This document shows, piece after piece, positions 1 to 64,000 of a DNA stretch of 64,000 bases (positions are counted from its first letter, which is position 1; each line of letters begins with the position of its first letter). The stretch comes from a virus. The stretch covers positions 71,612 through 135,611 of the IMG/VR virus record IMGVR_UViG_3300025137_000017; one strand, given 5' to 3'. A program made the translations under genes and the position numbers. Below the pieces are notes generated by a model. That model worked only from the letters and a program-made list of their open reading frames with translations, made no database searches and was not told the DNA's origin.

Positions 1-405
1 CCAAAACAGATTGCGTATATGATGGAATGCTAGACTCCATGCTATTCTAGACATTGTGGATTGTTTTTCTACATGCATATCCACAAACTCTACTTCAATT
101 GGTAAATCCATAATATTCTGCTTCCATTCATTAAATAATCTAATAGTGTGTAATGATGAATAATTTGGATTTAGATATTCTTTTCTTGATCTATATACTA
201 ATACATGCTTTATATTTGGGTGATCTCTATGTAGCTCTTGAATAAATCCAGATGACAGTACCTGTAGGTTTAAGAATGACGCTTCAAAGCATACACTATC
301 AGCTAGTCTAAGTCGCGAGTTCACAACCCTTACAGTTTCTAGAGCACTACCTTTTTTATTATTTAAGAGTTCATGAATACATTCATGACCGTCATACCTT
401 ATCAT
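1..405 (-). CDS. hypothetical protein, partial (runs off window start)
   Basis: Own translation: ATG at 405 just after the stop of the 407..1765 gene, open for 135 codons (MIRYDGHECIHELL...) to the window edge. Confidence 0.6.
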   Translation of the reverse strand, partial: MIRYDGHECIHELLNNKKGSALETVRVVNSRLRLADSVCFEASFLNLQVLSSGFIQELHRDHPNIKHVLVYRSRKEYLNPNYSSLHTIRLFNEWKQNIMDLPIEVEFVDMHVEKQSTMSRIAWSLAFHHIRNLFW

Positions 406-406
406 C

Positions 407-1765
407 TTAGATATAAATCCGCCAGAATCCTGCTTTATACATACCTTCATGGCTATTAAACCAATCAGTACCATTCCATTCCAATTGATCAGTGGATGAA
501 ATATTTGTTACATATTTTTGATCACTTACATTACTACTATCAAAACTTACAACCCATGCAGTACCGTTATATTCAATAATATCATCTATACCTGCAACTG
601 CATTAGTCCAGTTTGTTGATAAAGGTAAGTCCTGAGTCAGTAAGTATCTTTGCCCTATTGCGGCCGCCGATACAGTACCATCACCTGGATAGTTTGACTG
701 TGGGTCAATAACTGCATCGATTGCCGATAAGCTATTTGATGGCAATGTGCCAGCATCCACAGTAACAACTAAAGCATTTTTGTTAACTGAATCAAACTCA
801 AGTCTTCCGATAATATCATTATCGCTATCGCTTGGATCACTTGACTTGCGTAGTCTAAGTTGACTGATACCTTCTCTTAAAGTACCAAACGGTTTAAGTT
901 CTGTTGCCCACTCTAATATGTTACCACTAGCATCTAAATTTGTCCCATCCTTATTATACAAGTAAGCCTTGCCATCTTCATATTTTAGCTTTCTATCTTC
1001 AAGAGTAATTACTGTATATTGTAATGTAGTTTTATCAAAACTTTCATTTGCCTGAAACTTATCTAAATTTTCATCATCTAAACTATATAGTTCGTTAATA
1101 ATATTATATATAAGTTTTTGTTGTTTAACCTTAGCTGGTGGATTAATGAATACGGGCATGTTAAATGTTAAGGTAGCAACATCAACGATATCATCTACAC
1201 TTGAACCTACACTACGGCTACTCCATATACTGTTTGTCATCTCAACATAACTTAATGCTGACCAATCAAAGGGATTGTTACTTGTTCTAATATTAAGTGT
1301 GGGATTAAACAGTACCATAATCTGTTCCAACAACTGTAATTTTTGATCTGTGTTTGAAGTCCATATGTCACAGTTCATAACTAAGTTATAAGGAACCGGT
1401 GCATGTCTTTCAATAGTATATCTATTACCCACTTCGTTTTTATACTTGCCAGTGGTATCATCCATTTTCTTCTCATATACTTGTACTTTTTCTTCATACT
1501 CTTGGTAAGTTCTGCGATCAGCGGCTAGGTTAAGTTCAGTAACATAACAACTAATAAACGGAACAGTATTAACAATATTCTCTGAGTTCTCACGAGTAAT
1601 ATGTGCGGCCATACGATTTACGTCACCATAACGAACAGGTGTTTTTTGGTATATAGGTAGCCTATCATCATTAAGGCCCATCTGTACATTAAAGCCACTA
1701 AACAATCTTATAAATTGTTGAATGTATCTTCTTATTTGTTTATCATAAAAATATTGTTGTGGCAT
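407..1765 (-). CDS. tail terminator / sheath stabilizer, T4 gp15-like, with C-terminal extension
   Basis: N-terminal YFYDxQIRRYIxQFxRLF, PVPYNL and QLLEQIMVLFNP motifs typical of the gp15 family; neck-gene context. Confidence 0.75.
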   Translation of the reverse strand: MPQQYFYDKQIRRYIQQFIRLFSGFNVQMGLNDDRLPIYQKTPVRYGDVNRMAAHITRENSENIVNTVPFISCYVTELNLAADRRTYQEYEEKVQVYEKKMDDTTGKYKNEVGNRYTIERHAPVPYNLVMNCDIWTSNTDQKLQLLEQIMVLFNPTLNIRTSNNPFDWSALSYVEMTNSIWSSRSVGSSVDDIVDVATLTFNMPVFINPPAKVKQQKLIYNIINELYSLDDENLDKFQANESFDKTTLQYTVITLEDRKLKYEDGKAYLYNKDGTNLDASGNILEWATELKPFGTLREGISQLRLRKSSDPSDSDNDIIGRLEFDSVNKNALVVTVDAGTLPSNSLSAIDAVIDPQSNYPGDGTVSAAAIGQRYLLTQDLPLSTNWTNAVAGIDDIIEYNGTAWVVSFDSSNVSDQKYVTNISSTDQLEWNGTDWFNSHEGMYKAGFWRIYI

Positions 1766-2832
1766 TATTCAAAATCACTCTTCGGTTTAATAACGTTACT
1801 AAGTGGTTGTCTTTCATTAAATTCTTCATTATCAATAATTGTTGTTGCGTCATTGTTAATGTATGAACTTGCATTGTAAGTTTTATCACTCCATGTGACA
1901 TCAGTCACATTATCATATAATCTATTCCATCTGCTACCACGAAAAACAAATAGTCTGTTTGGTTTAAAGTCGTTACGGACAAAGTAATCGCCATCATTTG
2001 GTTCTGTTGGAAACTGGTCACCTGTTGATAATACTTCTCCATGTTCATATACTTCCGAAGTGTCAGGTTGTCCGAACAAGTGTTCAGTTAATGGTAAGCC
2101 TAATGGATCAGCCTCTTCGGCACTTTTTACAATAGCATTACTAATATTAAGTTCTGTTTTGTAAGCACTAAGATCGTTCTTGAGACTTCCTGGATCATTT
2201 GCAGTACCAAGTATATCTGAGTATTCTTGTGTATCTGTAAGTGGTGCAACTTTAACACGCCAAATATGACTATACCACGTTTGACTAAAACCTTCACTTC
2301 CACGGTTAGCATCTTGTACTACATAAAATTTGTTGACAGCATCTCTGTCATGATCCAATAATAGATCATCTCTTAGGTGAGGCAACTCTAGAACATCGCC
2401 AGGCATAAGTTTACGACCTAGTTTCTCAACCATATCATTTGTATGGAATGTAATAAACAAAGTGTCATTAGTTAAAAACAATCCAAACTGACTTAGATCA
2501 AAGTCATTATCACTTACATTATATACGCCTCGTAATTCAAATATATCTGGATCATACTTACGATCTCTGTTTTCCATGAATAACAAGTCTTGTATCTTTG
2601 TTTCGTTAATGAAGCCTTCTGGATTTGTTTCATCACCAGTAATTAGATCCTTTTCTAAACCACTACCATAGTTAGGTTCACTAGGATCTTGTTGAGATAA
2701 TTGTTGTTTAGGTCCCAAGTACTTGTGTACATGTACACCAGTTCCACCAATGTCAAACTGTTCACGGACATTCCAGTCCATAAATTTGTAATCGTTACCC
2801 TTATAATTTCTGTATAAACTTAGTCGTGGCAT
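1765..2832 (-). CDS. neck / head-closure protein, T4 gp14-like
   Basis: DLLFMENRDR, LSQFGLFL, PGDVLELP motifs; start moved to MPRLSLYR (2832), which has an AGGA SD and a TAAATA late promoter upstream. Confidence 0.65.
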   Translation of the reverse strand: MPRLSLYRNYKGNDYKFMDWNVREQFDIGGTGVHVHKYLGPKQQLSQQDPSEPNYGSGLEKDLITGDETNPEGFINETKIQDLLFMENRDRKYDPDIFELRGVYNVSDNDFDLSQFGLFLTNDTLFITFHTNDMVEKLGRKLMPGDVLELPHLRDDLLLDHDRDAVNKFYVVQDANRGSEGFSQTWYSHIWRVKVAPLTDTQEYSDILGTANDPGSLKNDLSAYKTELNISNAIVKSAEEADPLGLPLTEHLFGQPDTSEVYEHGEVLSTGDQFPTEPNDGDYFVRNDFKPNRLFVFRGSRWNRLYDNVTDVTWSDKTYNASSYINNDATTIIDNEEFNERQPLSNVIKPKSDFE

Positions 2833-2851
2833 ATCAGTTCCTCTTATAATG

Positions 2852-2901
2852 TATTTATGCAGAAAATAATAGGTTGACAATGTCGTAAAAGATGCTATAC
2901 T
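2852..2901. promoter_or_regulatory. divergent promoters: late TAAATA on - strand (2852-2857) and sigma70-type TTGACA(2874)-TGcTATACT(2896) on + strand
   Basis: Motifs seen directly between divergent genes. Confidence 0.7.
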
Positions 2902-2932
2902 GAATAAGTATTAATTATTAGGAGTTATCTAA

Positions 2933-4210
2933 ATGGCTAAAATTTCAGTACCCAAGAAGTCTCGTAAAACAAAGAACCGTGCTGCCGTTAGGCGTAAGAC
3001 TGGTGTCATTACCATTAATTGGGATGGTGCAATGGAAATGTCAGGGCAAGAGTTCGGTAAAAAGCGAAGAAATGCAACTGATGAACTGTATCAAACAGTT
3101 AAGCATGTCGAGATAATTCCTTTCCTTCACACATGGATGAAGAAAGAAGAATATAGTAAAGACGACATTAAGGCAGTTAAGGCGGCTCCACATGTGCCAA
3201 TTAATGCGGCCATTAATGCTAAGTTACTATTAGATGGTATGCCAGACTTACATCAAGGACATGTAGACTATTGGACTGCATTACCAGGCACTGGTGATGA
3301 ACTAGCACCAGCAAGTGATTATATAAAAAGAACTATTGTTATTGCAATTAAAGAAGGTACTCCTTTAGTAGAAGCAAAGGCTGAAGCTGATGCATTACAG
3401 AAAGAAAAGAATACAAAGTACTATAAACCTTCAATACAAGAAGTTATGAAAGAAGCAAGTGTTCGTATGACGGAAGAGATAGAGGAGTTTGTAGAACAAT
3501 TTATTATTGACTGTGATCCTGCAACTGTTAAGAATTTTGAACCACATAAAGTATTAGTAAAAGTAGGAGCAAAGGCAAATCATGCTCGTATTATTAGAAC
3601 ACTTTATGAGGGAGAGTTTAGTGAGTTTACAGAACTTATGAACTTACCTAATGCTACACAACGTAAGAAGTTAAGTGAGCATGACTTAGATATGATTGAA
3701 CAACTAGAAGAAGGATATGCTCATTTTAGTACTGCCCAAAAGAAAGCGGCACTAGAAATGTACAAGAAGATTCTTGATGCTTGTGATATGATTATTACTA
3801 CACAGAAAGCAACTAAGAAACCTCGTAAAGTAAAAGAGAAGTCAGCTGACCAATTGGTTGCTAAGATGAAGTATAAGAAGGTTGATAGTAATTATGGCAT
3901 TGCTAGTGTAAGTCCTAGTGGTTTAATTGGTGCCGTATGTGCCGTAGTGTTTAATACTAAGAATCGTAAGTTAGGCGTATATGTTAGTGTAGATGAGGAT
4001 GGATTTAAAGCAAGAGGTACAACTCTACTAAGGTATAATGAAGATACAAGTCTACAAAAGACACTTCGTAAACCACAAGAGCAACTAAACATCTTTAAGA
4101 AAACGACAAAAGCTAGAACTATTAAAGAGTTTGAGTCTACTAAGACAACAGAAACAAAGCTCAATGGTAGGTTTAATGATGAAACTGTTATTCTGGCTGT
4201 ATTTAAATAA
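2933..4210 (+). CDS. conserved hypothetical phage protein
   Basis: 425-aa ORF, AGGAG SD, sigma70 promoter; C-terminal FNTKNRKLGVY...KTLRKP...NGRFN resembles a T4-like conserved family. Confidence 0.7.
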   Translation: MAKISVPKKSRKTKNRAAVRRKTGVITINWDGAMEMSGQEFGKKRRNATDELYQTVKHVEIIPFLHTWMKKEEYSKDDIKAVKAAPHVPINAAINAKLLLDGMPDLHQGHVDYWTALPGTGDELAPASDYIKRTIVIAIKEGTPLVEAKAEADALQKEKNTKYYKPSIQEVMKEASVRMTEEIEEFVEQFIIDCDPATVKNFEPHKVLVKVGAKANHARIIRTLYEGEFSEFTELMNLPNATQRKKLSEHDLDMIEQLEEGYAHFSTAQKKAALEMYKKILDACDMIITTQKATKKPRKVKEKSADQLVAKMKYKKVDSNYGIASVSPSGLIGAVCAVVFNTKNRKLGVYVSVDEDGFKARGTTLLRYNEDTSLQKTLRKPQEQLNIFKKTTKARTIKEFESTKTTETKLNGRFNDETVILAVFK

Positions 4211-4230
4211 ATACAGTTAAGGAGAATAAC

Positions 4231-4968
4231 ATGAGTGCAAAATCAGATGTAATTAAAGAAATGGAACTACGCCTAGGTGGTGGCATGGTTGATGTAGAGT
4301 TGGACCCAGAGCATTATGAACTGGCAGTTAATAAAAGTCTACAAAAATACCGACAACGGGCAGAGAATTCTGTAGAGGAAAGTTATATATTTCTGGACTT
4401 ACAAGAAGATCAAAATGAATATACTCTTCCAGTAGAAATTGTTGAAGTTAGAGATATCTATCGTAGAACAACAGGTGTAAGTAGTGGAACAGGTAATGAT
4501 ATAGAACCTTTCCAGGCCGCATTTATGAATACATATCTTTTAAATTCACAAGGTAGTGGTGGTCTTGCAATGTTTGATTTTATGCATCAGTATCGAGAAT
4601 CAATGGGAAGACTATTTGGTGCTGAAATGATGTTTACATGGCGTCCTCAGGATCATAAACTTCTAGTACACCGCAAAATAAAATCTGCAGATACATGCAT
4701 TTTGCATTGTTATAATCATCGTCCAGATCAAAACATTCTTGTTGATACATATGCAGGACCCTGGGTTAAGGATTATGCATTTGCTCACGTTAGACTAATG
4801 TTAGCAGAAGCACGTGGTAAATTTACACAGATTGCAGGTCCACAAGGTGGAACTACAATGAATGCAGATCAACTTCGTACAGACGCAATGACTGAAATCG
4901 ATAAACTTGAGCAAGAGCTAACACTATATAGTGAGGGCTCAACAGGTTTAAGTTTTGTGATTGGTTAA
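4231..4968 (+). CDS. neck / head-tail adaptor protein, T4 gp13-like
   Basis: LRLGGGMVDVELD, WVKDYA, GKF...GPQGGTTMN motifs; TAAATA at 4204/4208. Confidence 0.75.
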   Translation: MSAKSDVIKEMELRLGGGMVDVELDPEHYELAVNKSLQKYRQRAENSVEESYIFLDLQEDQNEYTLPVEIVEVRDIYRRTTGVSSGTGNDIEPFQAAFMNTYLLNSQGSGGLAMFDFMHQYRESMGRLFGAEMMFTWRPQDHKLLVHRKIKSADTCILHCYNHRPDQNILVDTYAGPWVKDYAFAHVRLMLAEARGKFTQIAGPQGGTTMNADQLRTDAMTEIDKLEQELTLYSEGSTGLSFVIG

Positions 4969-4977
4969 ACATATACA

Positions 4978-5006
4978 TTGACAACTCAAAAATTAAAGCA
5001 TATAAT
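4978..5006 (+). promoter_or_regulatory. sigma70-type promoter TTGACA-N17-TATAAT, leaderless start at ATG 5013
   Basis: Perfect consensus; ATG 6 nt after the -10 box, no SD. Confidence 0.8.
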
Positions 5007-5012
5007 AATATT

Positions 5013-5642
5013 ATGAAAAAGGTAATTGGTATATGTGGCTTAATAGGCCACGGTAAAGATACTGCGGCAGGCTTTCTAATCTCAGAAGGCTTTCAACGTA
5101 TCAGTTTCGCAGGTGTATTGAAAGATGCATGTGCTAACATATTCGGTTGGGATCGTATCCTACTGGAAGGTAACACACCTGAAAGCAGAGTGTTTAGAGA
5201 AACAGTAGATACTTGGTGGGCTAAACGTTTGGATATGCCAGACTTTACTCCAAGACTAGCATTACAAGTAGTTGGTACTGATGCTTTAAGAACACATTTT
5301 CATCCAGACATCTGGGTTGCGGCCTGTGAACGCCAAATTGAAATGACAGACAATAACGTTGTTATTAGTGACTGTAGATTCTTTAATGAATTAGATGTTA
5401 TTAGACGCTTGGGAGGATCAACTGCCGTTGTATGGAGAAATGAACGACCAATGTGGTGGGCTACTGCTACTAGTATCAATACATGTGGACATAAAATTCC
5501 AGAGCATAACAGTATGTCAGTAGTATTTCCAGAAATACACAAAAGTGAATGGAGTTGGGCAGGGTGGAAATTTGATTATGTGATAAATAACACCACTTCT
5601 CTTGAAGATTTAAAAACTCAAGTCCTAAATAGCCTCAATTAA
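5013..5642 (+). CDS. deoxynucleoside monophosphate kinase, T4 gp1-like
   Basis: P-loop GLIGHGKDT, SFAGVLK, TPRLALQVVGT, VISDCRFFNE. Confidence 0.85.
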   Translation: MKKVIGICGLIGHGKDTAAGFLISEGFQRISFAGVLKDACANIFGWDRILLEGNTPESRVFRETVDTWWAKRLDMPDFTPRLALQVVGTDALRTHFHPDIWVAACERQIEMTDNNVVISDCRFFNELDVIRRLGGSTAVVWRNERPMWWATATSINTCGHKIPEHNSMSVVFPEIHKSEWSWAGWKFDYVINNTTSLEDLKTQVLNSLN

Positions 5643-5744
5643 ATACATATATAACTCTATAATAAGCACTATTTTGGCTTATCCTATAAATACGAGTAGA
5701 ACAAAAATGTTTCTACAAACGTTATTTTTAAAGGAGAATTCCAA

Positions 5745-8201
5745 ATGGCAAATCTTGTTTCACCTGGCGTACAGGTTTCAGTAACAGACGAGTCAGTATA
5801 CGGTCCTGCAGGCGCTGGCACAGTCCCAATGTTGTTTATTGCAACAGGGCAAAATAAAACAGATCCTACGGGCACAGAGACTGACGGTATTGCAAAATAT
5901 ACCAAAGCCGTTAATTGTGGTAAACCTATCCTAGTAACATCACAGAGAGAACTAACACAGTACTTCGGTAATATTGATTTCCGTACAGTAAGTGGTACAG
6001 TTCAACAAGGTGATGAAACTAATGATTATGGTCTACTAGCGGCATATAGTTTCTTGGGCCAAAGTGCGGCAGCTTACATTGTGAACGCAGACGTAAACGT
6101 CACACAACTTCGTCCAAGTTCAGCTGAACCAGTTGGTCCAGCGGCTAATCTAACTTATTGGGTAAACCCAACACTATCAAAATATGGCATATATGAATAT
6201 AGTGCCGCAAGTATTTGGGTAGCACAAACACCAACAGTTGAAATTGTAACAACTGCCGGAACTGCATCAGCAGCTGTTGTTAACGATACTTACTTAGTAG
6301 AAGTTGTTAACGGTGCTTCTAATACACAAATTATATACTACAAAGGCACAGGCGGCAATTGGGTAGCAGTAACAACAGCCACCAATGCCACATATGCTCC
6401 ACACTATTCAGTTCCAACTTCACCAAGTACAGGTGATATATGGGTTAAGACAACAACTCCAGGCGCAGGCTTAGATGTTGATATTTCACTTTACTTAACT
6501 TCAACTGCAACATTTGTAGCAAAAACACCAGTTTATGCTAATGATCATGCAACTGATCCAACAGGCGTTGTAGGAGACATTCAACAAGATGGTACTGCAG
6601 GCGTAGCCAATAGTAACTTGTCTGACGGAGAGATTTGGCTATCAATTAACGATGGTACTGGCGTAGTTGAAATTAAACGTTGGGACGATACAGCGGCTCA
6701 AGAATGGGATGATATCTCAACTTCTTCAGCAACTGCAACTGGCGGATACATTATGAGTGTATCAACAACACAACCTTCAGGTTCACCAGTAAACGGTACA
6801 CTATGGTTTGACCCAGACGTAAACGACTTAGACATTTATGAAGCTGCTCTAGACAGTGGTGTACAAAAATGGCTTAAAGTAAGTGACATCCAGTATATTA
6901 GTACTGCTCCATTAACAAATAAAAGTGGCGGAGCTCTAGGAGACGGTGACTATTGGATTGATACTGATGCATCTGGTTATCCTGTAATTTACAGACATAA
7001 CGGAACATCATGGATTGTTAAAGATAAAACAGACCAAAGCACAAGTGCAGGTGTTGTATTCGGTGATATTACTGATTTAGCAAGTGCAGGCGGCGCCTTT
7101 ATTGCGGCTGCAGGCGTATTAGCAGGCGGACCTAATCCACTGGTATATCCAGTAGGTATGTCAGCAATTAACATGTGTCGTTCAGCAGCTACTGTTAAAA
7201 AATACAACAGTTCACTATCAACTACATGGAAATGGCGTAACTTTGCAGGCAACCAAGCAGATGGTTCAGGATCATTTGGTAGACTTGCACAACGTAGAGT
7301 TATTACTAATGCACTTCAGTCGGCGGCTGGTGCAACAGAACTTCGTGAAGAAGCAGTACAATTCCGTTTAATCGCTGCTCCGGCATATCCGGAACTATTT
7401 GATGAAATGGTTACACTAAACAGTGATCGTAATGAAACAGCATTTATTATTGTTGATACACCATTCCGTATAAATGCCACAGAAGCAGTTACATGGATTG
7501 ACGGTACTGCCGCAACAGAGAACGGCGAATCAGGACTAGTAGGAAAGAATACTTATTCAGCAGCTTATTACCCAAGTGTACTAACAACTGATCCAGTAAG
7601 TGGCAAGAGCGTTGTTGCTCCTGCATCACATTCAGTACTATACACATATGCATATAACGACAACGTTAGTTTCCAGTGGTTTGCTCCAGCAGGACTAACA
7701 CGCGGTATTGTACAAAATGCAACAAACGTTGGTTTCCTAAATAGTGAGAACGAGTTTACTCCACTATCACTAACACAAGGTTCACGTGATGCAATGTATG
7801 TTAAGAAACTTAACCCAATTGCAAGATTTCCTGCAGAAGGAATGGTTGTATTTGGACAGAAGTCATTACATTCAGGTGCAAGTGCATTAGATAGAGTTAA
7901 CGTAGCACGTTTAACAGCATATCTAAGAGAACGATTTGCAGTTATTGGCAGACCTTACTTGTTTGAGCCAAATGATGCAAACACACGTTCTAATGCTAAA
8001 GGTACGTTTGAAGGATTTATGTCAAACATACTAGCACAAAGAGGTGTATTTGACTATGCAGTAGTTTGTGATACAACAAACAACACTCCTGCGAGAATCG
8101 ATGCTAATGAATTATATATTGATGTAGCGATTGAGCCAACTAAAGCGGCTGAATTTATATACATTCCAATTCGTATCGTTAACACAGGCGAACTTAGTTA
8201 A
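5745..8201 (+). CDS. contractile tail sheath protein (gp18-like)
   Basis: LVSPGVQVSVTDES start, WFAPAGLTRG, FGQK..SALDRVNVARL, CDTTNNTP..ID, EPTKAAEFIYI; TATAAATA at 5685. Confidence 0.95.
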   Translation: MANLVSPGVQVSVTDESVYGPAGAGTVPMLFIATGQNKTDPTGTETDGIAKYTKAVNCGKPILVTSQRELTQYFGNIDFRTVSGTVQQGDETNDYGLLAAYSFLGQSAAAYIVNADVNVTQLRPSSAEPVGPAANLTYWVNPTLSKYGIYEYSAASIWVAQTPTVEIVTTAGTASAAVVNDTYLVEVVNGASNTQIIYYKGTGGNWVAVTTATNATYAPHYSVPTSPSTGDIWVKTTTPGAGLDVDISLYLTSTATFVAKTPVYANDHATDPTGVVGDIQQDGTAGVANSNLSDGEIWLSINDGTGVVEIKRWDDTAAQEWDDISTSSATATGGYIMSVSTTQPSGSPVNGTLWFDPDVNDLDIYEAALDSGVQKWLKVSDIQYISTAPLTNKSGGALGDGDYWIDTDASGYPVIYRHNGTSWIVKDKTDQSTSAGVVFGDITDLASAGGAFIAAAGVLAGGPNPLVYPVGMSAINMCRSAATVKKYNSSLSTTWKWRNFAGNQADGSGSFGRLAQRRVITNALQSAAGATELREEAVQFRLIAAPAYPELFDEMVTLNSDRNETAFIIVDTPFRINATEAVTWIDGTAATENGESGLVGKNTYSAAYYPSVLTTDPVSGKSVVAPASHSVLYTYAYNDNVSFQWFAPAGLTRGIVQNATNVGFLNSENEFTPLSLTQGSRDAMYVKKLNPIARFPAEGMVVFGQKSLHSGASALDRVNVARLTAYLRERFAVIGRPYLFEPNDANTRSNAKGTFEGFMSNILAQRGVFDYAVVCDTTNNTPARIDANELYIDVAIEPTKAAEFIYIPIRIVNTGELS

Positions 8202-8220
8202 TAAACATATACTTAACTAC

Positions 8221-8256
8221 AAGAACGGTGTCCAGAAATAGGCGCCGTTCTTTTTT
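8221..8256 (+). terminator. intrinsic terminator after sheath gene
   Basis: aagaacggtgtc/ggcgccgttctt hairpin followed by T-run. Confidence 0.8.
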
Positions 8257-8310
8257 GACTGTTTTGCATAAATAATACTATAGACAAACACTTTTAAAAG
8301 GAGATTTAAG

Positions 8311-8928
8311 ATGGCTGTAATTGCAAATTTTGGTGTACCGGTATCCGGAGGTGGTGATGCCACTCTAATGCCGAAACTACAATATCGTTTCCGTGTCAAG
8401 TTTACAAACTTGGGAAACAGTAACAACGGAGCTCTAGTAACTAAGAATGTTATTAGTGTAACCCGTCCAGCACTAGACCATGAAGATGTTACAATTGATG
8501 TATACAACTCAAAGATTCGTTTAGCTGGAAAACATACATGGCAGGACATTACACTCGTTATTCGTGACGATGTAAACAGTGATGTTATTACACAATTAGG
8601 AAATCAAATTTCCGCACAAGTTAACCATGCTGGTCAGAGTTCACAAAAAAGTGGCTCAGCTTATAAGTTTGGAATGACAATTGAAACACTAGACGGAGCC
8701 CACGATGAAGGCGATGCTGGTGTATTAGATAGTTGGGATATTGCAGGTGCATTTATTCCTAGTATCCAATATGGAGATCTAAACTACAGTTCAAGTGAGT
8801 TTGTTCAGTGTACTATAACTATTCGTTATGATAACGCAGCTCATAACATTGGTACAGCAGACGTACTAAGTGGTAGCACAATTACAGCTGGAGCCGGAGA
8901 TAGTTCAGCAGTAACAACTACAACATAA
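8311..8928 (+). CDS. tail tube protein (gp19-like)
   Basis: PKLQYRFRV, LAGKHTWQDITL, GDLNYSS...ITIRYD; follows sheath; TAAATA at 8269. Confidence 0.85.
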   Translation: MAVIANFGVPVSGGGDATLMPKLQYRFRVKFTNLGNSNNGALVTKNVISVTRPALDHEDVTIDVYNSKIRLAGKHTWQDITLVIRDDVNSDVITQLGNQISAQVNHAGQSSQKSGSAYKFGMTIETLDGAHDEGDAGVLDSWDIAGAFIPSIQYGDLNYSSSEFVQCTITIRYDNAAHNIGTADVLSGSTITAGAGDSSAVTTTT

Positions 8929-8939
8929 GAAGATAGAGA

Positions 8940-9614
8940 ATGGGATACAGTAAATATCTAGGTGATGCCGCATCAGTATTATACAATACTGAAGGCAACC
9001 AAATACAGTCATTTATACCCAGAACTAGATTTAATTTCTGTGTCATTTTAACTCTTGTTGGTACTGATGGTGCTGACAAGAGTCTTTCTTTAAAGAAAAT
9101 TTCAGGCGTAACAATGCCTAGTTATTCAACTAGGACACAAACACTAAATCAATATAATAAGAAACGTGTAGTACAAACTGGTGTAGACTATCAACCAGTT
9201 CAACTTACTGCATATGATGATTCCAGTGGCCAATTTGAAGAGTTCCTTAAAAGCTATAGTAGATATTATTTCGGACAAACACTTACAGTAGATGATGCAA
9301 GTTCATTTGATTATGATTTACTTAATGATTCATTTTCTAGTACTAGTGGGTACAGCCAAGCAGGTCTAAAAATAAGAGATACTAAAAACTTTATTAAAAA
9401 TATGAGAATCATTAGAACGTCTAGTCCAGAAGACGTTAATGTTATTACAATATATAATCCTTTTATACAGAGCATTACACCAGATGCACTAAGTTACACA
9501 GAAAGTACACCAGTTAGTTATAGCCTAAGTTTCATGTATGAAGGTTTTGATATAAGATCTGGAACCCAATCCCAAGATTTCTTTAACGAATTTTACCAAC
9601 TAGCTAACGACTAA
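8940..9614 (+). CDS. tail tube-like / baseplate-tube junction protein (gp54/gp48-like)
   Basis: Tube-fold pattern (QYNKKR..TGVDYQPVQLTAYDD ... LSY..SFMYE), adjacent to tube gene. Confidence 0.6.
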   Translation: MGYSKYLGDAASVLYNTEGNQIQSFIPRTRFNFCVILTLVGTDGADKSLSLKKISGVTMPSYSTRTQTLNQYNKKRVVQTGVDYQPVQLTAYDDSSGQFEEFLKSYSRYYFGQTLTVDDASSFDYDLLNDSFSSTSGYSQAGLKIRDTKNFIKNMRIIRTSSPEDVNVITIYNPFIQSITPDALSYTESTPVSYSLSFMYEGFDIRSGTQSQDFFNEFYQLAND

Positions 9615-9622
9615 ATAATGTT

Positions 9623-10075
9623 ATGGTTGCAAAGTTTAATCAAGGAGTTTATACTCTCACTAACCCTAAAAAGTATATAGGTAAAAGTCAGCCTAGATAT
9701 CGTAGTGGTTGGGAATTAGCAGTATTTAGAATGTGTGATGCACACCCAAGTATAGTAGCCTGGGGTAGCGAGACACATAGGATACCCTATAAGAATCCGT
9801 TAACAGGAAAGAATACAAACTATGTTCCTGATCTATTGTTGGTATATAATGATAGAAAAAACGAACGCCATGCAGAGATTGTTGAGATTAAACCAAGTAA
9901 ACAAATATTAGGTGAAGCAAAGACACAGGATCAAATGGCGGCGGCTGTTGTTAATCATGCTAAATGGGAGGCCGCTAGAGCTTGGTGTAAAAGCCAAGGA
10001 TTAGGCTTTAGAGTTATTACTGAAAATGAGATTTTTAATAAACCTCAAACCTCGAAACGAAGGAAGAAGAAATGA
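9623..10075 (+). CDS. head completion nuclease, T4 gp4-like (TnsA-N/PD-(D/E)XK)
   Basis: NPKKYIG, YRSGWE, WGSE..IPY, YVPD, EIKP, NHAKWEAA, FRVITE. Confidence 0.85.
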   Translation: MVAKFNQGVYTLTNPKKYIGKSQPRYRSGWELAVFRMCDAHPSIVAWGSETHRIPYKNPLTGKNTNYVPDLLLVYNDRKNERHAEIVEIKPSKQILGEAKTQDQMAAAVVNHAKWEAARAWCKSQGLGFRVITENEIFNKPQTSKRRKKK

Positions 10076-10614
10076 CAAAAAAATTAGAAGAAGAATTTAA
10101 CTTACCACCTATTGAAGATATTTCATTATTTGGTGAAGAGTCTATACCTATTGAATCTGGTGAACCAACCATTGAAGCTTCAAAGCAAGACATAGCATTA
10201 ACACAAGGTACATTAGAAGTAACCCAACGTATAGATAGTGCTTTACCAATAGTACAGGGTTTAGAACAATTAGATAGAGAAATGGACGAGTATGCTGTAA
10301 AGGCAATGAGTACATTTGAGGACTTGGTTGATCTAGGTAAAAATGTTGAGGATAGACATGCGGCTCCTATATTTGATAGTGCAGCCAAAATGATAACGGC
10401 GGCTTTACAGGCAAAACAGGCTAAAATGGATAAAAAGATGAAGATGATAGAATTACAAATGCGTAAAGCAAAGTTAGATCTTGATACCCGTAAGGTAGAT
10501 GCTAGTCTAGAAGGCAAAGAAGATGCTCCCGAAGAGATTGAGGGCAAGTTTATTGGAGATCGTAGCAGTATGTTAGCCGAGATCATGAATAAATTGAATG
10601 AAAACGATAAATAA
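10072..10614 (+). CDS. probable terminase small subunit
   Basis: Helical protein with coiled-coil centre and FIGDRSSML tail reminiscent of T4-like gp16; upstream of large terminase. Confidence 0.45.
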   Translation: MTKKLEEEFNLPPIEDISLFGEESIPIESGEPTIEASKQDIALTQGTLEVTQRIDSALPIVQGLEQLDREMDEYAVKAMSTFEDLVDLGKNVEDRHAAPIFDSAAKMITAALQAKQAKMDKKMKMIELQMRKAKLDLDTRKVDASLEGKEDAPEEIEGKFIGDRSSMLAEIMNKLNENDK

Positions 10615-10632
10615 TAGTAGCGGAGAAATGTT

Positions 10633-11139
10633 ATGAAATCTTATAAAGAATATCTAAAAGAATCAAAACAATCTTATAAGTTTCGTGTGAAATTAGCTCA
10701 AGAGCTTTCGGATGAACAAATAGATAAGATTGAACGTCATCTTGGAAAGTATGATGTAAAGAGCGTAAGTGCTCCTAAAAAATTAATGCTACAAAGCACA
10801 CCCTATGATTTTCCTACCCTACGTGGATATGAAATTATTGTTATGGAATTTGAAACAGACAGAGTTGCAAGTGCCTATCAAATACAGGTGGAGCTCAGTA
10901 ATTTGTTGGGTCTGGGAGAGGGTCTAATGAAAGTTCGCAGTGAGCATGAACCATTAGAAAAGCAAGAACAATCAGCATTGGAAGGTTCGGATAAAGATGC
11001 CGAAGCCCTACTTGCAGATGGTAACTATAGTGAAGCTGAAAAAATTGACGGCAAAGATTACTATGGTGACAAGTACAACACTAAGTTCGTACAGGAATTA
11101 CTAGCTCTCCGAAAAACTAAAGAGAAGGAAAGCAAATGA
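10633..11139 (+). CDS. head-associated protein with T4-type capsid-targeting N-terminus
   Basis: MKSYKEYLKE/S closely resembles T4 internal-protein CTS MKTYQEFIAE; late TAAATA at 10608. Confidence 0.55.
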   Translation: MKSYKEYLKESKQSYKFRVKLAQELSDEQIDKIERHLGKYDVKSVSAPKKLMLQSTPYDFPTLRGYEIIVMEFETDRVASAYQIQVELSNLLGLGEGLMKVRSEHEPLEKQEQSALEGSDKDAEALLADGNYSEAEKIDGKDYYGDKYNTKFVQELLALRKTKEKESK

Positions 11140-12242
11140 GCGACTTAGACAGAATTTTAAAACTATCTGGTTTAGTACAAGGCAATGGCTTTGAAGCACC
11201 AGTACAAGAGGGCAAGATGTCCGATTTAGATATTGATGCACAAGACAATAGCAGAGAAGCCTTTATTGAAATGCATTCAAGTACATTAGGCGGCGCAGAA
11301 GCAGCCGGAAAATTTTGGGACGATTCTAAAGAATCAAGAGAAGTAAATGAAGGACCAAGTGTACCATTAAAGAAGTATAGTAATAGTGGTGACTCACAAG
11401 GCAAACATGATATGAAAAAACCAAAACATGATGGTTCACCTGATGATACTTACAGTTCAGCACCAATACAGGATCGAAGACGAGATGCATCAAAGGATAG
11501 ACCAGGTCCTAAATCCACACCAACATATCCAAATAGTGGCGACTCACAGGGCAAACATGATATGAAGGTACCAACAGATTACGGTAGTGATACTTATAGT
11601 TCAGCACCAATACAGAAACGAAGACGCGATAAATCAAAAGATAGAACAACAGAAGCAGTAGGTTCCTTTGCAGAACCAATGTATGATTTATGTGATGAAG
11701 TAGGTTGTGATCCAGATCATCCAATATTTGCAGAACTAATTAGATATTTAGATGGTGATACTATTAAAGACTTTGTAGACGAATATCGTAGAGTTAATGA
11801 CTATGGCAATGGACTAGAGCCTGATAACATTAATGCTGGTGCATATGAGTCAGAGGTTACTGAAGAGCCAGTACAAGAAGCTGAAGGCAATAGAACAATA
11901 GAAGTCAACAAAGACATTCAACTAGCAGGCGATAGCATCTGGGATAAACGCAATGAAAACATGACACAAATGGTTCATGTTAAAGAAATTGAAATTTATG
12001 AAGATGAAGATGGTTATCTAAGTGTTACAGTTGAACATGATGGACCTTGGGAAATTTATACTGACACAGCATTTCCAGAAGCAATTAGTGAATTATGTGA
12101 TTGTGATCTTGACTGGTCAGAACAAGGAATGCAAGACGAAGGAATGGCACACCTTGAAGGCGAATTAATGGAAGCATACGAAAGTAAGGGTTCTATTAGC
12201 GAAACATTTCATACAGAACTTATGAGAGAACTAAAAGACTAA
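11136..12242 (+). CDS. acidic head/prohead core-like protein with internal repeat
   Basis: Starts MSDLDRILKLSGL; many xxE/(G,A,S) putative protease sites; duplicated ~40-aa segment. Confidence 0.55.
   Translation: MSDLDRILKLSGLVQGNGFEAPVQEGKMSDLDIDAQDNSREAFIEMHSSTLGGAEAAGKFWDDSKESREVNEGPSVPLKKYSNSGDSQGKHDMKKPKHDGSPDDTYSSAPIQDRRRDASKDRPGPKSTPTYPNSGDSQGKHDMKVPTDYGSDTYSSAPIQKRRRDKSKDRTTEAVGSFAEPMYDLCDEVGCDPDHPIFAELIRYLDGDTIKDFVDEYRRVNDYGNGLEPDNINAGAYESEVTEEPVQEAEGNRTIEVNKDIQLAGDSIWDKRNENMTQMVHVKEIEIYEDEDGYLSVTVEHDGPWEIYTDTAFPEAISELCDCDLDWSEQGMQDEGMAHLEGELMEAYESKGSISETFHTELMRELKD
11382..11645 (+). repeat. imperfect direct repeat (11382-11501 and 11532-11645)
   Basis: NSGDSQGKHDMK...DTYSSAPIQxRRRDxSKDR occurs twice, also at the DNA level. 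Confidence 0.9.
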
Positions 12243-12288
12243 CTGTCCACGAGGGTGGTTTTATTGATTTTTAAAGGAGATCAAACAA

Positions 12289-13308
12289 ATGAATGAACTA
12301 GAAAGAATTCTTAATCTAGCAGGAGTAAGTTATGAGGCTCCAAAGAAGATTGAAGAAACAACAGAAATTGCTGAAGATAATCCAAATTATGATTCAGCAC
12401 CGGGTGAAGAAGCTGCGAAGGCGGCAAGAAATAGACGAGATGATGACCAACTAGAACAAGACTACCAGGCTAATAGACAACGTAAAAAACGTAGAATCAA
12501 AGATCTAATATCCAACAATCCAGCAAGTGAATTTAGTCACATGTATAAAGAAGATGATCTTGATGAAGCACCAAACGAAGGTAACGAATTTTCAGGCAAT
12601 CGTAAGGCGGCTATTGATGCTGGCGAAGACGAGTTTGAAGTAGACGGAAAGAAATATAAAGTCTCCGGAAACAAAAACGAGTCAATCGAAGAAGACGAAG
12701 AGCAACTAGACGAAGAGCAAAGCCAAGCACAAAAAGACGCATTTGCAAAAATGTTAGCTAAGAAAAAAGGCGACAAAAAAGACACAATAGACCATGAAAA
12801 GCAACATGTTAAAGAAGACGATGTTGAAGAAATTGTAGAAGCAGAAGAAGGCAAAATGCCATCCAAAGCAGAAGTAATGAAATGTTGTGAAGACGGAATG
12901 AGTGAAGCAGAGATTTGTAAAAAGTATCCAGATTGTGATCAAGAAAAACTTAAAGAGATGTGTAAAGATTGCAAAGCGGAAATGAACGATGTAAAAGAAT
13001 CATTAGAGGTTGTTGAAGAATCACCTACAATGGACACTACACAGTTAATTACATTACTTAAAAACTCAGGTATTAGTGAAGATCAGATTGCTAATCGTTT
13101 AAAAATAATTGAGGAAGAGTTCGGAAACACTCCAGAAGGCGTTGGTGAAACAGAGCCTACAGTACATGGTAGTGATGACAACTATAACTTTGCACAAGCA
13201 GTAAACCTAAGTCTAAAAAGATATTTGGATGCACATGATATGAAAGTTTCAGTAACAGAGCATACAAAAGAAGATTTAACAGCAAAGTATCTAGCTTCTA
13301 AGAAGTAA
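12289..13308 (+). CDS. acidic head/prohead core-like protein
   Basis: Starts MNELERILNLAGV; very E/D-rich with LDE/A, VKE/S, VVEE/S-type sites. Confidence 0.55.
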   Translation: MNELERILNLAGVSYEAPKKIEETTEIAEDNPNYDSAPGEEAAKAARNRRDDDQLEQDYQANRQRKKRRIKDLISNNPASEFSHMYKEDDLDEAPNEGNEFSGNRKAAIDAGEDEFEVDGKKYKVSGNKNESIEEDEEQLDEEQSQAQKDAFAKMLAKKKGDKKDTIDHEKQHVKEDDVEEIVEAEEGKMPSKAEVMKCCEDGMSEAEICKKYPDCDQEKLKEMCKDCKAEMNDVKESLEVVEESPTMDTTQLITLLKNSGISEDQIANRLKIIEEEFGNTPEGVGETEPTVHGSDDNYNFAQAVNLSLKRYLDAHDMKVSVTEHTKEDLTAKYLASKK

Positions 13309-13309
13309 A

Positions 13310-13978
13310 ATGCACGGATTAAACTATTCATTGAATGGTGATATACGAAGATTGAACATTGATTCCAGTAGCAGATGTAATCTATCATGTCCAGGATGTG
13401 GCAGGACAAGAGACATTGCTAATGGAACTAATGGTTCAATTGAAGACATGCCAATGGAATACTTCAAAGCACTGGTACGTCCAGAAAATAGAATTACCCA
13501 ACTAACATATAATTTTGCACTAAGTGATCCTATCTACAGTGGTGTAGTTCTAGATCAACTAGCACATATAAACACATTAGACAATAGACCTATTGTCAAT
13601 TTTAGTACCAATGCGAGTGGTCGTAAACCCAAATGGTGGATTAAATTTGCAGGTCTATTGCGAGAACGAGATAAAGTAGAGTTTGCAATTGACGGACTGG
13701 AAGATACTAATCACTTATACAGAGTTAATTCAAAATGGGATAGTATTATGTTGGGTGCTAAAACCCTAAGAAAACATTGGAATCCACCGCCTGGTGGGGG
13801 AATGATGTGGCGTTATGTTATATTTGAACATAACTATCATCAAGTAGCTGAAGCAAAAAAACTAGCAATTGAACTAGGCTTTAATAGATTTAGGCCTGTT
13901 GTAGGGGATAAAAGAACACCCCAACATATGCGATTAAAAAGTAGAACTTGGGAAGAGATAGAACATGATCTATCCTAA
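13310..13978 (+). CDS. radical SAM protein (core domain only)
   Basis: CNLSCPGC (CxxxCxxC), STNAS, FAIDGLEDTNHLYR, IFEHNYHQV. Confidence 0.85.
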   Translation: MHGLNYSLNGDIRRLNIDSSSRCNLSCPGCGRTRDIANGTNGSIEDMPMEYFKALVRPENRITQLTYNFALSDPIYSGVVLDQLAHINTLDNRPIVNFSTNASGRKPKWWIKFAGLLRERDKVEFAIDGLEDTNHLYRVNSKWDSIMLGAKTLRKHWNPPPGGGMMWRYVIFEHNYHQVAEAKKLAIELGFNRFRPVVGDKRTPQHMRLKSRTWEEIEHDLS

Positions 13979-14285
13979 ATGCAAACATAAAGAAAAACAA
14001 GTACCTGCTGTTAGATATGATGGCTATGTGGTTCCTTGTTGTCACTTCGGAAACTGGAATGATATTGAAGTATTCAGAGAACGCATGGGAGATCTTGTGG
14101 AAACAATGCATATAACTAATGGTACTCTAGATGAAATTAATAATAGTCTAGCTTGGAAGTTTATTGAAGATAGTTTTGATAATGAACCATTTGCTAGATG
14201 TGTTCAACATTGTAGTGATCCAGAAAACTACAAAAAAACTAAAAGTAATGTAGGAGCAGACTTTAAAGTAATAAGTTTAGAATAA
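13965..14285 (+). CDS. stand-alone SPASM/twitch Fe-S domain protein
   Basis: C..., VRYDGYVVPCC, NGTLDEI, CxxxC (CVQHC); overlaps radical SAM stop. Confidence 0.7.
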   Translation: MIYPKCKHKEKQVPAVRYDGYVVPCCHFGNWNDIEVFRERMGDLVETMHITNGTLDEINNSLAWKFIEDSFDNEPFARCVQHCSDPENYKKTKSNVGADFKVISLE

Positions 14286-14533
14286 TGATGGTTTGGGAGA
14301 CATTTATAATATGCTTGGTATTCTTATTAGTTATCATGGCGGCCATGAGTATAGGCCTCCTGAGAGGCCGACGTGTAAAAGGGAGTTGCGGTGGTGCTAC
14401 CGGCGTTTGCTCTGTATGTGGCGAAGACAATGCAAAAGAAAAGATAGTTATCAAAGGTGAAGAACATTTAAAACGTCCTGAGCCAACACGTTACGGAACG
14501 TGGGAAAGTAAAGGCACAGATGTCGACTTTTGA
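14285..14533 (+). CDS. nqrM: NqrM-like (DUF539) membrane-anchored Cys-rich protein
   Basis: TM helix FLLVIMAAMSIG followed by KGSCGG...CSVC, the NqrM signature. Confidence 0.65.
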   Translation: MMVWETFIICLVFLLVIMAAMSIGLLRGRRVKGSCGGATGVCSVCGEDNAKEKIVIKGEEHLKRPEPTRYGTWESKGTDVDF

Positions 14534-14544
14534 TAAATATGTAG

Positions 14545-14638
14545 GTAACGCTTAGGACCCGCTGTTACAGGCGTCAAGGTTACTGTTTATCCTTAAGGAC
14601 ATGGTTCGCTACTCTTGTCTTTTAAAAAACAGACTTTT
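14545..14638 (+). ncRNA. candidate late-transcribed two-hairpin small RNA
   Basis: TAAATA at 14534-14539 puts +1 at 14545, the first base of stem GTAAC/GTTAC; second stem (C)TGTTT..AAGGACA/TGTCTTT..AAACAG with TTCGCTAC loop; T-run follows; next gene has its own promoter. Confidence 0.55.
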
Positions 14639-14655
14639 AACAGATAAATATTAAT

Positions 14656-15339
14656 ATGAATAAATTATTTGCATTTGGTTGTAGTATGACAAGAGGAGAT
14701 GCATTAGATGATATATGGGATTTCGAACTCAAGCAGACAGATCCAGATGCAGGTCCAAGTAAATATTCCTGGCCACAAATCCTAGCAAACAATATGAATT
14801 TAGATTGTGTTAACTTAGGAGAAAGTGGTGCTAGTAATAAACAGATTTGGTATAGATTGGTAACTACACATATGACAGAAGTCGATATAGCATTTGTACA
14901 ATGGACATCAGTAAATAGATGGTGTGTACTAAATGATGACAAAATACAACAGATTAATTCATTTCGTACAAGCAAACAATCCCTAGCATATTATGGGAAT
15001 CTACACACTGATATTGATTCAGACTATGATGCAAATTTAAGAATGAGTCATGCAGATTATCATGCTAAAAGTATTGGGGTTAAGTTATATCATCTAACAT
15101 TTGATAAATCAAGTCTATCCGATAACTTACCTTTTAATACAACAGAAACACTTAATAGTGATTTACATGAACTTCAAAGAGATATCCATAAAGAATATAC
15201 AACAGATACACAGGATTTTAATACTGGACACAGCATGACAAGAGGATCTGCCAATGATAAAACTGATAAAAAATTGGGACATCCTTGTGCTATCACACAT
15301 AAATTACATGCATACAATCTATACGAGGAGATTTCCTAA
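14656..15339 (+). CDS. SGNH/GDSL hydrolase-like protein
   Basis: FGCSMTRG (block I), NLGESGASN (block II), VQWT, C-terminal GHP; leaderless from TAAATA 14645. Confidence 0.6.
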   Translation: MNKLFAFGCSMTRGDALDDIWDFELKQTDPDAGPSKYSWPQILANNMNLDCVNLGESGASNKQIWYRLVTTHMTEVDIAFVQWTSVNRWCVLNDDKIQQINSFRTSKQSLAYYGNLHTDIDSDYDANLRMSHADYHAKSIGVKLYHLTFDKSSLSDNLPFNTTETLNSDLHELQRDIHKEYTTDTQDFNTGHSMTRGSANDKTDKKLGHPCAITHKLHAYNLYEEIS

Positions 15340-16889
15340 TGGCAGTAGATACCAAACTAACTAAAACTCCCTATAAGAGAGAAGAATACACAAGTGATCA
15401 ACTGGTTGAACTTGCCAGGTGTGCGGCTGACCCCAAACACTTTATGCTAAAGTATTGTTATATTCAGCATCCTGTTAAAGGAAGAATGTTATTTACATTA
15501 TATGATTATCAAGTTGGACTGGTAGATGTATATCACAATAATAGATACAGTATCAGTATGTTAGCACGACAAACAGGTAAGTCAACCTGTGCGGCAGGAT
15601 ATCTGTTATGGTATGCTATGTTTAATCCTGATCAAACTATTCTAATCGCGGCTCACAAATACAGTGGTGCCCAAGAGATTATGCAACGTATACGATTTGC
15701 ATACGAACTATTACCTGACTTTATTAGAGCTGGTGTAACTGCTTATAACAAAGGTAGTTTAGAGTTTGATAATGGAAGTCGTATTATTGCACAAGCAACA
15801 ACAGACAATACAGGACGTGGTTTGTCTATATCACTAGTATACTTAGACGAGTTTGCATTTGTTAGACCAACTATAGCCCGTGAGTTCTGGACCTCACTAT
15901 CGCCTACACTAGCAACAGGTGGTAAATGTATCATTACAAGCACTCCTAATCAGGACGATGATCAATTTGCACAAATATGGAATGAAGCCCTAAAAAATAT
16001 TGATGAATTTGGTAATGAAACTACAACAGGCAGGAATGGATTCGCACACTTTTTAGCTAATTGGGAAGTACATCCTGATAGAGATCAAAAATGGGCAGAA
16101 TTAGAAGAAGCTAAAATTGGTGAAGAACGATTTAGACGTGAACACAACTGTGAATTTATTGCATTTGATGAAACACTTGTAGACAGTATAAGACTAGCAA
16201 TGATGGAAGGTAAAAACCCATATGCTAAACAAGGACAAGTACGTTGGTATAAGCCTGTAGTTAAAGAAGCAATATACATGATTGGATTAGATCCTAGTTT
16301 AGGTACTGGTGGAGATAATGCGGCTATACAGGTATATGAACTTCCGGGTATGAAACAAGTAGCAGAATGGCAACACAATAAAACACCCGTTCAACAACAG
16401 ATTCGTATACTACAACAGATAGGCAATTACCTAGCAGAAGAAGGTGTTAATAAAGATAATGTATACTATAGCATAGAAAATAATACTCTTGGCGAAGCTG
16501 CTCTTGTAATGCTGGAAGAGATTGGTGAAGAGCATTTAGTAGGTACAATGCTAACAGAACCTAAACGTAGAGGAATGGGTAGAATTCGTAAAGGTTTTAC
16601 TACAACACACAAAAGTAAAATTGCCGCCTGTGCCAAACTAAAGCATTGGATAGAAAGCGATAGAGTGGAGATTGCTAGTAAGAATCTACTTCGTGAGTTA
16701 AAGACGTTTGTAGCCAGAGGACAAAGTTTCTCAGCAAAAGAAGGTGAATCTGATGATCTAGTAATGGCACTTATACTTGTTGTTAGAATGGCACAAGAAA
16801 TTACAAAATATGATGACAATGCCTTTGATGCATTAACAGAAATGAATGAAGATGATTACGAAGAACCTATGCCAATGAGCTTTTTATAA
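15339..16889 (+). CDS. terminase large subunit (gp17-like)
   Basis: ARQTGKS Walker A, YLDEFAF Walker B, ITSTPN, GLDPSLG nuclease Asp, DDLVMAL. Confidence 0.95.
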   Translation: MAVDTKLTKTPYKREEYTSDQLVELARCAADPKHFMLKYCYIQHPVKGRMLFTLYDYQVGLVDVYHNNRYSISMLARQTGKSTCAAGYLLWYAMFNPDQTILIAAHKYSGAQEIMQRIRFAYELLPDFIRAGVTAYNKGSLEFDNGSRIIAQATTDNTGRGLSISLVYLDEFAFVRPTIAREFWTSLSPTLATGGKCIITSTPNQDDDQFAQIWNEALKNIDEFGNETTTGRNGFAHFLANWEVHPDRDQKWAELEEAKIGEERFRREHNCEFIAFDETLVDSIRLAMMEGKNPYAKQGQVRWYKPVVKEAIYMIGLDPSLGTGGDNAAIQVYELPGMKQVAEWQHNKTPVQQQIRILQQIGNYLAEEGVNKDNVYYSIENNTLGEAALVMLEEIGEEHLVGTMLTEPKRRGMGRIRKGFTTTHKSKIAACAKLKHWIESDRVEIASKNLLRELKTFVARGQSFSAKEGESDDLVMALILVVRMAQEITKYDDNAFDALTEMNEDDYEEPMPMSFL

Positions 16890-16928
16890 CTCTAAAGGCA
16901 TAAATACTATTATAGGAGAACACTACAC

Positions 16929-18197
16929 GTGACTAACATAGCAGATGAAATATTTAATATACTAAAAGGATCAAACTATAAGGTGAGACTTTTTACATCT
17001 GAAGGGATTAAAACACTTAATCCAGAAGAAGCCACACGTTTTTATGCTTACGATCAAGACTTAATGATCACCCTCAGACAGGATGAAGCAAAAAACGAAA
17101 TAGTTGTTCAAGCTGGAGCCGGATACGATATTCCAGGCAACAAGAAATTATTAGATAGTGTCAAATCAGTGGCACACAAAAATCTAGGAGAGTATACTGT
17201 GAGAAAATTCGATAAAGAAATTGCACCAAAAGACTTTGCACACCAGAGTGTTAAAGAAGGATTTAGCAAACCATTTGGTAGCGTAAAAACAAGTTATATC
17301 CAAAGCCCTAATGCAAAATTAGTTATTAAGCATAAGCAAGGAATTGATGAAGAAAGACGTGGCGCCCGTAGTAGAAACATTCAAGCACTCTTTATTGAGA
17401 ACTCACAAGGTGAAAGATTTTCGTTCCCCCATAGATATATGGCAGGAGCAAAAGCGATGGCGATGCACGTCAATGAAGGCGGTACTCCGTATGACGACAA
17501 AGGGGCAGCAATCCTCAGTCTATGTGAAGAGATCGCAGAACTTAACAAATTTGTAAGGCACGTTAAGTCAAATAATCTAGTTAACGAAGATAACAGTGAT
17601 ATTGTAGAAACAATTAGTAATAAATTGGGTGAGTACAAAAACACAGTTAAAAGTTTGTCAACCCTCAGAGGTTATAACAACTTTCAAGTTCAAGAGAATA
17701 AAGAAGAAATTAATGAGGTTGACGTTACAGAAAAATTCCTCTACAATACGTTCAAAACTGAAGAGCTAAATTCAATACTCTCAAAAGTTGGACGTATTGT
17801 AGCAGAAAACACAAGAAAAGAAAATGAAACAAAGGCAGCTATTAAACGTGTTGTAGACATTATTAATAGCGGAGCAGATTTAAAGATCACCTATAGTGAA
17901 GATGATCCAGAGCATCCAGATAATGAAGATCCTAAAAAGTATGCAGGACAATCTGGAGAGATGGCAAAAATGGCTTCACTACTATCATTCTTAGGACAGC
18001 GATCCAAGAACGATGATTTGTGGAACGCCATTACTGATCTAACAGGTGATGGACAACATATAAATAGTTTTAGCAGTAGAATAATTCAAAAGATTACTAA
18101 TTATATTGCTGCCAAAGCACAGGCAACTCCAGCAGTTGAAAGTATTATTGGATTAGACGAAGAAGCAATTCTTGAACTAAGAAAGAAAATATCTTAA
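16929..18197 (+). CDS. conserved virion/head protein
   Basis: GTG start with AGGAGA SD and TAAATA at 16901; RSRNIxALFIENxxGERF motif; VKE/G, VE/S putative cleavage sites. Confidence 0.6.
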   Translation: MTNIADEIFNILKGSNYKVRLFTSEGIKTLNPEEATRFYAYDQDLMITLRQDEAKNEIVVQAGAGYDIPGNKKLLDSVKSVAHKNLGEYTVRKFDKEIAPKDFAHQSVKEGFSKPFGSVKTSYIQSPNAKLVIKHKQGIDEERRGARSRNIQALFIENSQGERFSFPHRYMAGAKAMAMHVNEGGTPYDDKGAAILSLCEEIAELNKFVRHVKSNNLVNEDNSDIVETISNKLGEYKNTVKSLSTLRGYNNFQVQENKEEINEVDVTEKFLYNTFKTEELNSILSKVGRIVAENTRKENETKAAIKRVVDIINSGADLKITYSEDDPEHPDNEDPKKYAGQSGEMAKMASLLSFLGQRSKNDDLWNAITDLTGDGQHINSFSSRIIQKITNYIAAKAQATPAVESIIGLDEEAILELRKKIS

Positions 18198-18210
18198 AAT
18201 AGTTCAAAAA

Positions 18211-18244
18211 AGTACTTGACAGTAAGTACTATAAACGCTATACT
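18211..18244 (+). promoter_or_regulatory. sigma70-type promoter of SSB gene with inverted repeat over -35
   Basis: TTGACA(18216)-N17-TATACT(18239); AGTACTT-N6-AAGTACT at 18211-18230. Confidence 0.75.
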
Positions 18245-18340
18245 GTAAAGGCTAATAAAGGCAAACGTAGTTAAGAGCTACATTAACAAAGTGATACACA
18301 ATAGTATCGCTACTAACAAAGGCTAATATAGGAGAATATC

Positions 18341-19378
18341 ATGGCATCTTTGGCAGAAATTCGTGCGAAATTACTTGCACAAGAAACAAAATCCTCAGGA
18401 ACACGTTCCTCAGGTGGTGGCGATAACGCCATTTTCGCTCACTGGAATATTCCAGAAGGCACTTCCGCAACATTGCGTTTCCTCCCAGACTTAGACGAAA
18501 CTAATACGTTCTTTTGGAAAGAACGTCAAATGATTCGTATGGAATTCCCTGGTGTAGTAGGTGGTGATGAACACAAACCTGTTACAGTACAAGTTCCTTG
18601 TGTTGAAATGTGGGGAGATAGTTGCCCAGTACATGCAGAAATACGTCCTTGGTTTAAGGATGGTACAATGGAAGACATGGCTAGGAAGTATTGGAAGAAG
18701 AGAAGTTATATCTTCCAAGGCTTTGTAACACAGAGCGAACTACAGGAAGATACGGTTCCTGAAAATCCAATCCGTAGATTCGTTATAAGCCCACAAATCT
18801 TTAAGATTATAAGTCAGGCTTTGATGGATCCAGACTTCCCAGAAATTCCAACTGATTATGAGGCAGGCACAGACTTTAGAGTACAGAAGTCTACTAAAGG
18901 CCAGTATGCTGATTACTCAACATCTAATTGGGCTCGTAGAGAGCGTTCATTAGATCAAGTGGAACGTGATGCAATTGCAAATAATGGGTTGTTTAATCTC
19001 AATGACTTCCTTCCTAAGAAGCCAAGTCCAGAAGAGGTTGGTATTATATTTGAGATGTTTGAAGCAAGTGTAGATGGTCAGTTATATGATCCTGCTAGAT
19101 TTGCCGATTATTATCGTCCATATGGTGTAGAGGCGCCAGGCAATCGTAATGCAAATACTTCCTCAACTCCGGCACCTGCAATAGCACCGGCTCCAGTAGT
19201 ACCTCCAGTGGCACCGGCTCCAGTAGCACCTGTTCAAGAAGCAGTAATGCAACCAGCGCCTGTGGCAACACCTGAAGAGATGGGTGCAACTGTAACGACA
19301 GCACCTGCAAAGACTGACGATGCATCAACTAGTGCGGCGGACATCTTAGCAATGATTCGTCAACGTAAAGAAAATTAG
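18341..19378 (+). CDS. single-stranded DNA-binding protein, T4 gp32-like
   Basis: LRFLP, C...CPV, YWKKRSY, GTDF..K, YADYSTS; Pro/Ala linker and short C-terminal helix. Confidence 0.85.
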   Translation: MASLAEIRAKLLAQETKSSGTRSSGGGDNAIFAHWNIPEGTSATLRFLPDLDETNTFFWKERQMIRMEFPGVVGGDEHKPVTVQVPCVEMWGDSCPVHAEIRPWFKDGTMEDMARKYWKKRSYIFQGFVTQSELQEDTVPENPIRRFVISPQIFKIISQALMDPDFPEIPTDYEAGTDFRVQKSTKGQYADYSTSNWARRERSLDQVERDAIANNGLFNLNDFLPKKPSPEEVGIIFEMFEASVDGQLYDPARFADYYRPYGVEAPGNRNANTSSTPAPAIAPAPVVPPVAPAPVAPVQEAVMQPAPVATPEEMGATVTTAPAKTDDASTSAADILAMIRQRKEN

Positions 19379-19389
19379 GAGCAGTAAAA

Positions 19390-20499
19390 ATGGCTAGACC
19401 TTTTGACGTAAGTAAATTCCGCAAAAGTATCACCAAGGCAGTTCCAGGTTTGAGTGTTGGGTTTAACGATCCCGACACTTGGATCTCTACAGGAAATTTT
19501 ACCCTTAATAAATTAATTAGTGGAGACTTTGAAAAAGGTATTCCACTAGGTAAAGTTACTGTACTGGCTGGTGAATCAGGAGCAGGAAAAAGCTACATAG
19601 CCGCAGGCAATATTGTTAAAGCGGCACAAGAACAAGGCATATTTGTTATCTTAATTGATAGTGAGAATGCACTCGACGAAGCATGGTTACATGCATTAGA
19701 CGTCGACACAGGAGAAGATAAACTTCTCAAACTAAACATGAGTATGATTGATGATGTTGCTAAGACAGTATCAGACTTTATGAAGGACTATAAGCTGGAA
19801 TATGCAGATAAAGAAAGCGAAGAACGTCCTAAAGTATTGTTTGTAGTGGATTCCCTTGGTATGCTATTGACACCTACAGATGTTGATCAGTTCCAAAAGG
19901 GTGATATGAAAGGTGATATGGGTAGAAAACCTAAAGCACTAACATCATTAGTTCGTAACACAGTTAATATGTTTGGCGAATATAACGTTGGGCTATTAGC
20001 AACTAACCACACTTATGCATCACAGGACATGTTTGATCCAGATGATAAGATTAGTGGTGGACAAGGCTTTATCTATGCAAGTAGTATCGTTATTGCAATG
20101 CGAAAACTTAAATTAAAAGTAGACGCAGATGGTAATAAGACTACTACAGTAAATGGTATTAGAGCTGCATGTAAGGTAATGAAGACTCGTTATGCTAAAC
20201 CTTTTGAAAGTGTACAAGTTGAAATACCTTATGAAACTGGTATGAGCCCATATAGTGGACTAACTGAATTCTTTGAAGCAAAAGATATTCTAAAGAAAAG
20301 TGGTAATAGTCTAGAATATATTAGTCCAGTTACTGGTGAAGTAGTTAAAATGTTCCGTAAACCTTGGAATGCAAACAAAGATGGTGCATTAGATAAGGTT
20401 ATGATGGAGTTTGGTTCATTACCAGAAGAAGTGCAGGATGCAAATCCTGATGAGGTTCCTGATATAATGGTTGAAGAGGTAGAAGTAGATGAATCTTAA
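19390..20499 (+). CDS. uvsX: RecA/UvsX recombinase
   Basis: WISTG, AGESGAGKS, LIDSENA, VVDSLGML, TNHTY, SGGQGFIYASS. Confidence 0.9.
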   Translation: MARPFDVSKFRKSITKAVPGLSVGFNDPDTWISTGNFTLNKLISGDFEKGIPLGKVTVLAGESGAGKSYIAAGNIVKAAQEQGIFVILIDSENALDEAWLHALDVDTGEDKLLKLNMSMIDDVAKTVSDFMKDYKLEYADKESEERPKVLFVVDSLGMLLTPTDVDQFQKGDMKGDMGRKPKALTSLVRNTVNMFGEYNVGLLATNHTYASQDMFDPDDKISGGQGFIYASSIVIAMRKLKLKVDADGNKTTTVNGIRAACKVMKTRYAKPFESVQVEIPYETGMSPYSGLTEFFEAKDILKKSGNSLEYISPVTGEVVKMFRKPWNANKDGALDKVMMEFGSLPEEVQDANPDEVPDIMVEEVEVDES

Positions 20500-20758
20500 T
20501 GACAGTGACCTAGAGTTTATTTTACAACTATATGACGTAGGATATTCGTTTATGGCTGATAAGGCTAAAATGGATTATGCAGAAACCTTTGTATATAAAC
20601 TTGTAGATTATGGATTCGACGTAAAGTCTAATGCAGTTGAAATAGGAGAACATGATGAATACTTGGATAAAGCAGTTGATACTGTTTTGGAAGAGGATGA
20701 AAGTGAACCTGAAGACGAATGGCTGGATGAAGAATTCGATACAGAATGGGATGAATAA
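20489..20758 (+). CDS. acidic hypothetical protein
   Basis: 89-aa ORF coupled between uvsX and uvsY. Confidence 0.6.
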   Translation: MNLNDSDLEFILQLYDVGYSFMADKAKMDYAETFVYKLVDYGFDVKSNAVEIGEHDEYLDKAVDTVLEEDESEPEDEWLDEEFDTEWDE

Positions 20759-20763
20759 ATCTC

Positions 20764-21222
20764 ATGAGTAAATGGTATAGACGAGTAACGTCAAATATGA
20801 GTGATATCGTGGAAGCGATATCACATTTTGAGAAAGAAATAGATGAAGCGAAGTATGAATGTGGAATGAAAGGTAACCTCGAAAAACAGAGCCGTGACAT
20901 GCCTGGTATCGTTGAGCACCGTTTTAACCAACTTCAAGAAGTAGAAGCTATACTCGAATACCTCAATACTGAAATGCGAAAAACTCGCAGTAAAATTTTC
21001 CGTAAGTTTCTAGAGTCTTATAATAGGGCACTCAGTTCTAGAGACGCAGAAAAATTCGTTGATGGAGAAGAGGACGTAATATCGCTTCAATACCTCATCA
21101 ACGATTTCAGTCTAGTTCGCAATAGGTTTATCGGTGTTATTAAAGCTCTGGAGGCAAAACAGTTCCAGATTAATAATATCGTTAAACTTAGGGCGGCGGG
21201 ACTAGAGGATATTTCTTTATAA
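20764..21222 (+). CDS. uvsY: recombination mediator UvsY-like
   Basis: Helical 152 aa, ALSSRDAEKFVDGE, KQFQINNIVKLR; downstream of uvsX. Confidence 0.7.
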   Translation: MSKWYRRVTSNMSDIVEAISHFEKEIDEAKYECGMKGNLEKQSRDMPGIVEHRFNQLQEVEAILEYLNTEMRKTRSKIFRKFLESYNRALSSRDAEKFVDGEEDVISLQYLINDFSLVRNRFIGVIKALEAKQFQINNIVKLRAAGLEDISL

Positions 21223-21295
21223 AAAAACACTTGACACACTGGCTAATTGTGCTATTATAGTAATATAGGACAAACAAGCTAATAGGACAGTGAAA

Positions 21296-22006
21296 ATGGC
21301 TAAAAAATCTAAAATTATCAGCGGATACAATCCACAAGAAGTACTTGCTCTAGGAGTACAAACCTACAATGCACAGGGCTTCGTTCGTAGTGGCGATGGG
21401 TATATTAAAGTAGACCCAAATACAGGTGAGAAATCAACCGAAGTCAAGGATAACAAATCGCTTATTCTTGATCTAATCGCTGATAACACCCGCCCTTCCC
21501 CAGAAGATATGCAAGAAGCACAAGTTATCATGGACAAGTTCAGTGGTAAATTTATGTTGAAAAAACTACAAGGTAGTTTAACTCGCTTTGAAACCAGTGT
21601 AAGTGAGGCGTTCACTAATGATCTTACTAACTTTACTGTTGCAGTTATTGCCAGTATTCCTCATATGAATGTTATTGACAAAGTAAGACAAACTATTACA
21701 GATAAAATTGAAGAGTTACGTTTTAAAAGTGATTACTTTGGTGATGTCCGTACACGTTATGATCTTTCAGTAGAGATTATTGATGTAAAGTTTATTCAAA
21801 CATCAGGTGTATACATGATCACTAGTGTATATAATGACACAGATATTATTAAGTTTTGGTGGAGAGATCAGCCAGATATCAGTGATATTATTAACGGTAA
21901 AACTGTTACTATTCGTGGAACAGTTCTCAAACATGAGAATAGTAAGTATTCCAAAGCAAAAGAAACAATGTTAAATCGTGTTAAAATTATGGGAGAGCTA
22001 AAATAA
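21296..22006 (+). CDS. hypothetical protein, possible C-terminal OB fold
   Basis: sigma70 promoter at 21231-21258; C-terminus VTIRGTVLKH...ETMLNRVK resembles OB-fold strands. Confidence 0.55.
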   Translation: MAKKSKIISGYNPQEVLALGVQTYNAQGFVRSGDGYIKVDPNTGEKSTEVKDNKSLILDLIADNTRPSPEDMQEAQVIMDKFSGKFMLKKLQGSLTRFETSVSEAFTNDLTNFTVAVIASIPHMNVIDKVRQTITDKIEELRFKSDYFGDVRTRYDLSVEIIDVKFIQTSGVYMITSVYNDTDIIKFWWRDQPDISDIINGKTVTIRGTVLKHENSKYSKAKETMLNRVKIMGELK

Positions 22007-22203
22007 TGAAATGGGACGAACCAGAGGTTATGACTGTAACATGTACAGATAACGATAAGACTGCTGAAGTTACTATTATCCGTAAATCACACGATATCAT
22101 TCGTGCAGAACTACAAGGCATACCATTAAACTTTAAGAAATATAAGCCAGGCGTATATATTGCTAATATGAGTGGTATGGAATTTGTCCTTAAAACAAAA
22201 TAA
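22006..22203 (+). CDS. small hypothetical protein
   Basis: TAATG-coupled ORF with GGGAG SD. Confidence 0.6.
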   Translation: MKWDEPEVMTVTCTDNDKTAEVTIIRKSHDIIRAELQGIPLNFKKYKPGVYIANMSGMEFVLKTK

Positions 22204-22259
22204 ATTTCAAAAGATTTATAAGCATTTGATATTGCTGAATAAAAGAGTCAACTCTTTTC

Positions 22260-22288
22260 TTGACAGTAAGGCATATCGGTGTTATAAT
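22260..22288 (+). promoter_or_regulatory. sigma70-type promoter TTGACAGTAAG...TGtTATAAT
   Basis: Consensus -35, extended -10, 17-nt spacer. Confidence 0.8.
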
Positions 22289-22328
22289 CTTTATATAATT
22301 AGATATTAAACACAAACAGGAGTTTGAA

Positions 22329-23189
22329 TTGAGAACAATGGCACTTAAGACTAACCGCAAGTCTAAAAAAGCGGACTCTATTATTAGTGTAGTTAACGAT
22401 GCAGTTGATAATCCTAACGAAACAGATGACCAGATTATTGAAAGACTTCGTACAAGATTTGAGATACTTGATGATATGACACAGGCCTCAATAGATGGTG
22501 TTGTTAGAGGTATGGTAGTAACAGGCCCTCCAGGCGTAGGTAAATCATTTGGTGTAGAAGCACAATTAGAAAAGAACAGTTTGTTCGATAAGATTGCAGG
22601 CAACAAGTTACGTTTTGAAGTTGTTAAAGGCGCCAGTAGTGCAATTGGCTTGTATAAGACACTATACCAAAATGCAGACAAGAACAATGTACTAGTATTA
22701 GATGATTGTGATACAGTATTGTATGACGAGACAAGTCTTAACCTACTTAAGGCGGCACTAGATTCCAGTAAGAAACGTAAACTTAATTGGAATACAGATA
22801 GTTCATTGTTAAGACGTGAAGGTATTCCAGACTGTTTTGAATTTAAGGGTTCAGTTATTTTTATTACTAACCTAAAGTTTGATAAGGTACGTGGTAAAAT
22901 TAAAGACCACTTGGATGCTATTATGTCACGTTGTCACTACTTAGACTTAACTATGGATACAACTCGTGAAAAGGTTCTACGTTGTAAGCAGATTGTTAAA
23001 GATGGTATGCTTAATGAATACGAATTTGACAAGGCAACTGAGGATCAAGTTGTAAACTTTATGATTGACCAGAAGGATAAAATGAGAGAGATCTCACTCC
23101 GTATGGTAACCAAGATTGCAGACCTTCGTAAAGCAATGCCAGAGAAATGGCAAGCAGTAGCTGAAGTTACTTGTATGCGAAGGATGTGA
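22329..23189 (+). CDS. AAA+ ATPase of unknown function
   Basis: GPPGVGKS Walker A, LVLDDCD Walker B, FITN sensor 1, AIMSRC arginine finger. Confidence 0.8.
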   Translation: MRTMALKTNRKSKKADSIISVVNDAVDNPNETDDQIIERLRTRFEILDDMTQASIDGVVRGMVVTGPPGVGKSFGVEAQLEKNSLFDKIAGNKLRFEVVKGASSAIGLYKTLYQNADKNNVLVLDDCDTVLYDETSLNLLKAALDSSKKRKLNWNTDSSLLRREGIPDCFEFKGSVIFITNLKFDKVRGKIKDHLDAIMSRCHYLDLTMDTTREKVLRCKQIVKDGMLNEYEFDKATEDQVVNFMIDQKDKMREISLRMVTKIADLRKAMPEKWQAVAEVTCMRRM

Positions 23190-23205
23190 TAAACCCCCCA
23201 ACTAT

Positions 23206-23236
23206 GAGCCTGGCATTCATTTGCCAGGCTCTTTTT
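23206..23236 (+). terminator. intrinsic terminator
   Basis: gagcctggca/tgccaggctc perfect stem plus TTTTT. Confidence 0.85.
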
Positions 23237-23275
23237 ATATCTTGACAAACAAACTAGATCGTGTATAATAGTATT

Positions 23276-24727
23276 ATGAGTTGTAAAATAATCCTAAAAG
23301 ATGAGGTAAATTGTAAGATCGAAGGCTTAGATCTCGATACTCGAAAGAAGATTGAGAAGAAGCTGAAGTTCTTTATGCCCTATGCATACCATGTACCAGC
23401 ATATAAGTTGGGCAGATGGGATGGTTGTATTAGTTTCTTTACTATTGGTGGAGTAACATACAGTAATCTGTTGGATGATATACTTCCAATTATCATTGCA
23501 GATGGTTATGAAGTAAATGTAGAAGATCACAGATCACAAATAAAGTTAGAGTTTGATATTGTTGATGAGACTACATTCCAACATAAGAGCTGGCCTGAAG
23601 GTCATGTCATGGAAGGGCAACCAGTAACACTTCGTGATTATCAGATTGAGATTGTAAACAAGTTCTTAGAAACTCCACAATGTCTACAGGAGATTGCCAC
23701 AGGAGCAGGTAAAACACTTATCACAGCCGCTCTTAGTTCAAAGGTAGAAGAGTATGGGCGTTCAATTGTTATTGTGCCTAACAAAGACCTAGTAACACAG
23801 ACGTATGCAGACTATAAAAACTTAGGTTTAGATGTTGGAGTATACTATGGTGATAAGAAAGAATATGGTAAAACACATACTATCTGTACATGGCAGAGTT
23901 TAAATAGTATTAAGAAGCAATTTCGTGATGCAAAGACAGACTTTAGTCTACAGGACTTTAGTGAAGATGTAACATGTGTTATAGTAGATGAGGTTCATCA
24001 GGCTAAAGCAGAAGTACTTAAAGAGCTACTAACAAAAGATTTTGCACATATTCCTATGAGATGGGGATTAACTGGTACTATTCCAAAAGCAGATCATGAA
24101 AAGATTGCACTAAAAGCCTGTCTAGGTGAGGTAGTTAATAAACTTGCTACTGAAACACTACAAGAAGCTGGCGTACTTAGTAACTGTCATGTGAACGTAA
24201 TGCAGTTAGAAGAAACTGTTGAATACAATAACTATCAAAGCGAACTAACATATTTAACCAGCGATAAAAAACGTATGGAATATATAAGTAAGTTGCTGGA
24301 ATCTATAGGAGAGAGTGGTAACACACTTATATTAGTTGATAGAATTAAAGCAGGTAACCTAATAGTGGATAATATCCCAGGTGCTAGTTTTGTTAGTGGT
24401 AGTATGAAAAGTGCTACTCGTAAAGAACATTATGATGAAATTAATACTGAGGATAAACAAATCCTCGTAGCAACGTATGGTGTGGCGGCCGTAGGTATTA
24501 ATATCCCTAGAATCTTTAACTTAGTTCTAATTGAACCGGGTAAAAGTTTTGTAAGAGTTATACAGAGTATTGGACGTGGCGTTCGTAGAGCCAACGACAA
24601 AGACTTTGTACAGATATGGGATATAACAAGCACGGCTAAGTTCTCAAAAAGACATTTGAGAGAAAGAAAGAACTTCTATAAAGAAGCCAACTACCCATTT
24701 ACAATAGAAAAAGTTAGATACAAATGA
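23276..24727 (+). CDS. uvsW: SF2 DNA helicase, UvsW-like
   Basis: WDG, LRDYQ, ATGAGKT, VDEVH, GLTGT, QSIGRGVR; start placed at MSCK, 6 nt after TATAAT (23264). Confidence 0.85.
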   Translation: MSCKIILKDEVNCKIEGLDLDTRKKIEKKLKFFMPYAYHVPAYKLGRWDGCISFFTIGGVTYSNLLDDILPIIIADGYEVNVEDHRSQIKLEFDIVDETTFQHKSWPEGHVMEGQPVTLRDYQIEIVNKFLETPQCLQEIATGAGKTLITAALSSKVEEYGRSIVIVPNKDLVTQTYADYKNLGLDVGVYYGDKKEYGKTHTICTWQSLNSIKKQFRDAKTDFSLQDFSEDVTCVIVDEVHQAKAEVLKELLTKDFAHIPMRWGLTGTIPKADHEKIALKACLGEVVNKLATETLQEAGVLSNCHVNVMQLEETVEYNNYQSELTYLTSDKKRMEYISKLLESIGESGNTLILVDRIKAGNLIVDNIPGASFVSGSMKSATRKEHYDEINTEDKQILVATYGVAAVGINIPRIFNLVLIEPGKSFVRVIQSIGRGVRRANDKDFVQIWDITSTAKFSKRHLRERKNFYKEANYPFTIEKVRYK

Positions 24728-25224
24728 AAATATTAACAGTAGAAAATAAAATATATGATTTAGATGAGATACCGGATCAAGTAGATGATCTACGTTATGG
24801 AATCTTAGATTACAGTGATCCAAAGAATGTGGACTATTATTTTGTCCCACTAGTATTCCTGGAAAGTTTTTATAGTCCAGCCGCAGTAGTGCAAATTGGA
24901 GACAAACAAATTAGTGTTCCATTAGATTGGAGTGTAGTTATCTGTGATCGTGAAGTTGGAGAGCCTGAAGTATTAAATCTAATGAGTCTAAACGACAGAG
25001 GATTTAGTGCTTTTGCATTTAATCCAGTCAATGGATTTAAAGCAGAATATCTTGATATTCAAATAACAAATGTATATACAGATATTAAATGGTATGCTCC
25101 TAAACTTAAATTTGGACACCTATTATGTGTTCCAGTATCAGACGAACCCAATCCACTATGTTGTCTGTTTGTAAAAGAATCAAGTAAGATTCCTGAAGTA
25201 CTTGATATTAATGTGATGTGGTAA
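24724..25224 (+). CDS. conserved hypothetical protein
   Basis: ATGA-coupled to helicase; beta-rich 166 aa. Confidence 0.65.
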   Translation: MKILTVENKIYDLDEIPDQVDDLRYGILDYSDPKNVDYYFVPLVFLESFYSPAAVVQIGDKQISVPLDWSVVICDREVGEPEVLNLMSLNDRGFSAFAFNPVNGFKAEYLDIQITNVYTDIKWYAPKLKFGHLLCVPVSDEPNPLCCLFVKESSKIPEVLDINVMW

Positions 25225-25619
25225 TGAGTAAAATTACAGAATATGCTGAGGAATTTAGTTTCTTAGATGATGAAGACAGATTAATGCATCTTATTGATTT
25301 GGCAAAGCGACCAGGTAGCTTACCAAAAGAACTAAGATCAGACAACAACCTTGTAAATGGTTGTATGAGTCAAATTTGGGTAGATGTAGGTTTACAAGAT
25401 CAAATTGTTAGTGTATACTATGATAGTGATGCAATGATTACAAAAGGTATTACCAGTGTTGTAGCAGATTGTTTTACAGGACTAGATCTTGCAGACGCAA
25501 AGTTACTTACAAAGTCTGACTTTGAAGAATTAGGCATAAAAGAATTGCTATCTGCACAAAGACGTAATGGCTTAGGTAGTCTAATAGATACTATAAGCAA
25601 AAGGGTACATAAGTTATGA
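25224..25619 (+). CDS. sufE: SufE-family Fe-S assembly sulfur acceptor
   Basis: LIDLAK, VNGCMSQIW (catalytic Cys), DSDAMITKG, LSAQRRNGL. Confidence 0.85.
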   Translation: MSKITEYAEEFSFLDDEDRLMHLIDLAKRPGSLPKELRSDNNLVNGCMSQIWVDVGLQDQIVSVYYDSDAMITKGITSVVADCFTGLDLADAKLLTKSDFEELGIKELLSAQRRNGLGSLIDTISKRVHKL

Positions 25620-26080
25620 ACGCAAAATTAACAATTAAAGAAGAGATGCGTTCTATTGATGTTAAGGATAGAACTTGGTATAAAAGTCTAACTGACGAAG
25701 AGAAGAAGAAGGTTGGTATATGGGTATTGATGCGATATGCAAGTAGTGTTAAACACGGCATTAAAGACTTCGAGGAACATTATCTTGAATGGACTAATGA
25801 GCTTGTTAATGTACACTTCAATACACTAAGACATCATCCAGAGCTACAATACCAGTTACTACAAGCAGTAGGGTTAGGTAAGATACAGTATCATCCATGG
25901 ATTGCTCCAGGCAAAAAAGGTACTGATAAGCCGTTGTTTAAGTTTTTTAAAGACAAACACCCTGAATATAATGATGATGAACTTGCCATATTCCTATTAC
26001 AATATGACAAAGATGAGATCACAGATATACTAGAGCAGTATGGATTAGAGAAAAAAGATATTAAAAAGTTATTAAAGTAA
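25616..26080 (+). CDS. possible clamp-loader small subunit (gp62-like)
   Basis: LMRYASS...NELVN...HPELQYQLL...HPWI pattern resembles gp62; replication context. Confidence 0.45.
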   Translation: MNAKLTIKEEMRSIDVKDRTWYKSLTDEEKKKVGIWVLMRYASSVKHGIKDFEEHYLEWTNELVNVHFNTLRHHPELQYQLLQAVGLGKIQYHPWIAPGKKGTDKPLFKFFKDKHPEYNDDELAIFLLQYDKDEITDILEQYGLEKKDIKKLLK

Positions 26081-26754
26081 TGTTTAAATGTGAGTACTGT
26101 AACAAGACTTTTAAAAGAGAAGGCACTCTTGCAGTACATGTCTGTGAGCCTAAACGTAGGTTTCAACAAAAAGACAGTAAGCATGTACAACTAGCATTCC
26201 GTAGTTATCAGTTATTCTATAGGATAGGAACCAACAGTAAAAAAGAAAAGTCATATGAGGATTTTTCAGGTAGTCAATACTATACTGCATTTGTAAAGTT
26301 TGGTAGTTATTGTATTGATCTTAAGATAGATGATGTGCCAGTATACACAAAATGGTTACTAAAAAACAATATTGCTATTGATAGATGGTGTAGTGATAGA
26401 AACTTTAATACATGGATTAAAGAAAGACTTAAAAGTGAAAGTTGTGATAGAGCAGTAGAACGTACTATACTCTTTATGCAGGATTGGGGAGAAGATAATG
26501 CTAACGAATGGAATAATTATTTTGACGCAGTACCGAGTAATCTGGCAGTATTCCATATATGCAGTGGAAAAATTAGTCCGTGGGTATTATATGCGAGTAA
26601 CAGGGCTCAATCATTACTTGATCGCCTTAATGAAGAACAAATTAAAATGATCATTGAATACATAGACCCACATGTATGGCAAATTAAAATGAAAAGGTTT
26701 GAGAAAGACTTTGATTGGGTAAAACAATTGTTAAAAAAGGCACACTTATCATGA
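26080..26754 (+). CDS. hypothetical protein with N-terminal zinc finger
   Basis: CEYCNKTF...LAVHVC motif. Confidence 0.6.
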   Translation: MFKCEYCNKTFKREGTLAVHVCEPKRRFQQKDSKHVQLAFRSYQLFYRIGTNSKKEKSYEDFSGSQYYTAFVKFGSYCIDLKIDDVPVYTKWLLKNNIAIDRWCSDRNFNTWIKERLKSESCDRAVERTILFMQDWGEDNANEWNNYFDAVPSNLAVFHICSGKISPWVLYASNRAQSLLDRLNEEQIKMIIEYIDPHVWQIKMKRFEKDFDWVKQLLKKAHLS

Positions 26755-27467
26755 ACAACCACTTTATTTTCGATGTAGACGGAACACTAACACCAAGTAG
26801 AGGAGAGATCAATCTAGGATTTAAGCAGTTTCTAATAGAGTTTGCAATGAGAAATAAAGTCTATCTAGTAACAGGTAGTGATAAACCAAAGACAGTTGAA
26901 CAGATAGGCAAAGACTTATACGACAGATGTCATACTGTATATAATTGTAGTGGTAATGATGTATGGCAACGTGATAAAAACATATTTACAAATACTTGGA
27001 AACTGTCTAGACCGGCAAAGAAGTGGCTACAGGAACAATTAGATGCAAGTAATTTTGAATTGAGAACTGGATTACATTTTGAGCATAGAACAGGCATGGT
27101 AAACTTTAGTATAGTTGGACGTAATGCTACAATAGAAGAACGTGCTGAATATGTAAAGTGGGATAACAAAAAGAATGAGCGTAACACAATAGCAAAGGCA
27201 TTTAATGCCAAGTTTAAAAAACTAAAAGCACAGCCTGGCGGTGAAACTGGTATTGATATATATCCAAAAAACTGTGATAAAAGTCAGATAGTTCGTGACT
27301 TTACATATGATGATGTGTTATACTTTATGGGAGATAGAATGGATCCAGATGGAAATGATTATCCATTAGCACAGGAAATAGATAAAGGTGCAGCCATTGA
27401 AGTAACTGGTTGGAAAGATGCATACGACAAACTACTGATGTTAAGAGTGTTAGGAATAGCTAGATGA
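26751..27467 (+). CDS. phosphomannomutase, HAD-IIB (PMM2/Sec53-type)
   Basis: FDVDGTLT, VTGSD, RTGMVNFSIVGR, GGETGIDIYP..DK, GDRM.PDGNDYPL. Confidence 0.85.
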   Translation: MNNHFIFDVDGTLTPSRGEINLGFKQFLIEFAMRNKVYLVTGSDKPKTVEQIGKDLYDRCHTVYNCSGNDVWQRDKNIFTNTWKLSRPAKKWLQEQLDASNFELRTGLHFEHRTGMVNFSIVGRNATIEERAEYVKWDNKKNERNTIAKAFNAKFKKLKAQPGGETGIDIYPKNCDKSQIVRDFTYDDVLYFMGDRMDPDGNDYPLAQEIDKGAAIEVTGWKDAYDKLLMLRVLGIAR

Positions 27468-28048
27468 TTGTAAATACAGATATTGATATTGATGTAGCCA
27501 ATAGAAATAAACTATTGACTATGATTAAGAATACTCCTGGAATGATTGCAAGGGACGGAAAACAAGTTAAGCACAATACAGGTGTTTACTTTCATGAAGT
27601 ACCCACAAATCCATTTACAGACTTGTGTACAATAGATCATAAGGACGCAGAAAATCTAGGTTACTTTAAGATTGATGTACTTAATGTGAATATATATGAG
27701 GGAATTGAAAGTAAACAGGAACTAGATAAACTTCTAGATATGCCTGTGCAATGGGATCTACTGAATCACCAAGAGATAGTAAAGCAATGCTTTCATATAC
27801 ATAATCACTTTGAGGTAGTGAAACGTATGCAACCCAAAAGTCTTGAACAGTTGGCGGCAGTACTTGCAATTATCCGTCCTGCTAAGAGACATCTAGTTGG
27901 TAAAGACTGGAACACAGTTTTTAGTAGTGTATGGATTAAGCCAACAGACGACTCTTACTTCTTCAAGAAGGCTCATGCACACGCCTATGCAATGGCAATT
28001 ATTTTACAACTGAATAAGTTAGTTAGAGACTCTTCTTCACAAGACTAA
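27464..28048 (+). CDS. miniature DNA polymerase III alpha (DnaE)-like catalytic-core protein
   Basis: DIDID, KHNTGV, GYFKIDVL, LAAVLAIIRP, YFFKKAHAHAY in DnaE order within 194 aa. Confidence 0.75.
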   Translation: MIVNTDIDIDVANRNKLLTMIKNTPGMIARDGKQVKHNTGVYFHEVPTNPFTDLCTIDHKDAENLGYFKIDVLNVNIYEGIESKQELDKLLDMPVQWDLLNHQEIVKQCFHIHNHFEVVKRMQPKSLEQLAAVLAIIRPAKRHLVGKDWNTVFSSVWIKPTDDSYFFKKAHAHAYAMAIILQLNKLVRDSSSQD

Positions 28049-28394
28049 TGCTTCGTCTTTTAATACGTTTAGTAATTGAGTTACTTAAACGTACTTCGGG
28101 ACCAGTAATAATCTCCATCTGTTTAACATTAAAACTTTGACTACAATAATTAAATGGCCACCTATTTAAAAGTGCAATGTTAATTGGCAATCGACGATTT
28201 GTCTCCCACCACCATTCTTCACCAAGCTCTAAGAATAAAGACTTCTCTTCTCTGCCTTTAAGACGTTCGTAGACATACATACTCGCTATTTGAGTATCTA
28301 TATTCTGCATAATTCCGATATATTCGTTTCCGGCATAGGATATGACAGTCAGGAATGGATATTCCTCTAAAAATTCTTGATACTTTGTTATCAT
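28023..28394 (-). CDS. conserved hypothetical protein
   Basis: MITKYQEFLEEYPFL...WWWETNRRLPI; TAAATA at 28403-28408 on - strand. Confidence 0.6.
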   Translation of the reverse strand: MITKYQEFLEEYPFLTVISYAGNEYIGIMQNIDTQIASMYVYERLKGREEKSLFLELGEEWWWETNRRLPINIALLNRWPFNYCSQSFNVKQMEIITGPEVRLSNSITKRIKRRSISLVKKSL

Positions 28395-28462
28395 TGTACT
28401 TCTATTTAGCAAGTAAATTTTTAGGCCAGAGAGCATAAATACTTATATACAAGGAACATTAG

Positions 28463-29290
28463 ATGAGCAATTACAGTACTAGTTATAACATAAGCCAGAC
28501 GGGCGATTTGTATACACTACAGGATCACGGAACTTCTACAGGGCAAAGCCAGTATAATAGTAGTCGTGGAACTACAGTTAACAGTCCTCTGAACTATAGG
28601 AAGTTAGAAGCATTCAAAGGTTTAGATAACGAGTTTTGGTTCTACGTTAAGAATCAAGATAGAAAACCTATTATGCTTAATAACCTAACAATTAATGCTA
28701 GTTTAATATTCAGAGAGAATAAGAATACTATTGTGGCAAAAGCATGTACTATTACAGACTATGATTTAGGCACATGTAAACTTGTATTGAAAAGCAGTGA
28801 TATTGCTGATGCAATTTCAGGATTATATGATCTTGTATTAACGTACACAAATAACGAAGGTTTAGTACTTCCACTCTTTGCTGATACTAACATGCGACCT
28901 ACACTAACTGTTGAAATTAGTGAAGATGCATTTAGTGTTCCACTTACTACACAAACAACCACAACATGGTTATATGACGGCACAACTAATAATATTGGTG
29001 AAAAACTAAACGGGCCTAAGCACTATCAAAAAGTACAAGGTCTAATTACGTTTGCTGTCTATTGCACAGGTTACACTGGCAAGTTCTACTTACAGGGTTC
29101 AACAAGTCCCTATCCAGATGACTCAGACTGGTTTGATTTAGAACTAGGTGCGGCAACCGATTTCTACCAATTCAATGCATTTACTGGCATTGAACCTTTT
29201 ACAGTCACATCAAACTTATATTATGTAAGATTTAATTGGCAAAAGACTGGAGCAACTGGAACGGTTGACAAAGTTGTAATAAGGCTGTAG
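28463..29290 (+). CDS. virion structural protein, BppU-N-like / baseplate-associated
   Basis: Late TAAATA 28436; KGLDN..F.VKNQDRKP, beta-rich. Confidence 0.5.
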   Translation: MSNYSTSYNISQTGDLYTLQDHGTSTGQSQYNSSRGTTVNSPLNYRKLEAFKGLDNEFWFYVKNQDRKPIMLNNLTINASLIFRENKNTIVAKACTITDYDLGTCKLVLKSSDIADAISGLYDLVLTYTNNEGLVLPLFADTNMRPTLTVEISEDAFSVPLTTQTTTTWLYDGTTNNIGEKLNGPKHYQKVQGLITFAVYCTGYTGKFYLQGSTSPYPDDSDWFDLELGAATDFYQFNAFTGIEPFTVTSNLYYVRFNWQKTGATGTVDKVVIRL

Positions 29291-29299
29291 TATATATGT

Positions 29300-30316
29300 A
29301 TGAGCTTAATAACAAACTACGTTAAATCTATTCTCCCTGTCGGCTGGACTAGTTCCCCATCAGGCTGGACTCATGGAAATTGTCCCATGTGTGTGGTTAA
29401 TGGTGAATCAAGGCCTGATATAAAAGGTAGAGGTGGATTTCGCTTTGAGGACGACAAGTTTAGTTATAACTGTTTTAACTGTGGTTATAAGACTGGCTGG
29501 AGTCCTGGCAAAGGTATCAGTAATAAAGTTAAAAGACTACTATTACGGTTTGGTGCTGATGAGAGTGATGTACAGAGACTACAACTAGAGTTATTAAGAG
29601 AAGAAGATGTTGCTACTATCCTACTGAGGAAAGAAGCAAGGAATACTCCTATTGTAATTGATTGGGAAGAAATGGCATTGCCTGAAGGTGCCCAACCAAT
29701 TAATAATTACAAAGGTGAAGTACATTTAGACTTTATAAAAGCAGTAGAGTATATACATAGTCGTGGATTTAATATTGATGATGATAGATTTATGTATAGT
29801 CCGGCTTCGGCTCCGGGTAGAATGAAGAGTCGCTTTATAATTCCGTTTCATTATAAAGGTAAGGTTGTAGGTTATACTGCACGTTGGATTGGCAAGCCAC
29901 CTGAAGGAATGCCTAAGTATTATAATCAGCAACCTAAGAATAACTTTATATACGGATTAGATAGACAAACAAAAGATAAAAACATTGTCATTGTTACTGA
30001 AGGTCCATTAGATGCTATTGTAACTGATGGTATTGCTATTGGAAGCAATAGTATAAATGATGATCAGGCCAATATTATTGACAACTTACAGAAGCGTGTT
30101 ATACTATTGGCAGATAAAGATTTTGCAGGAATTAAGGCAGTTAACACGGCAATCGAAAGAGGTTGGAGTGTTAGTTTTCCTGAATGGACTGATTGTAAGG
30201 ACGCCGGAGATGCTCTGGAACGATATGGTAGATTGTTCACAGTTCGTAGTATCCTAGACGGTGCTATAAGCAATCCAACTAAGATAAAACTACTGGCACA
30301 GAAATATTGTAAGTGA
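29300..30316 (+). CDS. DNA primase (gp61/DnaG-like)
   Basis: Zn ribbon CPMC...CFNC, TOPRIM VTEGPLDA and DKDFAG; leaderless from TTGACA(29265)-TAGTAT(29288). Confidence 0.9.
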   Translation: MSLITNYVKSILPVGWTSSPSGWTHGNCPMCVVNGESRPDIKGRGGFRFEDDKFSYNCFNCGYKTGWSPGKGISNKVKRLLLRFGADESDVQRLQLELLREEDVATILLRKEARNTPIVIDWEEMALPEGAQPINNYKGEVHLDFIKAVEYIHSRGFNIDDDRFMYSPASAPGRMKSRFIIPFHYKGKVVGYTARWIGKPPEGMPKYYNQQPKNNFIYGLDRQTKDKNIVIVTEGPLDAIVTDGIAIGSNSINDDQANIIDNLQKRVILLADKDFAGIKAVNTAIERGWSVSFPEWTDCKDAGDALERYGRLFTVRSILDGAISNPTKIKLLAQKYCK

Positions 30317-30323
30317 GGGAAAT

Positions 30324-31727
30324 ATGAACACAGAACACAAAGACTATGGATTAGAGGTACAGAAACTATTTGTAGAATTCCTAGCACAGGATCAAGACTT
30401 ATTTGTCCGTGTTAATAACATTATGAGTCCAGAGTATTTTGATAGAACACTTAGAAAGAGTGTTGAGTTTATACAAGAACATGCTAATGAATATGGTGCT
30501 TTGCCTAAACGTGAACAAATAATTGCAACAACAGGATTAGAACTTGCAGGTATCCCTGATGTAGATGATAGACATAAAGAATGGTTTGCAGATGAGTTTG
30601 AAAACTTCTGTAAACAAAAAGCTCTTGAAGGTGCTATCCTAAAGAGTACTGACTTATTGGAAAAGGGTGAGTTTGGTGCTGTCGAGAAACTTGTTAAAGA
30701 TGCAGTACAGGTTGGACTTGCTAAACACATGGGTACTAATTATTGGGAATCGCCTAGTGAACGTATTGAAAGAGTACGACAAGCACGTGGTGGCACAAGC
30801 ACAGGCTGGAAAGCAATAGATCATAAACTATATGGTGGCTTTAACAGAGGTGAACTAAACATATTTGCGGCGGCTAGTGGTGGAGGTAAAAGTTTATTCC
30901 TACAAAATTTAGCATTGAACTGGGCATTAGAAGGACATAATGTTATCTATATTAGTTTAGAGCTTAGTGAAGAACTATGTAGTATGCGTCTTGATAGTAT
31001 GATTACTGGTATGAATACAAAAGAAGTGTTCCGTAATGTTAGTGATGTAGATTTAAAAGTTCGTATGGCAGGTAAGAAAGCTGGAGTACTACAAATTGTA
31101 CAGTTACCCAGTGGTATTACTGTTAATGATCTAAACAGTTATATGAAAGAGTTTGAGGTTAAGAACAACATTAGGATTGATGCAATGTTAGTTGACTATT
31201 TGGATCTAATGATGCCAGCACAACGTAAGGTTCCGCCTAGCGACTTGTTTATTAAGGACAAGTTTGTAAGTGAGGAATTGCGTAACTTTGCTGTCGAGCA
31301 TCAGCTACTGTTCGGAACTGCCTCACAGTTGAATCGTAGTGCAGTTGAAGAAGTAGAGTTTGATCATTCGCATATTAGTGGTGGTTTAAGTAAAATCCAG
31401 ACAGCAGACAATGTTATTGGTATCTTTACTAGTAATGCAATGAGAGAACGTGGTAGATATCAAGTACAGTTTATGAAGACTCGTAGTAGTGCTGGTGTGG
31501 GACAAAAGGTTGATCTAAACTTTGATGTAGAGGGTTTAAGGATTACAGACTTAGATGATGATGAGGCTGATGCAAATCCGGTGAACAATACAAGTGCAAT
31601 ACACGATAAACTTAAAAGACAATCCCAACTAAAAGGACATGATAACAATTTGTCGGAAAATATGGCAGTTGAAAAAGCAGTAGGCAATGTGGATAGGATG
31701 AGAAGTATCCTTAAAAAGCAAGACTAA
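30324..31727 (+). CDS. replicative helicase (gp41/DnaB-like)
   Basis: STGW..ID, AASGGGKS, ISLELSE, VDYLDLM, TASQLNR, MKTRSS. Confidence 0.9.
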   Translation: MNTEHKDYGLEVQKLFVEFLAQDQDLFVRVNNIMSPEYFDRTLRKSVEFIQEHANEYGALPKREQIIATTGLELAGIPDVDDRHKEWFADEFENFCKQKALEGAILKSTDLLEKGEFGAVEKLVKDAVQVGLAKHMGTNYWESPSERIERVRQARGGTSTGWKAIDHKLYGGFNRGELNIFAAASGGGKSLFLQNLALNWALEGHNVIYISLELSEELCSMRLDSMITGMNTKEVFRNVSDVDLKVRMAGKKAGVLQIVQLPSGITVNDLNSYMKEFEVKNNIRIDAMLVDYLDLMMPAQRKVPPSDLFIKDKFVSEELRNFAVEHQLLFGTASQLNRSAVEEVEFDHSHISGGLSKIQTADNVIGIFTSNAMRERGRYQVQFMKTRSSAGVGQKVDLNFDVEGLRITDLDDDEADANPVNNTSAIHDKLKRQSQLKGHDNNLSENMAVEKAVGNVDRMRSILKKQD

Positions 31728-31769
31728 AGTATCATTAATAGCTAAATACACATAGTAAGGAAACTAGTC

Positions 31770-32012
31770 ATGAAAAAACGTACAAGATCATTATTAGAAG
31801 AAATTAATAGTATTGCTCCTAGTAGACACAAAACTAATCTACTCGAGAGTAGAGGTGTTAATGCAATTAGTAGTATCATTCATCTATTGGAAATGATTGA
31901 TCAGCAGTATGATTCAGAAGTAGCTACCGACCTCCATAAACGTGTAATGTTAAGCATTAAGAACAGAGATGCTGATAGGTTTATGCGAGGAATTAAAAAG
32001 ATTAGAGATTAA
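31770..32012 (+). CDS. small conserved late protein
   Basis: TAAATA at 31743, AAGGA SD. Confidence 0.6.
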   Translation: MKKRTRSLLEEINSIAPSRHKTNLLESRGVNAISSIIHLLEMIDQQYDSEVATDLHKRVMLSIKNRDADRFMRGIKKIRD

Positions 32013-32015
32013 AGT

Positions 32016-33218
32016 ATGAAGATAGAAGACATCTTAGCAGGTTCAAAAAAGAGACGTAGCCGTAATAGTAGAATGCAACGTTTAATTCAGCCTGATAACC
32101 TATACCGTGTGGAACCAAAAAAATTATCAGAGGCAGCTCGTATTCAACACGTTGAAGATTTAATTCTTTGGGACGGCAGTGAAGGAGCAAAACGTAGTTT
32201 AATGACTCTGCGTAAAATGGAATCAAGTCCTGGTGATGCAACTATTAAATGGGACGGTTCTCCAGCAGTTATATTTGGGCGTAATGAAGCAGGTGAGTTT
32301 ATACTTACAGATAAAAGTGGCTTCGGTGCTACAACATATAATGGTAGGGTAACAAGTGCAGATCAGTTAGCTAGTATGTTTCTTAATAGAAAACAAAAAC
32401 CAGATGCAACTGCAAAAGATATCCAAGGCAGAAAAGATTTTGCAGAACGTATGAGAAATGTATGGAGTGAATTTGAAAATGCCACTCCTGCAGACTATAG
32501 AGGCTTTGTACATGGTGATCTGTTGTATTATACAACTCCACCAATGGAAAAAGGACGCTTAGTGTTCGCACCTAATACTACAAAGTATAGTGTAGACCCT
32601 AACAGTAGAATTGGACAACAAATTTCAGACTCAACCGCTGGTGTTGTACTACATGCTTATATTGATTTAGATGGTAATACAGGCAAAGTAGATGCAACTA
32701 AGTTTATTAGTAGTGGGTTACTAGTAGTTCCACCAGTAGTAGTTACACACCCTGCACAAATAGATGCGGCGGGATTAGATCAGCTGGAATCATTTGTTAG
32801 TAGTAATTCAAATCAAATTGATGCAATGTTTGACGTTCCAGCAGAATTACAAATGAAGAACTTTAGTAATATGCTATATGATTATATTAACAATCAAACA
32901 AAAGCAGGCACACTAGATGGCTTAGGCGGAAACTTTATACAATGGGTAGAAGGTAATGCAAAAATTAGTGCTAAGAAGAAGAGCAGATTGTTGGAGTACA
33001 TACAACAACATGAAAAGGCTTTCCTAGCAGTATTCAAAATTATTAGTGATGTTATGAAAGTAAAGAATGATATTATTGATCAACTAGATCAACAACCAGC
33101 AGACATTACAGCAACAACTGATGGAAGAGCTGGTGGTGAAGGTTATGTAGTGGGCGGCGATGTTAAATTAGTTAATCGTAAAAACTTCTCACAAGCAAAT
33201 ATGGCGAGGACCCGTTAA
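32016..33218 (+). CDS. ATP-dependent ligase/nucleotidyltransferase-like protein (DUF6267-like)
   Basis: HVEDL, TIKWDGSP (KxDG), GDLLY, GEGYV, VKLVNR..FS.AN. Confidence 0.6.
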   Translation: MKIEDILAGSKKRRSRNSRMQRLIQPDNLYRVEPKKLSEAARIQHVEDLILWDGSEGAKRSLMTLRKMESSPGDATIKWDGSPAVIFGRNEAGEFILTDKSGFGATTYNGRVTSADQLASMFLNRKQKPDATAKDIQGRKDFAERMRNVWSEFENATPADYRGFVHGDLLYYTTPPMEKGRLVFAPNTTKYSVDPNSRIGQQISDSTAGVVLHAYIDLDGNTGKVDATKFISSGLLVVPPVVVTHPAQIDAAGLDQLESFVSSNSNQIDAMFDVPAELQMKNFSNMLYDYINNQTKAGTLDGLGGNFIQWVEGNAKISAKKKSRLLEYIQQHEKAFLAVFKIISDVMKVKNDIIDQLDQQPADITATTDGRAGGEGYVVGGDVKLVNRKNFSQANMARTR

Positions 33219-33964
33219 TGCAAAAGAAATATACACCAATGGAATGGAGTTTAATGGAAGGTGGACATAGTTTACCTGAGAAAGAACAAACATTCATTCA
33301 ATCACTTGGCGAAGCTCGTATGTTTCGTGGTAGAGACCAGATAGCTGGTCAAGGTGCTAGAAGTGTTAGCGATCATACATTTGTAAGTCTAATGAGCTTA
33401 TATGCTATGAGTCAAGACTATGACTATGCTCCTGTAGCCAAAGAGTATGCAAAAAGAACTCGTGCATTAGGTAATTTTAATAACCCAAGTCCAGGTGGTA
33501 CTGATTTGTACCAAACAATATACAGTCTACAACGTCCAAACTTAATGCCAGGTGATAAGAGTCAACTATTAATGAATAAGGTAAATGTAGACACGCCAAG
33601 AATTAAAAGATTCCTAGATAAGATTAGAAATGGTACTGCTTCTAATTCAGATGCACAGCAGTTCTTCTTTAAACTTGAAAGAGATCTCAAGATACAAGAT
33701 CCAAAGCTAAAAGCGGCTAGACGTCTAGTACAAAATTGGGATAACCTAGGAACACAACAAAGACAGTTAGTCGGATCACAACTTATGAGATACTATACAT
33801 TGTCTGCTAGACGAAGTGATCTAATGCCATTGTTTGCCAAGTATTCAAAAGATGCTAACCTAAACTTAGATAAAGAAGAAAAGAAATCTATTGCACAAAG
33901 AGTGGCAAGGGGTGCAGGACTATTTGCAGCCGGCTATGCATTGAGCAAAATAGCTAAAGGCTAA
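33218..33964 (+). CDS. hypothetical late/head protein
   Basis: Coupled ORF; FIQSLGE/ARMF putative cleavage site. Confidence 0.55.
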   Translation: MQKKYTPMEWSLMEGGHSLPEKEQTFIQSLGEARMFRGRDQIAGQGARSVSDHTFVSLMSLYAMSQDYDYAPVAKEYAKRTRALGNFNNPSPGGTDLYQTIYSLQRPNLMPGDKSQLLMNKVNVDTPRIKRFLDKIRNGTASNSDAQQFFFKLERDLKIQDPKLKAARRLVQNWDNLGTQQRQLVGSQLMRYYTLSARRSDLMPLFAKYSKDANLNLDKEEKKSIAQRVARGAGLFAAGYALSKIAKG

Positions 33965-33965
33965 T

Positions 33966-34436
33966 ATGACACAAAAGATTCACGGTACTAGACGACCCGG
34001 AGAAGTACTTTCCGGTGATATTAATTTTCTAATTGCATACACTATAGTAGACATAACTGATTCTGGCGACAGTAATCCCAAAGGTAATAGTAAAACTTAC
34101 CGACAATCCCAAAACACAAATACCTTAATACAAGTTCTAAGTATGAGAACACAGTTAGTATTATCAAGTATTACTAAATTAGAAACACAGGACCTAGCTG
34201 ATTACGACTTTGGTAGTGATTATACAGGTACAGGTACAGTCTGGCAACTAAAATTTGCTAGTGAACATGATGCAGTATGGCAACGTGAGGGTAATCCTGT
34301 ATACTGGGCAACCAATGACTGTAATGGTGTTCCTGTTAACAATAGTTTAGACGAAACACATAATACGATTGATTACTTTGAGACAGCAGATGCACAAAGT
34401 AAAAATTTGTACTTTACTTCCAGTACTTTTTTATAA
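33966..34436 (+). CDS. virion structural protein (hypothetical)
   Basis: TIVDIT..., QSQNTNTLIQVLSMRTQ; late operon. Confidence 0.5.
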   Translation: MTQKIHGTRRPGEVLSGDINFLIAYTIVDITDSGDSNPKGNSKTYRQSQNTNTLIQVLSMRTQLVLSSITKLETQDLADYDFGSDYTGTGTVWQLKFASEHDAVWQREGNPVYWATNDCNGVPVNNSLDETHNTIDYFETADAQSKNLYFTSSTFL

Positions 34437-34508
34437 ATACATATAACGTACAAGAAGTACTTAATTTGAAAATCAGCTCTTTAAGAGACTAGATTGCGGA
34501 ATTAAACT

Positions 34509-34781
34509 ATGGCAATGCAACAGTCAAGACTAGAGCGTGAAAATCTCGAGGCCCATGTAGATTTATGTGCAGAGAGATACCGCGTAATGGAAGAAAAATT
34601 AGACAACTTAGACAAAAGATTTGATCGCCTAGAAGAGGCATTGAATAAGATAAGTGAAAAACAAGCGTCAGACAAAGCAGGTGGTAATAAACTTATTATT
34701 GGTGCGGCGGCAACAGTTATTGCAGGATTGTTATCAACAGTAGTTTTATTATTGTTGAATCTTCCGGGATTGGGTGGTTAA
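34509..34781 (+). CDS. coiled-coil + C-terminal TM protein (holin/XhlA-like)
   Basis: LEAHVDLCAERY coiled coil and hydrophobic IIGAAATVIAGLLSTVVLLL; TATAAATA at 34432. Confidence 0.55.
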   Translation: MAMQQSRLERENLEAHVDLCAERYRVMEEKLDNLDKRFDRLEEALNKISEKQASDKAGGNKLIIGAAATVIAGLLSTVVLLLLNLPGLGG

Positions 34782-35069
34782 ATGTTTTTCAATGAGGCTT
34801 ACAATACTGTAGTTAGTGAAGCAAAACTTGTCTTTGCAAAACGAGGTAATTCAGTCGTTAAGAAATTTCGTTGTACAGTAGGTAAACGTAAAGGAAGAGT
34901 TGTAAGCTCTCCAGCACAATGTAGTGCTCCTATAGATTTAAAGAAGAGATTTACTCTTAAGAAAACAAAAGCTAGTAAGGGTGCTAGAATGACAAAGAAA
35001 GCACAAAGAACAAAACGTATTAATCCTGCTAGTAAGATTGTAAAGCAACTTAATAAGGCAAGAAGATAA
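34782..35069 (+). CDS. small basic head-associated protein
   Basis: VVSE/A site, then K/R-rich RCTVGKRKGRVV..PAQC. Confidence 0.6.
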   Translation: MFFNEAYNTVVSEAKLVFAKRGNSVVKKFRCTVGKRKGRVVSSPAQCSAPIDLKKRFTLKKTKASKGARMTKKAQRTKRINPASKIVKQLNKARR

Positions 35070-35218
35070 TGGAACAAAAAGTAACAGAAGGTGATGTTCA
35101 AGCAGGTATAGAATTTATATATCATATGCGAGAACATATAGTAGATGTAGGCATAGCAACAGTCTACCTATTCGTATGTTATGGATTGTATCTATATTTA
35201 AAAAAGGTGATAAAGTAA
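35069..35218 (+). CDS. 49-aa membrane protein (not in ORF track)
   Basis: MEQKVTEGDVQAGIEFIYHMREHIVDVGIATVYLFVCYGLYLYLKKVIK; TAATG-coupled at both ends. Confidence 0.6.
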   Translation: MEQKVTEGDVQAGIEFIYHMREHIVDVGIATVYLFVCYGLYLYLKKVIK

Positions 35219-35979
35219 TGGATGTAAAAGGCAACAGTATTATTGATACAGTAATTGAATATGCTAATGTAAAGTTTGGAGTTGAACTGGACATGGAAGA
35301 AGTTAGTAAACAACTTAAGAACATGAACTATCGTAACACATTAAACCTAGTAGATGCAATTAAATCAGAGAATGATGAAATGTTTAGTAATAACATAGAT
35401 ATGAGTGTAACAAATGAATCAGCCGTTGATGACGACAGTCTAAAAGGTTTCGATCCTAAGACACAATATGCTATTAAGAGACTACAAGCCAAATATCCAC
35501 ACAGTGAAGACTTAATAAGTGCTCTACTTGCCGATGTAGAAAAGAATGAATTAGATGGTGATACGGCAGACGAACAGAATAAAAAACATTTACATGATTT
35601 AGAGAAAAGATTAGTTGATGTAATTAAAAAGAACCAATTGAAAGAAGTAGATATTGAAGAAGCTGGTTATGGAACTGGTGGAGCACAAAGTAACGCCAGT
35701 ATACAAAACGCCAATAAGAAAAGTAACGTAGCAAATCGTAGAGCAAACAATATGAATCAAGATCAGGTAAGAGCTGGTACAAACAAAACTGGCGGAACAA
35801 TACCAGGTGGAAATAAACAACCTACAGGTACTGGCGGCGGACAAGGCGGAGCCGGTGTTGCTGATCCTGATGATATTGAAAGAGCTGACAACCAAGCAAA
35901 TATTGATAGTAATTCACAACGATTACAGAATCAAGACGCAGAGATACAAAGACTTAAATCCTTAGCAGGTGTAAAATAA
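35218..35979 (+). CDS. head/core-like protein
   Basis: Start MDVKGNS; VTNE/S and IEE/A sites; ends EIQRLKSLAGVK. Confidence 0.55.
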   Translation: MDVKGNSIIDTVIEYANVKFGVELDMEEVSKQLKNMNYRNTLNLVDAIKSENDEMFSNNIDMSVTNESAVDDDSLKGFDPKTQYAIKRLQAKYPHSEDLISALLADVEKNELDGDTADEQNKKHLHDLEKRLVDVIKKNQLKEVDIEEAGYGTGGAQSNASIQNANKKSNVANRRANNMNQDQVRAGTNKTGGTIPGGNKQPTGTGGGQGGAGVADPDDIERADNQANIDSNSQRLQNQDAEIQRLKSLAGVK

Positions 35980-35980
35980 A

Positions 35981-36190
35981 ATGAAAATGGTAGAGAGCCC
36001 TGGTGGCATCAATATTATAATCAGTAATTTAGAAAACAAGGTACTGGAATGTATGACTGAAGAAGTATGCAAAGCAGACCTAAGTGAAAGAGATCAAGAC
36101 GTTGCACAATCCCTAGTAAACAAAGGTGTGGCAATGAAAGTACGTCGTGAAGGTAAAACCTATTTTAGTAAAGCCAGAGGAAGTTTATAA
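35981..36190 (+). CDS. small hypothetical protein (winged-helix-like)
   Basis: LSERDQDVAQSLVNKGV pattern. Confidence 0.5.
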   Translation: MKMVESPGGINIIISNLENKVLECMTEEVCKADLSERDQDVAQSLVNKGVAMKVRREGKTYFSKARGSL

Positions 36191-36795
36191 TGTCAATAGA
36201 ATCACGAGAGATGAAAGCCATCTTACAAAAATTGCAGGACGCTGAAAACGGCCAACCTGCCAAACTATCTGAATCAGCTTCAGAAGTAAAGGCACACGTT
36301 ACATCAAATCCCAACAGTCAAGAGATGTTTAATATCCTTAAAAAATTAGAAGATGCCACAACCAATGTAGCAAAAACAATTAATGAAGATAGAAACACAG
36401 ACGAAATAACAGCAGTAGGGATTGCTAATAGAAATAATAATATCACAATGGGTGGATACAACGTTATAATGGAAAAACGCCATTTAGTTGAAAACTTTCA
36501 GAAAACATTTTACGATATTAGTGATGCTGACGGCAATATTCTTTATAGAGATATTAGTTTATTTGAAACAGCAATGTCGATTCTTAAAAACTTAGTAACA
36601 GAAAATACAAATAAAATTAAAAAGATTGTAGATTTGGATTCCAGATATAATAGTTACTTAACTGAAGCGGCAACACACAAGCATCGTGGTAAAATGATTA
36701 AAGAATCTTATAAGAAAGATGTTTATTCTGCAAAGCAAAGTGCGGCAATGAGCAAGGCTAGTGGTATTAAGAAACAGATTAAGTCCTTAATTTAA
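36190..36795 (+). CDS. hypothetical late protein
   Basis: Coupled ORF, repeated EMxxILxKLxDA helices. Confidence 0.55.
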   Translation: MSIESREMKAILQKLQDAENGQPAKLSESASEVKAHVTSNPNSQEMFNILKKLEDATTNVAKTINEDRNTDEITAVGIANRNNNITMGGYNVIMEKRHLVENFQKTFYDISDADGNILYRDISLFETAMSILKNLVTENTNKIKKIVDLDSRYNSYLTEAATHKHRGKMIKESYKKDVYSAKQSAAMSKASGIKKQIKSLI

Positions 36796-36854
36796 TCTGC
36801 AATTAAATTCACAAAAGCATAAATACATTATATACAATTAAAGCGAGGTATACC

Positions 36855-37655
36855 ATGATTTTAAACGATTTACAAGAAAAAAAGTTTGCAAAACTTCACC
36901 GTACGCTAACAGAGGTTTTCAATATTGATTTCAATTTTGAAATGCCACTTGAGAAGATTGAAAAGGTAGCAAAAGTTACTGAATCAAGACTTGAGGAACT
37001 GCGTAGCAATGGTGCAGATGCATCTAATAAAAACTTCCAAAAACTTATGCTAATTGCAGAGGGATTGAAGCTAGTAGTTACTGAAGTAGCACCAGCTAGA
37101 CAAGACAAAAAGATTAAGATTAAAGAATCAGCAGATTTAGATCAAGCAGAAGTATTACTGGCGGCAAAGCAAGTAGCTGATGATCTACAAAAAATGGCTG
37201 AGAACTTAGCAAGTATGCAAGTTGAAGACCTAATGTCAATTACTAATGCAATGAAGGAAGAAATCGGACTTGCAGAAGCAGAAGCCTTTAATATGGCGGC
37301 TGAGGCAGCAATTGGTGGAGCTCTAGAAGCAGTTAAATCAGCAAATGATGGTGTTAACAATGCTCTTATGGTTGCACAAGGCCAAGCACCAGCAGACGAT
37401 ATGGCAATGGACATGGGTATGGATCCAGAAGCTCCAGCAGAAGACCCAATGCCAGACATGGAAGCACCAGAAATGGACGCACCAGAAGATGAGTTTGGTG
37501 GAGCCGATGCTGCTGACGCAATGGCAGATGACACTGGTCGTGAAATGAAAGAAGATGCATATTTAAAAGCATTGAAACTTGTTAAAGAAGCACAAGCTGA
37601 CGGCAAGGTTAGTAAGGAAGTTCTTAAACAAGCATTCGCAGTAATGAGAAAGTAA
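36855..37655 (+). CDS. prohead scaffold/core-like protein
   Basis: TAAATA 36820; IKE/S site, helical A/E/M-rich, acidic Pro-rich linker, GREMKE/D. Confidence 0.55.
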   Translation: MILNDLQEKKFAKLHRTLTEVFNIDFNFEMPLEKIEKVAKVTESRLEELRSNGADASNKNFQKLMLIAEGLKLVVTEVAPARQDKKIKIKESADLDQAEVLLAAKQVADDLQKMAENLASMQVEDLMSITNAMKEEIGLAEAEAFNMAAEAAIGGALEAVKSANDGVNNALMVAQGQAPADDMAMDMGMDPEAPAEDPMPDMEAPEMDAPEDEFGGADAADAMADDTGREMKEDAYLKALKLVKEAQADGKVSKEVLKQAFAVMRK

Positions 37656-37656
37656 T

Positions 37657-37989
37657 ATGCGACTAGCGGATCTTATCAGGGAAAATGCAACAAGTAAAGA
37701 TGCAGTACTGGATCTCTTAACGGCTATGGCTGGTGAGGGATTGGATAGTATTCCTCTTGAAACACTTTCAGATGAATTATCCCATCAGGGAATTGATTTA
37801 GATGAAAATGCCCTTTTTGATTTATTAGGTAGTCTCGCAATTGTAAGGAACATCAAAGACGGTGTTGCCTTTTTCAATACTGATAGTGATCAGAGTCATA
37901 ATGCAACTGATCTACCGGATCCAGGAGTACAGAAGAACCAAGTTAAGAAACTTGCTAAGAAACAAGTAGACAAAGAGATGAAAAAATGA
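37657..37989 (+). CDS. hypothetical head-associated protein
   Basis: MRLADLIRE/N N-terminus. Confidence 0.55.
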   Translation: MRLADLIRENATSKDAVLDLLTAMAGEGLDSIPLETLSDELSHQGIDLDENALFDLLGSLAIVRNIKDGVAFFNTDSDQSHNATDLPDPGVQKNQVKKLAKKQVDKEMKK

Positions 37990-38606
37990 GTGTAGGATTA
38001 AACGCATCACAGGCAAGATCAAAGAGTCGTGAAGACATTACAATCTATAATGAGGTTTCGACTATCATGTTAGCAGTAATTACGGCAAGTGCCGCAGGTG
38101 AATTCGTTGCTTACATAGACGATAAAACAACAATGACAGAATCCTCACCAACTGAAGTAGTAACAGGATCAATAGCAAACCCTACTATTAGTGTTAGTGA
38201 TTCAATTATACTCGGATCAACTACTGTAGTACTTGGAACAACAGGTACTAGTTTAAACGCCGTTATTGCTGATATTAATGATGCAGGAATAACTGGTGTT
38301 GTAGCAAGTAAAAATGCGTCTAACAATCTAGTACTAACGTTTACTGGACAACCTAGTGTAACATGGACTTATGAGATTGGAGCAGGAACGGCAAATACAG
38401 CTCTTGGATTAACAACAGGTGTTGCAAATATTACTACTCCAACAAGCGTAAATTACTTTCAAACTTGGCAAGGCACAAGAACAAATAGAGGCGAAAGTCA
38501 ACAGATGGATCAAGTAATTAAACACTTCCAAAACATGGGTTTTAAGATTGAACGTACTACTAATACAACCTCACAAAACACATATCAGTGGAATCTTTAC
38601 TGGTAA
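37986..38606 (+). CDS. virion structural protein
   Basis: T/G/S-rich beta protein; VIADINDAGITGVVAS domain. Confidence 0.55.
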   Translation: MSVGLNASQARSKSREDITIYNEVSTIMLAVITASAAGEFVAYIDDKTTMTESSPTEVVTGSIANPTISVSDSIILGSTTVVLGTTGTSLNAVIADINDAGITGVVASKNASNNLVLTFTGQPSVTWTYEIGAGTANTALGLTTGVANITTPTSVNYFQTWQGTRTNRGESQQMDQVIKHFQNMGFKIERTTNTTSQNTYQWNLYW

Positions 38607-38655
38607 TTTCAAAATAACTCTTGACAACAACAACTAAAGGCTATACTATATGAGT

Positions 38656-39342
38656 ATGGTAAAAATAAAATCTCCCTACGATTATAAAGAGCTACAACGT
38701 ACAGAAGTGGACGGCAAACGTCTATATATAAATCCTTATGGAGATCCTGTACCAAGTGTCACAACAATATTAAGTGCTACACAACCTGCTGAAAAACGAA
38801 AAGCCCTAGCGAATTGGCGTAAACGTGTTGGTACAACTGAAGCACAACGTATTACTACAACTGCCGCTAATCGTGGAACAGTTATGCACAATATATTAGA
38901 ACATTGGGCATTAGGTAAATACGAAACATATAACCCTGGTAACAATATTGTACATCAACAAGCAAAAGCAATGGCACAAGTTGTAGTTGAAAATATTGAA
39001 AATGATGTTGAAGAAATATGGGGAACAGAAGTAAATTTAGTAGCAAAAGAACTATATGCTGGTACTACTGACTTGGTTGGTATGTATAAAGGTAAGCCTA
39101 CTATCATGGACTTTAAACAAACTAACAAGCCTAAGAAGCGTGAATGGATTGATGATTACTTCCTCCAAGGCGCCGCTTATGCCAATGCACACAACGAGAT
39201 GTTCAATACTACTATAGAAAACATAGCAATTTTTATGTGTAGTGGTGATTGCCAGTGGCAATTATTTGAAGCAAATGCTGAAGAATTTAAGATATGGGAA
39301 CTAAAATGGGCTCAACGTTTACAACAGTTCTATGGTATTTGA
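38656..39342 (+). CDS. PD-(D/E)XK exonuclease
   Basis: VPSVTTIL, RGTVMH..LE, YAGTTD, IMDFKQ, YFLQGAAY; leaderless from TTGACA(38621)-TACTAT(38644). Confidence 0.85.
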   Translation: MVKIKSPYDYKELQRTEVDGKRLYINPYGDPVPSVTTILSATQPAEKRKALANWRKRVGTTEAQRITTTAANRGTVMHNILEHWALGKYETYNPGNNIVHQQAKAMAQVVVENIENDVEEIWGTEVNLVAKELYAGTTDLVGMYKGKPTIMDFKQTNKPKKREWIDDYFLQGAAYANAHNEMFNTTIENIAIFMCSGDCQWQLFEANAEEFKIWELKWAQRLQQFYGI

Positions 39343-39372
39343 TGCTAAATACATTATACGGAGAATAAACAA

Positions 39373-40056
39373 ATGGCAGATACTATAGCAAAAATTCAAT
39401 TGAGGAAAGGCGTACTCGCTGATCTTCCTATCTTAGATAGTGGTGAAATGGGATATGCAACTGATGCCCAACGACTATTCATTGGTAACGAAACAATTAC
39501 ACGAACAGGCGATGGAACAACAACCGATTTTGACTTTGGTATAGACTTTGATCCATTAGTAGCTTATGCAGTCACAGAAAACGGCTCAGCAATTAATCCA
39601 GCATCAATTACTAAATTGGGTGATGCCACAACAGTTAGGATTACACCTGCTCCAGCAAATTCTAGTGCCGTTGTATTATCATATAATACAGAAGTATATA
39701 CACTAAGTCCAGATGTTGGACTAGATATTCCACTAAGCAGTACGTTAACTAATCAAGCATCGGCAGTCACTGCCGGTATTACTATTGATCCGACACGTTA
39801 TGATAGTGTAAATATTGAATATACATTAAAGCACACGACTCATATTAGAAAAGGTATAATTAGAATTGGTATAGCCGGAGTATCCGGTAATGTTACAATT
39901 AATGACGAACATACATCTAGTACAACTACTCTACTTGATCATACATTCTCTGGTGCTTGGTCGGGTTCTCCGGCCGTGTGGACCTTACAATATACAGCAA
40001 CAGATACAACTGCAACAACATTTAGTTATGTAACTAAGAACTGGAAGTCAGTATAA
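39373..40056 (+). CDS. tail fibre/virion protein with Mtd-N-like domain
   Basis: KIQLRKG...LDSGEMGYATDAQRLFIGN; TAAATA 39346. Confidence 0.6.
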   Translation: MADTIAKIQLRKGVLADLPILDSGEMGYATDAQRLFIGNETITRTGDGTTTDFDFGIDFDPLVAYAVTENGSAINPASITKLGDATTVRITPAPANSSAVVLSYNTEVYTLSPDVGLDIPLSSTLTNQASAVTAGITIDPTRYDSVNIEYTLKHTTHIRKGIIRIGIAGVSGNVTINDEHTSSTTTLLDHTFSGAWSGSPAVWTLQYTATDTTATTFSYVTKNWKSV

Positions 40057-40062
40057 ACTAAA

Positions 40063-40506
40063 ATGACAAAGAATATCTGGATGTTATCTCCAGATGACCG
40101 ACTACGTGAGTGGAGGTCGTTTAGGAAGCAAGTTAGTGCCTTAGGTACTGAACAACAATTAGAATCTGTAATCGCCTGGTGGAAGATGGCACCATTAGGT
40201 ACAAGGGTTATAGATATCTATAATTCAAATGATTGGCCTGATCCTTGGGAATTGATACACAAGGGTGAGTTCGACGAAAATGCCATTGCACTAGGTATGG
40301 CTTACTCTATTCAGTTATTAGAGAAGCAGACTGAACTGTGTTTACTACAAGATAGAATAGATCATTTCCTAGGATTGATTGTTTTAGTTGACAAGACGCA
40401 TATACTAAACTATACTTATGGTATAGTAGAAGAAGCAACTAAAGTTCTAGATAATAGTGAAATAGTACAGAAATGGAACGTAGAAGATTTAATAAAGCAC
40501 AAGTAA
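40063..40506 (+). CDS. conserved hypothetical protein
   Basis: RLREWRSFR, WPDPWELI, IALGMAYSI. Confidence 0.6.
   Translation: MTKNIWMLSPDDRLREWRSFRKQVSALGTEQQLESVIAWWKMAPLGTRVIDIYNSNDWPDPWELIHKGEFDENAIALGMAYSIQLLEKQTELCLLQDRIDHFLGLIVLVDKTHILNYTYGIVEEATKVLDNSEIVQKWNVEDLIKHK
40388..40416 (+). promoter_or_regulatory. internal sigma70-type promoter upstream of nrdA
   Basis: TTGACA-N17-TATACT inside preceding CDS; a late TAAATA also at 40525. Confidence 0.6.
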
Positions 40507-40563
40507 ACTTCCCCCATCTAGTATTAAATAGAAGACGTTAAAAAACATAATAGGTAAAATAAC

Positions 40564-42852
40564 ATGACAAAAGAAATTGGCGTACTCAAACGAGATGGCT
40601 CGAAAGAAAAATTAGATTTAGAAAAGATGCATAATGTAGTATTTTATGCATGTGAGGGGATAACAGGTGTTAGTGCTAGTGAAGTAGAAATTAAAAGTCA
40701 TTTACAATTTTACGATGGTATTAAATCAACAGACATACAAGAAACATTAATCAAATCCGCCGCTGATTTAATTAGCGAAGAGACTCCTGGATACCAATGG
40801 GTAGCAGGTAGACTAATTAACTATCATCTTCGTAAGAATGTATATGATAGTTTTATACCCTGGCACCTCAAGGATGTTATTACAAAAAACATTGAACTTG
40901 GTTACTATGATGCAGAGATAACAAACTCATATACAGAAGAAGAACTTAATTTAGCTGATTCATATATTAAGCACGCCAGAGATGAAAACATTGCTTATGT
41001 AGGTATGGAACAATTCAGAGGCAAGTATCTTGCACAGAATCGTGTGACTGGTGACATTTATGAAACGCCACAAATTACATACATGATGATTTCATTAGTT
41101 TTATTTGGTAACTATCCTACAGACGAACGTATGAAGTGGGTTAAAGACTACTATGATGCAGTTAGTAACTTTGATATTAGTTTGCCTACACCAGTTATGG
41201 CAGGAGTTCGTACTCCACAAAGGCAGTTTTCTTCCTGTGTTCTAATAGAAACAGATGATAGTTTAGATAGTATTAATGCAACATCAAGTGCTATTGTTAA
41301 GTATGTCTCACAGAAGGCAGGCATTGGTATTGGTGCTGGAAAGATTCGTGCTATTGGTAGTCCGATTAGACGTGGTGATGCAAGTCATACTGGTGTTATT
41401 CCATTTTATAAATTATTTCAGTCAAGTGTTAAGTCATGTAGCCAAGGTGGTGTACGTGGTGGAGCGGCAACTCTATACTATCCTATTTGGCATTTAGAAG
41501 TAGAAGACTTACTAGTACTAAAGAATAACAAAGGTACAGAAGACAACAGAGTAAGACACATGGATTATGGAGTTCAGTTTAATAAACTTATGTATGAAAG
41601 ATTACTTACAAATAAAGATATAACTTTGTTCTCACCTGGTGATGTGCCAGGACTTAATGATGCATTCTTTAATGATCAAGATGAATTTAAAAGATTGTAT
41701 GAAGAAGCAGAAAGTAATACAAAACTCCGCAAGAAAACAATACCAGCTGGTGCTTTATTTGGTATGTTTATGGAAGAACGTAAGAATACAGGACGCATTT
41801 ACTTAATGAATGTAGATCATGCAAATACCCATAGTTCATTTGATGAAACAGTAGCACCTATTCACCAATCTAATCTATGTTGTGAGATTAATTTACCTAC
41901 TAAGCCACTAAATCATATTATGGATGAAGAAGGCGAAATTAGCCTCTGTACTCTTAGTGCTATTAATTGGGGCAACATCAAGACTCCAGCAGACTTTGAA
42001 AAACCTGCGGCTCTGGCAGTTCGTGGACTTGATGCATTATTAGATTATCAAAATTATCCAGTATTGGCGGCAGAACTTAGTACAATGAAAAGACGTCCAT
42101 TAGGTATTGGTATTATTAACTTTGCATACTGGTTGGCAAAAAATGATACAAGCTATCAGGATCCAAATCTAGAACTAGTAGATGAATGGTCAGAAGCATG
42201 GAGTTATTACTTAATTAAAGCAAGTGCAGACTTGGCAATAGAAAAAGGTAGTATTAGTGGCAACATGGAAACAAAATATGGTATAGGCATTACACCTAAC
42301 CAAACATATAAGAAAGAAGTGGATGAGCTAGTACCTCATGTTGAAAGACAAGACTGGTCGGGTTTACGTGAACAGTTAAAAGCAACAGGTATTCGTAATA
42401 GCACATTAATGGCACTTATGCCTAGTGAAACGTCTGCACAAATTAGTAACAGTACTAATGGCATTGAACCTCCTAGAGCGTTTGTGAGTGTAAAGCAGAG
42501 TAAAGATGGCGTTTTAAAGCAAGTTGTTCCTGGATATCCACGCCTTAAAAATAAATACGATTTGCTATGGGATCAGAAGTCACCTGAAGGTTACTTAAAG
42601 ATTATGGCAGTTATGCAAAAATATATTGATCAGGGTATTAGTGTAAACACAAGTTACAACCCTGAACACTATCCAGACGAAAAGATACCTATGAGTGTAC
42701 TATTACAACATCTTGTAATGTTCTACAAATATGGTGGTAAGCAACTATACTATTTCAATACCTATGACGGACAGGGCGAGATAGAATTTAAAGATGAACC
42801 GTTAGCACAAGGAATAGAAGATGACGCAGATTGCGAAGCATGTACGATATAG
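40564..42852 (+). CDS. nrdA: ribonucleotide reductase class Ia alpha subunit
   Basis: ATP cone VLKRDG, QFSSCVL, SNLCCEI, MPSETSAQ, KQLYY, C-terminal CEACTI; no intein. Confidence 0.97.
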   Translation: MTKEIGVLKRDGSKEKLDLEKMHNVVFYACEGITGVSASEVEIKSHLQFYDGIKSTDIQETLIKSAADLISEETPGYQWVAGRLINYHLRKNVYDSFIPWHLKDVITKNIELGYYDAEITNSYTEEELNLADSYIKHARDENIAYVGMEQFRGKYLAQNRVTGDIYETPQITYMMISLVLFGNYPTDERMKWVKDYYDAVSNFDISLPTPVMAGVRTPQRQFSSCVLIETDDSLDSINATSSAIVKYVSQKAGIGIGAGKIRAIGSPIRRGDASHTGVIPFYKLFQSSVKSCSQGGVRGGAATLYYPIWHLEVEDLLVLKNNKGTEDNRVRHMDYGVQFNKLMYERLLTNKDITLFSPGDVPGLNDAFFNDQDEFKRLYEEAESNTKLRKKTIPAGALFGMFMEERKNTGRIYLMNVDHANTHSSFDETVAPIHQSNLCCEINLPTKPLNHIMDEEGEISLCTLSAINWGNIKTPADFEKPAALAVRGLDALLDYQNYPVLAAELSTMKRRPLGIGIINFAYWLAKNDTSYQDPNLELVDEWSEAWSYYLIKASADLAIEKGSISGNMETKYGIGITPNQTYKKEVDELVPHVERQDWSGLREQLKATGIRNSTLMALMPSETSAQISNSTNGIEPPRAFVSVKQSKDGVLKQVVPGYPRLKNKYDLLWDQKSPEGYLKIMAVMQKYIDQGISVNTSYNPEHYPDEKIPMSVLLQHLVMFYKYGGKQLYYFNTYDGQGEIEFKDEPLAQGIEDDADCEACTI

Positions 42853-42867
42853 AGGACAAGGAATAAG

Positions 42868-43995
42868 ATGACTGTTTTAAACATAGACAACAAGAAAAAT
42901 CACACAGAAGCTAATGCATTTCTAGACGAAGCTCTAGGCATGCAACGTTACGACACAATGAAGTATAAGCAGTTTGATAAACTAACTGACAAACAACTAG
43001 GTTTCTTTTGGAGACCTGAAGAAGTTGATGTAAGTAAGGATTCCAAAGACTTTAAGGATCTTACTGAACATGAGCAACACATCTTTACAAGTAATCTAAA
43101 AAGACAGATCCTACTTGATAGTGTACAAGGGAGAGCACCAAACGAGGCATTCAGTCCTATTGTTTCTTTGCCTGAACTAGAAAATTGGATCATTACTTGG
43201 ACATTTAGTGAGACAATTCATAGTAGAAGTTACACACATATTATCCGTAATATCTTTAGTGACCCAAGTAAAATCTTTGATGAGCTAATGGATTCGCAAG
43301 AAATTGTTGATTGTGCTGGAGACATTTCCAAGTACTATGATGGACTAATTGAAACGAGTATGTATTATAGATTACTGGGAGAAGGCAAACATAAAGTAAA
43401 CGGCAAGACTATAAATGTTGACCTATACGATCTAAAGAAGAAGATCTGGTTATGCATGAATAGTGTTAACGTACTAGAAGGTATTCGCTTCTATGTATCG
43501 TTTGCATGTAGTTGGGCGTTTGCTGAACTTAAAAAGATGGAAGGCAATGCTAAGATTATTAAGTTTATTGCCCGCGATGAGAATGTGCATCTTGGTTCAA
43601 CACAATACCTAATAAGTAAAGTACTAACAAAAGAAGATCCAGATTTTGCAAAGATTGCCGTTGAATGTGCTGATGAAGTTCAGCAAATGTTTGTAGATGC
43701 AGTTGAGCAAGAAAAAGATTGGGCGAGCTATCTATTTAAAGATGGATCAATGATTGGGCTTAATGCACAATTATTAAGTAACTATATTGAATGGATTGCT
43801 TGTAAGAGAATGACAGCATTAGGATTAAAATGTCCTTATACAACCACACAAGCAAACCCATTGCCCTGGACACAGAAGTGGATATCAGGAGCAGAAGTAC
43901 AAGTTGCACCACAAGAAACAGAAATCTCCAGCTACGTTATTGGAGGTGTGAAACAAGATGTTGATACTGAAACTTTTGCAGGACTAAGTTTATAA
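42868..43995 (+). CDS. nrdB: ribonucleotide reductase class Ia beta subunit
   Basis: FFWRPEE, LLDSVQGR, ETIHSRSY, LEGIRFY, RDENVH, PQETEISSY. Confidence 0.97.
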   Translation: MTVLNIDNKKNHTEANAFLDEALGMQRYDTMKYKQFDKLTDKQLGFFWRPEEVDVSKDSKDFKDLTEHEQHIFTSNLKRQILLDSVQGRAPNEAFSPIVSLPELENWIITWTFSETIHSRSYTHIIRNIFSDPSKIFDELMDSQEIVDCAGDISKYYDGLIETSMYYRLLGEGKHKVNGKTINVDLYDLKKKIWLCMNSVNVLEGIRFYVSFACSWAFAELKKMEGNAKIIKFIARDENVHLGSTQYLISKVLTKEDPDFAKIAVECADEVQQMFVDAVEQEKDWASYLFKDGSMIGLNAQLLSNYIEWIACKRMTALGLKCPYTTTQANPLPWTQKWISGAEVQVAPQETEISSYVIGGVKQDVDTETFAGLSL

Positions 43996-44008
43996 ACAGG
44001 AGCCGGCA

Positions 44009-44269
44009 ATGTCTCAAAACATTGAAGTTTATAGTAAAGAGAATTGCGCCTATTGTATCAGAGCCAAACGCCTACTTGAAAGTATGCATATACAATATGT
44101 GGAAAAGAAGATTGGCGTAGACGTCACAAGAGAGCAACTATTAGAAGTAGCACCACAAGCCAGAACAGTACCACAGATTGTTATTAGTGGTAAAGTTATT
44201 GGTGGCTATAACGACTTAGTTGCATACATGGAAAACAGTAATTTTAACGGAACAGGATACGGATCATAA
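44009..44269 (+). CDS. glutaredoxin
   Basis: CAYC, TVPQI, IGGY. Confidence 0.9.
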   Translation: MSQNIEVYSKENCAYCIRAKRLLESMHIQYVEKKIGVDVTREQLLEVAPQARTVPQIVISGKVIGGYNDLVAYMENSNFNGTGYGS

Positions 44270-44270
44270 A

Positions 44271-44567
44271 ATGTTAATAGAAGCACCATATAAGGTTGGC
44301 GATATCGTCAGCATCAAACTATCAAGTGGCGAAGAAATGGTAGCCACTCTACAATCAGAAACAGACAGCTTAGTAGAGATTAGAAAGCCTCTAATGTTAG
44401 TAGCAGGAAAAGACACTACAATGGGACTTGCTCCCTTTATGTTTACCGTCGGTCCTGATGCTAAGTACAAAATCAAGCTAAATAATATTATATGTATAGT
44501 AAAGACGGAAAAGGATGCCGCTAGTACATATACACAGAGTACATCAGGTTTAGCGGTAGTTAATTAA
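44271..44567 (+). CDS. small Sm-like-fold hypothetical protein
   Basis: IVSIKLSSGEE...IRKPL; start at MLIEAPY. Confidence 0.55.
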   Translation: MLIEAPYKVGDIVSIKLSSGEEMVATLQSETDSLVEIRKPLMLVAGKDTTMGLAPFMFTVGPDAKYKIKLNNIICIVKTEKDAASTYTQSTSGLAVVN

Positions 44568-44854
44568 TGGCAGCAGTTCATAGAGATACAGATAGTAGAA
44601 GTTGTGGCGCCAGTACAATTGCGGCTAATCCCAACGTTTTTACTAACAATCTCTTGACTGCTATAGACGGAAATCCCAATAGTCATGGTGGTGGAGGCTT
44701 AGTTGCCGCCAACCCCAATGTTTTTATTGGTAATAAGTTAACAGTAATACAAGGTAACGGTGCTAATCCGGACAGTCTATGTCCTATCCCTGGCGGGCCA
44801 CATTGTAGTCCGTCAGCGACAAGTGGCAGTGGCAACGTGTACATAGGAGGTTAA
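44567..44854 (+). CDS. PAAR spike-tip protein (gp5.4-like)
   Basis: AVHR..D..SCG, repeated NPNVF, H..., SGSGNVYIG. Confidence 0.8.
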   Translation: MAAVHRDTDSRSCGASTIAANPNVFTNNLLTAIDGNPNSHGGGGLVAANPNVFIGNKLTVIQGNGANPDSLCPIPGGPHCSPSATSGSGNVYIGG

Positions 44855-44855
44855 C

Positions 44856-46532
44856 ATGGTTGACTTTGTAGGCGGCGTAGCCAATGCTAATGAATATTTA
44901 AATAGAACAGTTAGCATACCAACAAGTGTAACAGTTAATGACCTAGGTACTGTAACAACTACAACAACAGACGTAACAGTTAGAGAGATTATTTGTAGCC
45001 TACTAGCTGGTAATGGTATTAAACTTCCAAATCTACAGATTTGTTTAAAGGTAAACTTGGGTAGACTTATACCTGAGATACCGGCGGCTCTTGCAGACCT
45101 AAGAACGGCACTAACACAAGCTGAACAAGAACTAGAAAACTTTATAGCACATACAGACATTGAGAATGTACTTAATCGTATGAACTCCGCCATTGCTGAG
45201 GTGGCGGCTGTTGCCAATATGATTAACTTTTGTGGAACACCGATTGTACCTAGAGCAATACCAAACGTACTAGCAGACGCTTTCGGTAGTTTTACAGGTG
45301 CTGGACATGACCTACTAGATAGTTTAGGCACACTAGCAACTAGTGAAATTGGTGGTTGTATTAGTACAAGCGGTGGATTCAAAGCAGACTTATTTACAGG
45401 TGGACTACTAAAAGATATTGGTGACAACCTAGCCAATATTGCTAGTCTACCAGCATCAATTACTGATCAATGGACTGCAACTGCAAATAAATTTAAAACA
45501 GATATGAAAGCACTAGTTGAACTAGAAAATAAGTTCGGTAGTGGATCAACAGAGAGCAAAGGCGGTAGTAACTTTGCACCAAATAATCGTGTTAACACAA
45601 ATGTAGGTGTTGCAATTGATGTTGAAAATATGAGTATCCAACAAGCACAAAGACTTGGTGCTGGATTAAAAGGATCATATGATCAACTAAAAGGATATGA
45701 AGTAGACGGTCAGGGAAATAATATCTTCCATTATATACTTGAACCTGAAATGATTGCTAAACTAGAGGCTACAATTGATCCAGTTAATGATGTAAGCGAT
45801 CGTATACCAACATATGATTATTGTGGTAAAGTAATTGGATATACAGATGTTCCTAAACAAACTACAACAGCAAAATCAACTGGCGAGGCGGCTGTTCTAC
45901 CAACACAGCCTGGACTAGACGGTATATCAACAAGTGGAACTATAGTAAATGCACCACCAAGTTCAACAGTAAATCTAGGAGCACCAACTAGTAGCAGTGG
46001 CGGAGGAGCATCGGCAAGTGGATATGCAACTGATGCCGATTTGGCATCTGCTATTGCAGGAATAACAGTCGTACAAAATGCAGTCGGAACGGCAGGACTA
46101 ACATATAGTGGTACAAGCCCAGGAGTATTAACATATACACCACCTGATCTAACTGGCTTACCTCTAACAAGTAGTTTAGCAAGTGTGGCCTTTAATGGTG
46201 ACTATAACAGTTTAATTAATAGACCAAGCACATTATCAAATCAGACACTAAACACAACAGATTCAGTAGTATTTGCTACTGTAACAACTACAAATTTCAA
46301 TACAACAGGTACAGGCACAAGTAACTTTAGTGCTGTCGATATTACAATGAATGCAAGTAATAGAACAAGTGTACTTGGCGGTCCATTTCGTTTACCCAAC
46401 TTAACTACTGCACAACGAGGTGCAATCGGATCACCAGTGGGTGGAGATATGATATTTAACTCAACTACAAACAAGGTTAATGTTTATCAGGGAACTGGCT
46501 GGATCAACTTAGATGATGGCTCAGCTGCTTAA
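44856..46532 (+). CDS. virion protein with fibre-like C-terminus
   Basis: LASVAFNGDYNSLINRP and LPNLTTAQR...GDMIFNSTTNK..Y.G.GW fibre motifs; between PAAR and protease. Confidence 0.55.
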   Translation: MVDFVGGVANANEYLNRTVSIPTSVTVNDLGTVTTTTTDVTVREIICSLLAGNGIKLPNLQICLKVNLGRLIPEIPAALADLRTALTQAEQELENFIAHTDIENVLNRMNSAIAEVAAVANMINFCGTPIVPRAIPNVLADAFGSFTGAGHDLLDSLGTLATSEIGGCISTSGGFKADLFTGGLLKDIGDNLANIASLPASITDQWTATANKFKTDMKALVELENKFGSGSTESKGGSNFAPNNRVNTNVGVAIDVENMSIQQAQRLGAGLKGSYDQLKGYEVDGQGNNIFHYILEPEMIAKLEATIDPVNDVSDRIPTYDYCGKVIGYTDVPKQTTTAKSTGEAAVLPTQPGLDGISTSGTIVNAPPSSTVNLGAPTSSSGGGASASGYATDADLASAIAGITVVQNAVGTAGLTYSGTSPGVLTYTPPDLTGLPLTSSLASVAFNGDYNSLINRPSTLSNQTLNTTDSVVFATVTTTNFNTTGTGTSNFSAVDITMNASNRTSVLGGPFRLPNLTTAQRGAIGSPVGGDMIFNSTTNKVNVYQGTGWINLDDGSAA

Positions 46533-48040
46533 TGGAAGAGTATCTAGTAACTCTTAAAAAAGGTGTTGACTTTGATGCATTTTGGCAAGACATGGAAACA
46601 CCCGGTGGATTATATATCCCAGATAGAAGTGTTGATGTATCCAATAGAAAACCAGCAAGTACTCGTACAACCGGCTATCAATTAACAGCCGAAGAGGCTT
46701 TGACCCTAGAAAACGATCCAAGAGTATTAGCAGTACAGACTAACGTTCCTATAGATGCTAAAGGTATAGATGCTATACAGAGTGGTGTCTTTAGTAGAGC
46801 AAGTAGCAAAAACGGTGCTTATGTTAATTGGGGTTTACGTTGTTCAAATGTTAGTATTATAGAATCATCACCAGGAAGCCAATTTAGTCATACATTAGAT
46901 GGAACAGGTGTTGACATTGTTATACAAGACAATGGTGTGATGACTGGACATCCTGAGTGGGAAGATGCCAACGGTGTTACACGATTAAAAGAGATAGATT
47001 GGTATGCAGTTACTGGTGTTAGTGGATCAATGAATGCGGCTCACTATGGCGATGTAGGACCTCATGGTACACATGTAGCTGGAACCGCCGCAGGCAAAAC
47101 ATATGGTTGGGCCAAGAATGCAAATATATATTCAATGCGATTTGACTCAGGTGGTGGTATTGATGATACTGATGTATTTGATTTAATTAGAATATGGCAT
47201 AATCAGAAACCAATTACAGCAACAGGATTTAAACGGCCTACTATTGTTAATGCTAGTTGGGGTTATAGATGGTATTATCCAGGCACACACCCTAGTCAAA
47301 CTGGTACAATAACAGAACTAAATTATAGAGGAGCCAACGTGGGAACCTCAAGGGCAATACAGTATGGTAACACCAACACCAAACATAACATGTCAGGCGT
47401 GACGGCTATAGATGCGGCTTGTGAAGACATGACAGATGCTGGCGTTATATTAGTTAAGGCGGCGGGTAACTATTATCATAAAACAGATATACTTGGCGGA
47501 AACGATTACGATAACTATTATAAGTGTAGTACTACCTGGGCTAGTACTGTATCAGTCGGCTCCCCAATTTACTATCATAGACCCGGTACACCACATAGCG
47601 ATGATACAATAGTAGTGGCAAATGTAAGTAATGTACAGAGTGGTAGTTTTGAGAATTTATCCAATTCAAGTGAAAAAGGTCCACGAATAGATATTAGTGC
47701 TCCTGGAAGCCAAATAACAAGTGCAACAAATACTACTGGATATGGTGTAGTATATGATAATGACTATCCTCCAGACAGTAATTATAATATTTCTAGAATA
47801 AGTGGAACTAGTATGGCAAGTCCACAAGTTACAGGCGTTCTAGCATGTTTTCTACAGATTAATCCAGGTGCAACTGCACAACAATGTAAAGCCTTTCTAA
47901 CTGCCAACAGTAAAGCATTTATGAATATGGGCACCGGTACTGGTAATGATTATGGCAATAATCAAAGTCAACAGGGTGGTCCTAATAGATTTCTACACCA
48001 ACCGTTCAACGGTTCACAAGTTCTTACCCTAACTGGATAA
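46532..48040 (+). CDS. subtilisin-like S8 serine peptidase
   Basis: GTGVDIVIQDNG (Asp), HGTHVAGT (His), AAGN oxyanion, SGTSMASPQV (Ser); N-terminal propeptide. Confidence 0.9.
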   Translation: MEEYLVTLKKGVDFDAFWQDMETPGGLYIPDRSVDVSNRKPASTRTTGYQLTAEEALTLENDPRVLAVQTNVPIDAKGIDAIQSGVFSRASSKNGAYVNWGLRCSNVSIIESSPGSQFSHTLDGTGVDIVIQDNGVMTGHPEWEDANGVTRLKEIDWYAVTGVSGSMNAAHYGDVGPHGTHVAGTAAGKTYGWAKNANIYSMRFDSGGGIDDTDVFDLIRIWHNQKPITATGFKRPTIVNASWGYRWYYPGTHPSQTGTITELNYRGANVGTSRAIQYGNTNTKHNMSGVTAIDAACEDMTDAGVILVKAAGNYYHKTDILGGNDYDNYYKCSTTWASTVSVGSPIYYHRPGTPHSDDTIVVANVSNVQSGSFENLSNSSEKGPRIDISAPGSQITSATNTTGYGVVYDNDYPPDSNYNISRISGTSMASPQVTGVLACFLQINPGATAQQCKAFLTANSKAFMNMGTGTGNDYGNNQSQQGGPNRFLHQPFNGSQVLTLTG

Positions 48041-48158
48041 AAAGTAAGATTAATTCAGAAAAGTAATACATTTAGGTTGACAATAGTGTATATTGTGTTA
48101 TTATAAGTATATTAATAGAACGTAACCAATAACGGTATAAGAGGTTAAAATAAATAAA

Positions 48159-48446
48159 ATGAGAGCTCAAATCTATCCAGATGGAGTGAAGCGTATTAAT
48201 GCAAAAATTGAGATTCCAATGACACACATTGATGTCGCTGAATATGTATTAAGTGCTATAGTCACTGAAAATGTAAATTTAGATCAAGTACAACGGTTAA
48301 ACAAACGAGAGTTACTCCGTGTTGCCAAAGATGAGATCTATACCCAGGGTGTCGATGCACCCAAGCAACAACTTAAAGGTGTTGATAACGAAACGAATAT
48401 TATTGTTCGCAATTATGTAAAGAATATGTTTCCAGAGTTAGTCTAA
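48159..48446 (+). CDS. hypothetical early protein
   Basis: sigma70 promoter TTGACA(48077)-TGtTATTAT(48099); GAGG SD. Confidence 0.6.
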   Translation: MRAQIYPDGVKRINAKIEIPMTHIDVAEYVLSAIVTENVNLDQVQRLNKRELLRVAKDEIYTQGVDAPKQQLKGVDNETNIIVRNYVKNMFPELV

Positions 48447-48650
48447 ATGGCCACTGATAAATATGACACAAATTTTGGCGAAGTTATATGGACAGGTATT
48501 ACATGGACTCCTGAAAAAGGATACGCCTTACCTGTAGAAGATCAACAATTAGAACTGTTCATTGAACCAAATAAACTTGGTATAGATGTGCAGAAAAAGG
48601 TTGACAAACTGTATAAAGATGCTACTATTAATATAGTTGTTGAAGAATAG
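48447..48650 (+). CDS. small hypothetical protein
   Basis: Coupled ORF; its 3' end contains a sigma70 promoter (48601-48628). Confidence 0.45.
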   Translation: MATDKYDTNFGEVIWTGITWTPEKGYALPVEDQQLELFIEPNKLGIDVQKKVDKLYKDATINIVVEE

Positions 48651-48659
48651 GAGAATAAA

Positions 48660-49199
48660 ATGTTAAATAAATTTAAAAAAATATCTCTAGGTATTGCTAT
48701 AAGTACTGGCTTAATGGTATCAGGCTGTGCAACTAGTATGGCAGGTCCTGCCACCTACAATCAAAATGCTACAGTAATTGGTGCAACCCCCAAGTACTCA
48801 ACATCAACACAAAGAATTCCATTTCAAGCATGTACAATGGTAGATGTTCCAATTTACCAACAGTCGCAACAAAATAATAACTCAGCAGGTAATACTCTAA
48901 TGGGTGCTATTATAGGTGGTGCTATTGGTAACCAAATAGGCAACTCCAAGGGCAATGGCGCCGTGGGTGCAGTAATTGGTGGACTGGTTGGTAATTCGCA
49001 TGGTAAGTCTACAACAAACACAATTGTTGGATATAGACAACAGAACCAATGTACAACAACATATACTAATGAAACTGTTGAAAAGTTTATTGGTACATAT
49101 GTCACTGTAGAATATAACGGCATGAAGATGTCTTATACTACACAACGACAAGTTAATGTTGGTGATACTGTAAGAATTAGAGTTTCACTTAATAACTAA
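48660..49199 (+). CDS. glycine-zipper 2TM lipoprotein (YcfJ/SlyB-like)
   Basis: Lipobox VSGC, GAIIGGAIGNQIG...GAVIGGLVG. Confidence 0.8.
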   Translation: MLNKFKKISLGIAISTGLMVSGCATSMAGPATYNQNATVIGATPKYSTSTQRIPFQACTMVDVPIYQQSQQNNNSAGNTLMGAIIGGAIGNQIGNSKGNGAVGAVIGGLVGNSHGKSTTNTIVGYRQQNQCTTTYTNETVEKFIGTYVTVEYNGMKMSYTTQRQVNVGDTVRIRVSLNN

Positions 49200-49205
49200 T
49201 TAACT

Positions 49206-49281
49206 GCCGCAATAGCTCAGTTGGTAGAGCAATGGTTTTGTAAACCATAGGTCCCGAGTTCGAATCTTGGTTGCGGCACCA
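49206..49281 (+). tRNA. tRNA-Thr(TGT)
   Basis: Cloverleaf GCCGCAA/TTGCGGC, anticodon arm ATGGT-TTTGTAA-ACCAT, TTCGAAT, encoded CCA. Confidence 0.95.
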
Positions 49282-49300
49282 TTTTATAGGGAGATAAAAG

Positions 49301-49513
49301 ATGGCTAAAGTAGGAGAACTAATAACACAAGCGGCTCGCAAACAAGCAGAAGGTGAGATTGCAGTACACCTAGCTAACATTGAAGTATACAGGACAATGC
49401 CAGCTGGTATTGGCGAACATTCAGATGTTACAGAAGCCGTGATTGCAGAGTTAAACAAACTTGCAGAAGCAGATGATAGACTATCTATGCTTAACAAATA
49501 CTTTAGCGAATAG
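49301..49513 (+). CDS. small conserved hypothetical protein
   Basis: GGGAG SD; HLANIEVY..MPAGIGEHSD motif. Confidence 0.7.
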   Translation: MAKVGELITQAARKQAEGEIAVHLANIEVYRTMPAGIGEHSDVTEAVIAELNKLAEADDRLSMLNKYFSE

Positions 49514-49569
49514 GGTAGTTACTTAATAAACTCACATAGGCCAACGGTTAGCCTATTAGGACAAAGTAT

Positions 49570-49654
49570 GCGCCTATGGTGGAATTGGTAGACACGCAGG
49601 TTTTAGGTACCTGTGCTTTACGGCGTGGGGGTTCAAGTCCCTCTAGGCGCACCA
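49570..49654 (+). tRNA. tRNA-Leu(TAG)
   Basis: GCGCCTA/TAGGCGC, CAGGT-TTTAGGT-ACCTG, long variable arm, TTCAAGT, CCA. Confidence 0.95.
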
Positions 49655-49794
49655 TACCAAAACTTGTAGATGAGATATTATATCACTGTATGCAAGTAGG
49701 ACAAAACGACTTGGTGGAACAAAATAAACGGACAACGCGGCCACCTGAAAGAATCCGCAACGATAGGAAATACTTATACAAAACAAATATTAAA

Positions 49795-49829
49795 GTAGCC
49801 CTGGCAGTTAAATGCTAGGGTTACATTTT
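49795..49829 (+). terminator. 12-bp hairpin (terminator or processing site)
   Basis: gtagccctggca/tgctagggttac followed by ATTTT. Confidence 0.55.
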
Positions 49830-49844
49830 CAGAGGATACAATAA

Positions 49845-50156
49845 ATGGCAGATCAAGAAAGACATATGGATTACATGACTAGACGTTTAAGAGAAGAACG
49901 TGAAATTGATGAAGCCAATCAAATAAAGACAGTACAAAATATACAGAGTCAATTGACTAAACTAGAAACTAAAATAGATAGTCTAATTGAGCTATTATCG
50001 GTAAAGTGTTACGGTAGCACATCAGTCTCCAAAACTGAGGGCCTGGGTTCGACTCCTAGTACCGATGCCAATAAGAAACTTGATCATTGGATGGAAATGC
50101 ATAACAGTAGCCTAGATCATGAAGGTAAAATGAAAGCAAACTTTTGGAAGGAATAG
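49845..50156 (+). CDS. hypothetical coiled-coil protein whose frame spans tRNA-Trp
   Basis: GAGGA SD, coiled-coil N-half, no stop through the tRNA, next ORF starts 3 nt after stop. Confidence 0.5.
   Translation: MADQERHMDYMTRRLREEREIDEANQIKTVQNIQSQLTKLETKIDSLIELLSVKCYGSTSVSKTEGLGSTPSTDANKKLDHWMEMHNSSLDHEGKMKANFWKE
49997..50070 (+). tRNA. tRNA-Trp(CCA)
   Basis: ATCGGTA/TACCGAT, TCAGT-CTCCAAA-ACTGA, TTCGACT, G73-CCA; atypical A at position 8. Confidence 0.88.
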
Positions 50157-50159
50157 AAA

Positions 50160-50243
50160 ATGAATCCCAACCCACACTACATAAACATGCTTATTAATAT
50201 AGGTATTTTTGGATTACTCATTTACGTTGCAATAAACGTATAA
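50160..50243 (+). CDS. 27-aa hydrophobic peptide (not in ORF track)
   Basis: MNPNPHYINMLINIGIFGLLIYVAINV with AAGGA SD. Confidence 0.4.
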   Translation: MNPNPHYINMLINIGIFGLLIYVAINV

Positions 50244-50249
50244 ACGAAT

Positions 50250-50326
<77 letters not shown>

Positions 50327-50365
50327 AATTATAAATAGTTTAAATACTATTAGAAAGAGAAAATA

Positions 50366-50563
50366 ATGTCAAAAGAAGATAACACAGGCAAAATGGAAGT
50401 TGCTATCAGAGTATTAGGCAACGAACTAATTGCAATGAAAATGGTTGTAGACGACTTTAAAGTTAAATGGTTGATCTATGGCGTAATTACTATTGTAGCA
50501 TTAGGTTGGTCAGCAAGTAGTTTTGGACCAGCTCTATTTGATATGGTATCCACTACTGAATGA
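50366..50563 (+). CDS. small membrane protein
   Basis: IRVLGNELIA motif, C-terminal TM; TAAATA at 50332/50341. Confidence 0.6.
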   Translation: MSKEDNTGKMEVAIRVLGNELIAMKMVVDDFKVKWLIYGVITIVALGWSASSFGPALFDMVSTTE

Positions 50564-51249
50564 TTGACTACTTTGAAAAAAATCTAGAGGCACTGGCTAG
50601 ACAAGGTGTTACAGAGTTTCAAGCAAAGTATAACATGAAAAAAGACGGATACTACCATAAGTTTATTGCTGGTGGTATTACACATGCTTTTTTAAAGCAT
50701 AACGATATTGACCAAATGGTTACTTCAGTAAACCGTCATTGCGATAATTTAATTGAACAATATAAGGCATGGCCAGAACTGGGCGGAATATACTTAAAGT
50801 GTCGACAGGTAGACTTTCACTACTTTTTAAACACAGAGGAATTAATTAACAAGTTTGATAATACAGATGCCTATCTAGACTATTTAATTAAAAATGCAAC
50901 AGATTTCTCCAGGGCAGTTCATCCCTGTCATTTCAACGACTGGCATACCTGGAATGTAGCAATACAAAAAGATTTAAGTTGGATTGTAGTTGATATGGAT
51001 GACCTAATACAATGTGAAACAACGTCAGCAGAGGTTTATGAAACAGAGTTGATATATAAAACAGCCCGTAAAGGTGCTTCATTTGGAAATCCTCACATAC
51101 CTGGAGAATCACTAACAGGTGGTGATCTTGATCCAGATTATGTTGAACAGTATATAAAAAACTACTTTATTAAAAACCCTGACTGTCTAAGTTTTCTTTC
51201 AAAACCAAAGAAGTATTTCGGCCATAATAGTATAAATGGTAAAGAATAG
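50560..51249 (+). CDS. protein-kinase-like fold phosphotransferase (APH/Kdo/RIO-type)
   Basis: HFNDWHTWNV catalytic loop and VVDMDD metal-binding motif at kinase spacing. Confidence 0.55.
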   Translation: MIDYFEKNLEALARQGVTEFQAKYNMKKDGYYHKFIAGGITHAFLKHNDIDQMVTSVNRHCDNLIEQYKAWPELGGIYLKCRQVDFHYFLNTEELINKFDNTDAYLDYLIKNATDFSRAVHPCHFNDWHTWNVAIQKDLSWIVVDMDDLIQCETTSAEVYETELIYKTARKGASFGNPHIPGESLTGGDLDPDYVEQYIKNYFIKNPDCLSFLSKPKKYFGHNSINGKE

Positions 51250-52148
51250 TGTTAACAACAGTATACGGTGATAAAAACGGAACACAGGATAGCATAGCAT
51301 GGTGGTTATGTGAGGAAGACGGTATAGGTCCTCAAATCTATAATGCACCCTGGCGTACAGGCAAAATCCAAGCAAAGTTTGATGATCCCATGCTAGGAAC
51401 ACTAGTAGAGGATTGTCGCTTATATGAGGAGCATGATGAAACAATGCGACTCATGGAAAACACAAGTGATGATTTTCTCCAGCCCTGGAGAAAACACGAA
51501 ACTGCACATACAAATTTAGTATGGAGTAACTATTTCGGTTGCTTATTAAATCCCCAACAAAAAATTATTAGTGATAAACTTATTATTTGTCGTGAAACAC
51601 AACAGGAAGATTGTTTTCACTACATGATCAGTCATGCATTTAAGTTGCTGACTGCTGAAGGGATAGATGATGATAGTGATATATGGTGGCGTGATCATGT
51701 ATATGTGGAGGGTAAACATATAGGTGATTGGCATAGATTATGGTACAGTCTATATCATGATCAAATGTTAACCGCACATTCAGAAGGCAAACTACGGTAT
51801 ATGTGGCAGTTAAACTATATGCATTGGGATTTATACCATGCTATTCAAGAAGGCAAAAACACACATGGTATTGAGTTATGCGATCCAGATGATTTAGATA
51901 GATTATTCCAAGAGAAACTTGATCCATCTGATTTTACCTTTGAAAATATACCCGATATTGAACAAACAATTAGTAATAATACTGGACTTGTAGTTGATGA
52001 TCCACAGTGGTTTAGTTCAGCAGACGTTATACTAGACTACTTAGACATCGCTTGGACCGACAGTTTAAAACAAAACCTACAAGAGTATATACAGATGTAT
52101 ACACAAAAGAGACAATGGTATGATGAAAGATTTAAACTTTATCTATAA
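51249..52148 (+). CDS. hypothetical protein, possibly divergent sulfotransferase-like
   Basis: GTG start overlapping TAG; N-terminal strand-loop-helix TTVYGDKNGTQDSIAWWL; C-terminal ILDYLDI. Confidence 0.45.
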   Translation: MLTTVYGDKNGTQDSIAWWLCEEDGIGPQIYNAPWRTGKIQAKFDDPMLGTLVEDCRLYEEHDETMRLMENTSDDFLQPWRKHETAHTNLVWSNYFGCLLNPQQKIISDKLIICRETQQEDCFHYMISHAFKLLTAEGIDDDSDIWWRDHVYVEGKHIGDWHRLWYSLYHDQMLTAHSEGKLRYMWQLNYMHWDLYHAIQEGKNTHGIELCDPDDLDRLFQEKLDPSDFTFENIPDIEQTISNNTGLVVDDPQWFSSADVILDYLDIAWTDSLKQNLQEYIQMYTQKRQWYDERFKLYL

Positions 52149-52866
52149 GAATCTAAGACCATGTAATGTTCTAGTATTACATCAACCCGGTGCTGGTGGG
52201 CAGTTCTTTTGTAACATGGTGGGTAATATAATGTTACCTCCACATATTAATTGCACTCCTCCTCTTAGAGCTGATAACGATAGTTCGAATGAATATCACA
52301 GTGATCTAGCACCACTAATAACGGCTACACACTTTCAGACTTTATTCAGACGAAATACTTCACCCAGCATGAGAGATTCACAAATTACTATACAACAGTA
52401 TAGATATATATTGAATTGGTATAAGAACACAAAGATTATTAATTTAGTAACGGGTAAAAACTATCAGGATTATGTAAAGATATTAGGACAAATAAAGCTA
52501 CTACAACGAGAAGACTGCACACTTGGTTTATATGAAGAAGCCATACAGGATATTATAACGTGGAAAGCCCACGACAATACTGATAAACGTTGTGAACATT
52601 CAGATATAGACTATTGGAATTCACATACAGATACATTTATTAAGAATCATGTTGCTAGAGGTGGACAGAGTTTAACTATTAAATACGAAGACTTCTTTAT
52701 TAACTTTAATTCAGATGTATTTTCTGAAGCAGTCCACTTCTGTGTGGGTGGGGATATACTTAGTACTACTGAAGATGATTTAATTGATAGGCATGAACGC
52801 AGTATTAGAAAATATCGTATGAAAAATTATCGTTCTATTGAATCATTTTCAATTAGGTGGTCATAA
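52120..52866 (+). CDS. sulfotransferase-like P-loop protein
   Basis: VLVLHQPGAGGQFFCNMV, NEY, THF, LTIKYEDFF. Confidence 0.55.
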   Translation: MMKDLNFIYKNLRPCNVLVLHQPGAGGQFFCNMVGNIMLPPHINCTPPLRADNDSSNEYHSDLAPLITATHFQTLFRRNTSPSMRDSQITIQQYRYILNWYKNTKIINLVTGKNYQDYVKILGQIKLLQREDCTLGLYEEAIQDIITWKAHDNTDKRCEHSDIDYWNSHTDTFIKNHVARGGQSLTIKYEDFFINFNSDVFSEAVHFCVGGDILSTTEDDLIDRHERSIRKYRMKNYRSIESFSIRWS

Positions 52867-53573
52867 CTTTTACACATTAATTCACTACTTTCCGGTGTAC
52901 CATTGCCGTGTATAATCATATGTATACGTTTTTTAAAACTATTATTCCATACACAATGTGGTCTTCCTATATCAATAGCACGAACATCACCAGCACGCCA
53001 GGGTATAATACCAGCGTCTTCCATAGCAAAATCACAACCCGCAGGCTGACTAATAGCAATATTAACTGCTGAACTTAAACTTCTTTCATCATAGTCCTGA
53101 TGGGGTTTAATCCAACCTCCCGGATTCAATAACATAAATCGAACTCTATCGTAACTTGAATAGGGAAATGTATTTGTTAACCAATCAACTGTTACAGGAC
53201 ATCTTTCAGCAATATCACACCAGTCCATTTTGGGTTTAGTTTCAAAATTATATTCACTAGCTCTCCAGTCGTTAGTAGTTTCAGTTGATACTCCATGTAA
53301 ACACATACTATTCCATCCAGGATGAATATTACCACGATGTTTAATAAAGCGATTTTCTATTCTCATAACTTCCTCAAGTATTTCTTCATGTGGTATTTCT
53401 ATCTGTAGACGTAAACTAGCACAATTAGATTTTGTACTAATCCAATCATCATATGCTTTTCGGGTACGCCAGTCCTCACGCCATGTTTTAAACTCAGCCG
53501 GTGGCTGTTTAATATGTTCGTGGTGTGAACTTTGTTTACACTCTTCAAAAAATTCTACTATTTTATCAATCAT
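52827..53573 (-). CDS. aspartyl/asparaginyl beta-hydroxylase-like 2OG-Fe(II) oxygenase
   Basis: RVRFMLLNPGGWIKPHQD (HxD), HCVWN, RIHMIIHG; start at MIDKIVE with GGAGG SD. Confidence 0.8.
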   Translation of the reverse strand: MIDKIVEFFEECKQSSHHEHIKQPPAEFKTWREDWRTRKAYDDWISTKSNCASLRLQIEIPHEEILEEVMRIENRFIKHRGNIHPGWNSMCLHGVSTETTNDWRASEYNFETKPKMDWCDIAERCPVTVDWLTNTFPYSSYDRVRFMLLNPGGWIKPHQDYDERSLSSAVNIAISQPAGCDFAMEDAGIIPWRAGDVRAIDIGRPHCVWNNSFKKRIHMIIHGNGTPESSELMCKSYDHLIENDSIER

Positions 53574-55017
53574 TTTTCCTCCAGGGGAACATTTCAATTA
53601 AGTCATCTCTGACCCACCATATATTGTATTTAACATCTATATCAAGTAACTCATGTTTAGCTTCCAGATCCCATAAGTAATCCAATAATTGGCCTCTTAT
53701 TTCTTTGCGAGCATTATGGTTATATAAGAATGCAGTATGTATAAAAGCAAAACAATTTGAGAAGTTAAAATGCATACGGTGTATTTCATCAGTACGTTGA
53801 CCGGCAACAACTGATCTAATAAATTGGTTTATTTTTGTTTTAAATAAGTCAACATCAAAAAAGTTAATGGGTTGGTAATAACAGTAATTTAAAGTTTTTT
53901 CCTGAAACTCTTCCCGAAACCATTTAGTAAAGTCTGGATGACTATCTATAAAATCGTCTAGGTTCTTTAGTGTATGTTTACCTTTAAGCATATTGTCAAA
54001 GTTATTTTCTTCTGCCCAGTTTAATATAAATTTACTATAACCTGTGCCTGTCCAATTATTATGAATATGTCTAGTCATTGCTAAACCGGCTCTACTTGCA
54101 TCCATTACATATAGTCTATTACCACTACCGGCACCACCATGTGCATGATCCTGACTATAACCTTGAAAGTTATAGGCTTCAAATAGATTACTTAATCCAC
54201 CTGCTGTCGTAAATACGTGGTTACATTCATTTGATTGTTTATCACAACCCAGTGGAAAGTTAGTTTCCAGTACAACATTTTCTGTATTACTAACATAGAA
54301 ACTACCTTCTGTACCAACCAAATACGATAGTCCGTGAGTTAAACTTTTAACTGCATCTATTTCTGGATAAGTGTAATCATATAGTTCGCGAACTTCTTTA
54401 GGCCATACTCTTGCACCAGTGGGTGAATCAATAGCTTGTTTAATTAAATTCCAACCGAATCGTACAGAGTTATATTTTCTTTTGTCAGTTCCTTTTGAAA
54501 CCCAAGTGGGCGTATAACCGCCACTATGTAGGTTTTCTTTAGAACGCAAGGGTTCTGAAGTTGTGAGTAGAGTTTGTGATTCTTCTCCTACTGACTTGTC
54601 TGCTAAACTATTCCACCAAGCAACATCAATCATTAGGCATTGTGGGTGTAATTCATAATACTCATCACCCTTATCTAGTATATGCCCACATAGTACTTCT
54701 CCTTTATATTCTTTTTTAAACCAATTACCGAAACGTTCCAATAGAAACGTCATCATAATACCAGTTTTAATAATTAATATATTATCAAGACCTTCAGCTG
54801 ATGCCTTAGCCATTAGTTTCTCAATTGAATCTTCGCAAAACTGTGAATCCCAGCCACAACAATAAGCATTAATACACCAAAACTCGTTAGCATTTTGTAG
54901 CATTTGTTTATATAAAGGATTTAAAATTCGTTTATTATTTAACCAACCCAGTCCCACACGTCTTTCGTCAGTTCGCAAACTGTTTTGATCAAACTCAAAC
55001 TTCTTATTCTCTTGCAT
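53566..55017 (-). CDS. two-domain protein: glycosyltransferase-like N-half, Rossmann/methyltransferase-like C-half
   Basis: GHILD..YYELHPQCLMID; TAGG...LYVMDAS; TAAATA at 55045-55050 on - strand; fold calls are tentative. Confidence 0.45.
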   Translation of the reverse strand: MQENKKFEFDQNSLRTDERRVGLGWLNNKRILNPLYKQMLQNANEFWCINAYCCGWDSQFCEDSIEKLMAKASAEGLDNILIIKTGIMMTFLLERFGNWFKKEYKGEVLCGHILDKGDEYYELHPQCLMIDVAWWNSLADKSVGEESQTLLTTSEPLRSKENLHSGGYTPTWVSKGTDKRKYNSVRFGWNLIKQAIDSPTGARVWPKEVRELYDYTYPEIDAVKSLTHGLSYLVGTEGSFYVSNTENVVLETNFPLGCDKQSNECNHVFTTAGGLSNLFEAYNFQGYSQDHAHGGAGSGNRLYVMDASRAGLAMTRHIHNNWTGTGYSKFILNWAEENNFDNMLKGKHTLKNLDDFIDSHPDFTKWFREEFQEKTLNYCYYQPINFFDVDLFKTKINQFIRSVVAGQRTDEIHRMHFNFSNCFAFIHTAFLYNHNARKEIRGQLLDYLWDLEAKHELLDIDVKYNIWWVRDDLIEMFPWRKND

Positions 55018-55034
55018 TGGGGGTTATCCTTTAC

Positions 55035-55075
55035 TTGACATAAGTATTTAGTTGTGTTAGAATAAGGTATAAATA
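55035..55075. promoter_or_regulatory. overlapping divergent promoters (sigma70 +, late -, late +)
   Basis: TTGACA(55035)-N17-TAGAAT(55058); TATTTA 55045; TATAAATA 55068. Confidence 0.6.
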
Positions 55076-55800
55076 TGAATATGCTTAGAAATGATGAAGA
55101 AAAACAAGAGATCCTAAACCGTCTTGAACCAACTAGGGTCATAAAAAACTGTATATCCGTTGAAATGATGGATATGCTACGTGGTGTCTATACGACTAGC
55201 GAAAAAAACTTTAAGAATACTGGACCTATTACAGTTGATTATTTCCCAAGGAAGCCACCATATGCGGACTGGTGGTTAACTATTGACAAACTAATCACTC
55301 GCTATATAGGAAAGCATTCAACGTTCACTACAAACTTCTATGAGGTTGAATACCCGCACATACTACACAATGATGACAGTATTCAACTAAAACCTCGCCT
55401 ACATAAAACTGTAGTGATACCCCTAGAGATAAGTGAGCCAACTGAGTTTGCAATATTTGATCAATGCTATTTAGATGGACCTGTTAAATTAAGACATGGT
55501 GGCACACCAAAAAATAAAAATCACGATAAACCCGTAACCTACTACAACACAGACTTAACTGATAATTCAAAACTAATTAATTATACTGGCAAAGACTTTG
55601 ATCCTGAACTATGGGAAGATAAGTTCAGTCATTATGGTATAGAAAAATTCCACGGACTTAGTGTTGAATCAATAGTTAAATGGAACCCAGGAGATATTAT
55701 TATATTTGATACTGCTAGAATACATTGTGCAACAGACTTCCGTAAGCAGGGTATTAAACGTAAGTTGGGATATAGTATCTTTACTGCCAAAGAGGACTAA
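55075..55800 (+). CDS. 2OG-Fe(II) oxygenase-like protein
   Basis: LHNDD, VVIPL, WNPGDIIIFDTARIHCA, distal K. Confidence 0.7.
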   Translation: MNMLRNDEEKQEILNRLEPTRVIKNCISVEMMDMLRGVYTTSEKNFKNTGPITVDYFPRKPPYADWWLTIDKLITRYIGKHSTFTTNFYEVEYPHILHNDDSIQLKPRLHKTVVIPLEISEPTEFAIFDQCYLDGPVKLRHGGTPKNKNHDKPVTYYNTDLTDNSKLINYTGKDFDPELWEDKFSHYGIEKFHGLSVESIVKWNPGDIIIFDTARIHCATDFRKQGIKRKLGYSIFTAKED

Positions 55801-55801
55801 C

Positions 55802-56575
55802 ATGTATATAAACAATTGTTCGGAACATAAACAAACCGTACTGGATAACTTTGAACCAGCTGAATTAATACAATCGGCACTTACACAGACACAAATAGAT
55901 GAATTAATGTTATTACAGTTTCAGACTGCTGATAGAATAAAGTATACTGCATCAAGTAATAATATTCAACCCGTATGTGATATTGATAGTGTGTTTGCTA
56001 AATGTAGTTGGCTTAAACCCATGTTTAATAATTTAATTGGTGAATTTTCAGATAACCACAGTGGTAATTATTATATTACTACAAACCTACATGATGCACA
56101 TGTGGACTTATTAAGTGAGAACGAGTGTTCAAGGCCAGAGTTTGAATGGACCAAACGTGTAATACCCTATAAGAGTTGTGTTATACCATTGTTGATCACT
56201 GAGAAATCTGATGCCGTAACGGCATTCTTTAACCAAAGACACATAGGGTATTCAACTACATTCGATAGAGTTAAGATAAGCGAACAGGGTAATAGTGAAT
56301 ATGAAATTGCTAGAGATTATCCAGACTTATATGAACGTGATGGCAGTTTAAGTGATGGTGAATATGTATATAAAAGAAAAAAAGATATTTTATTCCCACA
56401 TATACCTGCAGGTAATATGCAGGGATTAAGTGTAGAGATAGTAATGCCATATAGAGTGGGAGACATAATGTTATTTGATGCTTGTCAGATACATGCAAGT
56501 GGTACTAGAAGAAATAGACCCAACTACCGTTGGCTTAAAAGTGGAATGAATATACAATTTTATAAGGAGATATAA
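55802..56575 (+). CDS. 2OG-Fe(II) oxygenase-like protein (paralogue of upstream gene)
   Basis: AHVD, CVIPL, YRVGDIMLFDACQIHAS, distal K; start MYINNC. Confidence 0.7.
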   Translation: MYINNCSEHKQTVLDNFEPAELIQSALTQTQIDELMLLQFQTADRIKYTASSNNIQPVCDIDSVFAKCSWLKPMFNNLIGEFSDNHSGNYYITTNLHDAHVDLLSENECSRPEFEWTKRVIPYKSCVIPLLITEKSDAVTAFFNQRHIGYSTTFDRVKISEQGNSEYEIARDYPDLYERDGSLSDGEYVYKRKKDILFPHIPAGNMQGLSVEIVMPYRVGDIMLFDACQIHASGTRRNRPNYRWLKSGMNIQFYKEI

Positions 56576-57342
56576 TGGCTAAGATACAAAACCTAGAAAC
56601 TGTGACAGCAGTAGAACACTTCACTGATGATTTGTTTTGGTTTAGAACTACTAAAAAAGGTGAATGGACTCGTCCATTTAGACCCGGTGAGTTTGTAATG
56701 ATTGGTATGGGAGATGACAATACTACAAGAGCATATTCAATTGCAAACAGTCCTGACGACGATTGTATAGAGTTCTTTAGTATTAAAGTACAGGATGGTC
56801 CCCTAACATCAAGACTACAACATATTAAACTGGGAGATACATTAGACGTAAGTACTCGTCCAATTGGAACTTTAATATTAACTAATTTAAATATGTATAA
56901 CCTAGATCACGACAAGCCTCGTCTATGGTGTATATCAACAGGCACAGGCTTAGCACCTTTCCTAAGTATTGCACGTCATCCAGAAGCATATGAATATTAC
57001 GATCAAGTAATAATTACACACACCTGCAGAACAAATGACGAATTAGTATTCCGTTCAGAGCTGGAAGCTCAAGGTGCTGTCGTATATCAGACAGTAACAA
57101 GAGAAGAACCTGCTGAAGGAGTATATGAAGGTAGAATAACAGATAATATTAATAGTGGTAAACTATTTAAAGATCTAGACTGTGATGAGTTTGATCCCAC
57201 AAGAGATCGCATAATGATTTGTGGAGGACCCAGCTTTAATAATGAAATAAGAGCAATGTTGGAAGCCAAAGGCTGGGAACATGGCACTATGAAGTCACCT
57301 GGACACTTTGTACAAGAAAGAGCATTTGTAGAAACCTTATAA
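56575..57342 (+). CDS. fpr: ferredoxin/flavodoxin-NADP+ reductase, bacterial type
   Basis: FRPGEF, RAYSIAN, GPLTSRLQ, TGTGLAPF, MICG, C-terminal ERAFVE. Confidence 0.92.
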   Translation: MAKIQNLETVTAVEHFTDDLFWFRTTKKGEWTRPFRPGEFVMIGMGDDNTTRAYSIANSPDDDCIEFFSIKVQDGPLTSRLQHIKLGDTLDVSTRPIGTLILTNLNMYNLDHDKPRLWCISTGTGLAPFLSIARHPEAYEYYDQVIITHTCRTNDELVFRSELEAQGAVVYQTVTREEPAEGVYEGRITDNINSGKLFKDLDCDEFDPTRDRIMICGGPSFNNEIRAMLEAKGWEHGTMKSPGHFVQERAFVETL

Positions 57343-57350
57343 ATATGGGT

Positions 57351-57436
57351 GTAGTACTGCTGGTTACATTATGTGGCCCCGGTCTTTAAAACCGTTGCAG
57401 AAATAACGCCCTAGGAATTTGTAATAGTAGTACTAC
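57351..57436 (+). ncRNA. candidate late-transcribed structured RNA
   Basis: TATAAATA 57338-57345 puts +1 at 57351, the first base of a 17-bp terminal stem; apical CGGT-CTTTAAA-ACCG. Confidence 0.55.
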
Positions 57437-57455
57437 GATTCCAGGAGATATTCAA

Positions 57456-57713
57456 ATGAAAGACTTAATTGGACATAACAGTAAAAATAAAAAGAAATTA
57501 ATTATAGACATTACTGATATATACGACCAGAGAGACAGAAAGAAAAAAGAATTAACGTTTTATACTGCTGAGTTAGAAAAATGTATGGCGAAGCTGGGTA
57601 TGATTCAATATGAGATTGGCGTTAACGAAGCTATTATTCGTATGATAGAGAACGAACAGATCTTAGATCTACAGGAAGCAATTCGAGATAAACGAAAACA
57701 TCTACAGGATTAA
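57456..57713 (+). CDS. small coiled-coil protein
   Basis: AGGAG SD; R.RK.KEL.FY motif. Confidence 0.65.
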   Translation: MKDLIGHNSKNKKKLIIDITDIYDQRDRKKKELTFYTAELEKCMAKLGMIQYEIGVNEAIIRMIENEQILDLQEAIRDKRKHLQD

Positions 57714-57717
57714 TTAA

Positions 57718-58482
57718 ATGCTATATATTGTTGTAAGTCCTAGCTGTTTAAGTCAGATGGAAATTCCTTACCTTTTAAACTGTTCACCAGAGTTCTTTGG
57801 GGAGCAACCACATGACAAATGGTGGGCTACATATACCCTAAATGATTCAGAAGTTGATGGTGAACTGGGAGAGTTTGGTACTGTTAGAGTACATGATGAC
57901 TACTGGCATATAGATGATACTGACAGACCCTATTATAATTTTAAAGTGCGTAATAGTCTTGAATTAACACATGAACAGTATAGGGGTTTATTAAATCTAA
58001 TACCACGTCATAAAAACATTGCCGTATTATTACATGCACAAAATATACAAGACATATTTGCTTGGAGTAGAACAGATGATGTAATGGTGATTGCGGCCTA
58101 CATGGGTGACTGGGAAAACGATATAGAGTACTGGGCAATGCGAGAGTTCAATACCATAATGCAGGACGATAGAAATGCAAACTATAGTTCAGCTAATCAC
58201 ACCTATACAGACGTTGCTAGTGTTGTGACTGCTTTTAACCACAGGCGCAATAGTGATAGAGACTGGCGTAAACGTGCCCTGGGCAATTGTGATAGAGTTA
58301 TAAGCCAGCCTGAATGGCAAAGAAGTGAAGAAATCTTCTGGTTCTGGGATCACTTCGGAGTTACACCTACATCAAGAACATGGTGTAAACAATACTTTGA
58401 AACATTTCAGAGTAAACAGGAATATAATGTAGAAAGACTACAACAACTAAGAAAGGAATACAATAATGTATCACCTAGATAA
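57718..58482 (+). CDS. hypothetical protein, possibly divergent sulfotransferase-like
   Basis: YIVVSPSCLSQMEIPYLLNCSPEF N-terminus; FWDHFGV near C-terminus. Confidence 0.45.
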   Translation: MLYIVVSPSCLSQMEIPYLLNCSPEFFGEQPHDKWWATYTLNDSEVDGELGEFGTVRVHDDYWHIDDTDRPYYNFKVRNSLELTHEQYRGLLNLIPRHKNIAVLLHAQNIQDIFAWSRTDDVMVIAAYMGDWENDIEYWAMREFNTIMQDDRNANYSSANHTYTDVASVVTAFNHRRNSDRDWRKRALGNCDRVISQPEWQRSEEIFWFWDHFGVTPTSRTWCKQYFETFQSKQEYNVERLQQLRKEYNNVSPR

Positions 58483-58834
58483 AGAAGATGTATATTTAAT
58501 GAGTAAACCCATTAAAATATATCTATTTAAAGACAAAGATGAAGTTAAAGTCAGCTTTCGTATTACAGACTACGTTAACTTCCACCGTGAGATGAGCATA
58601 GCAGACTTCCAATACATATGCGATAATTGGCGTACAGGCGTAGAGGGTTTGGAAACTAAAAACGGCAAATACTTCTGGTATTATAGTGACTGTGGTCCTC
58701 GTCCTGAATGTGTACCTGCTAAGTTTGTACAAATTAACGTGGGCGGCTGGAGTTTCCGTATTAGTGAGGAAGAAATGAAGAGCCTTGTAATAGAGTTTGA
58801 CTACCAAAAGAACAATAAGATGCATTGGGACTAG
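58466..58834 (+). CDS. hypothetical protein
   Basis: AAGGA SD, 122 aa. Confidence 0.6.
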   Translation: MYHLDKEDVYLMSKPIKIYLFKDKDEVKVSFRITDYVNFHREMSIADFQYICDNWRTGVEGLETKNGKYFWYYSDCGPRPECVPAKFVQINVGGWSFRISEEEMKSLVIEFDYQKNNKMHWD

Positions 58835-58907
58835 AGTATCTGATCATGTTTTGATCATTCATTTATAAATACATTTATAAGATAATATAGGGCGGGGATC
58901 CCATAAA

Positions 58908-59396
58908 ATGTTTAACTTTAACATGGATAAGTATCAGTTTTTTTTAGTGATACTAATAATAGGAATATTTGTAGGCATGTACTGCCAGATAAAGTCCTTC
59001 TATGAGGTAAACACCATAAACCCACTAGAAAATATAAACGTTGAAGTCACAAAGCCTGTTTATGCAGATTCAAGAGAAATAGTATGGTACGGAACATACG
59101 ACAGAAAGATATATTGCAGACTAGTGGACTTCCATGTATTACTAAAGCATGATACTGGTGCTGTTATATACATGTTAAAAGAAGATCAACTAACTAGATC
59201 ACCAAGTATAAGTATCAAACCCGGAAAAAATATCCCAATTGATTTCGCACTAAGAACTCCAGCTAATATGGCATTGGGTGAATACACTAGTGAATTTTGG
59301 GGTTTATATTTTTGTGGTACGGGTATATTTAGAAGCCAGCGAGCAGTTAACTTAGAAGTTGGTAAATTTATAGTAGAAAATAGATTAATTAATTAA
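58908..59396 (+). CDS. N-terminally membrane-anchored late protein
   Basis: TM FFLVILIIGIFVGMY; TATAAATA 58864. Confidence 0.55.
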   Translation: MFNFNMDKYQFFLVILIIGIFVGMYCQIKSFYEVNTINPLENINVEVTKPVYADSREIVWYGTYDRKIYCRLVDFHVLLKHDTGAVIYMLKEDQLTRSPSISIKPGKNIPIDFALRTPANMALGEYTSEFWGLYFCGTGIFRSQRAVNLEVGKFIVENRLIN

Positions 59397-59406
59397 AAAA
59401 TAGAGT

Positions 59407-59440
59407 GATTAAAGGATAAATTAATACCCTTTAATCTTTT
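59407..59440. terminator. hairpin between convergent genes
   Basis: gattaaagg/cctttaatc followed by TTTT. Confidence 0.55.
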
Positions 59441-59445
59441 AGTCT

Positions 59446-59718
59446 CTATACGTCTCTTGAATCGCTTTTAAATGCCATATCAAATGTAGGTGTATCGCCA
59501 CCTTCATAAGTTGCACTAGATGCCGTATCCCAATCTGCTTCAGTGGCAAACGTTCTAGTTATTTCCACTACATTAGTACCGTCTGCAGCGATACTGTATG
59601 ACTGTACTTTAGGATGTCCACCACCACATTTACCATGTGCGGCTTCCCAGGCGGCTTGATCAGCAAAAGTGGCTGAAGCGTCTTGGTCTGTTAATGTTTT
59701 TACAATTGTTATTGCCAT
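59446..59718 (-). CDS. small A/T/D-rich late protein, possibly virion
   Basis: AGGAGA SD and TAAATA (59757-59762) on - strand. Confidence 0.65.
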   Translation of the reverse strand: MAITIVKTLTDQDASATFADQAAWEAAHGKCGGGHPKVQSYSIAADGTNVVEITRTFATEADWDTASSATYEGGDTPTFDMAFKSDSRDV

Positions 59719-59794
59719 TATATTTTCTCCTATAGGTATATAATCTTATACAAACATATTTATTAAAAAAAGGTGAAAAAAGTGCAATAAAAGG

Positions 59795-59823
59795 TTGACA
59801 GTAAGACGTCTTGGTGCTATACT
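59795..59823 (+). promoter_or_regulatory. sigma70-type early promoter TTGACAGTAAG...TGcTATACT with A-rich UP region
   Basis: Consensus boxes, 17-nt spacer, AAGACGTCTT palindrome in spacer. Confidence 0.8.
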
Positions 59824-59863
59824 AAGTATACAATAAGAAATTAAGCATTAACAGGAGTTTTAA

Positions 59864-60232
59864 ATGGCATATGTTTCACAAGCAAAAAAACAAGAATTAG
59901 CAGTTGGTATTAAAGCAGTTCTTAAAAAGTATAACATGAAGGGTTCTATTGCAGTTAGACATCATTCAACACTAGTAGTTAATCTACAGAGTGGTCCAAT
60001 TGACTTTGAACATAACGACTTTACAAGTGTTAATGTTTATTGGATTGATAGTCATTACACAGGCGTTGCTAAAGACTTCTTAAATGAATTGCTTATGGCT
60101 ATGAAAGGTCCTGAGTGGTTTGATAAGTCAGATGCACAGAGTGATTACTTCTATGTTAGTCATTATACTGATATTAATGTTGGTAAGTGGAACAAAGACT
60201 ACATTTTAACAGAAATGCAGGTGGCTGCATAA
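59864..60232 (+). CDS. conserved early protein (LPD29-like)
   Basis: WFDKSDAQSDYF motif; AGGAG SD. Confidence 0.6.
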   Translation: MAYVSQAKKQELAVGIKAVLKKYNMKGSIAVRHHSTLVVNLQSGPIDFEHNDFTSVNVYWIDSHYTGVAKDFLNELLMAMKGPEWFDKSDAQSDYFYVSHYTDINVGKWNKDYILTEMQVAA

Positions 60233-60390
60233 TGAATATGAAACTAAAAGGTGCAACCACTGTACTAAATAAAGAACGTGTATTTCTAGGGTTAACAATG
60301 AAAGAATTAATGACATTCATACAACGTAACCCTTATGCTTTTTCAGATAAAACCATATTGGCATACAAAATTTATAATCAGGCGTCATAA
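60232..60390 (+). CDS. small hypothetical protein
   Basis: MNMKLKGA...; TAATG-coupled at both ends. Confidence 0.55.
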   Translation: MNMKLKGATTVLNKERVFLGLTMKELMTFIQRNPYAFSDKTILAYKIYNQAS

Positions 60391-61082
60391 TGCAACCACA
60401 ACAATCCTCAGAATGGACACATGGGGGCTGGTATTCACCAGTCCAATTGGTGTATCCTCCTGGCGGTGGTGGTAATTTTATTGCTGGTATACTGGATAGT
60501 TGGAATCCAGACTGGTCAACTACTATGCAACGTGATCTAGAGACAAACGAATATATTATATCAGGTCCTGCAATCATTAATTTATGGCACCCAGAACAAA
60601 TATTCCATAAGAAGCCTGATATGAGATGTGAACCCAGTCTTGCGAGAGCAAAATGGATAACTTCTGTAGTTAATAACAATGGACAAAAGATTGTAATCTG
60701 GGATTATTCAGGCAGTCAAAATTATATAGAAGCTCTTAATAAATTAAAGAATCGTAAATCTGTTCGACCTGTTAATGCCAATACTATAAATCTAGTAAAA
60801 CAACCTGAATTTGTAAAACGTATACTTGCAGGATGTCCTTTCCGTATGAAAATAGTCGACAGTCAATTAAGAAAATATAACAATGCAGTGAAACATTTAA
60901 AGAACACACATACACTTAACTATCACAAACTTTTCTTTCAGCAGGATAGAACTGAACTAAGTTTACTAAAACAGTTTATTTGTGGTACAAACATAACTGA
61001 TATTGAGTATGAAAAGGCTAAAGAAGACTTATGGAATTATATGCATAATAATTGTGAGGCACTATTGGAGTTTACAAAATAA
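60390..61082 (+). CDS. sulfotransferase-like P-loop protein
   Basis: LVYPPGGGGNFIAGIL, TNEY, TLNYHKLFF; resembles 52120 ORF. Confidence 0.55.
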   Translation: MQPQQSSEWTHGGWYSPVQLVYPPGGGGNFIAGILDSWNPDWSTTMQRDLETNEYIISGPAIINLWHPEQIFHKKPDMRCEPSLARAKWITSVVNNNGQKIVIWDYSGSQNYIEALNKLKNRKSVRPVNANTINLVKQPEFVKRILAGCPFRMKIVDSQLRKYNNAVKHLKNTHTLNYHKLFFQQDRTELSLLKQFICGTNITDIEYEKAKEDLWNYMHNNCEALLEFTK

Positions 61083-61090
61083 ATAATATT

Positions 61091-61285
61091 ATGGACGATA
61101 ATTACATTGAACAGACTGTAAGAGATTTAAAGAGCCGTATACATACACAACGACAGGCACTTGAGTTGACATATACAAAGAAAGATGTTAGTATAAAAGA
61201 ACAAGTACAAAAGCAACCTGATCAAGAGCTGGCTAATTTAGCAGATAGTTTGAGACCGAGGAGAAAAAGTATAAATGACTTTTAG
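61091..61285 (+). CDS. small hypothetical protein
   Basis: 64-aa ORF containing internal sigma70 promoter TTGACA(61166)-TAGTAT(61189). Confidence 0.45.
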   Translation: MDDNYIEQTVRDLKSRIHTQRQALELTYTKKDVSIKEQVQKQPDQELANLADSLRPRRKSINDF

Positions 61286-61430
61286 AGAATTTGTTAATGA
61301 TTTATGGTATGAACATAAAGAAGAAATACATACATGGACAGGAAATTATCCTATCTATGAACGTGAAAAATGGTTTATATCAAACAAGTGGTTCCTAAAA
61401 CACAAATTTAAAAACCAAGGAGATGAATAA
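61275..61430 (+). CDS. 51-aa aromatic-rich protein (not in ORF track)
   Basis: MTFREFVNDLWYEHKEE...KWFLKHKF; GGAG SD, TAATG coupling to next gene. Confidence 0.6.
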   Translation: MTFREFVNDLWYEHKEEIHTWTGNYPIYEREKWFISNKWFLKHKFKNQGDE

Positions 61431-61627
61431 TGGAAGGTTACTATGCAGTTGGATTGGGCATACTATTAGCTGGAATAGGCTATTGGCATGGCAGAGGTAA
61501 TGGAGTACTAGTGGGAATAGAGACCACTCTAAAATTTTTAGAGGATCAGAAAGCTATTAAAGTTGGTACAGATAGAAATGGTGAAACAACTATTGATTTG
61601 CCAGGACCTTGTAAGTGTGATAAATGA
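61430..61627 (+). CDS. small membrane protein
   Basis: AGGAG SD, N-terminal TM, GYWHGR. Confidence 0.6.
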   Translation: MEGYYAVGLGILLAGIGYWHGRGNGVLVGIETTLKFLEDQKAIKVGTDRNGETTIDLPGPCKCDK

Positions 61628-62409
61628 AGAACGTTCTTTTATCCACAAAGTATGCAGATAGGTATACACAGGCAAAGGGCTTGTTTGAAAAGTTAAACAC
61701 ACAGATGTTCACAGACATATGTAATCTAGCTGATGAACCTCCCAAGTTAACTGAGTGGCATGATGGAGACTTACCCGATAAGATCTATAGTTACAGACAT
61801 GAAGGTCCTGTAATCGGTTATGATGAAGATATAATGGTTGGACCACATGATTGGGAGCATGAAGAATCGCCCATTGGTGATTATGTTGTTCGTAAAAAGT
61901 GTTACATATATGATTGGACTAGTGAAAAACTATTTAATAATCCCAATACACCTAAAGAATTATTAAGTGAATTATTATATTTTACTGAAATGCATACAGA
62001 CTTTTTACCAATGCTATTTCAAGGTCGCGACAAACACTATGATACAGAGTATGTTAAAAAGTTTCTACACAAACTAATGATAATAGAATATTCAACACCA
62101 ACTGCAACTGAACAAACATTAGTTGAGCATAGACGCCATAATACTGAACGTTTCGGTCCTGACCATTGTGATGAAACACTAGCTGGTTTACATCTGGGAG
62201 AAAACTATGTTGAGTTTCAGACTAAAGATTCAAACGGCGACTGGAATTTCCATCCTGAACTAGCAGAAGATTCAACACTATGGATGCATGGTGAACATGC
62301 AATTGATTCAGGCTTTGAACCCACATACCACAGAATGATACACAATCCAGATCCAAAACATGGTGTACGTTATTCAATAATATTTGACCTACAGGTAAGA
62401 TATGATTGA
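61624..62409 (+). CDS. 2OG-Fe(II) oxygenase (HxD...H...RxS type)
   Basis: HCDETLAGLHLGE, PTYHRM, RYSIIF. Confidence 0.7.
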   Translation: MKNVLLSTKYADRYTQAKGLFEKLNTQMFTDICNLADEPPKLTEWHDGDLPDKIYSYRHEGPVIGYDEDIMVGPHDWEHEESPIGDYVVRKKCYIYDWTSEKLFNNPNTPKELLSELLYFTEMHTDFLPMLFQGRDKHYDTEYVKKFLHKLMIIEYSTPTATEQTLVEHRRHNTERFGPDHCDETLAGLHLGENYVEFQTKDSNGDWNFHPELAEDSTLWMHGEHAIDSGFEPTYHRMIHNPDPKHGVRYSIIFDLQVRYD

Positions 62410-63151
62410 TTGGCAAAAACTGGAAAACTTATTCGATAGGTTAGATCATCCAACAATTATGCATTTAGTGGGAAGTAGTCACGAACATCGCAAGGATGAT
62501 TGCTGGCCTGATAGACAATGGGAAGATTCATATGAAGCAAACGGTATTGGCTTTGATTTTCAATATATGCCGGGTCCACATGATCACCACTTAGAGGGTG
62601 CAAACAAAAAGACTGGTATTGTGGATCGTGATGCTAGAATACATGACAACATAAGACGAAGAAAGATCTATCTACATGGTTATGAAATGCCTAAATCAAC
62701 TCTGGCATGTTTACCTGAACTGCAATACTTTAATGAACTAAGAGACAAATACGTTGATGAAGTAAGTAAAAATACAAAATATTTTTTAGATCAGCCTGAT
62801 ATAAAGGAATTTGTACTACAATTAATGCTAATAGAATATTCAAATTTAAGTGTGCCTGAGGGATCAACAGATAAAGAATACTGGGTATGGAACTTTGATA
62901 GATTTGGACATGCACATATTGATGATAGTCTAGGTGGACTACATCTTGGTGAGAGTGACGAGGGCTTTTTTGTTGACAAAGACGGCAAAAGAGTGTATCA
63001 TAACTTAACTACAGGAGAGACTCTGTGGTTTTGGGGAGACGAAGCAAGTGCAAGTGGTATTGAACCAACTGTACATGGCGTAGATTATATTAATGAATCT
63101 AATGGTAAAAACCGTTATAGTGTAATTTTTAATTTAAAAACTGAAAGGTAA
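62402..63151 (+). CDS. 2OG-Fe(II) oxygenase (paralogue of upstream gene)
   Basis: [25 protein letters not shown]. Confidence 0.7.
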
Positions 63152-63155
63152 TAAA

Positions 63156-63776
63156 ATGCTAGTACCAATGGTAGTAGAACAAACAGGTCGTGGCGAACGT
63201 AGTTACGACATATATTCAAGACTAATGAAGGATCGTATTGTTATCCTCAATGGTGAAGTACATGATAATAGTGCAAACCTAGTGTTAGCACAACTATTAT
63301 ATTTGGAAAGTCAGAACAGTAATGAAGATATTCACTTGTATATTAATTCACCAGGCGGAAGTGTGACAGCCGGACTTGCCATCTATGATACAATGCAGTT
63401 TATAACTTCACCAGTAAGTACAATTGTAATTGGACAAGCCGCTAGTATGGGAAGTTTCCTAGCACAAGCAGGCGAACCCGGTAAACGTTTTGTACTGCCT
63501 GAGAGTCGTACAATGATACACAGAGTAAGTTCAGGAACTCCGGGTACCAGAGGATCAGTACATGTACAGGAACTACAGTTTGAAGATGCAATTAGAAGCA
63601 TGGAAGAAAGCAAAAGACTAAACGAAAGACTAACAAGACTGTATGTAAAGCATAATTCAAAAGGCAAATCATACGAGGAAATGTTTGATAAGATGAAGTT
63701 TGATACATTCCTTTCAGCAGAAGAAGCCGTTACTAATGGCTTAGCAGACAAAGTAATTGAAAAGAAACCTGTATAA
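63156..63776 (+). CDS. clpP: ATP-dependent Clp protease proteolytic subunit
   Basis: [52 protein letters not shown]. Confidence 0.95.
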
Positions 63777-63784
63777 ATACATGT

Positions 63785-64000
63785 ATGAAGATATATGAAG
63801 TAATCACAGAAGCATTTGACAATCCTTATCCTATTAATTGGTTTCAAAAAACACAAGAAGTATGGGAAGGGTCTGTTCAACTACCCGATGGCAGTAAACT
63901 CTTTATAGACATTACTGAGTCTGATGAAGGATATTATGCTATAGAGTTTGCAAAGTCAGACACAAAAGGTATGGGTGCTACAATGAAAGCAACCGGTACT
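63785..64000 (+). CDS. late head-targeted protein, partial
   Basis: MKIYEVITE/AFD..., open to window end; ATG 5 nt after TATAAATA (63772-63779). Confidence 0.65.
   Translation, partial: MKIYEVITEAFDNPYPINWFQKTQEVWEGSVQLPDGSKLFIDITESDEGYYAIEFAKSDTKGMGATMKATGT

What the first reader, a model, noticed from the sequence alone, without database searches (positions are those of the whole stretch)
14534..14640. Candidate late small RNA with its own promoter upstream of the terminase operon
Seen: TAAATA (14534-39) with the 5-nt spacing gives +1 = G14545, exactly the first base of stem GTAAC(14545-49)/GTTAC(14579-83), which encloses CTTAGGACC and CGC/GCG pairs. A second hairpin TGTTT..AAGGACA / TGTCTTT..AAACA with loop TTCGCTAC follows and ends in a T-run. 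No plausible ORF is evident, and the next gene has a separate TAAATA at 14645, so it is not needed as a leader. Inference: a stand-alone ~90-nt RNA made during morphogenesis; a packaging/assembly RNA or a protein decoy are possibilities. I recognise no named family.
Basis: partly seen in the sequence, partly recalled or inferred. Interest (0 to 1): 0.8.

Follow-up and report, generated by a model that had tools for sequence, protein, structure and literature searches.

The report
Phage small RNA antisense to 23S rRNA
The hairpins upstream of the terminase genes are a real small RNA gene from a large, apparently uncatalogued family found in giant phages, and its two unpaired loops are the exact mirror image of a universally conserved stretch of the host's large ribosomal RNA.

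Summary
On its own the fold is unremarkable (MFE z = +0.11). Comparison with other sequences changes the picture.

- **Family membership.** Window 14545-14638 (+) is a divergent member of a very abundant structured RNA family in IMG/VR phage contigs. The cultured Pseudomonas jumbo phage PA5oct also carries it.
- **Independent test.** A covariance model trained without the window or its close relatives finds this site as the only significant hit in 64 kb (18.7 bits, E 1.1e-4).
- **Structure.** The family shows strong covariation, including a pseudoknot: 90.3% of cells paired against 67.9% in shuffles, 0 of 500 shuffles as high.
- **Databases and papers.** It matches nothing in Rfam 15, and six of my seven paper searches looked for it and found none (only located the PA5oct paper).
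- **rRNA complementarity.** Loops L1 (14551-14559) and L4 (14605-14612) are together the exact antisense of E. coli 23S rRNA 1921-1937.
- **Copy number and context.** The RNA occurs once or twice per genome, beside unrelated genes. It is not tied to terminase.

Best reading: a trans-acting small RNA that pairs with host 23S rRNA. The pairing function is inferred, not shown. A packaging-RNA role is not supported.

The parts
14533..14539 (+). ATAAATA, a T4-type late-promoter-like motif. It overlaps the TGA stop of the 82-aa ORF.
   Evidence: Sequence. In the window 21 of 23 ATAAATA copies are on the + strand. The same motif lies 11-12 nt before TTAGG in 7 of 195 other family members, against about 0.6 expected. 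The promoter role is inferred.
14545..14638 (+). Whole predicted small RNA, about 94 nt, running from the inferred +1 to the end of the T run.
   Evidence: R2 match 14543-14643, 18.7 bits, E 1.1e-4, full model length. R1 match 14540-14635, 9.4 bits, E 0.012 in 601 nt with filters off. Both ends are inferred, not mapped.
14545..14549 (+). P1 5' strand GTAAC. It pairs with GTTAC at 14579-14583.
   Evidence: The family P1 helix covaries: 6 of 6 pairs show changes on both sides.
14551..14559 (+). L1, CTTAGGACC. It is the exact antisense of E. coli 23S rRNA 1921-1929.
   Evidence: blastn-short match of window element positions 18-26 to rrlH 1929-1921. In the sample seeded independently of L1, the 5' half's longest antisense match starts at 23S 1916-1925 in 54 of 62 distinct members.
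14560..14573 (+). P2 short hairpin, CGC ... GCG. Relatives L001 and L002 carry 6-8 extra bases here.
   Evidence: 8-nt insertion behind 14566 in relatives. The family P2 helix covaries: 5 of 5 pairs.
14569..14576 (+). Conserved joining segment AGGCGTCA.
   Evidence: A38 G39 G40 C41 G42 are invariant in the 16-sequence alignment A5. Function unknown.
14576..14594 (+). P3 hairpin, AAGG 14576-14579 / CCTT 14591-14594. Its loop holds the 5' strand of the pseudoknot.
   Evidence: Aligned to the P3 helix of models R1 and R2. The family P3 helix is 99.0% paired and 4 of 4 pairs covary.
14583..14588 (+). Pseudoknot (outer helix) 5' strand CTGTTT. It pairs with AAACAG at 14627-14632.
   Evidence: Compensatory changes in relatives: L201 GCCGTT/AACGGC, L204 GGCCGCT/AGCGGCC. 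The family pseudoknot was not part of the model, yet is 91.1% paired and 4 of 6 pairs covary.
14595..14622 (+). P4 hairpin, AAGGACATGG / TCTTGTCTTT, enclosing loop L4.
   Evidence: The stem sequence differs completely in L204, L197 and L216 while the loop is kept.
14605..14612 (+). L4, TTCGCTAC. It is the exact antisense of E. coli 23S rRNA 1930-1937.
   Evidence: L1 and L4 together cover 17 contiguous rRNA bases.
14627..14638 (+). Pseudoknot 3' strand AAACAG, then ACTTTT. A terminator-like 3' end, weak in this copy.
   Evidence: In relatives the helix is followed by TTTTTT (L201, L204, L181, L223). The simple terminator scan finds none here.
14644..14650 (+). Second ATAAATA. Promoter-like motif of the next gene, 5 nt before the ATG at 14656.
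   Evidence: Conserved before the next ORF in L001, L002 and L003.

Best explanation
Window 14545-14638 (+) encodes a small non-coding RNA of about 94 nt. It belongs to a large family of structured RNAs, apparently not catalogued, carried once or twice per genome by jumbo and T4-like phages.

**Fold**
- P1 encloses an unpaired segment L1 and a small hairpin P2.
- P3 is a hairpin whose loop pairs with the 3' tail, forming a pseudoknot. In this subfamily that helix is followed by a U run and so probably also sets the 3' end.
- P4 is a hairpin that displays loop L4.

**Expression in this phage**
The RNA probably has its own late-type promoter (ATAAATA, 14533-14539). In most other members it is simply transcribed behind the preceding gene.

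**Proposed mechanism**
L1 (CUUAGGACC) and L4 (UUCGCUAC) are held invariant while every stem drifts and compensates. Together they are the exact antisense of 17 contiguous bases of 23S rRNA (E. coli 1921-1937). This stretch is the 3' side of helix 69 and the strand leading into helix 70, at the subunit interface; the helix names are recalled, not from a call. I propose the RNA acts in trans by clamping this stretch of host 23S rRNA while it is single-stranded, in nascent or unfolded 23S. That would interfere with or redirect 50S maturation or function during infection.

**Shown**: the sequence, family membership, the structure with its covariation, the strand, the complementarity, and the phage restriction.
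**Inferred**: transcript ends and timing, and above all the pairing with rRNA and what it does.

**Confidence by step**: real structured RNA of this family about 0.9; stand-alone late transcript in this phage about 0.6; acts by pairing with 23S rRNA about 0.4. The overall figure of 0.45 is for the whole statement.
For: **1. Family**
A pattern on other parts of the motif also hit the limit.
- Model R1 found 79 matches in 100 loci, never two in one locus, and matches in 67 of 69 further loci.

**2. Membership of the window copy**
- R2 was trained on 16 sequences. It excluded the window and its near relatives (the L001 group, L201, L197/202/206, L204/215). It gives one significant hit in 64 kb at 14543-14643, E 1.1e-4.
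- That is the sole hit in the 135.6-kb record.
- Intermediate forms L187 and L313 join the subfamilies.

**3. Structure**
- On 78 distinct sequences, 90.3% of cells are paired against 67.9% in shuffles. 23 of 25 pairs change on both sides, 0 of 500 shuffles reach this, and slid controls give 33-39%.
- The pseudoknot was not in the model, yet is 91.1% paired.

**4. Strand**
- Pair 93-153 is G-U in 55 sequences. That would be a C-A mismatch on the other strand.

**5. rRNA antisense**
- The real E. coli rrlH carries CGGTCCTAAGGTAGCGAA at 1920-1937. L1 and L4 map there in antisense.
- In a sample seeded on P3 and the tail only, the 5' half's longest antisense match (8-15 nt) starts at 23S 1916-1925 in 54 of 62 distinct members.
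- 128 of 129 members have an antisense match of 8 nt or more in 1895-1985. The sense, reversed and complement-only controls give 16, 40 and 8.
- L050 matches 22 nt at 95% identity (1910-1931).
- Alternative L4 loops TTACGCCA (4 members) and ACGCCATT / CGCCATT (2 members) are antisense to 23S 1969-1978, about 35 nt further along the same rRNA.

**6. Gene-like distribution**
- One or two copies per genome, including a complete 352-kb genome.
- Neighbours are heterogeneous.
- Restricted to phages: 4 hits, all in MAGs, among 185,579 species genomes.

**7. Own promoter**
- TAAATA at 11-12 nt spacing recurs in 7 of 195 members, against about 0.6 expected.
Against: - No experiment or read data shows a discrete transcript or any RNA-rRNA hybrid.
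- The one RNA-library contig that covers the element has depth 3, comes from a relative, and continues 121 nt downstream.
- Generic co-folding does not single out the target. The energy gain with 23S 1910-1945 is -14.5 kcal/mol, ranking 7th of 239 windows of 23S.
- In the mature 50S subunit the target is base-paired (recalled), so access is a problem.
- L4 is not universal. In the unbiased sample about 25 of 62 members have loop GGAGTCGTGCC and 4 of 62 have GGCCGGGAATCC. Neither has an antisense match of 7 nt or more in domain IV.
- Most members (101 of 123) lie -5 to +19 nt from an upstream stop codon, with no promoter. In PA5oct a separate terminator follows the element. Both facts suit a 3'-UTR element as well.
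- In one subgroup L1 is paired in cis with a sense-like CCTAAGG, so L1 is not always free.
- The window copy scores poorly with the canonical model (9.4 bits).
- The U run here is only 4 T, and the terminator scan finds nothing.
Confidence: 0.45

Rival explanations
1. A cis-acting 3'-end module. The element belongs to the 3' UTR of the preceding gene. It would be a structured terminator, an RNA stabiliser or a processing site, possibly released as a 3'-UTR-derived RNA, and its invariant loops would be bound by a phage or host protein. On this view the rRNA complementarity is an evolutionary relic of a captured antisense rDNA fragment.
For: - 101 of 123 members lie -5 to +19 nt from the stop codon of a same-strand ORF.
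- In the window's subfamily the last helix is followed by a U run.
- Many members are followed by a sigma-70-like or late promoter of the next gene.
- In PA5oct the element sits between a CDS and a classic terminator.
- Only 19 of 195 members have TAAATA within 45 nt upstream.
- Some members carry long, near-contiguous antisense copies of helix 69, which looks like captured sequence (L050, 22 nt; the CTACCTTAGGACC... group).
Against: - One or two copies per genome of 300 kb or more. That is far too few for a general terminator or stabiliser.
- The upstream genes are unrelated (53 clusters among 123).
- The loops stay invariant while all stems turn over, so the sequence itself is under selection and is not a relic.
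- Independent lineages have placed a late promoter at a fixed distance from the element.
Confidence: 0.25
2. A riboswitch-like or ribozyme-like cis regulator. A compact pseudoknotted fold with invariant unpaired bases would bind a ligand or self-cleave. It would control read-through or translation of the gene that follows.
For: - The architecture resembles known aptamers: about 100 nt, four helices, a pseudoknot and invariant junction or loop bases.
- In 73 of 116 members the next ORF starts 10-59 nt after L4.
- In the window's subfamily the pseudoknot helix plus U run could work as a conditional terminator.
Against: - The downstream genes are unrelated (48 clusters among 116), whereas riboswitch classes go with coherent gene sets.
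- Many members have a promoter between the element and the next gene, including the window itself (14645).
- No Rfam riboswitch or ribozyme model matches, even at E up to 10.
- This reading leaves unexplained why the invariant bases are antisense to rRNA.
Confidence: 0.1
3. One reading: a packaging or assembly RNA made for morphogenesis, functionally tied to the terminase operon, or a protein decoy.
For: - In the window and in L001, L002 and L003 the element lies just upstream of TerL or one gene away.
- A late-type promoter motif precedes it.
- TerL is also the downstream gene in a few distant members such as L107, L160 and L260.
Against: - TerL is downstream in only about 6 of 116 members.
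- Other members sit before gp32-like, transcription-regulator, radical-SAM and unknown genes.
- In PA5oct the element is at 115.5 kb while TerL is at 128.8 kb.
- No match to the phi29 pRNA model or any other Rfam model.
Confidence: 0.03
4. A DNA-level element, or nothing at all. Either it is a recognition or recombination site related to the rDNA site cut by intron homing endonucleases, or it is chance hairpins in an AT-rich spacer.
For: - The matched rRNA stretch is the core of a well-known homing-endonuclease site in 23S rDNA (recalled).
- A GIY-YIG-domain ORF is the upstream neighbour in 7 of 123 members.
- The MFE z-score is +0.11.
Against: - Compensatory base changes and G-U pairs specific to one strand show selection on an RNA fold.
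- The two half-sites are separated and permuted relative to rDNA, so no contiguous endonuclease site exists.
- Chance is excluded by the model E-values.
Confidence: 0.03

Closest known systems
Eukaryotic and archaeal rRNA-directed guide or chaperone RNAs (snoRNAs such as U3, C/D and H/ACA classes)
   Same: A small structured RNA displays short segments complementary to a highly conserved rRNA stretch. The recognition is bipartite.
   Different: - No C/D or H/ACA boxes were looked for, and none is evident.
- It is encoded by phages of bacteria, which have no snoRNP machinery.
- The order of the two guide segments is permuted: the 5' segment pairs with the 5' part of the target.
- No partner enzyme is encoded nearby.
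- The resemblance is by analogy and recalled. It was not tested.
Bacterial and plasmid trans-acting antisense RNAs that present their seed in hairpin loops (kissing-loop type)
   Same: - Recognition bases sit in loops closed by stems that are free to covary.
- About 100 nt long.
- Rho-independent-type 3' end in the window's subfamily.
   Different: - The proposed target is rRNA, not an mRNA or a replication primer.
- There are two loops for one contiguous target.
- It has a pseudoknotted scaffold.
- The family is conserved across very distant phages, not tied to one locus.
Group II intron EBS1/EBS2 - IBS1/IBS2 pairing
   Same: Two separated loop segments pair, in the same 5'-to-3' order, with two adjacent stretches of one target strand. 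Several organellar and bacterial introns insert in this same 23S region (recalled).
   Different: It is only about 100 nt, has no intron domains, no reverse transcriptase and no splice sites. This is an analogy of topology only.
phi29-type packaging RNA (pRNA)
   Different: - No Rfam match.
- Not linked to packaging genes across the family.
- A different fold.
Candidate structured RNAs catalogued from IMG/VR (Fremin, Bhatt and Kyrpides 2023, PMC10690425)
   Same: The same data source and the same kind of object. With more than 120 copies, this motif may well be among their 8,495 IMG/VR candidates.
   Different: I read the abstract and sections 2.4-2.6. Those sections describe neither this motif nor any rRNA complementarity. 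The supplementary tables that list the motifs were closed, so overlap cannot be excluded.

Membership tests
The phage RNA family defined here (models R1 and R2) | Significant score against a covariance model that was not trained on the sequence or its close relatives. | tested here: met
   R2: 18.7 bits, E 1.1e-4, full length, the only hit at E below 1 in the 64-kb window and in the 135.6-kb record. R1, the canonical subtype, gives only 9.4 bits, E 0.012 in a 601-nt search with filters off, and nothing with default filters.
The phage RNA family defined here (models R1 and R2) | Unpaired segment L1 containing CTTAGGACC between P1 and P2. | tested here: met
   14551-14559. TTAGG is shared by nearly all members of the L1-independent sample.
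The phage RNA family defined here (models R1 and R2) | P4 hairpin with loop TTCGCTAC (type A loop). | tested here: met
   14595-14622 with the loop at 14605-14612. Type A loops occur in 21 (plus 3 partial) of 62 members sampled without regard to L4.
The phage RNA family defined here (models R1 and R2) | P3 hairpin whose loop pairs with the 3' tail (pseudoknot). | tested here: met
   AAGG/CCTT, with loop CTGTTT pairing with AAACAG at 14627-14632. Compensatory differences appear in L201 and L204. P3 is only 4 bp and its first base overlaps the P1 3' strand.
Any Rfam 15 family | Score at or above the family's gathering threshold. | tested here: not met
   The window has only 4 tRNAs, elsewhere. 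The best matches in 14250-14750 are E 1.5 or worse and 13-15 bits, against thresholds of 50-85. Ten loci with canonical members matched only tRNAs. L195 in E-value mode gave nothing relevant.
tRNA / tmRNA | Cloverleaf recognised by ARAGORN. | tested here: not met
   The 4 tRNAs lie at 49206-50326 only.
Intrinsic (Rho-independent) terminator | A G+C-rich stem-loop immediately followed by a run of at least 5 T in 8. | tested here: not met
   0 sites in 14200-14900. The outer helix has 2 G-C pairs and is followed by ACTTTT. Relatives L201, L204, L181 and L223 do have TTTTTT after a G+C-richer helix, so the feature is met in the subfamily but is degenerate here.
T4-type late promoter | TATAAATA-like box a few bases upstream of the start, with no -35 element (definition recalled). 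| tested here: inconclusive
   GATAAATA at 14532-14539 matches 7 of 8 positions. The ATAAATA strand bias is 21:2. About 12 of the 21 + strand sites lie within 36 nt of a long ORF's start. The spacing to the element recurs in other members. No transcription start data exist.
phi29-type pRNA | Match to the pRNA model, and a conserved link to the packaging genes. | tested here: not met
   No Rfam hit. TerL is downstream in about 6 of 116 members.
C/D or H/ACA guide RNA | Box motifs and a partner RNP enzyme. | not tested
   No box search was run. No such protein was seen among the neighbours examined.

The most novel reading that the evidence does not exclude
Giant phages across marine, freshwater and soil habitats, and one cultured Pseudomonas phage, carry a dedicated small RNA that recognises host 23S rRNA. 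It would use two scaffold-displayed loops to bind the helix 69 / helix 70 junction, at the heart of the subunit interface. That would make it the first natural rRNA-directed guide or antisense RNA in the bacterial world. It could be used to block, mark or re-tool host 50S subunits during infection. The variant L4 loops aimed at 23S 1969-1978 would mean the scaffold is a re-targetable platform.
Probability: 0.35. Interest if true: 0.95.

Novelty: categorically new. Interest (0 to 1): 0.85.

Why it matters
- **A new way to touch the ribosome.** Phages are known to manipulate host translation with proteins, tRNAs and ribosomal-protein genes. An RNA that addresses rRNA by base pairing would be a new mechanism of host take-over. 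It would also be a bacterial-world counterpart of rRNA-directed guide RNAs.
- **Unusually strong support for an uncharacterised RNA.**
  - Well over a hundred copies in IMG/VR.
  - Strong covariation, including a pseudoknot.
  - Invariant loops with an obvious candidate target.
- **A testable system exists.** The RNA is present in a cultured, genetically approachable phage, PA5oct on P. aeruginosa PAO1, so the hypothesis can be tested directly.
- **Value even if the pairing idea is wrong.** This is a large, well-defined RNA family missing from Rfam 15, and it is unannotated in PA5oct (115467-115562).

Tried and rejected
**Database and similarity searches**
- Rfam at gathering and E-value thresholds, on the window and on canonical loci: nothing.
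- blastn against 50,697 phage records with the window region and with a canonical member: no match. PA5oct was found only by pattern and covariance model.
- blastn of a canonical member against E. coli genomes: no match, because the identical stretches are too short for that database size. I then fetched rrlH by accession instead.
- R1 and a 1-mismatch pattern on phages 121Q, Atu_ph07 and Phosso:
  - 121Q and Atu_ph07 gave nothing convincing.
  - Phosso has one candidate with TTCGTTAC, which I did not pursue.

**Model and folding attempts**
- Folding energy alone is not significant.
- The canonical model R1 on the window with default filters, and on the window's own genome: no hit. This was resolved with filters off and with the second model R2.
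- RNAalifold on a MAFFT alignment recovered only P3 and the top of P4. I set P1 and P2 by hand for the models.
- Co-folding energetics of the element with 23S windows: the target ranks 7th of 239, which is not decisive.

**Scripts that fell short**
- My automatic hairpin-loop caller mis-assigned loops. I replaced it with model-based alignment.
- A 6-nt complementarity of the GGAGTCGTGCC loop to 23S 1964-1969 is within chance, so I do not count it.
- The P3 loop 9-mer CGGCTGCTG is antisense to 16S rRNA near 510-520. But it was my own seed, and this loop covaries with the tail. I treat it as an aside.

**Neighbours and second copies**
- A consistent protein partner among the neighbours: none found.
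- Of the second matches, L288 and L289 look like coding false positives. L287 is a degenerate paralogue lacking L1.

**Expression**
- 20 of the 23 listed runs hold part of the stretch. Nearly all are marine DNA metagenomes.
- Two RNA-labelled runs hold small shares.
- Laid contigs from RNA run X20 cover 14523-14637 at depth 3 and carry a relative's 8-nt insertion. Run X19 has no cover over the element.
- Contigs cannot show starts, ends or strand. No conclusion on a discrete transcript.

**Paper searches**
Of seven searches (and the find), six looked for the motif and found no description of it; one search was run only to locate the PA5oct paper. What I saw of each paper:
- PMC10690425: abstract and sections 2.4-2.6.
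- PMC7318152: passages, including Table 1. Its four ncRNAs lie at other coordinates.
- 10.64898/2026.09.22.753630: two passages.
- All others: search listings only.
- Supplementary tables were closed and may list this motif.

This report is the same with that field added.
Full report
**1. What is at the locus**

The window looks like part of a jumbo phage.
- Its large terminase (15339-16889) is 55.5% identical to that of Pseudomonas phage PA5oct and relatives (Pfam Terminase_6N and 6C).
- The window is bases 71612-135611 of a 135.6-kb virus record estimated 37% complete.

The finding lies in the 122-nt spacer between an 82-aa ORF (14285-14533) and a 227-aa ORF (14656-15339).

Taken alone the region is unremarkable:
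- + strand MFE -20.7 kcal/mol, z = +0.11.
- - strand z = -1.26.
- No terminator by the simple scan.
- No tRNA at the locus.
- No Rfam family.

**2. Relatives, and the first surprise**

Among 80 IMG/VR loci encoding the closest terminases, nhmmer found the spacer in two: L001 (E 1.2e-27) and L002 (E 1.9e-12). By eye it is also in L003.

In L002 and L003 four genes are absent: the radical-SAM and SPASM genes, the 82-aa ORF and the 227-aa ORF. There the element sits directly between the stop codon of the homologue of window gene 12289-13308 and the TerL start. So the element is kept while its neighbours change. In those two relatives it has no upstream TAAATA.

The stems differ while one loop stays the same. 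Window AAGGACATGG/TCTTGTCTTT, L002 AATAACAAGG/TCTTGTTATT and L003 AATGTAA/TTACATT all enclose TTCGCTAC. The outer helix covaries too: CTGTTT/AAACAG, GCCGTT/AACGGC, GGCCGCT/AGCGGCC.

**3. A very large family**

- A stricter three-part pattern gave 24 stretches. By inspection 18 are the element and 6 are chance matches in coding sequence.
- In the loci held at that point there were 124 distinct element sequences, one of them judged a chance coding match.

The common ("canonical") form has these parts:
- P1, about 5-6 bp.
- Unpaired CCTTAGGACCG (L1).
- Hairpin P2.
- Hairpin P3 with a 7-nt loop, usually GGCTGCT.
- Hairpin P4 with loop ATTCGCTAC (L4).
- A tail AAAGTGAGC that pairs with the P3 loop.

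I built model R1 from 28 canonical sequences.
- It found 79 matches in 100 loci (902 kb), never two in one locus.
- It found matches in 67 of 69 further loci.

Covariation, on the alignment of the 79 matches (78 distinct rows):

| Measure | Observed | Control |
|---|---|---|
| Cells forming standard pairs | 90.3% | 67.9% in shuffles (0 of 500 as high) |
| Same, with partners slid 1-3 columns | - | 33-39% |
| Pairs changed on both sides | 23 of 25 | - |

The pseudoknot was not part of the model, so it is an unbiased test. It is 91.1% paired, and 4 of its 6 pairs change on both sides. One pseudoknot pair is G-U in 55 sequences, which fixes the structured strand as the strand of the flanking genes.

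**4. Is the window copy really a member?**

R1 does not find it with default filters. With filters off it aligns end to end but weakly: 14540-14635, 9.4 bits, E 0.012 in 601 nt.

The window belongs to a subfamily in which P3 is short, its loop is not GGCTGCT, and the pseudoknot helix is followed by a U run. Intermediate sequences connect the two forms. L187 and L313 have the subfamily's CCTAAGGCGTC segment together with the canonical P3 loop and tail.

I built a second model, R2, from 16 such sequences. I deliberately left out the window, the L001 group, L201, L197/202/206 and L204/215.
- R2 finds 14543-14643 as the only significant match in the whole window, on both strands (18.7 bits, E 1.1e-4). 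The next hit has E 3.8.
- It is the only match in the 135.6-kb record.

Membership is therefore supported by a test that did not use the sequence.

**5. Distribution and context**

Copy number is one or two per genome. Five large records gave 8 matches. On inspection two of these look like coding false positives and one is a degenerate paralogue. A complete 352-kb genome has one good copy and that paralogue.

The family is essentially confined to phages. The canonical pattern occurs in 4 stretches among 185,579 species genomes, and all 4 are MAG contigs.

It is present in one cultured phage, PA5oct, at 115467-115562 (29.3 bits, E 5.7e-6).
- It lies right after CDS EST35_0189 and before a classic terminator.
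- It is not annotated.
- It is not among the four ncRNAs reported for PA5oct, which lie at 8263-8498, 21951-22401, 103065-103368 and 246116-246734 (PMC7318152, passages and Table 1).

Context across the family:
- 123 of 124 members have a same-strand ORF ending upstream, and in 101 of 123 the element lies -5 to +19 nt from its stop codon.
- Upstream ORFs fall into 53 clusters. Downstream ORFs fall into 48.
- The commonest downstream gene is an 86-aa putative transcriptional regulator (26 of 116; phrog_12534 and phrog_639).
- Other neighbours include radical-SAM/SPASM, GIY-YIG, deaminase-like, ferredoxin-like and gp32-like genes.
- TerL is downstream in about 6 of 116.

There is thus no conserved link to packaging, and no obvious partner enzyme.

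**6. Promoter and 3' end**

ATAAATA is strand-biased in the window (21 of 23 copies on +) and depleted against shuffles. About 12 of the 21 + strand copies lie within 36 nt of the start of a long ORF. That fits a T4-type late promoter (definition recalled).

Across the family only 19 of 195 members have TAAATA within 45 nt upstream. But 7 have it exactly 11-12 nt before TTAGG, against about 0.6 expected, and these come from unrelated contexts. The window and its three near-identical relatives were dropped by that script's strict stem filter. By my count their spacing is 12 nt.

So a stand-alone, late-transcribed RNA is plausible here. In most other phages the RNA is made behind the preceding gene.

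The 3' end is probably set by the pseudoknot helix plus U run. That is clear in relatives (TTTTTT) and weak here (ACTTTT).

Read data could not settle the question. One contig from an RNA library (depth 3, a relative carrying an 8-nt insertion) covers 14523-14637 and continues 121 nt beyond.

**7. The key observation: the loops are antisense to 23S rRNA**

A text search for the loop words turned up papers on 23S rRNA methylation and on cloning with a homing endonuclease (listing only). That made me compare the element with real rRNA.

In E. coli rrlH the string CGGTCCTAAGGTAGCGAA occupies 1920-1937.
- Window L1 (CTTAGGACC) is the reverse complement of 1921-1929.
- Window L4 (TTCGCTAC) is the reverse complement of 1930-1937.
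- Together they cover 17 contiguous bases with no gap or overlap.
- Canonical members cover 1920-1931 and 1929-1937. L050 matches 22 nt (1910-1931, 95% identity).

Those members had been collected using L1 and L4 themselves. So I drew a second sample seeded only on P3 and the tail: 69 new loci, 62 distinct aligned sequences.

Results for the 5' half:
- Its longest antisense match to 23S (8-15 nt) starts at 1916-1925 in 54 of 62 members.
- 128 of 129 set members have an antisense match of 8 nt or more in 1895-1985.
- The sense, reversed and complement-only controls give 16, 40 and 8.

L4 is less uniform:

| L4 loop | Members (of 62) | Antisense match in 23S domain IV |
|---|---|---|
| (T)TCGCTAC(C) | 21 (plus 3 partial) | 1927-1937 |
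| TTACGCCA | 4 | 1971-1978 |
| ACGCCATT / CGCCATT | 2 | 1969-1976 |
| GGAGTCGTGCC | about 25 | none of 7 nt or more |
| GGCCGGGAATCC | 4 | none of 7 nt or more |

The remaining 3 of the 62 (L313, L323, L337) have other loops.

The members with the GGAGTCGTGCC loop mostly extend L1 to CTACCTTAGGACC (1921-1933).

So the L1 complementarity is nearly universal. Two independent alternative L4 loops also point at the same rRNA domain. Roughly half of the unbiased sample, however, has an L4 that I cannot map to rRNA.

**8. How it most likely works**

- A structured RNA on the + strand.
- Invariant unpaired segments while all helices drift.
- Exact complementarity of those segments to a universally conserved rRNA stretch.
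- Low copy number and restriction to phages.

Inferred:
- The RNA pairs in trans with host 23S rRNA at the 3' side of helix 69 and the strand entering helix 70. This region builds the central inter-subunit bridge and contacts tRNAs, release factors and the recycling factor (recalled knowledge).
- In the mature subunit this stretch is base-paired. The likeliest substrate is therefore nascent or unfolded 23S rRNA.
- The likeliest effect is interference with, or re-direction of, 50S maturation.

The geometry is unusual. The 5' loop pairs with the 5' half of the target, so the two RNA-rRNA helices would abut at 1929/1930, with the scaffold spanning them. That is the same order as the EBS2/EBS1 loops of group II introns.

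Points against:
- No direct evidence of pairing.
- Generic co-folding ranks the target only 7th of 239 rRNA windows.
- L1 is masked in cis by a sense-like CCTAAGG in one subgroup.
- The position after stop codons also fits a 3'-UTR element.

My confidence by step:

| Claim | Confidence |
|---|---|
| Real structured RNA of this family | about 0.9 |
| Stand-alone late transcript in this phage | about 0.6 |
| Acts by pairing with 23S rRNA | about 0.4 |

**9. Comparison with what is known, and novelty**

No Rfam 15 model matches any form of the motif. Of my seven paper searches, six looked for it and found no description; only located the PA5oct paper.

The IMG/VR catalogue of candidate structured RNAs (PMC10690425) may contain it anonymously. 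I could read only the abstract and sections 2.4-2.6, and the supplements were closed.

The nearest analogues are rRNA-directed guide RNAs of eukaryotes and archaea, loop-displayed antisense RNAs of bacteria and plasmids, and group II intron exon-binding loops. In each case the likeness is in how it might work, not membership.

I rate it as a new kind of element. The caveats are that the function is inferred and that the bare motif may already sit in an unnamed catalogue entry.

**10.

- [quoted passage not shown] is largely borne out for this phage.
- [quoted passage not shown] is not borne out.

Noticed in passing
window 13310-14533: Just upstream lie a radical-SAM ORF (13310-13978), an overlapping SPASM-domain ORF (13965-14285) and an 82-aa ORF with a hydrophobic N-terminus and a Cys-rich stretch (14285-14533). 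Together they look like a small peptide-maturation (RiPP-like) cassette. The whole block is absent from relatives L002 and L003. Radical-SAM/SPASM ORFs are also the downstream neighbour of the RNA in other phages, for example L195.
   Followed up: partly
window 14656-15339: The 227-aa ORF between the RNA and TerL has only a weak Pfam hit, below threshold. It is present in L001 but absent in L002 and L003, where the RNA abuts TerL. It appears to be an insertion exactly at the start codon.
   Followed up: partly
family P3 loop, e.g. L195:5422-5524 (no equivalent in the window copy): The canonical P3 loop with its flanks, CGGCTGCTG, is the reverse complement of E. coli 16S rRNA near 510-520, the 530-loop region by recall. 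It was my own search seed, and this loop covaries with the RNA's own tail. It may be coincidence, but a third rRNA-antisense loop would be striking.
   Followed up: partly
L299:1467-1640 (PA5oct NC_071039 115467-115640): PA5oct carries an unannotated copy of the RNA between CDS EST35_0189 and a classic terminator. It is not among the four ncRNAs published for this phage.
   Followed up: yes
window 5583, 18060, 34433, 48457, 57339: Several + strand ATAAATA motifs are followed by 69-274 nt with no start of a long ORF. These could be long leaders, small genes or further non-coding RNAs.
   Followed up: no
window 12289-13308; L197, L202, L206, L064-L078: A short peptide motif recurs...ILNLAGV... 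at the N-terminus of the window's 339-aa protein, and ...ILGLAGLK...LRKLAGM or ...KKLAGI at the C-termini of the genes that precede the RNA or the TerL spacer in other phages. Its meaning is unknown.
   Followed up: no
L064, L065, L070-L078 (TerL 67-70% relatives), about 100 nt upstream of TerL: More distant terminase loci carry a different conserved spacer: CCCTTAATTACAGGCTTAAGGTTTACA, then a G+C-rich terminator, then ATAAGTA. It shares short words with the window element (CTTA, ACAGGC, AAGGTT). It may be a remote relative or a different element.
   Followed up: no
L287 (G002:76929-77017): A complete 352-kb phage genome has a second, degenerate copy. It keeps P3, a TCGCTAC loop and the tail, but it has lost L1.
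   Followed up: partly
L374-L377: The only hits in the collection of cellular genomes are four MAG contigs of 26.8 kb to 6.6 Mb. Contigs of 183 kb and 312 kb look like jumbo-phage contigs binned into bacterial MAGs. The hit in the 6.6-Mb chromosome was not examined.
   Followed up: no
window 49206-50326: A cluster of four tRNA genes: Thr-TGT, Leu-TAG, Trp-CCA and Arg-ACG.
   Followed up: no

Follow-up and report, generated by a model that had tools for sequence, protein, structure and literature searches.

Stem-loops at the 5′ terminus of a message can act as stabilizers, as exemplified by the leader of Escherichia coli ompA. 5′ stabilizers of another kind, the STAB-SD or polypurine elements, are found in the cryIIIA leader of Bacillus thuringiensis and in early RNA of the Bacillus subtilis phage SP82, and the intergenic RNase III processing sites of T7 provide a model for hairpins that separate one message from another. 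The usage of late promoters in T4 has been described (PMC3014915), as have the translational operators of genes 32 and 43, which bind the product of their own downstream gene. Posttranscriptional control of late genes in phages of the T4 type is known mostly from T4 itself. For phages at large, Fremin et al. 2023 (PMC10690425) list 8,495 structured RNA candidates, none of them named, in IMG/VR phages, many located just upstream of genes.

Here we describe a conserved structured RNA with a fixed strand and position, which lies between a T4-type late-promoter motif and an operon of two genes of unassigned role in a widespread group of uncultured marine phages. The element was first noticed in a first-pass annotation of one phage genome fragment, made from the DNA letters, as a candidate 86-nt small RNA with an anticodon-like apical loop. 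Our analyses support the structure and, in place of the tRNA-mimic reading, tempting as it was, favor that of a leader.

Results

The Element Follows a Late-Promoter Motif in a Marine T4-Like Phage

The window (the whole stretch of DNA analyzed, 64 kb) is the final part of a 135.6-kb virus record, for which CheckV estimated a completeness of 37%. The record has a G+C content of ∼36% and encodes T4-type functions (tail sheath, tube, terminase, a gp32-like SSB, UvsX, and UvsY) together with a primase, a helicase, NrdAB, and a prohead protease. The sequencing runs that contain its DNA are marine or seawater metagenomes; none of the runs listed is recorded as RNA, and the one run presumed to be RNA (X2) has no contig across 57284-57534, which weighs neither way. 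The element-bearing phages are uncultured marine T4-like myoviruses. They are probably of the jumbo type. The large terminase of the record has its nearest relatives in three jumbo phages (PA5oct, Phosso, and Atu_ph07; 50 to 55% identity). No DNA match to positions 56575 to 58482 was found among GenBank phages.

The fpr ORF occupies positions 56575 to 57342, and the perfect late-promoter octamer, TATAAATA, that had been reported to overlap its stop codon is indeed there (Table 1). The window contains eight exact copies of TATAAATA, a number that is not above chance in this A+T-rich DNA (10.8 expected), and all eight lie on the plus strand, which is the coding strand. Structural genes, that for the tail sheath among them, lie downstream of several copies, and one copy follows the prohead protease gene. 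The locus thus has what defines a T4-type late promoter, a TATAAATA-like octamer 5′ of late genes on the coding strand, with its activity being predicted. In T4, late promoters keep a set spacing between the octamer and +1. Applied to the window, this spacing would place +1 at G57351, the first base of the outer stem (P1). A motif of the type (N)(A/T)TAAATA, which in many cases shares bases with the stop codon of the preceding gene, was found 3 to 8 nt 5′ of P1 in 22/22 segmented homologs (described below), and across these 22 the onset of P1 falls between −2 and +3 relative to the +1 predicted from the T4 spacing. The 5′ end of the element, its 3′ end, and its transcription itself are likewise predicted. 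Elsewhere in the window, the leader behind a late-type motif is in most cases short (15 to 30 nt) and unstructured; the tail sheath leader also opens with a hairpin, of 7 bp.

Table 1. Positions, in window coordinates, of the promoter motif, the parts of the element, and the downstream operon
Feature	Position	Strand	Basis or remark
T4-type late-promoter motif TATAAATA	57338..57345	+	Overlaps fpr stop codon (57340-57342); putative promoter
P1, 5′ strand, 18 nt, G57363 bulged	57351..57368	+	Onset coincides with predicted +1; pairs with its own partner
J1, lower internal loop, 5′ side, UUAUGU	57369..57374	+	U/A-rich and 2 to 9 nt in homologs
P3, 5′ strand, GGC of conserved (U)GGCC	57375..57377	+	Alignment, RNAalifold
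P2 hairpin, CGGU, loop CUUUAAA, ACCG	57380..57394	+	4/4 pairs covary
J2, A-rich upper internal loop, 3′ side, UUGCAGAAAUAAC	57395..57407	+	(U)AUAGGAC(A)AAA in most homologs
P3, 3′ strand, GCC	57408..57410	+	Alignment, RNAalifold
J3, lower internal loop, 3′ side, CUAGGAAU + U, with SD-like AGGAA	57411..57419	+	NNGGA(C/A) in most homologs
P1, 3′ strand	57420..57436	+	Duplex test; variant contig
Shine-Dalgarno (SD) sequence AGGAG of 85-aa gene	57443..57447	+	6 nt past P1; predicted unpaired probability 0.64
First operon gene, 85-aa protein	57456..57713	+	Predicted single long helix, residues 19 to 84
Second operon gene, 254-aa protein	57718..58482	+	Sulfotransferase-like P-loop fold in predicted structure

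Folding of the Window Copy

The outer stem that the first-pass annotation had described, 17 bp with one bulge and G-U pairs, was reproduced, with an RNAduplex energy of −19.7 kcal/mol and two G-U pairs, 57359/57428 and 57362/57425. The apical hairpin is also present, with CGGU (57380-57383) and ACCG (57391-57394) closing the 7-nt loop CUUUAAA (57384-57390). The inner helix that had been placed between these two, UGUGG/UUGCA, is lost in homologs, which favor instead the pairing of GGC with GCC that we term P3. The 86-nt RNA has a minimum free energy (MFE) of −25.4 kcal/mol, versus −16.97 ± 2.96 kcal/mol for 200 dinucleotide shuffles (z = −2.85), and 4/200 shuffles fold as well. In the single-sequence MFE structure the window copy is not a rod, as had been drawn, but a cloverleaf-like three-way junction. 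The family consensus (−22.2 kcal/mol) and the rod (−21.1 kcal/mol) compete with this fold within ∼4 kcal/mol.

The reverse complement of the 86-nt element folds well too (−22.6 kcal/mol, z = −2.56), as would suit a DNA-level palindrome or a chance fold without RNA function. Among 27 copies the plus strand gave the better fold in 19 and the minus strand in eight, which leans slightly toward the plus strand. Homologs bear more directly on this reading, as set out below.

Homologous Elements in Viral and Metagenome Contigs

Viral and metagenome contigs yielded homologous elements of ∼30 distinct sequences, which fall into ∼20 lineages that differ in the outer stem; many of the loci represent the same phage sampled repeatedly. 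Among viral loci anchored on fpr, the element follows the fpr stop codon in 3/7. With the 85-aa gene as anchor, it was found in 11/21 viral and 26/44 metagenome loci. With the 254-aa gene as anchor, 23/26 viral loci have an upstream match to the family model at E ≤ 1, and a 24th (L201) carries a divergent copy, of the same type as that in L066, that was recognized by eye. Of 80 loci examined from a loose DNA pattern scan of viral contigs, seven repeated known elements and five held new ones (L076, L122, L092, L111, and L137). One further locus, L119, has the promoter motif, but the stretch that follows is G+C-rich and unrelated, and we did not count it as an element; the remaining loci look like chance matches in G+C-rich coding DNA. 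In the window the family model recognizes a single copy, and in the remaining 71.6 kb it recognizes none; all its other matches in the 135.6-kb record are at chance level (best E = 0.42 to 0.44).

The element measures 60 to 110 nt. In the 22 segmented copies, P1 comprises 7 to 18 bp with a sequence distinct to each lineage, the 5′ strand of P3 is (U)GGC followed by C or CC, and the 3′ strand of P3 is GCC(A). The P2 hairpin has 3 to 6 bp and a loop of either 5 to 11 nt or, with a conserved insert, 23 to 27 nt. The internal loops J2 and J3 hold SD-like AGGA or GGA motifs, of which at least one is kept in each lineage and no single one is universal: AGGA is absent from J2 in the window's own clade and in L002, both of which have an A-rich J2 without GG, and GGA is absent from J3 in L035 and L036, which carry a AAAAGUAC-like sequence there.

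Several other features were considered and dropped. A k-turn was judged by eye: GCCA-NNN-GA would suit the strand with the bulge, but the strand facing it reads AU/UU at the place that calls for GA. An 11-nt tetraloop receptor was likewise rejected by eye, as was a pairing between J1 and J3, which is inconsistent between lineages. Short ORFs inside the element are not conserved, contrary to what a leader peptide would lead one to expect. Finally, AUAGGACA occurs both in J2 and in codons 4 to 6 of the gene; this repeat is due to the Ile-Gly-His codons and is present in relatives that lack the element as well.

Pairing Is Kept among Homologs and Fits the Plus-Strand RNA

Evidence for P1 comes from our own duplex test on the 24 nt on either side of the model match. 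In 27 copies these flanks paired with their own partner at a mean of −14.8 kcal/mol, versus −6.4 ± 2.7 kcal/mol with unrelated partners. The own partner was strictly the best in 16/27 copies, and in the other 11 it was equaled by one to five of ∼24 unrelated partners. For P2, changes on both sides were found at 4/4 pairs among homologs, 85% of cells were paired as compared to 31 to 53% when partners were slid, and the covariation score was reached by 0/500 shuffles, all in an alignment that was fitted to the core covariance model and therefore leans toward it. P3 is supported differently. Its GGCC is invariant in a 16-row alignment, and across 24 rows it is built of GC and GU pairs; in L066, which the family model missed, the helix reads GAC/GUC. 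RNAalifold, run on a plain MAFFT alignment in which P2 is shifted by one column between lineages and P1 is unaligned, returned P3 alone (3 bp, −1.03 kcal/mol) with no compensatory change.

P2 and P3 together contain 26 G-U or U-G cells versus a single A-C cell, which fits pairing in the plus-strand RNA rather than in its complement. A natural variant contig from another marine sample points in the same direction, since all four of its substitutions inside the element preserve pairs: 57366 A>G turns A-U into G-U, 57391 A>G turns U-A into U-G, and 57425 T>C and 57428 T>C each turn G-U into G-C. This contig also has a one-base deletion in J1. The compensatory changes over ∼20 lineages, the 26-to-1 ratio, and the fixed orientation relative to promoter and gene make a DNA palindrome or chance fold very improbable despite the good folding of the minus strand. 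The homologs support the proposal of a conserved RNA-level structure whose first base coincides with the +1 predicted for a late-type promoter.

The Apical Loop Varies and No Known RNA Family Matches

In the first-pass annotation, the loop CUUUAAA had been likened to an anticodon loop, and the RNA to a tRNA mimic or decoy. The loop is limited to the close relatives of the window. Other lineages have CUUUGAAA, CUUGA, UGAAA, AUUUCA, UUGCG, CUAAAAA, UCUAAGAG, or the 23- to 27-nt insert in its place, so that both sequence and length (5 to 27 nt) vary, and anticodon mimicry is therefore unsupported. The accompanying statement that the element is not a tRNA was correct: ARAGORN makes no call at 57351-57436, and there is no T arm. 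ARAGORN and Rfam at gathering thresholds found the same four tRNAs, at 49206-50326, and these are the only Rfam matches in the window. Under permissive Rfam settings, tRNA-Sec (RF01852) aligned over the full length of the window copy but scored 15 bits, the threshold being 47 (E = 2.5); a plant-virus hairpin matched 15 nt of the same stretch. Twelve homologous loci gave neither a tRNA-Sec nor any other Rfam match at the element. In Rfam 15, therefore, the element has no match at gathering score and no recurrent match at E ≤ 10 across the 12 loci. The element has likenesses to tRNA and tRNA-Sec (RF00005, RF01852) in its long outer stem, the 7-nt-loop hairpin of the window copy, and the cloverleaf-like MFE structure. 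It differs from them in the missing T arm, the unconserved loop, the low score, and the lack of matches in homologs.

It had also been suggested that the element and a stretch at position 14545 of the window form a class of late phage small RNAs. The family model does not match that stretch at E ≤ 10, and its fold has a z of −0.03, so a shared class finds no support. The 14545 stretch also follows a late-type motif and has two AGGAC motifs.

These data bear on the wider idea of a discrete trans-acting small RNA released at the end of P1, whether as a tRNA mimic or decoy or as a sponge for the ribosome or a GGA-binding protein. A closed rod with both ends paired would fit such an RNA, as would the runs of 4 to 6 U that follow P1 in some lineages only (e.g., L035, L043, L036, and L018) and the weak tRNA-Sec alignment. 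However, the window copy has no such run, P1 being followed by GAUUCC, and no intrinsic terminator was found at 57351-57445. The lack of a conserved terminator, together with an SD sequence and AUG that appear open (see below), argues against a terminated small RNA. So do the unconserved loop, the lack of any tRNA call or of tRNA-like matches in 12 homologs, the single copy in the genome fragment, and the invariable placement of the element, on the same strand, shortly before a start codon. We consider a discrete small RNA improbable.

The Element Is Tied to One Operon

The suggestion that the element may instead serve as a leader for the gene at 57456 fits the data. In 20/20 leaders measured, the end of P1 lies 12 to 26 nt 5′ of the next AUG, with the SD sequence within this interval. 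The gene 5′ of the element varies between fpr, a paralog family ending in ...GYSIFTAK, and others, and on the 3′ side the gene that opens this one operon follows in every case. At five loci, the 85-aa gene is absent and the element directly precedes the 254-aa gene. The operon also occurs in relatives without the element, which shows that the element is dispensable; no family-model match was found in these loci. In one type of such relatives the 85-aa gene overlaps the stop codon of the upstream gene (translational coupling), and in the other the SD sequence comes directly after a bare promoter motif.

The 85-aa protein, with 35 invariant columns among 11 sequences, is predicted to form one long helix (pLDDT 83) and may thus be a coiled-coil protein. 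No protein match to it or to its L020 relative was found among GenBank phages. Neither operon protein has a significant PHROG or Pfam family, the protein atlas gave only unnamed viral clusters for them, and Foldseek against the PDB returned nothing at E ≤ 0.001. The model of the 254-aa protein is confident (pLDDT 92). Its best structural matches are tyrosylprotein sulfotransferases (Z = 9.0 and 8.8), followed by many further sulfotransferases (Z of 6.8 to 7.9) and P-loop kinases (Z of 6 to 8). At these Z values a sulfotransferase-like fold is predicted for this protein with moderate confidence, and a corresponding function would be putative.

Among 60 gene starts of the phage, the SD core AGGA appears as AGGAG in 16, AGGAA in seven, and AGGAC in three. 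Over the 19 leaders with an SD-like motif, the predicted unpaired probability averages 0.66 for the SD sequence and 0.91 for the AUG.

These observations bear on whether the element is an aptamer or operator, in which the core UGGCC / AUAGGAC-AAAA-GCCA / NGGAC would bind a small ligand or a dedicated phage or host protein and thereby switch translation or decay of the operon. A riboswitch combines a conserved aptamer core and covarying helices, which the element has, with an expression platform, either a pairing that hides the SD sequence or a terminator, neither of which we found. In keeping with an aptamer, junction and loop nucleotides are conserved between helices that keep their pairing but not their sequence, P2 accepts an optional insert of variable length, the downstream operon always has an enzyme-like gene, and the element is absent from Rfam. 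Against it, no alternative pairing hides the SD sequence or AUG, which speaks against the platform of a classical riboswitch; a terminator is not conserved after the element, none being found in the window; and some lineages have lost core motifs. The 85-aa protein is unlikely to regulate its own operon at loci from which its gene is missing, and it is predicted to be a single long helix. We regard an aptamer or operator as possible but doubtful. If true, the core would be a new aptamer class, for a metabolite or a dedicated RNA-binding protein, and the element a phage-specific riboswitch or operator without an Rfam counterpart that gates a late sulfotransferase-like operon.

Discussion

A Proposed Cis-Acting Leader with a 5′ Clamp and a Displayed Core

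We favor, with a probability of about 0.6, the reading that the late operon has in the element a structured 5′ leader RNA that acts in cis and is made of a 5′ clamp and a displayed binding core. That it would act in cis follows from its ties to promoter and start codon, its uniform orientation, and its single copy in the fragment. Transcription from the late promoter would begin at the first base of P1 or at most ∼3 nt away from it, so that the 5′ end of the mRNA would be locked in a stem from birth. P1 may then shield this end from 5′-end-dependent decay of the RNase E/G type and lengthen the life of the message. RNase E and RNase G are major in T4 mRNA decay and favor accessible 5′ ends (PMC3014915). 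Given this preference and the proximity of P1 to the predicted +1, a 5′ clamp is the simplest function to propose.

The conserved internal-loop sequences exceed the needs of a plain stabilizer hairpin. The UGGC/GCCA helix and the variable hairpin would hold two purine-rich loops with SD-like AGGA/GGA motifs, and the true SD sequence and AUG, 3′ of P1, would stay open. The loop core could accordingly be a site at which a partner docks and by which translation or decay is tuned. Because the loop motifs match the AGGA core of the phage SD sequence, the likeliest partners would be the 30S subunit, at a standby or STAB-SD-like site, or a GGA-binding protein.

Alternatively, the element could be a processing hairpin of the RNase III type, at which the operon message would be cut free from upstream transcripts and keep a stem as protection. 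The irregular intergenic rod of stacked helices and internal loops resembles such a site. Yet the stacked length reaches only ∼17 bp in several lineages, the conservation of loop sequence would be left unexplained, and the element begins at the predicted +1 of a promoter rather than within a longer intergenic transcript, all of which render processing quite improbable.

A leader of the kind we favor would mean that a covarying RNA is fixed at the predicted first base of a late transcript throughout a widespread uncultured marine phage group. It would mark the coiled-coil and sulfotransferase-like operon as regulated apart from other late genes. The element also offers a compact test object for the stabilization or tuning of late messages and for the binding partners of SD-like loops.

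Comparison with Known Leader RNAs

The element resembles 5′ stabilizer stem-loops in having a stem at or near the first base of the transcript, here at a predicted 5′ end, and an open ribosome-binding site downstream. Unlike these, it adds a conserved core (P3, J2, and J3) and a second hairpin, and its effect on stability is putative. With STAB-SD elements it shares SD-like purine motifs that lie near the 5′ end of the message, without a start codon, before the real SD sequence. STAB-SD elements are, in contrast, unstructured and block a 5′ exonuclease in Gram-positive hosts, whereas the motifs of the element sit in the internal loops of a rod and none of them is universal.

Like the T4 gene 32 and 43 operators (PMC3014915), the element is a structured leader RNA of a T4-type gene that is conserved in relatives. 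Those operators, however, bind the product of their own downstream gene, and in the present case some loci lack the first gene, whose product is predicted to be a single helix. For gene 32 the operator is moreover a pseudoknot, and none is evident in the element.

The candidates of Fremin et al. (PMC10690425) are alike in kind, being covarying motifs on viral metagenome contigs that lie no more than 25 nt 5′ of a phage gene. The upstream-motif table of that study covers genes with known domains, of which the operon genes have none, and our contig numbers are absent from its searched supplementary tables. The element may already be among these candidates, without a name. A full-text literature search returned no description of it. 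We place the element among the phage cis-regulatory leader RNAs, a familiar kind, as a new motif.

Late leaders and promoters elsewhere in the window

The other late RNA candidate of the first-pass annotation (14545) carries two motifs of the (U)UAGGAC / UUAAGGAC type in its leader. The fold of this 100-nt leader was not better than that of shuffled sequences (z = -0.03), and the leader was not matched by the family model, a covariance model of the core of the RNA element (the folded leader upstream of the 85-aa gene). The hairpin of the tail sheath leader, GUAGAAC / GUUUCUAC, lies upstream of the Shine-Dalgarno sequence (SD), and the tail sheath message would be a second late message starting with a stem. 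Following the sigma-70-like promoter, two copies of AUAGGACA occur within 25 nt, the second of which occupies a Shine-Dalgarno-like position upstream of an ATG at about 21296.

Across the whole window WAGGAC is depleted, with 34 sites compared to 50 ± 6.6 expected from shuffles; none of the 100 shuffles contained fewer than 34. In intergenic leaders, several sites cluster as pairs (14553/14595, 21266/21283 and 49557/49697).

Features of the window and their coordinates
Feature	Position	Description
Tail sheath leader	5685-5745	TATAAATA, 3 nt, 7-bp hairpin, SD
Other late RNA candidate (14545)	14532-14640	GATAAATA, then 100-nt leader
Sigma-70-like promoter	21230-21298	TTGACA, 17 nt, TATTAT
Cluster of four tRNA genes	49206-50326	Thr-TGT, Leu-TAG, Trp-CCA, Arg-ACG
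Two adjoining paralogue-like ORFs	55075-55800 and about 55799-56575	family unknown; upstream of fpr
85-aa protein gene	57456-57713	predicted single long helix
254-aa protein gene	57718-58482	constant partner of RNA element

Variation and gene neighborhood of the RNA element

In several lineages (loci L033, L044, L076, L122, L199, L204, L209 and L222), the short loop of P2, the covarying inner hairpin, is replaced by a conserved insert of ~23 to 27 nt (GAGAUUCAUUG..CAUGUCAA-like), suggestive of a module that is optional in the RNA element.

Relatives of the paralogue-like ORF pair end in ...GYSIFTAK, and in many other phages a gene of this type sits immediately upstream of the RNA element. The 85-aa protein, modeled as one long helix, is strongly conserved (61 to 96% identity across relatives), with an N-terminal IGHNS motif present in one clade and absent from another. 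The RNA element was seen only upstream of IGHNS-type genes, with the exception of locus L002, which has a different N-terminus; part of the IGHNS-type genes lack the element.

The gene that constantly accompanies the RNA element encodes the 254-aa protein, for which no family was found in Pfam or PHROGs and whose relatives are unnamed metagenome proteins throughout. Its confident structure model is similar to sulfotransferases (Z = 9.0 and 8.8) and also to P-loop kinases.
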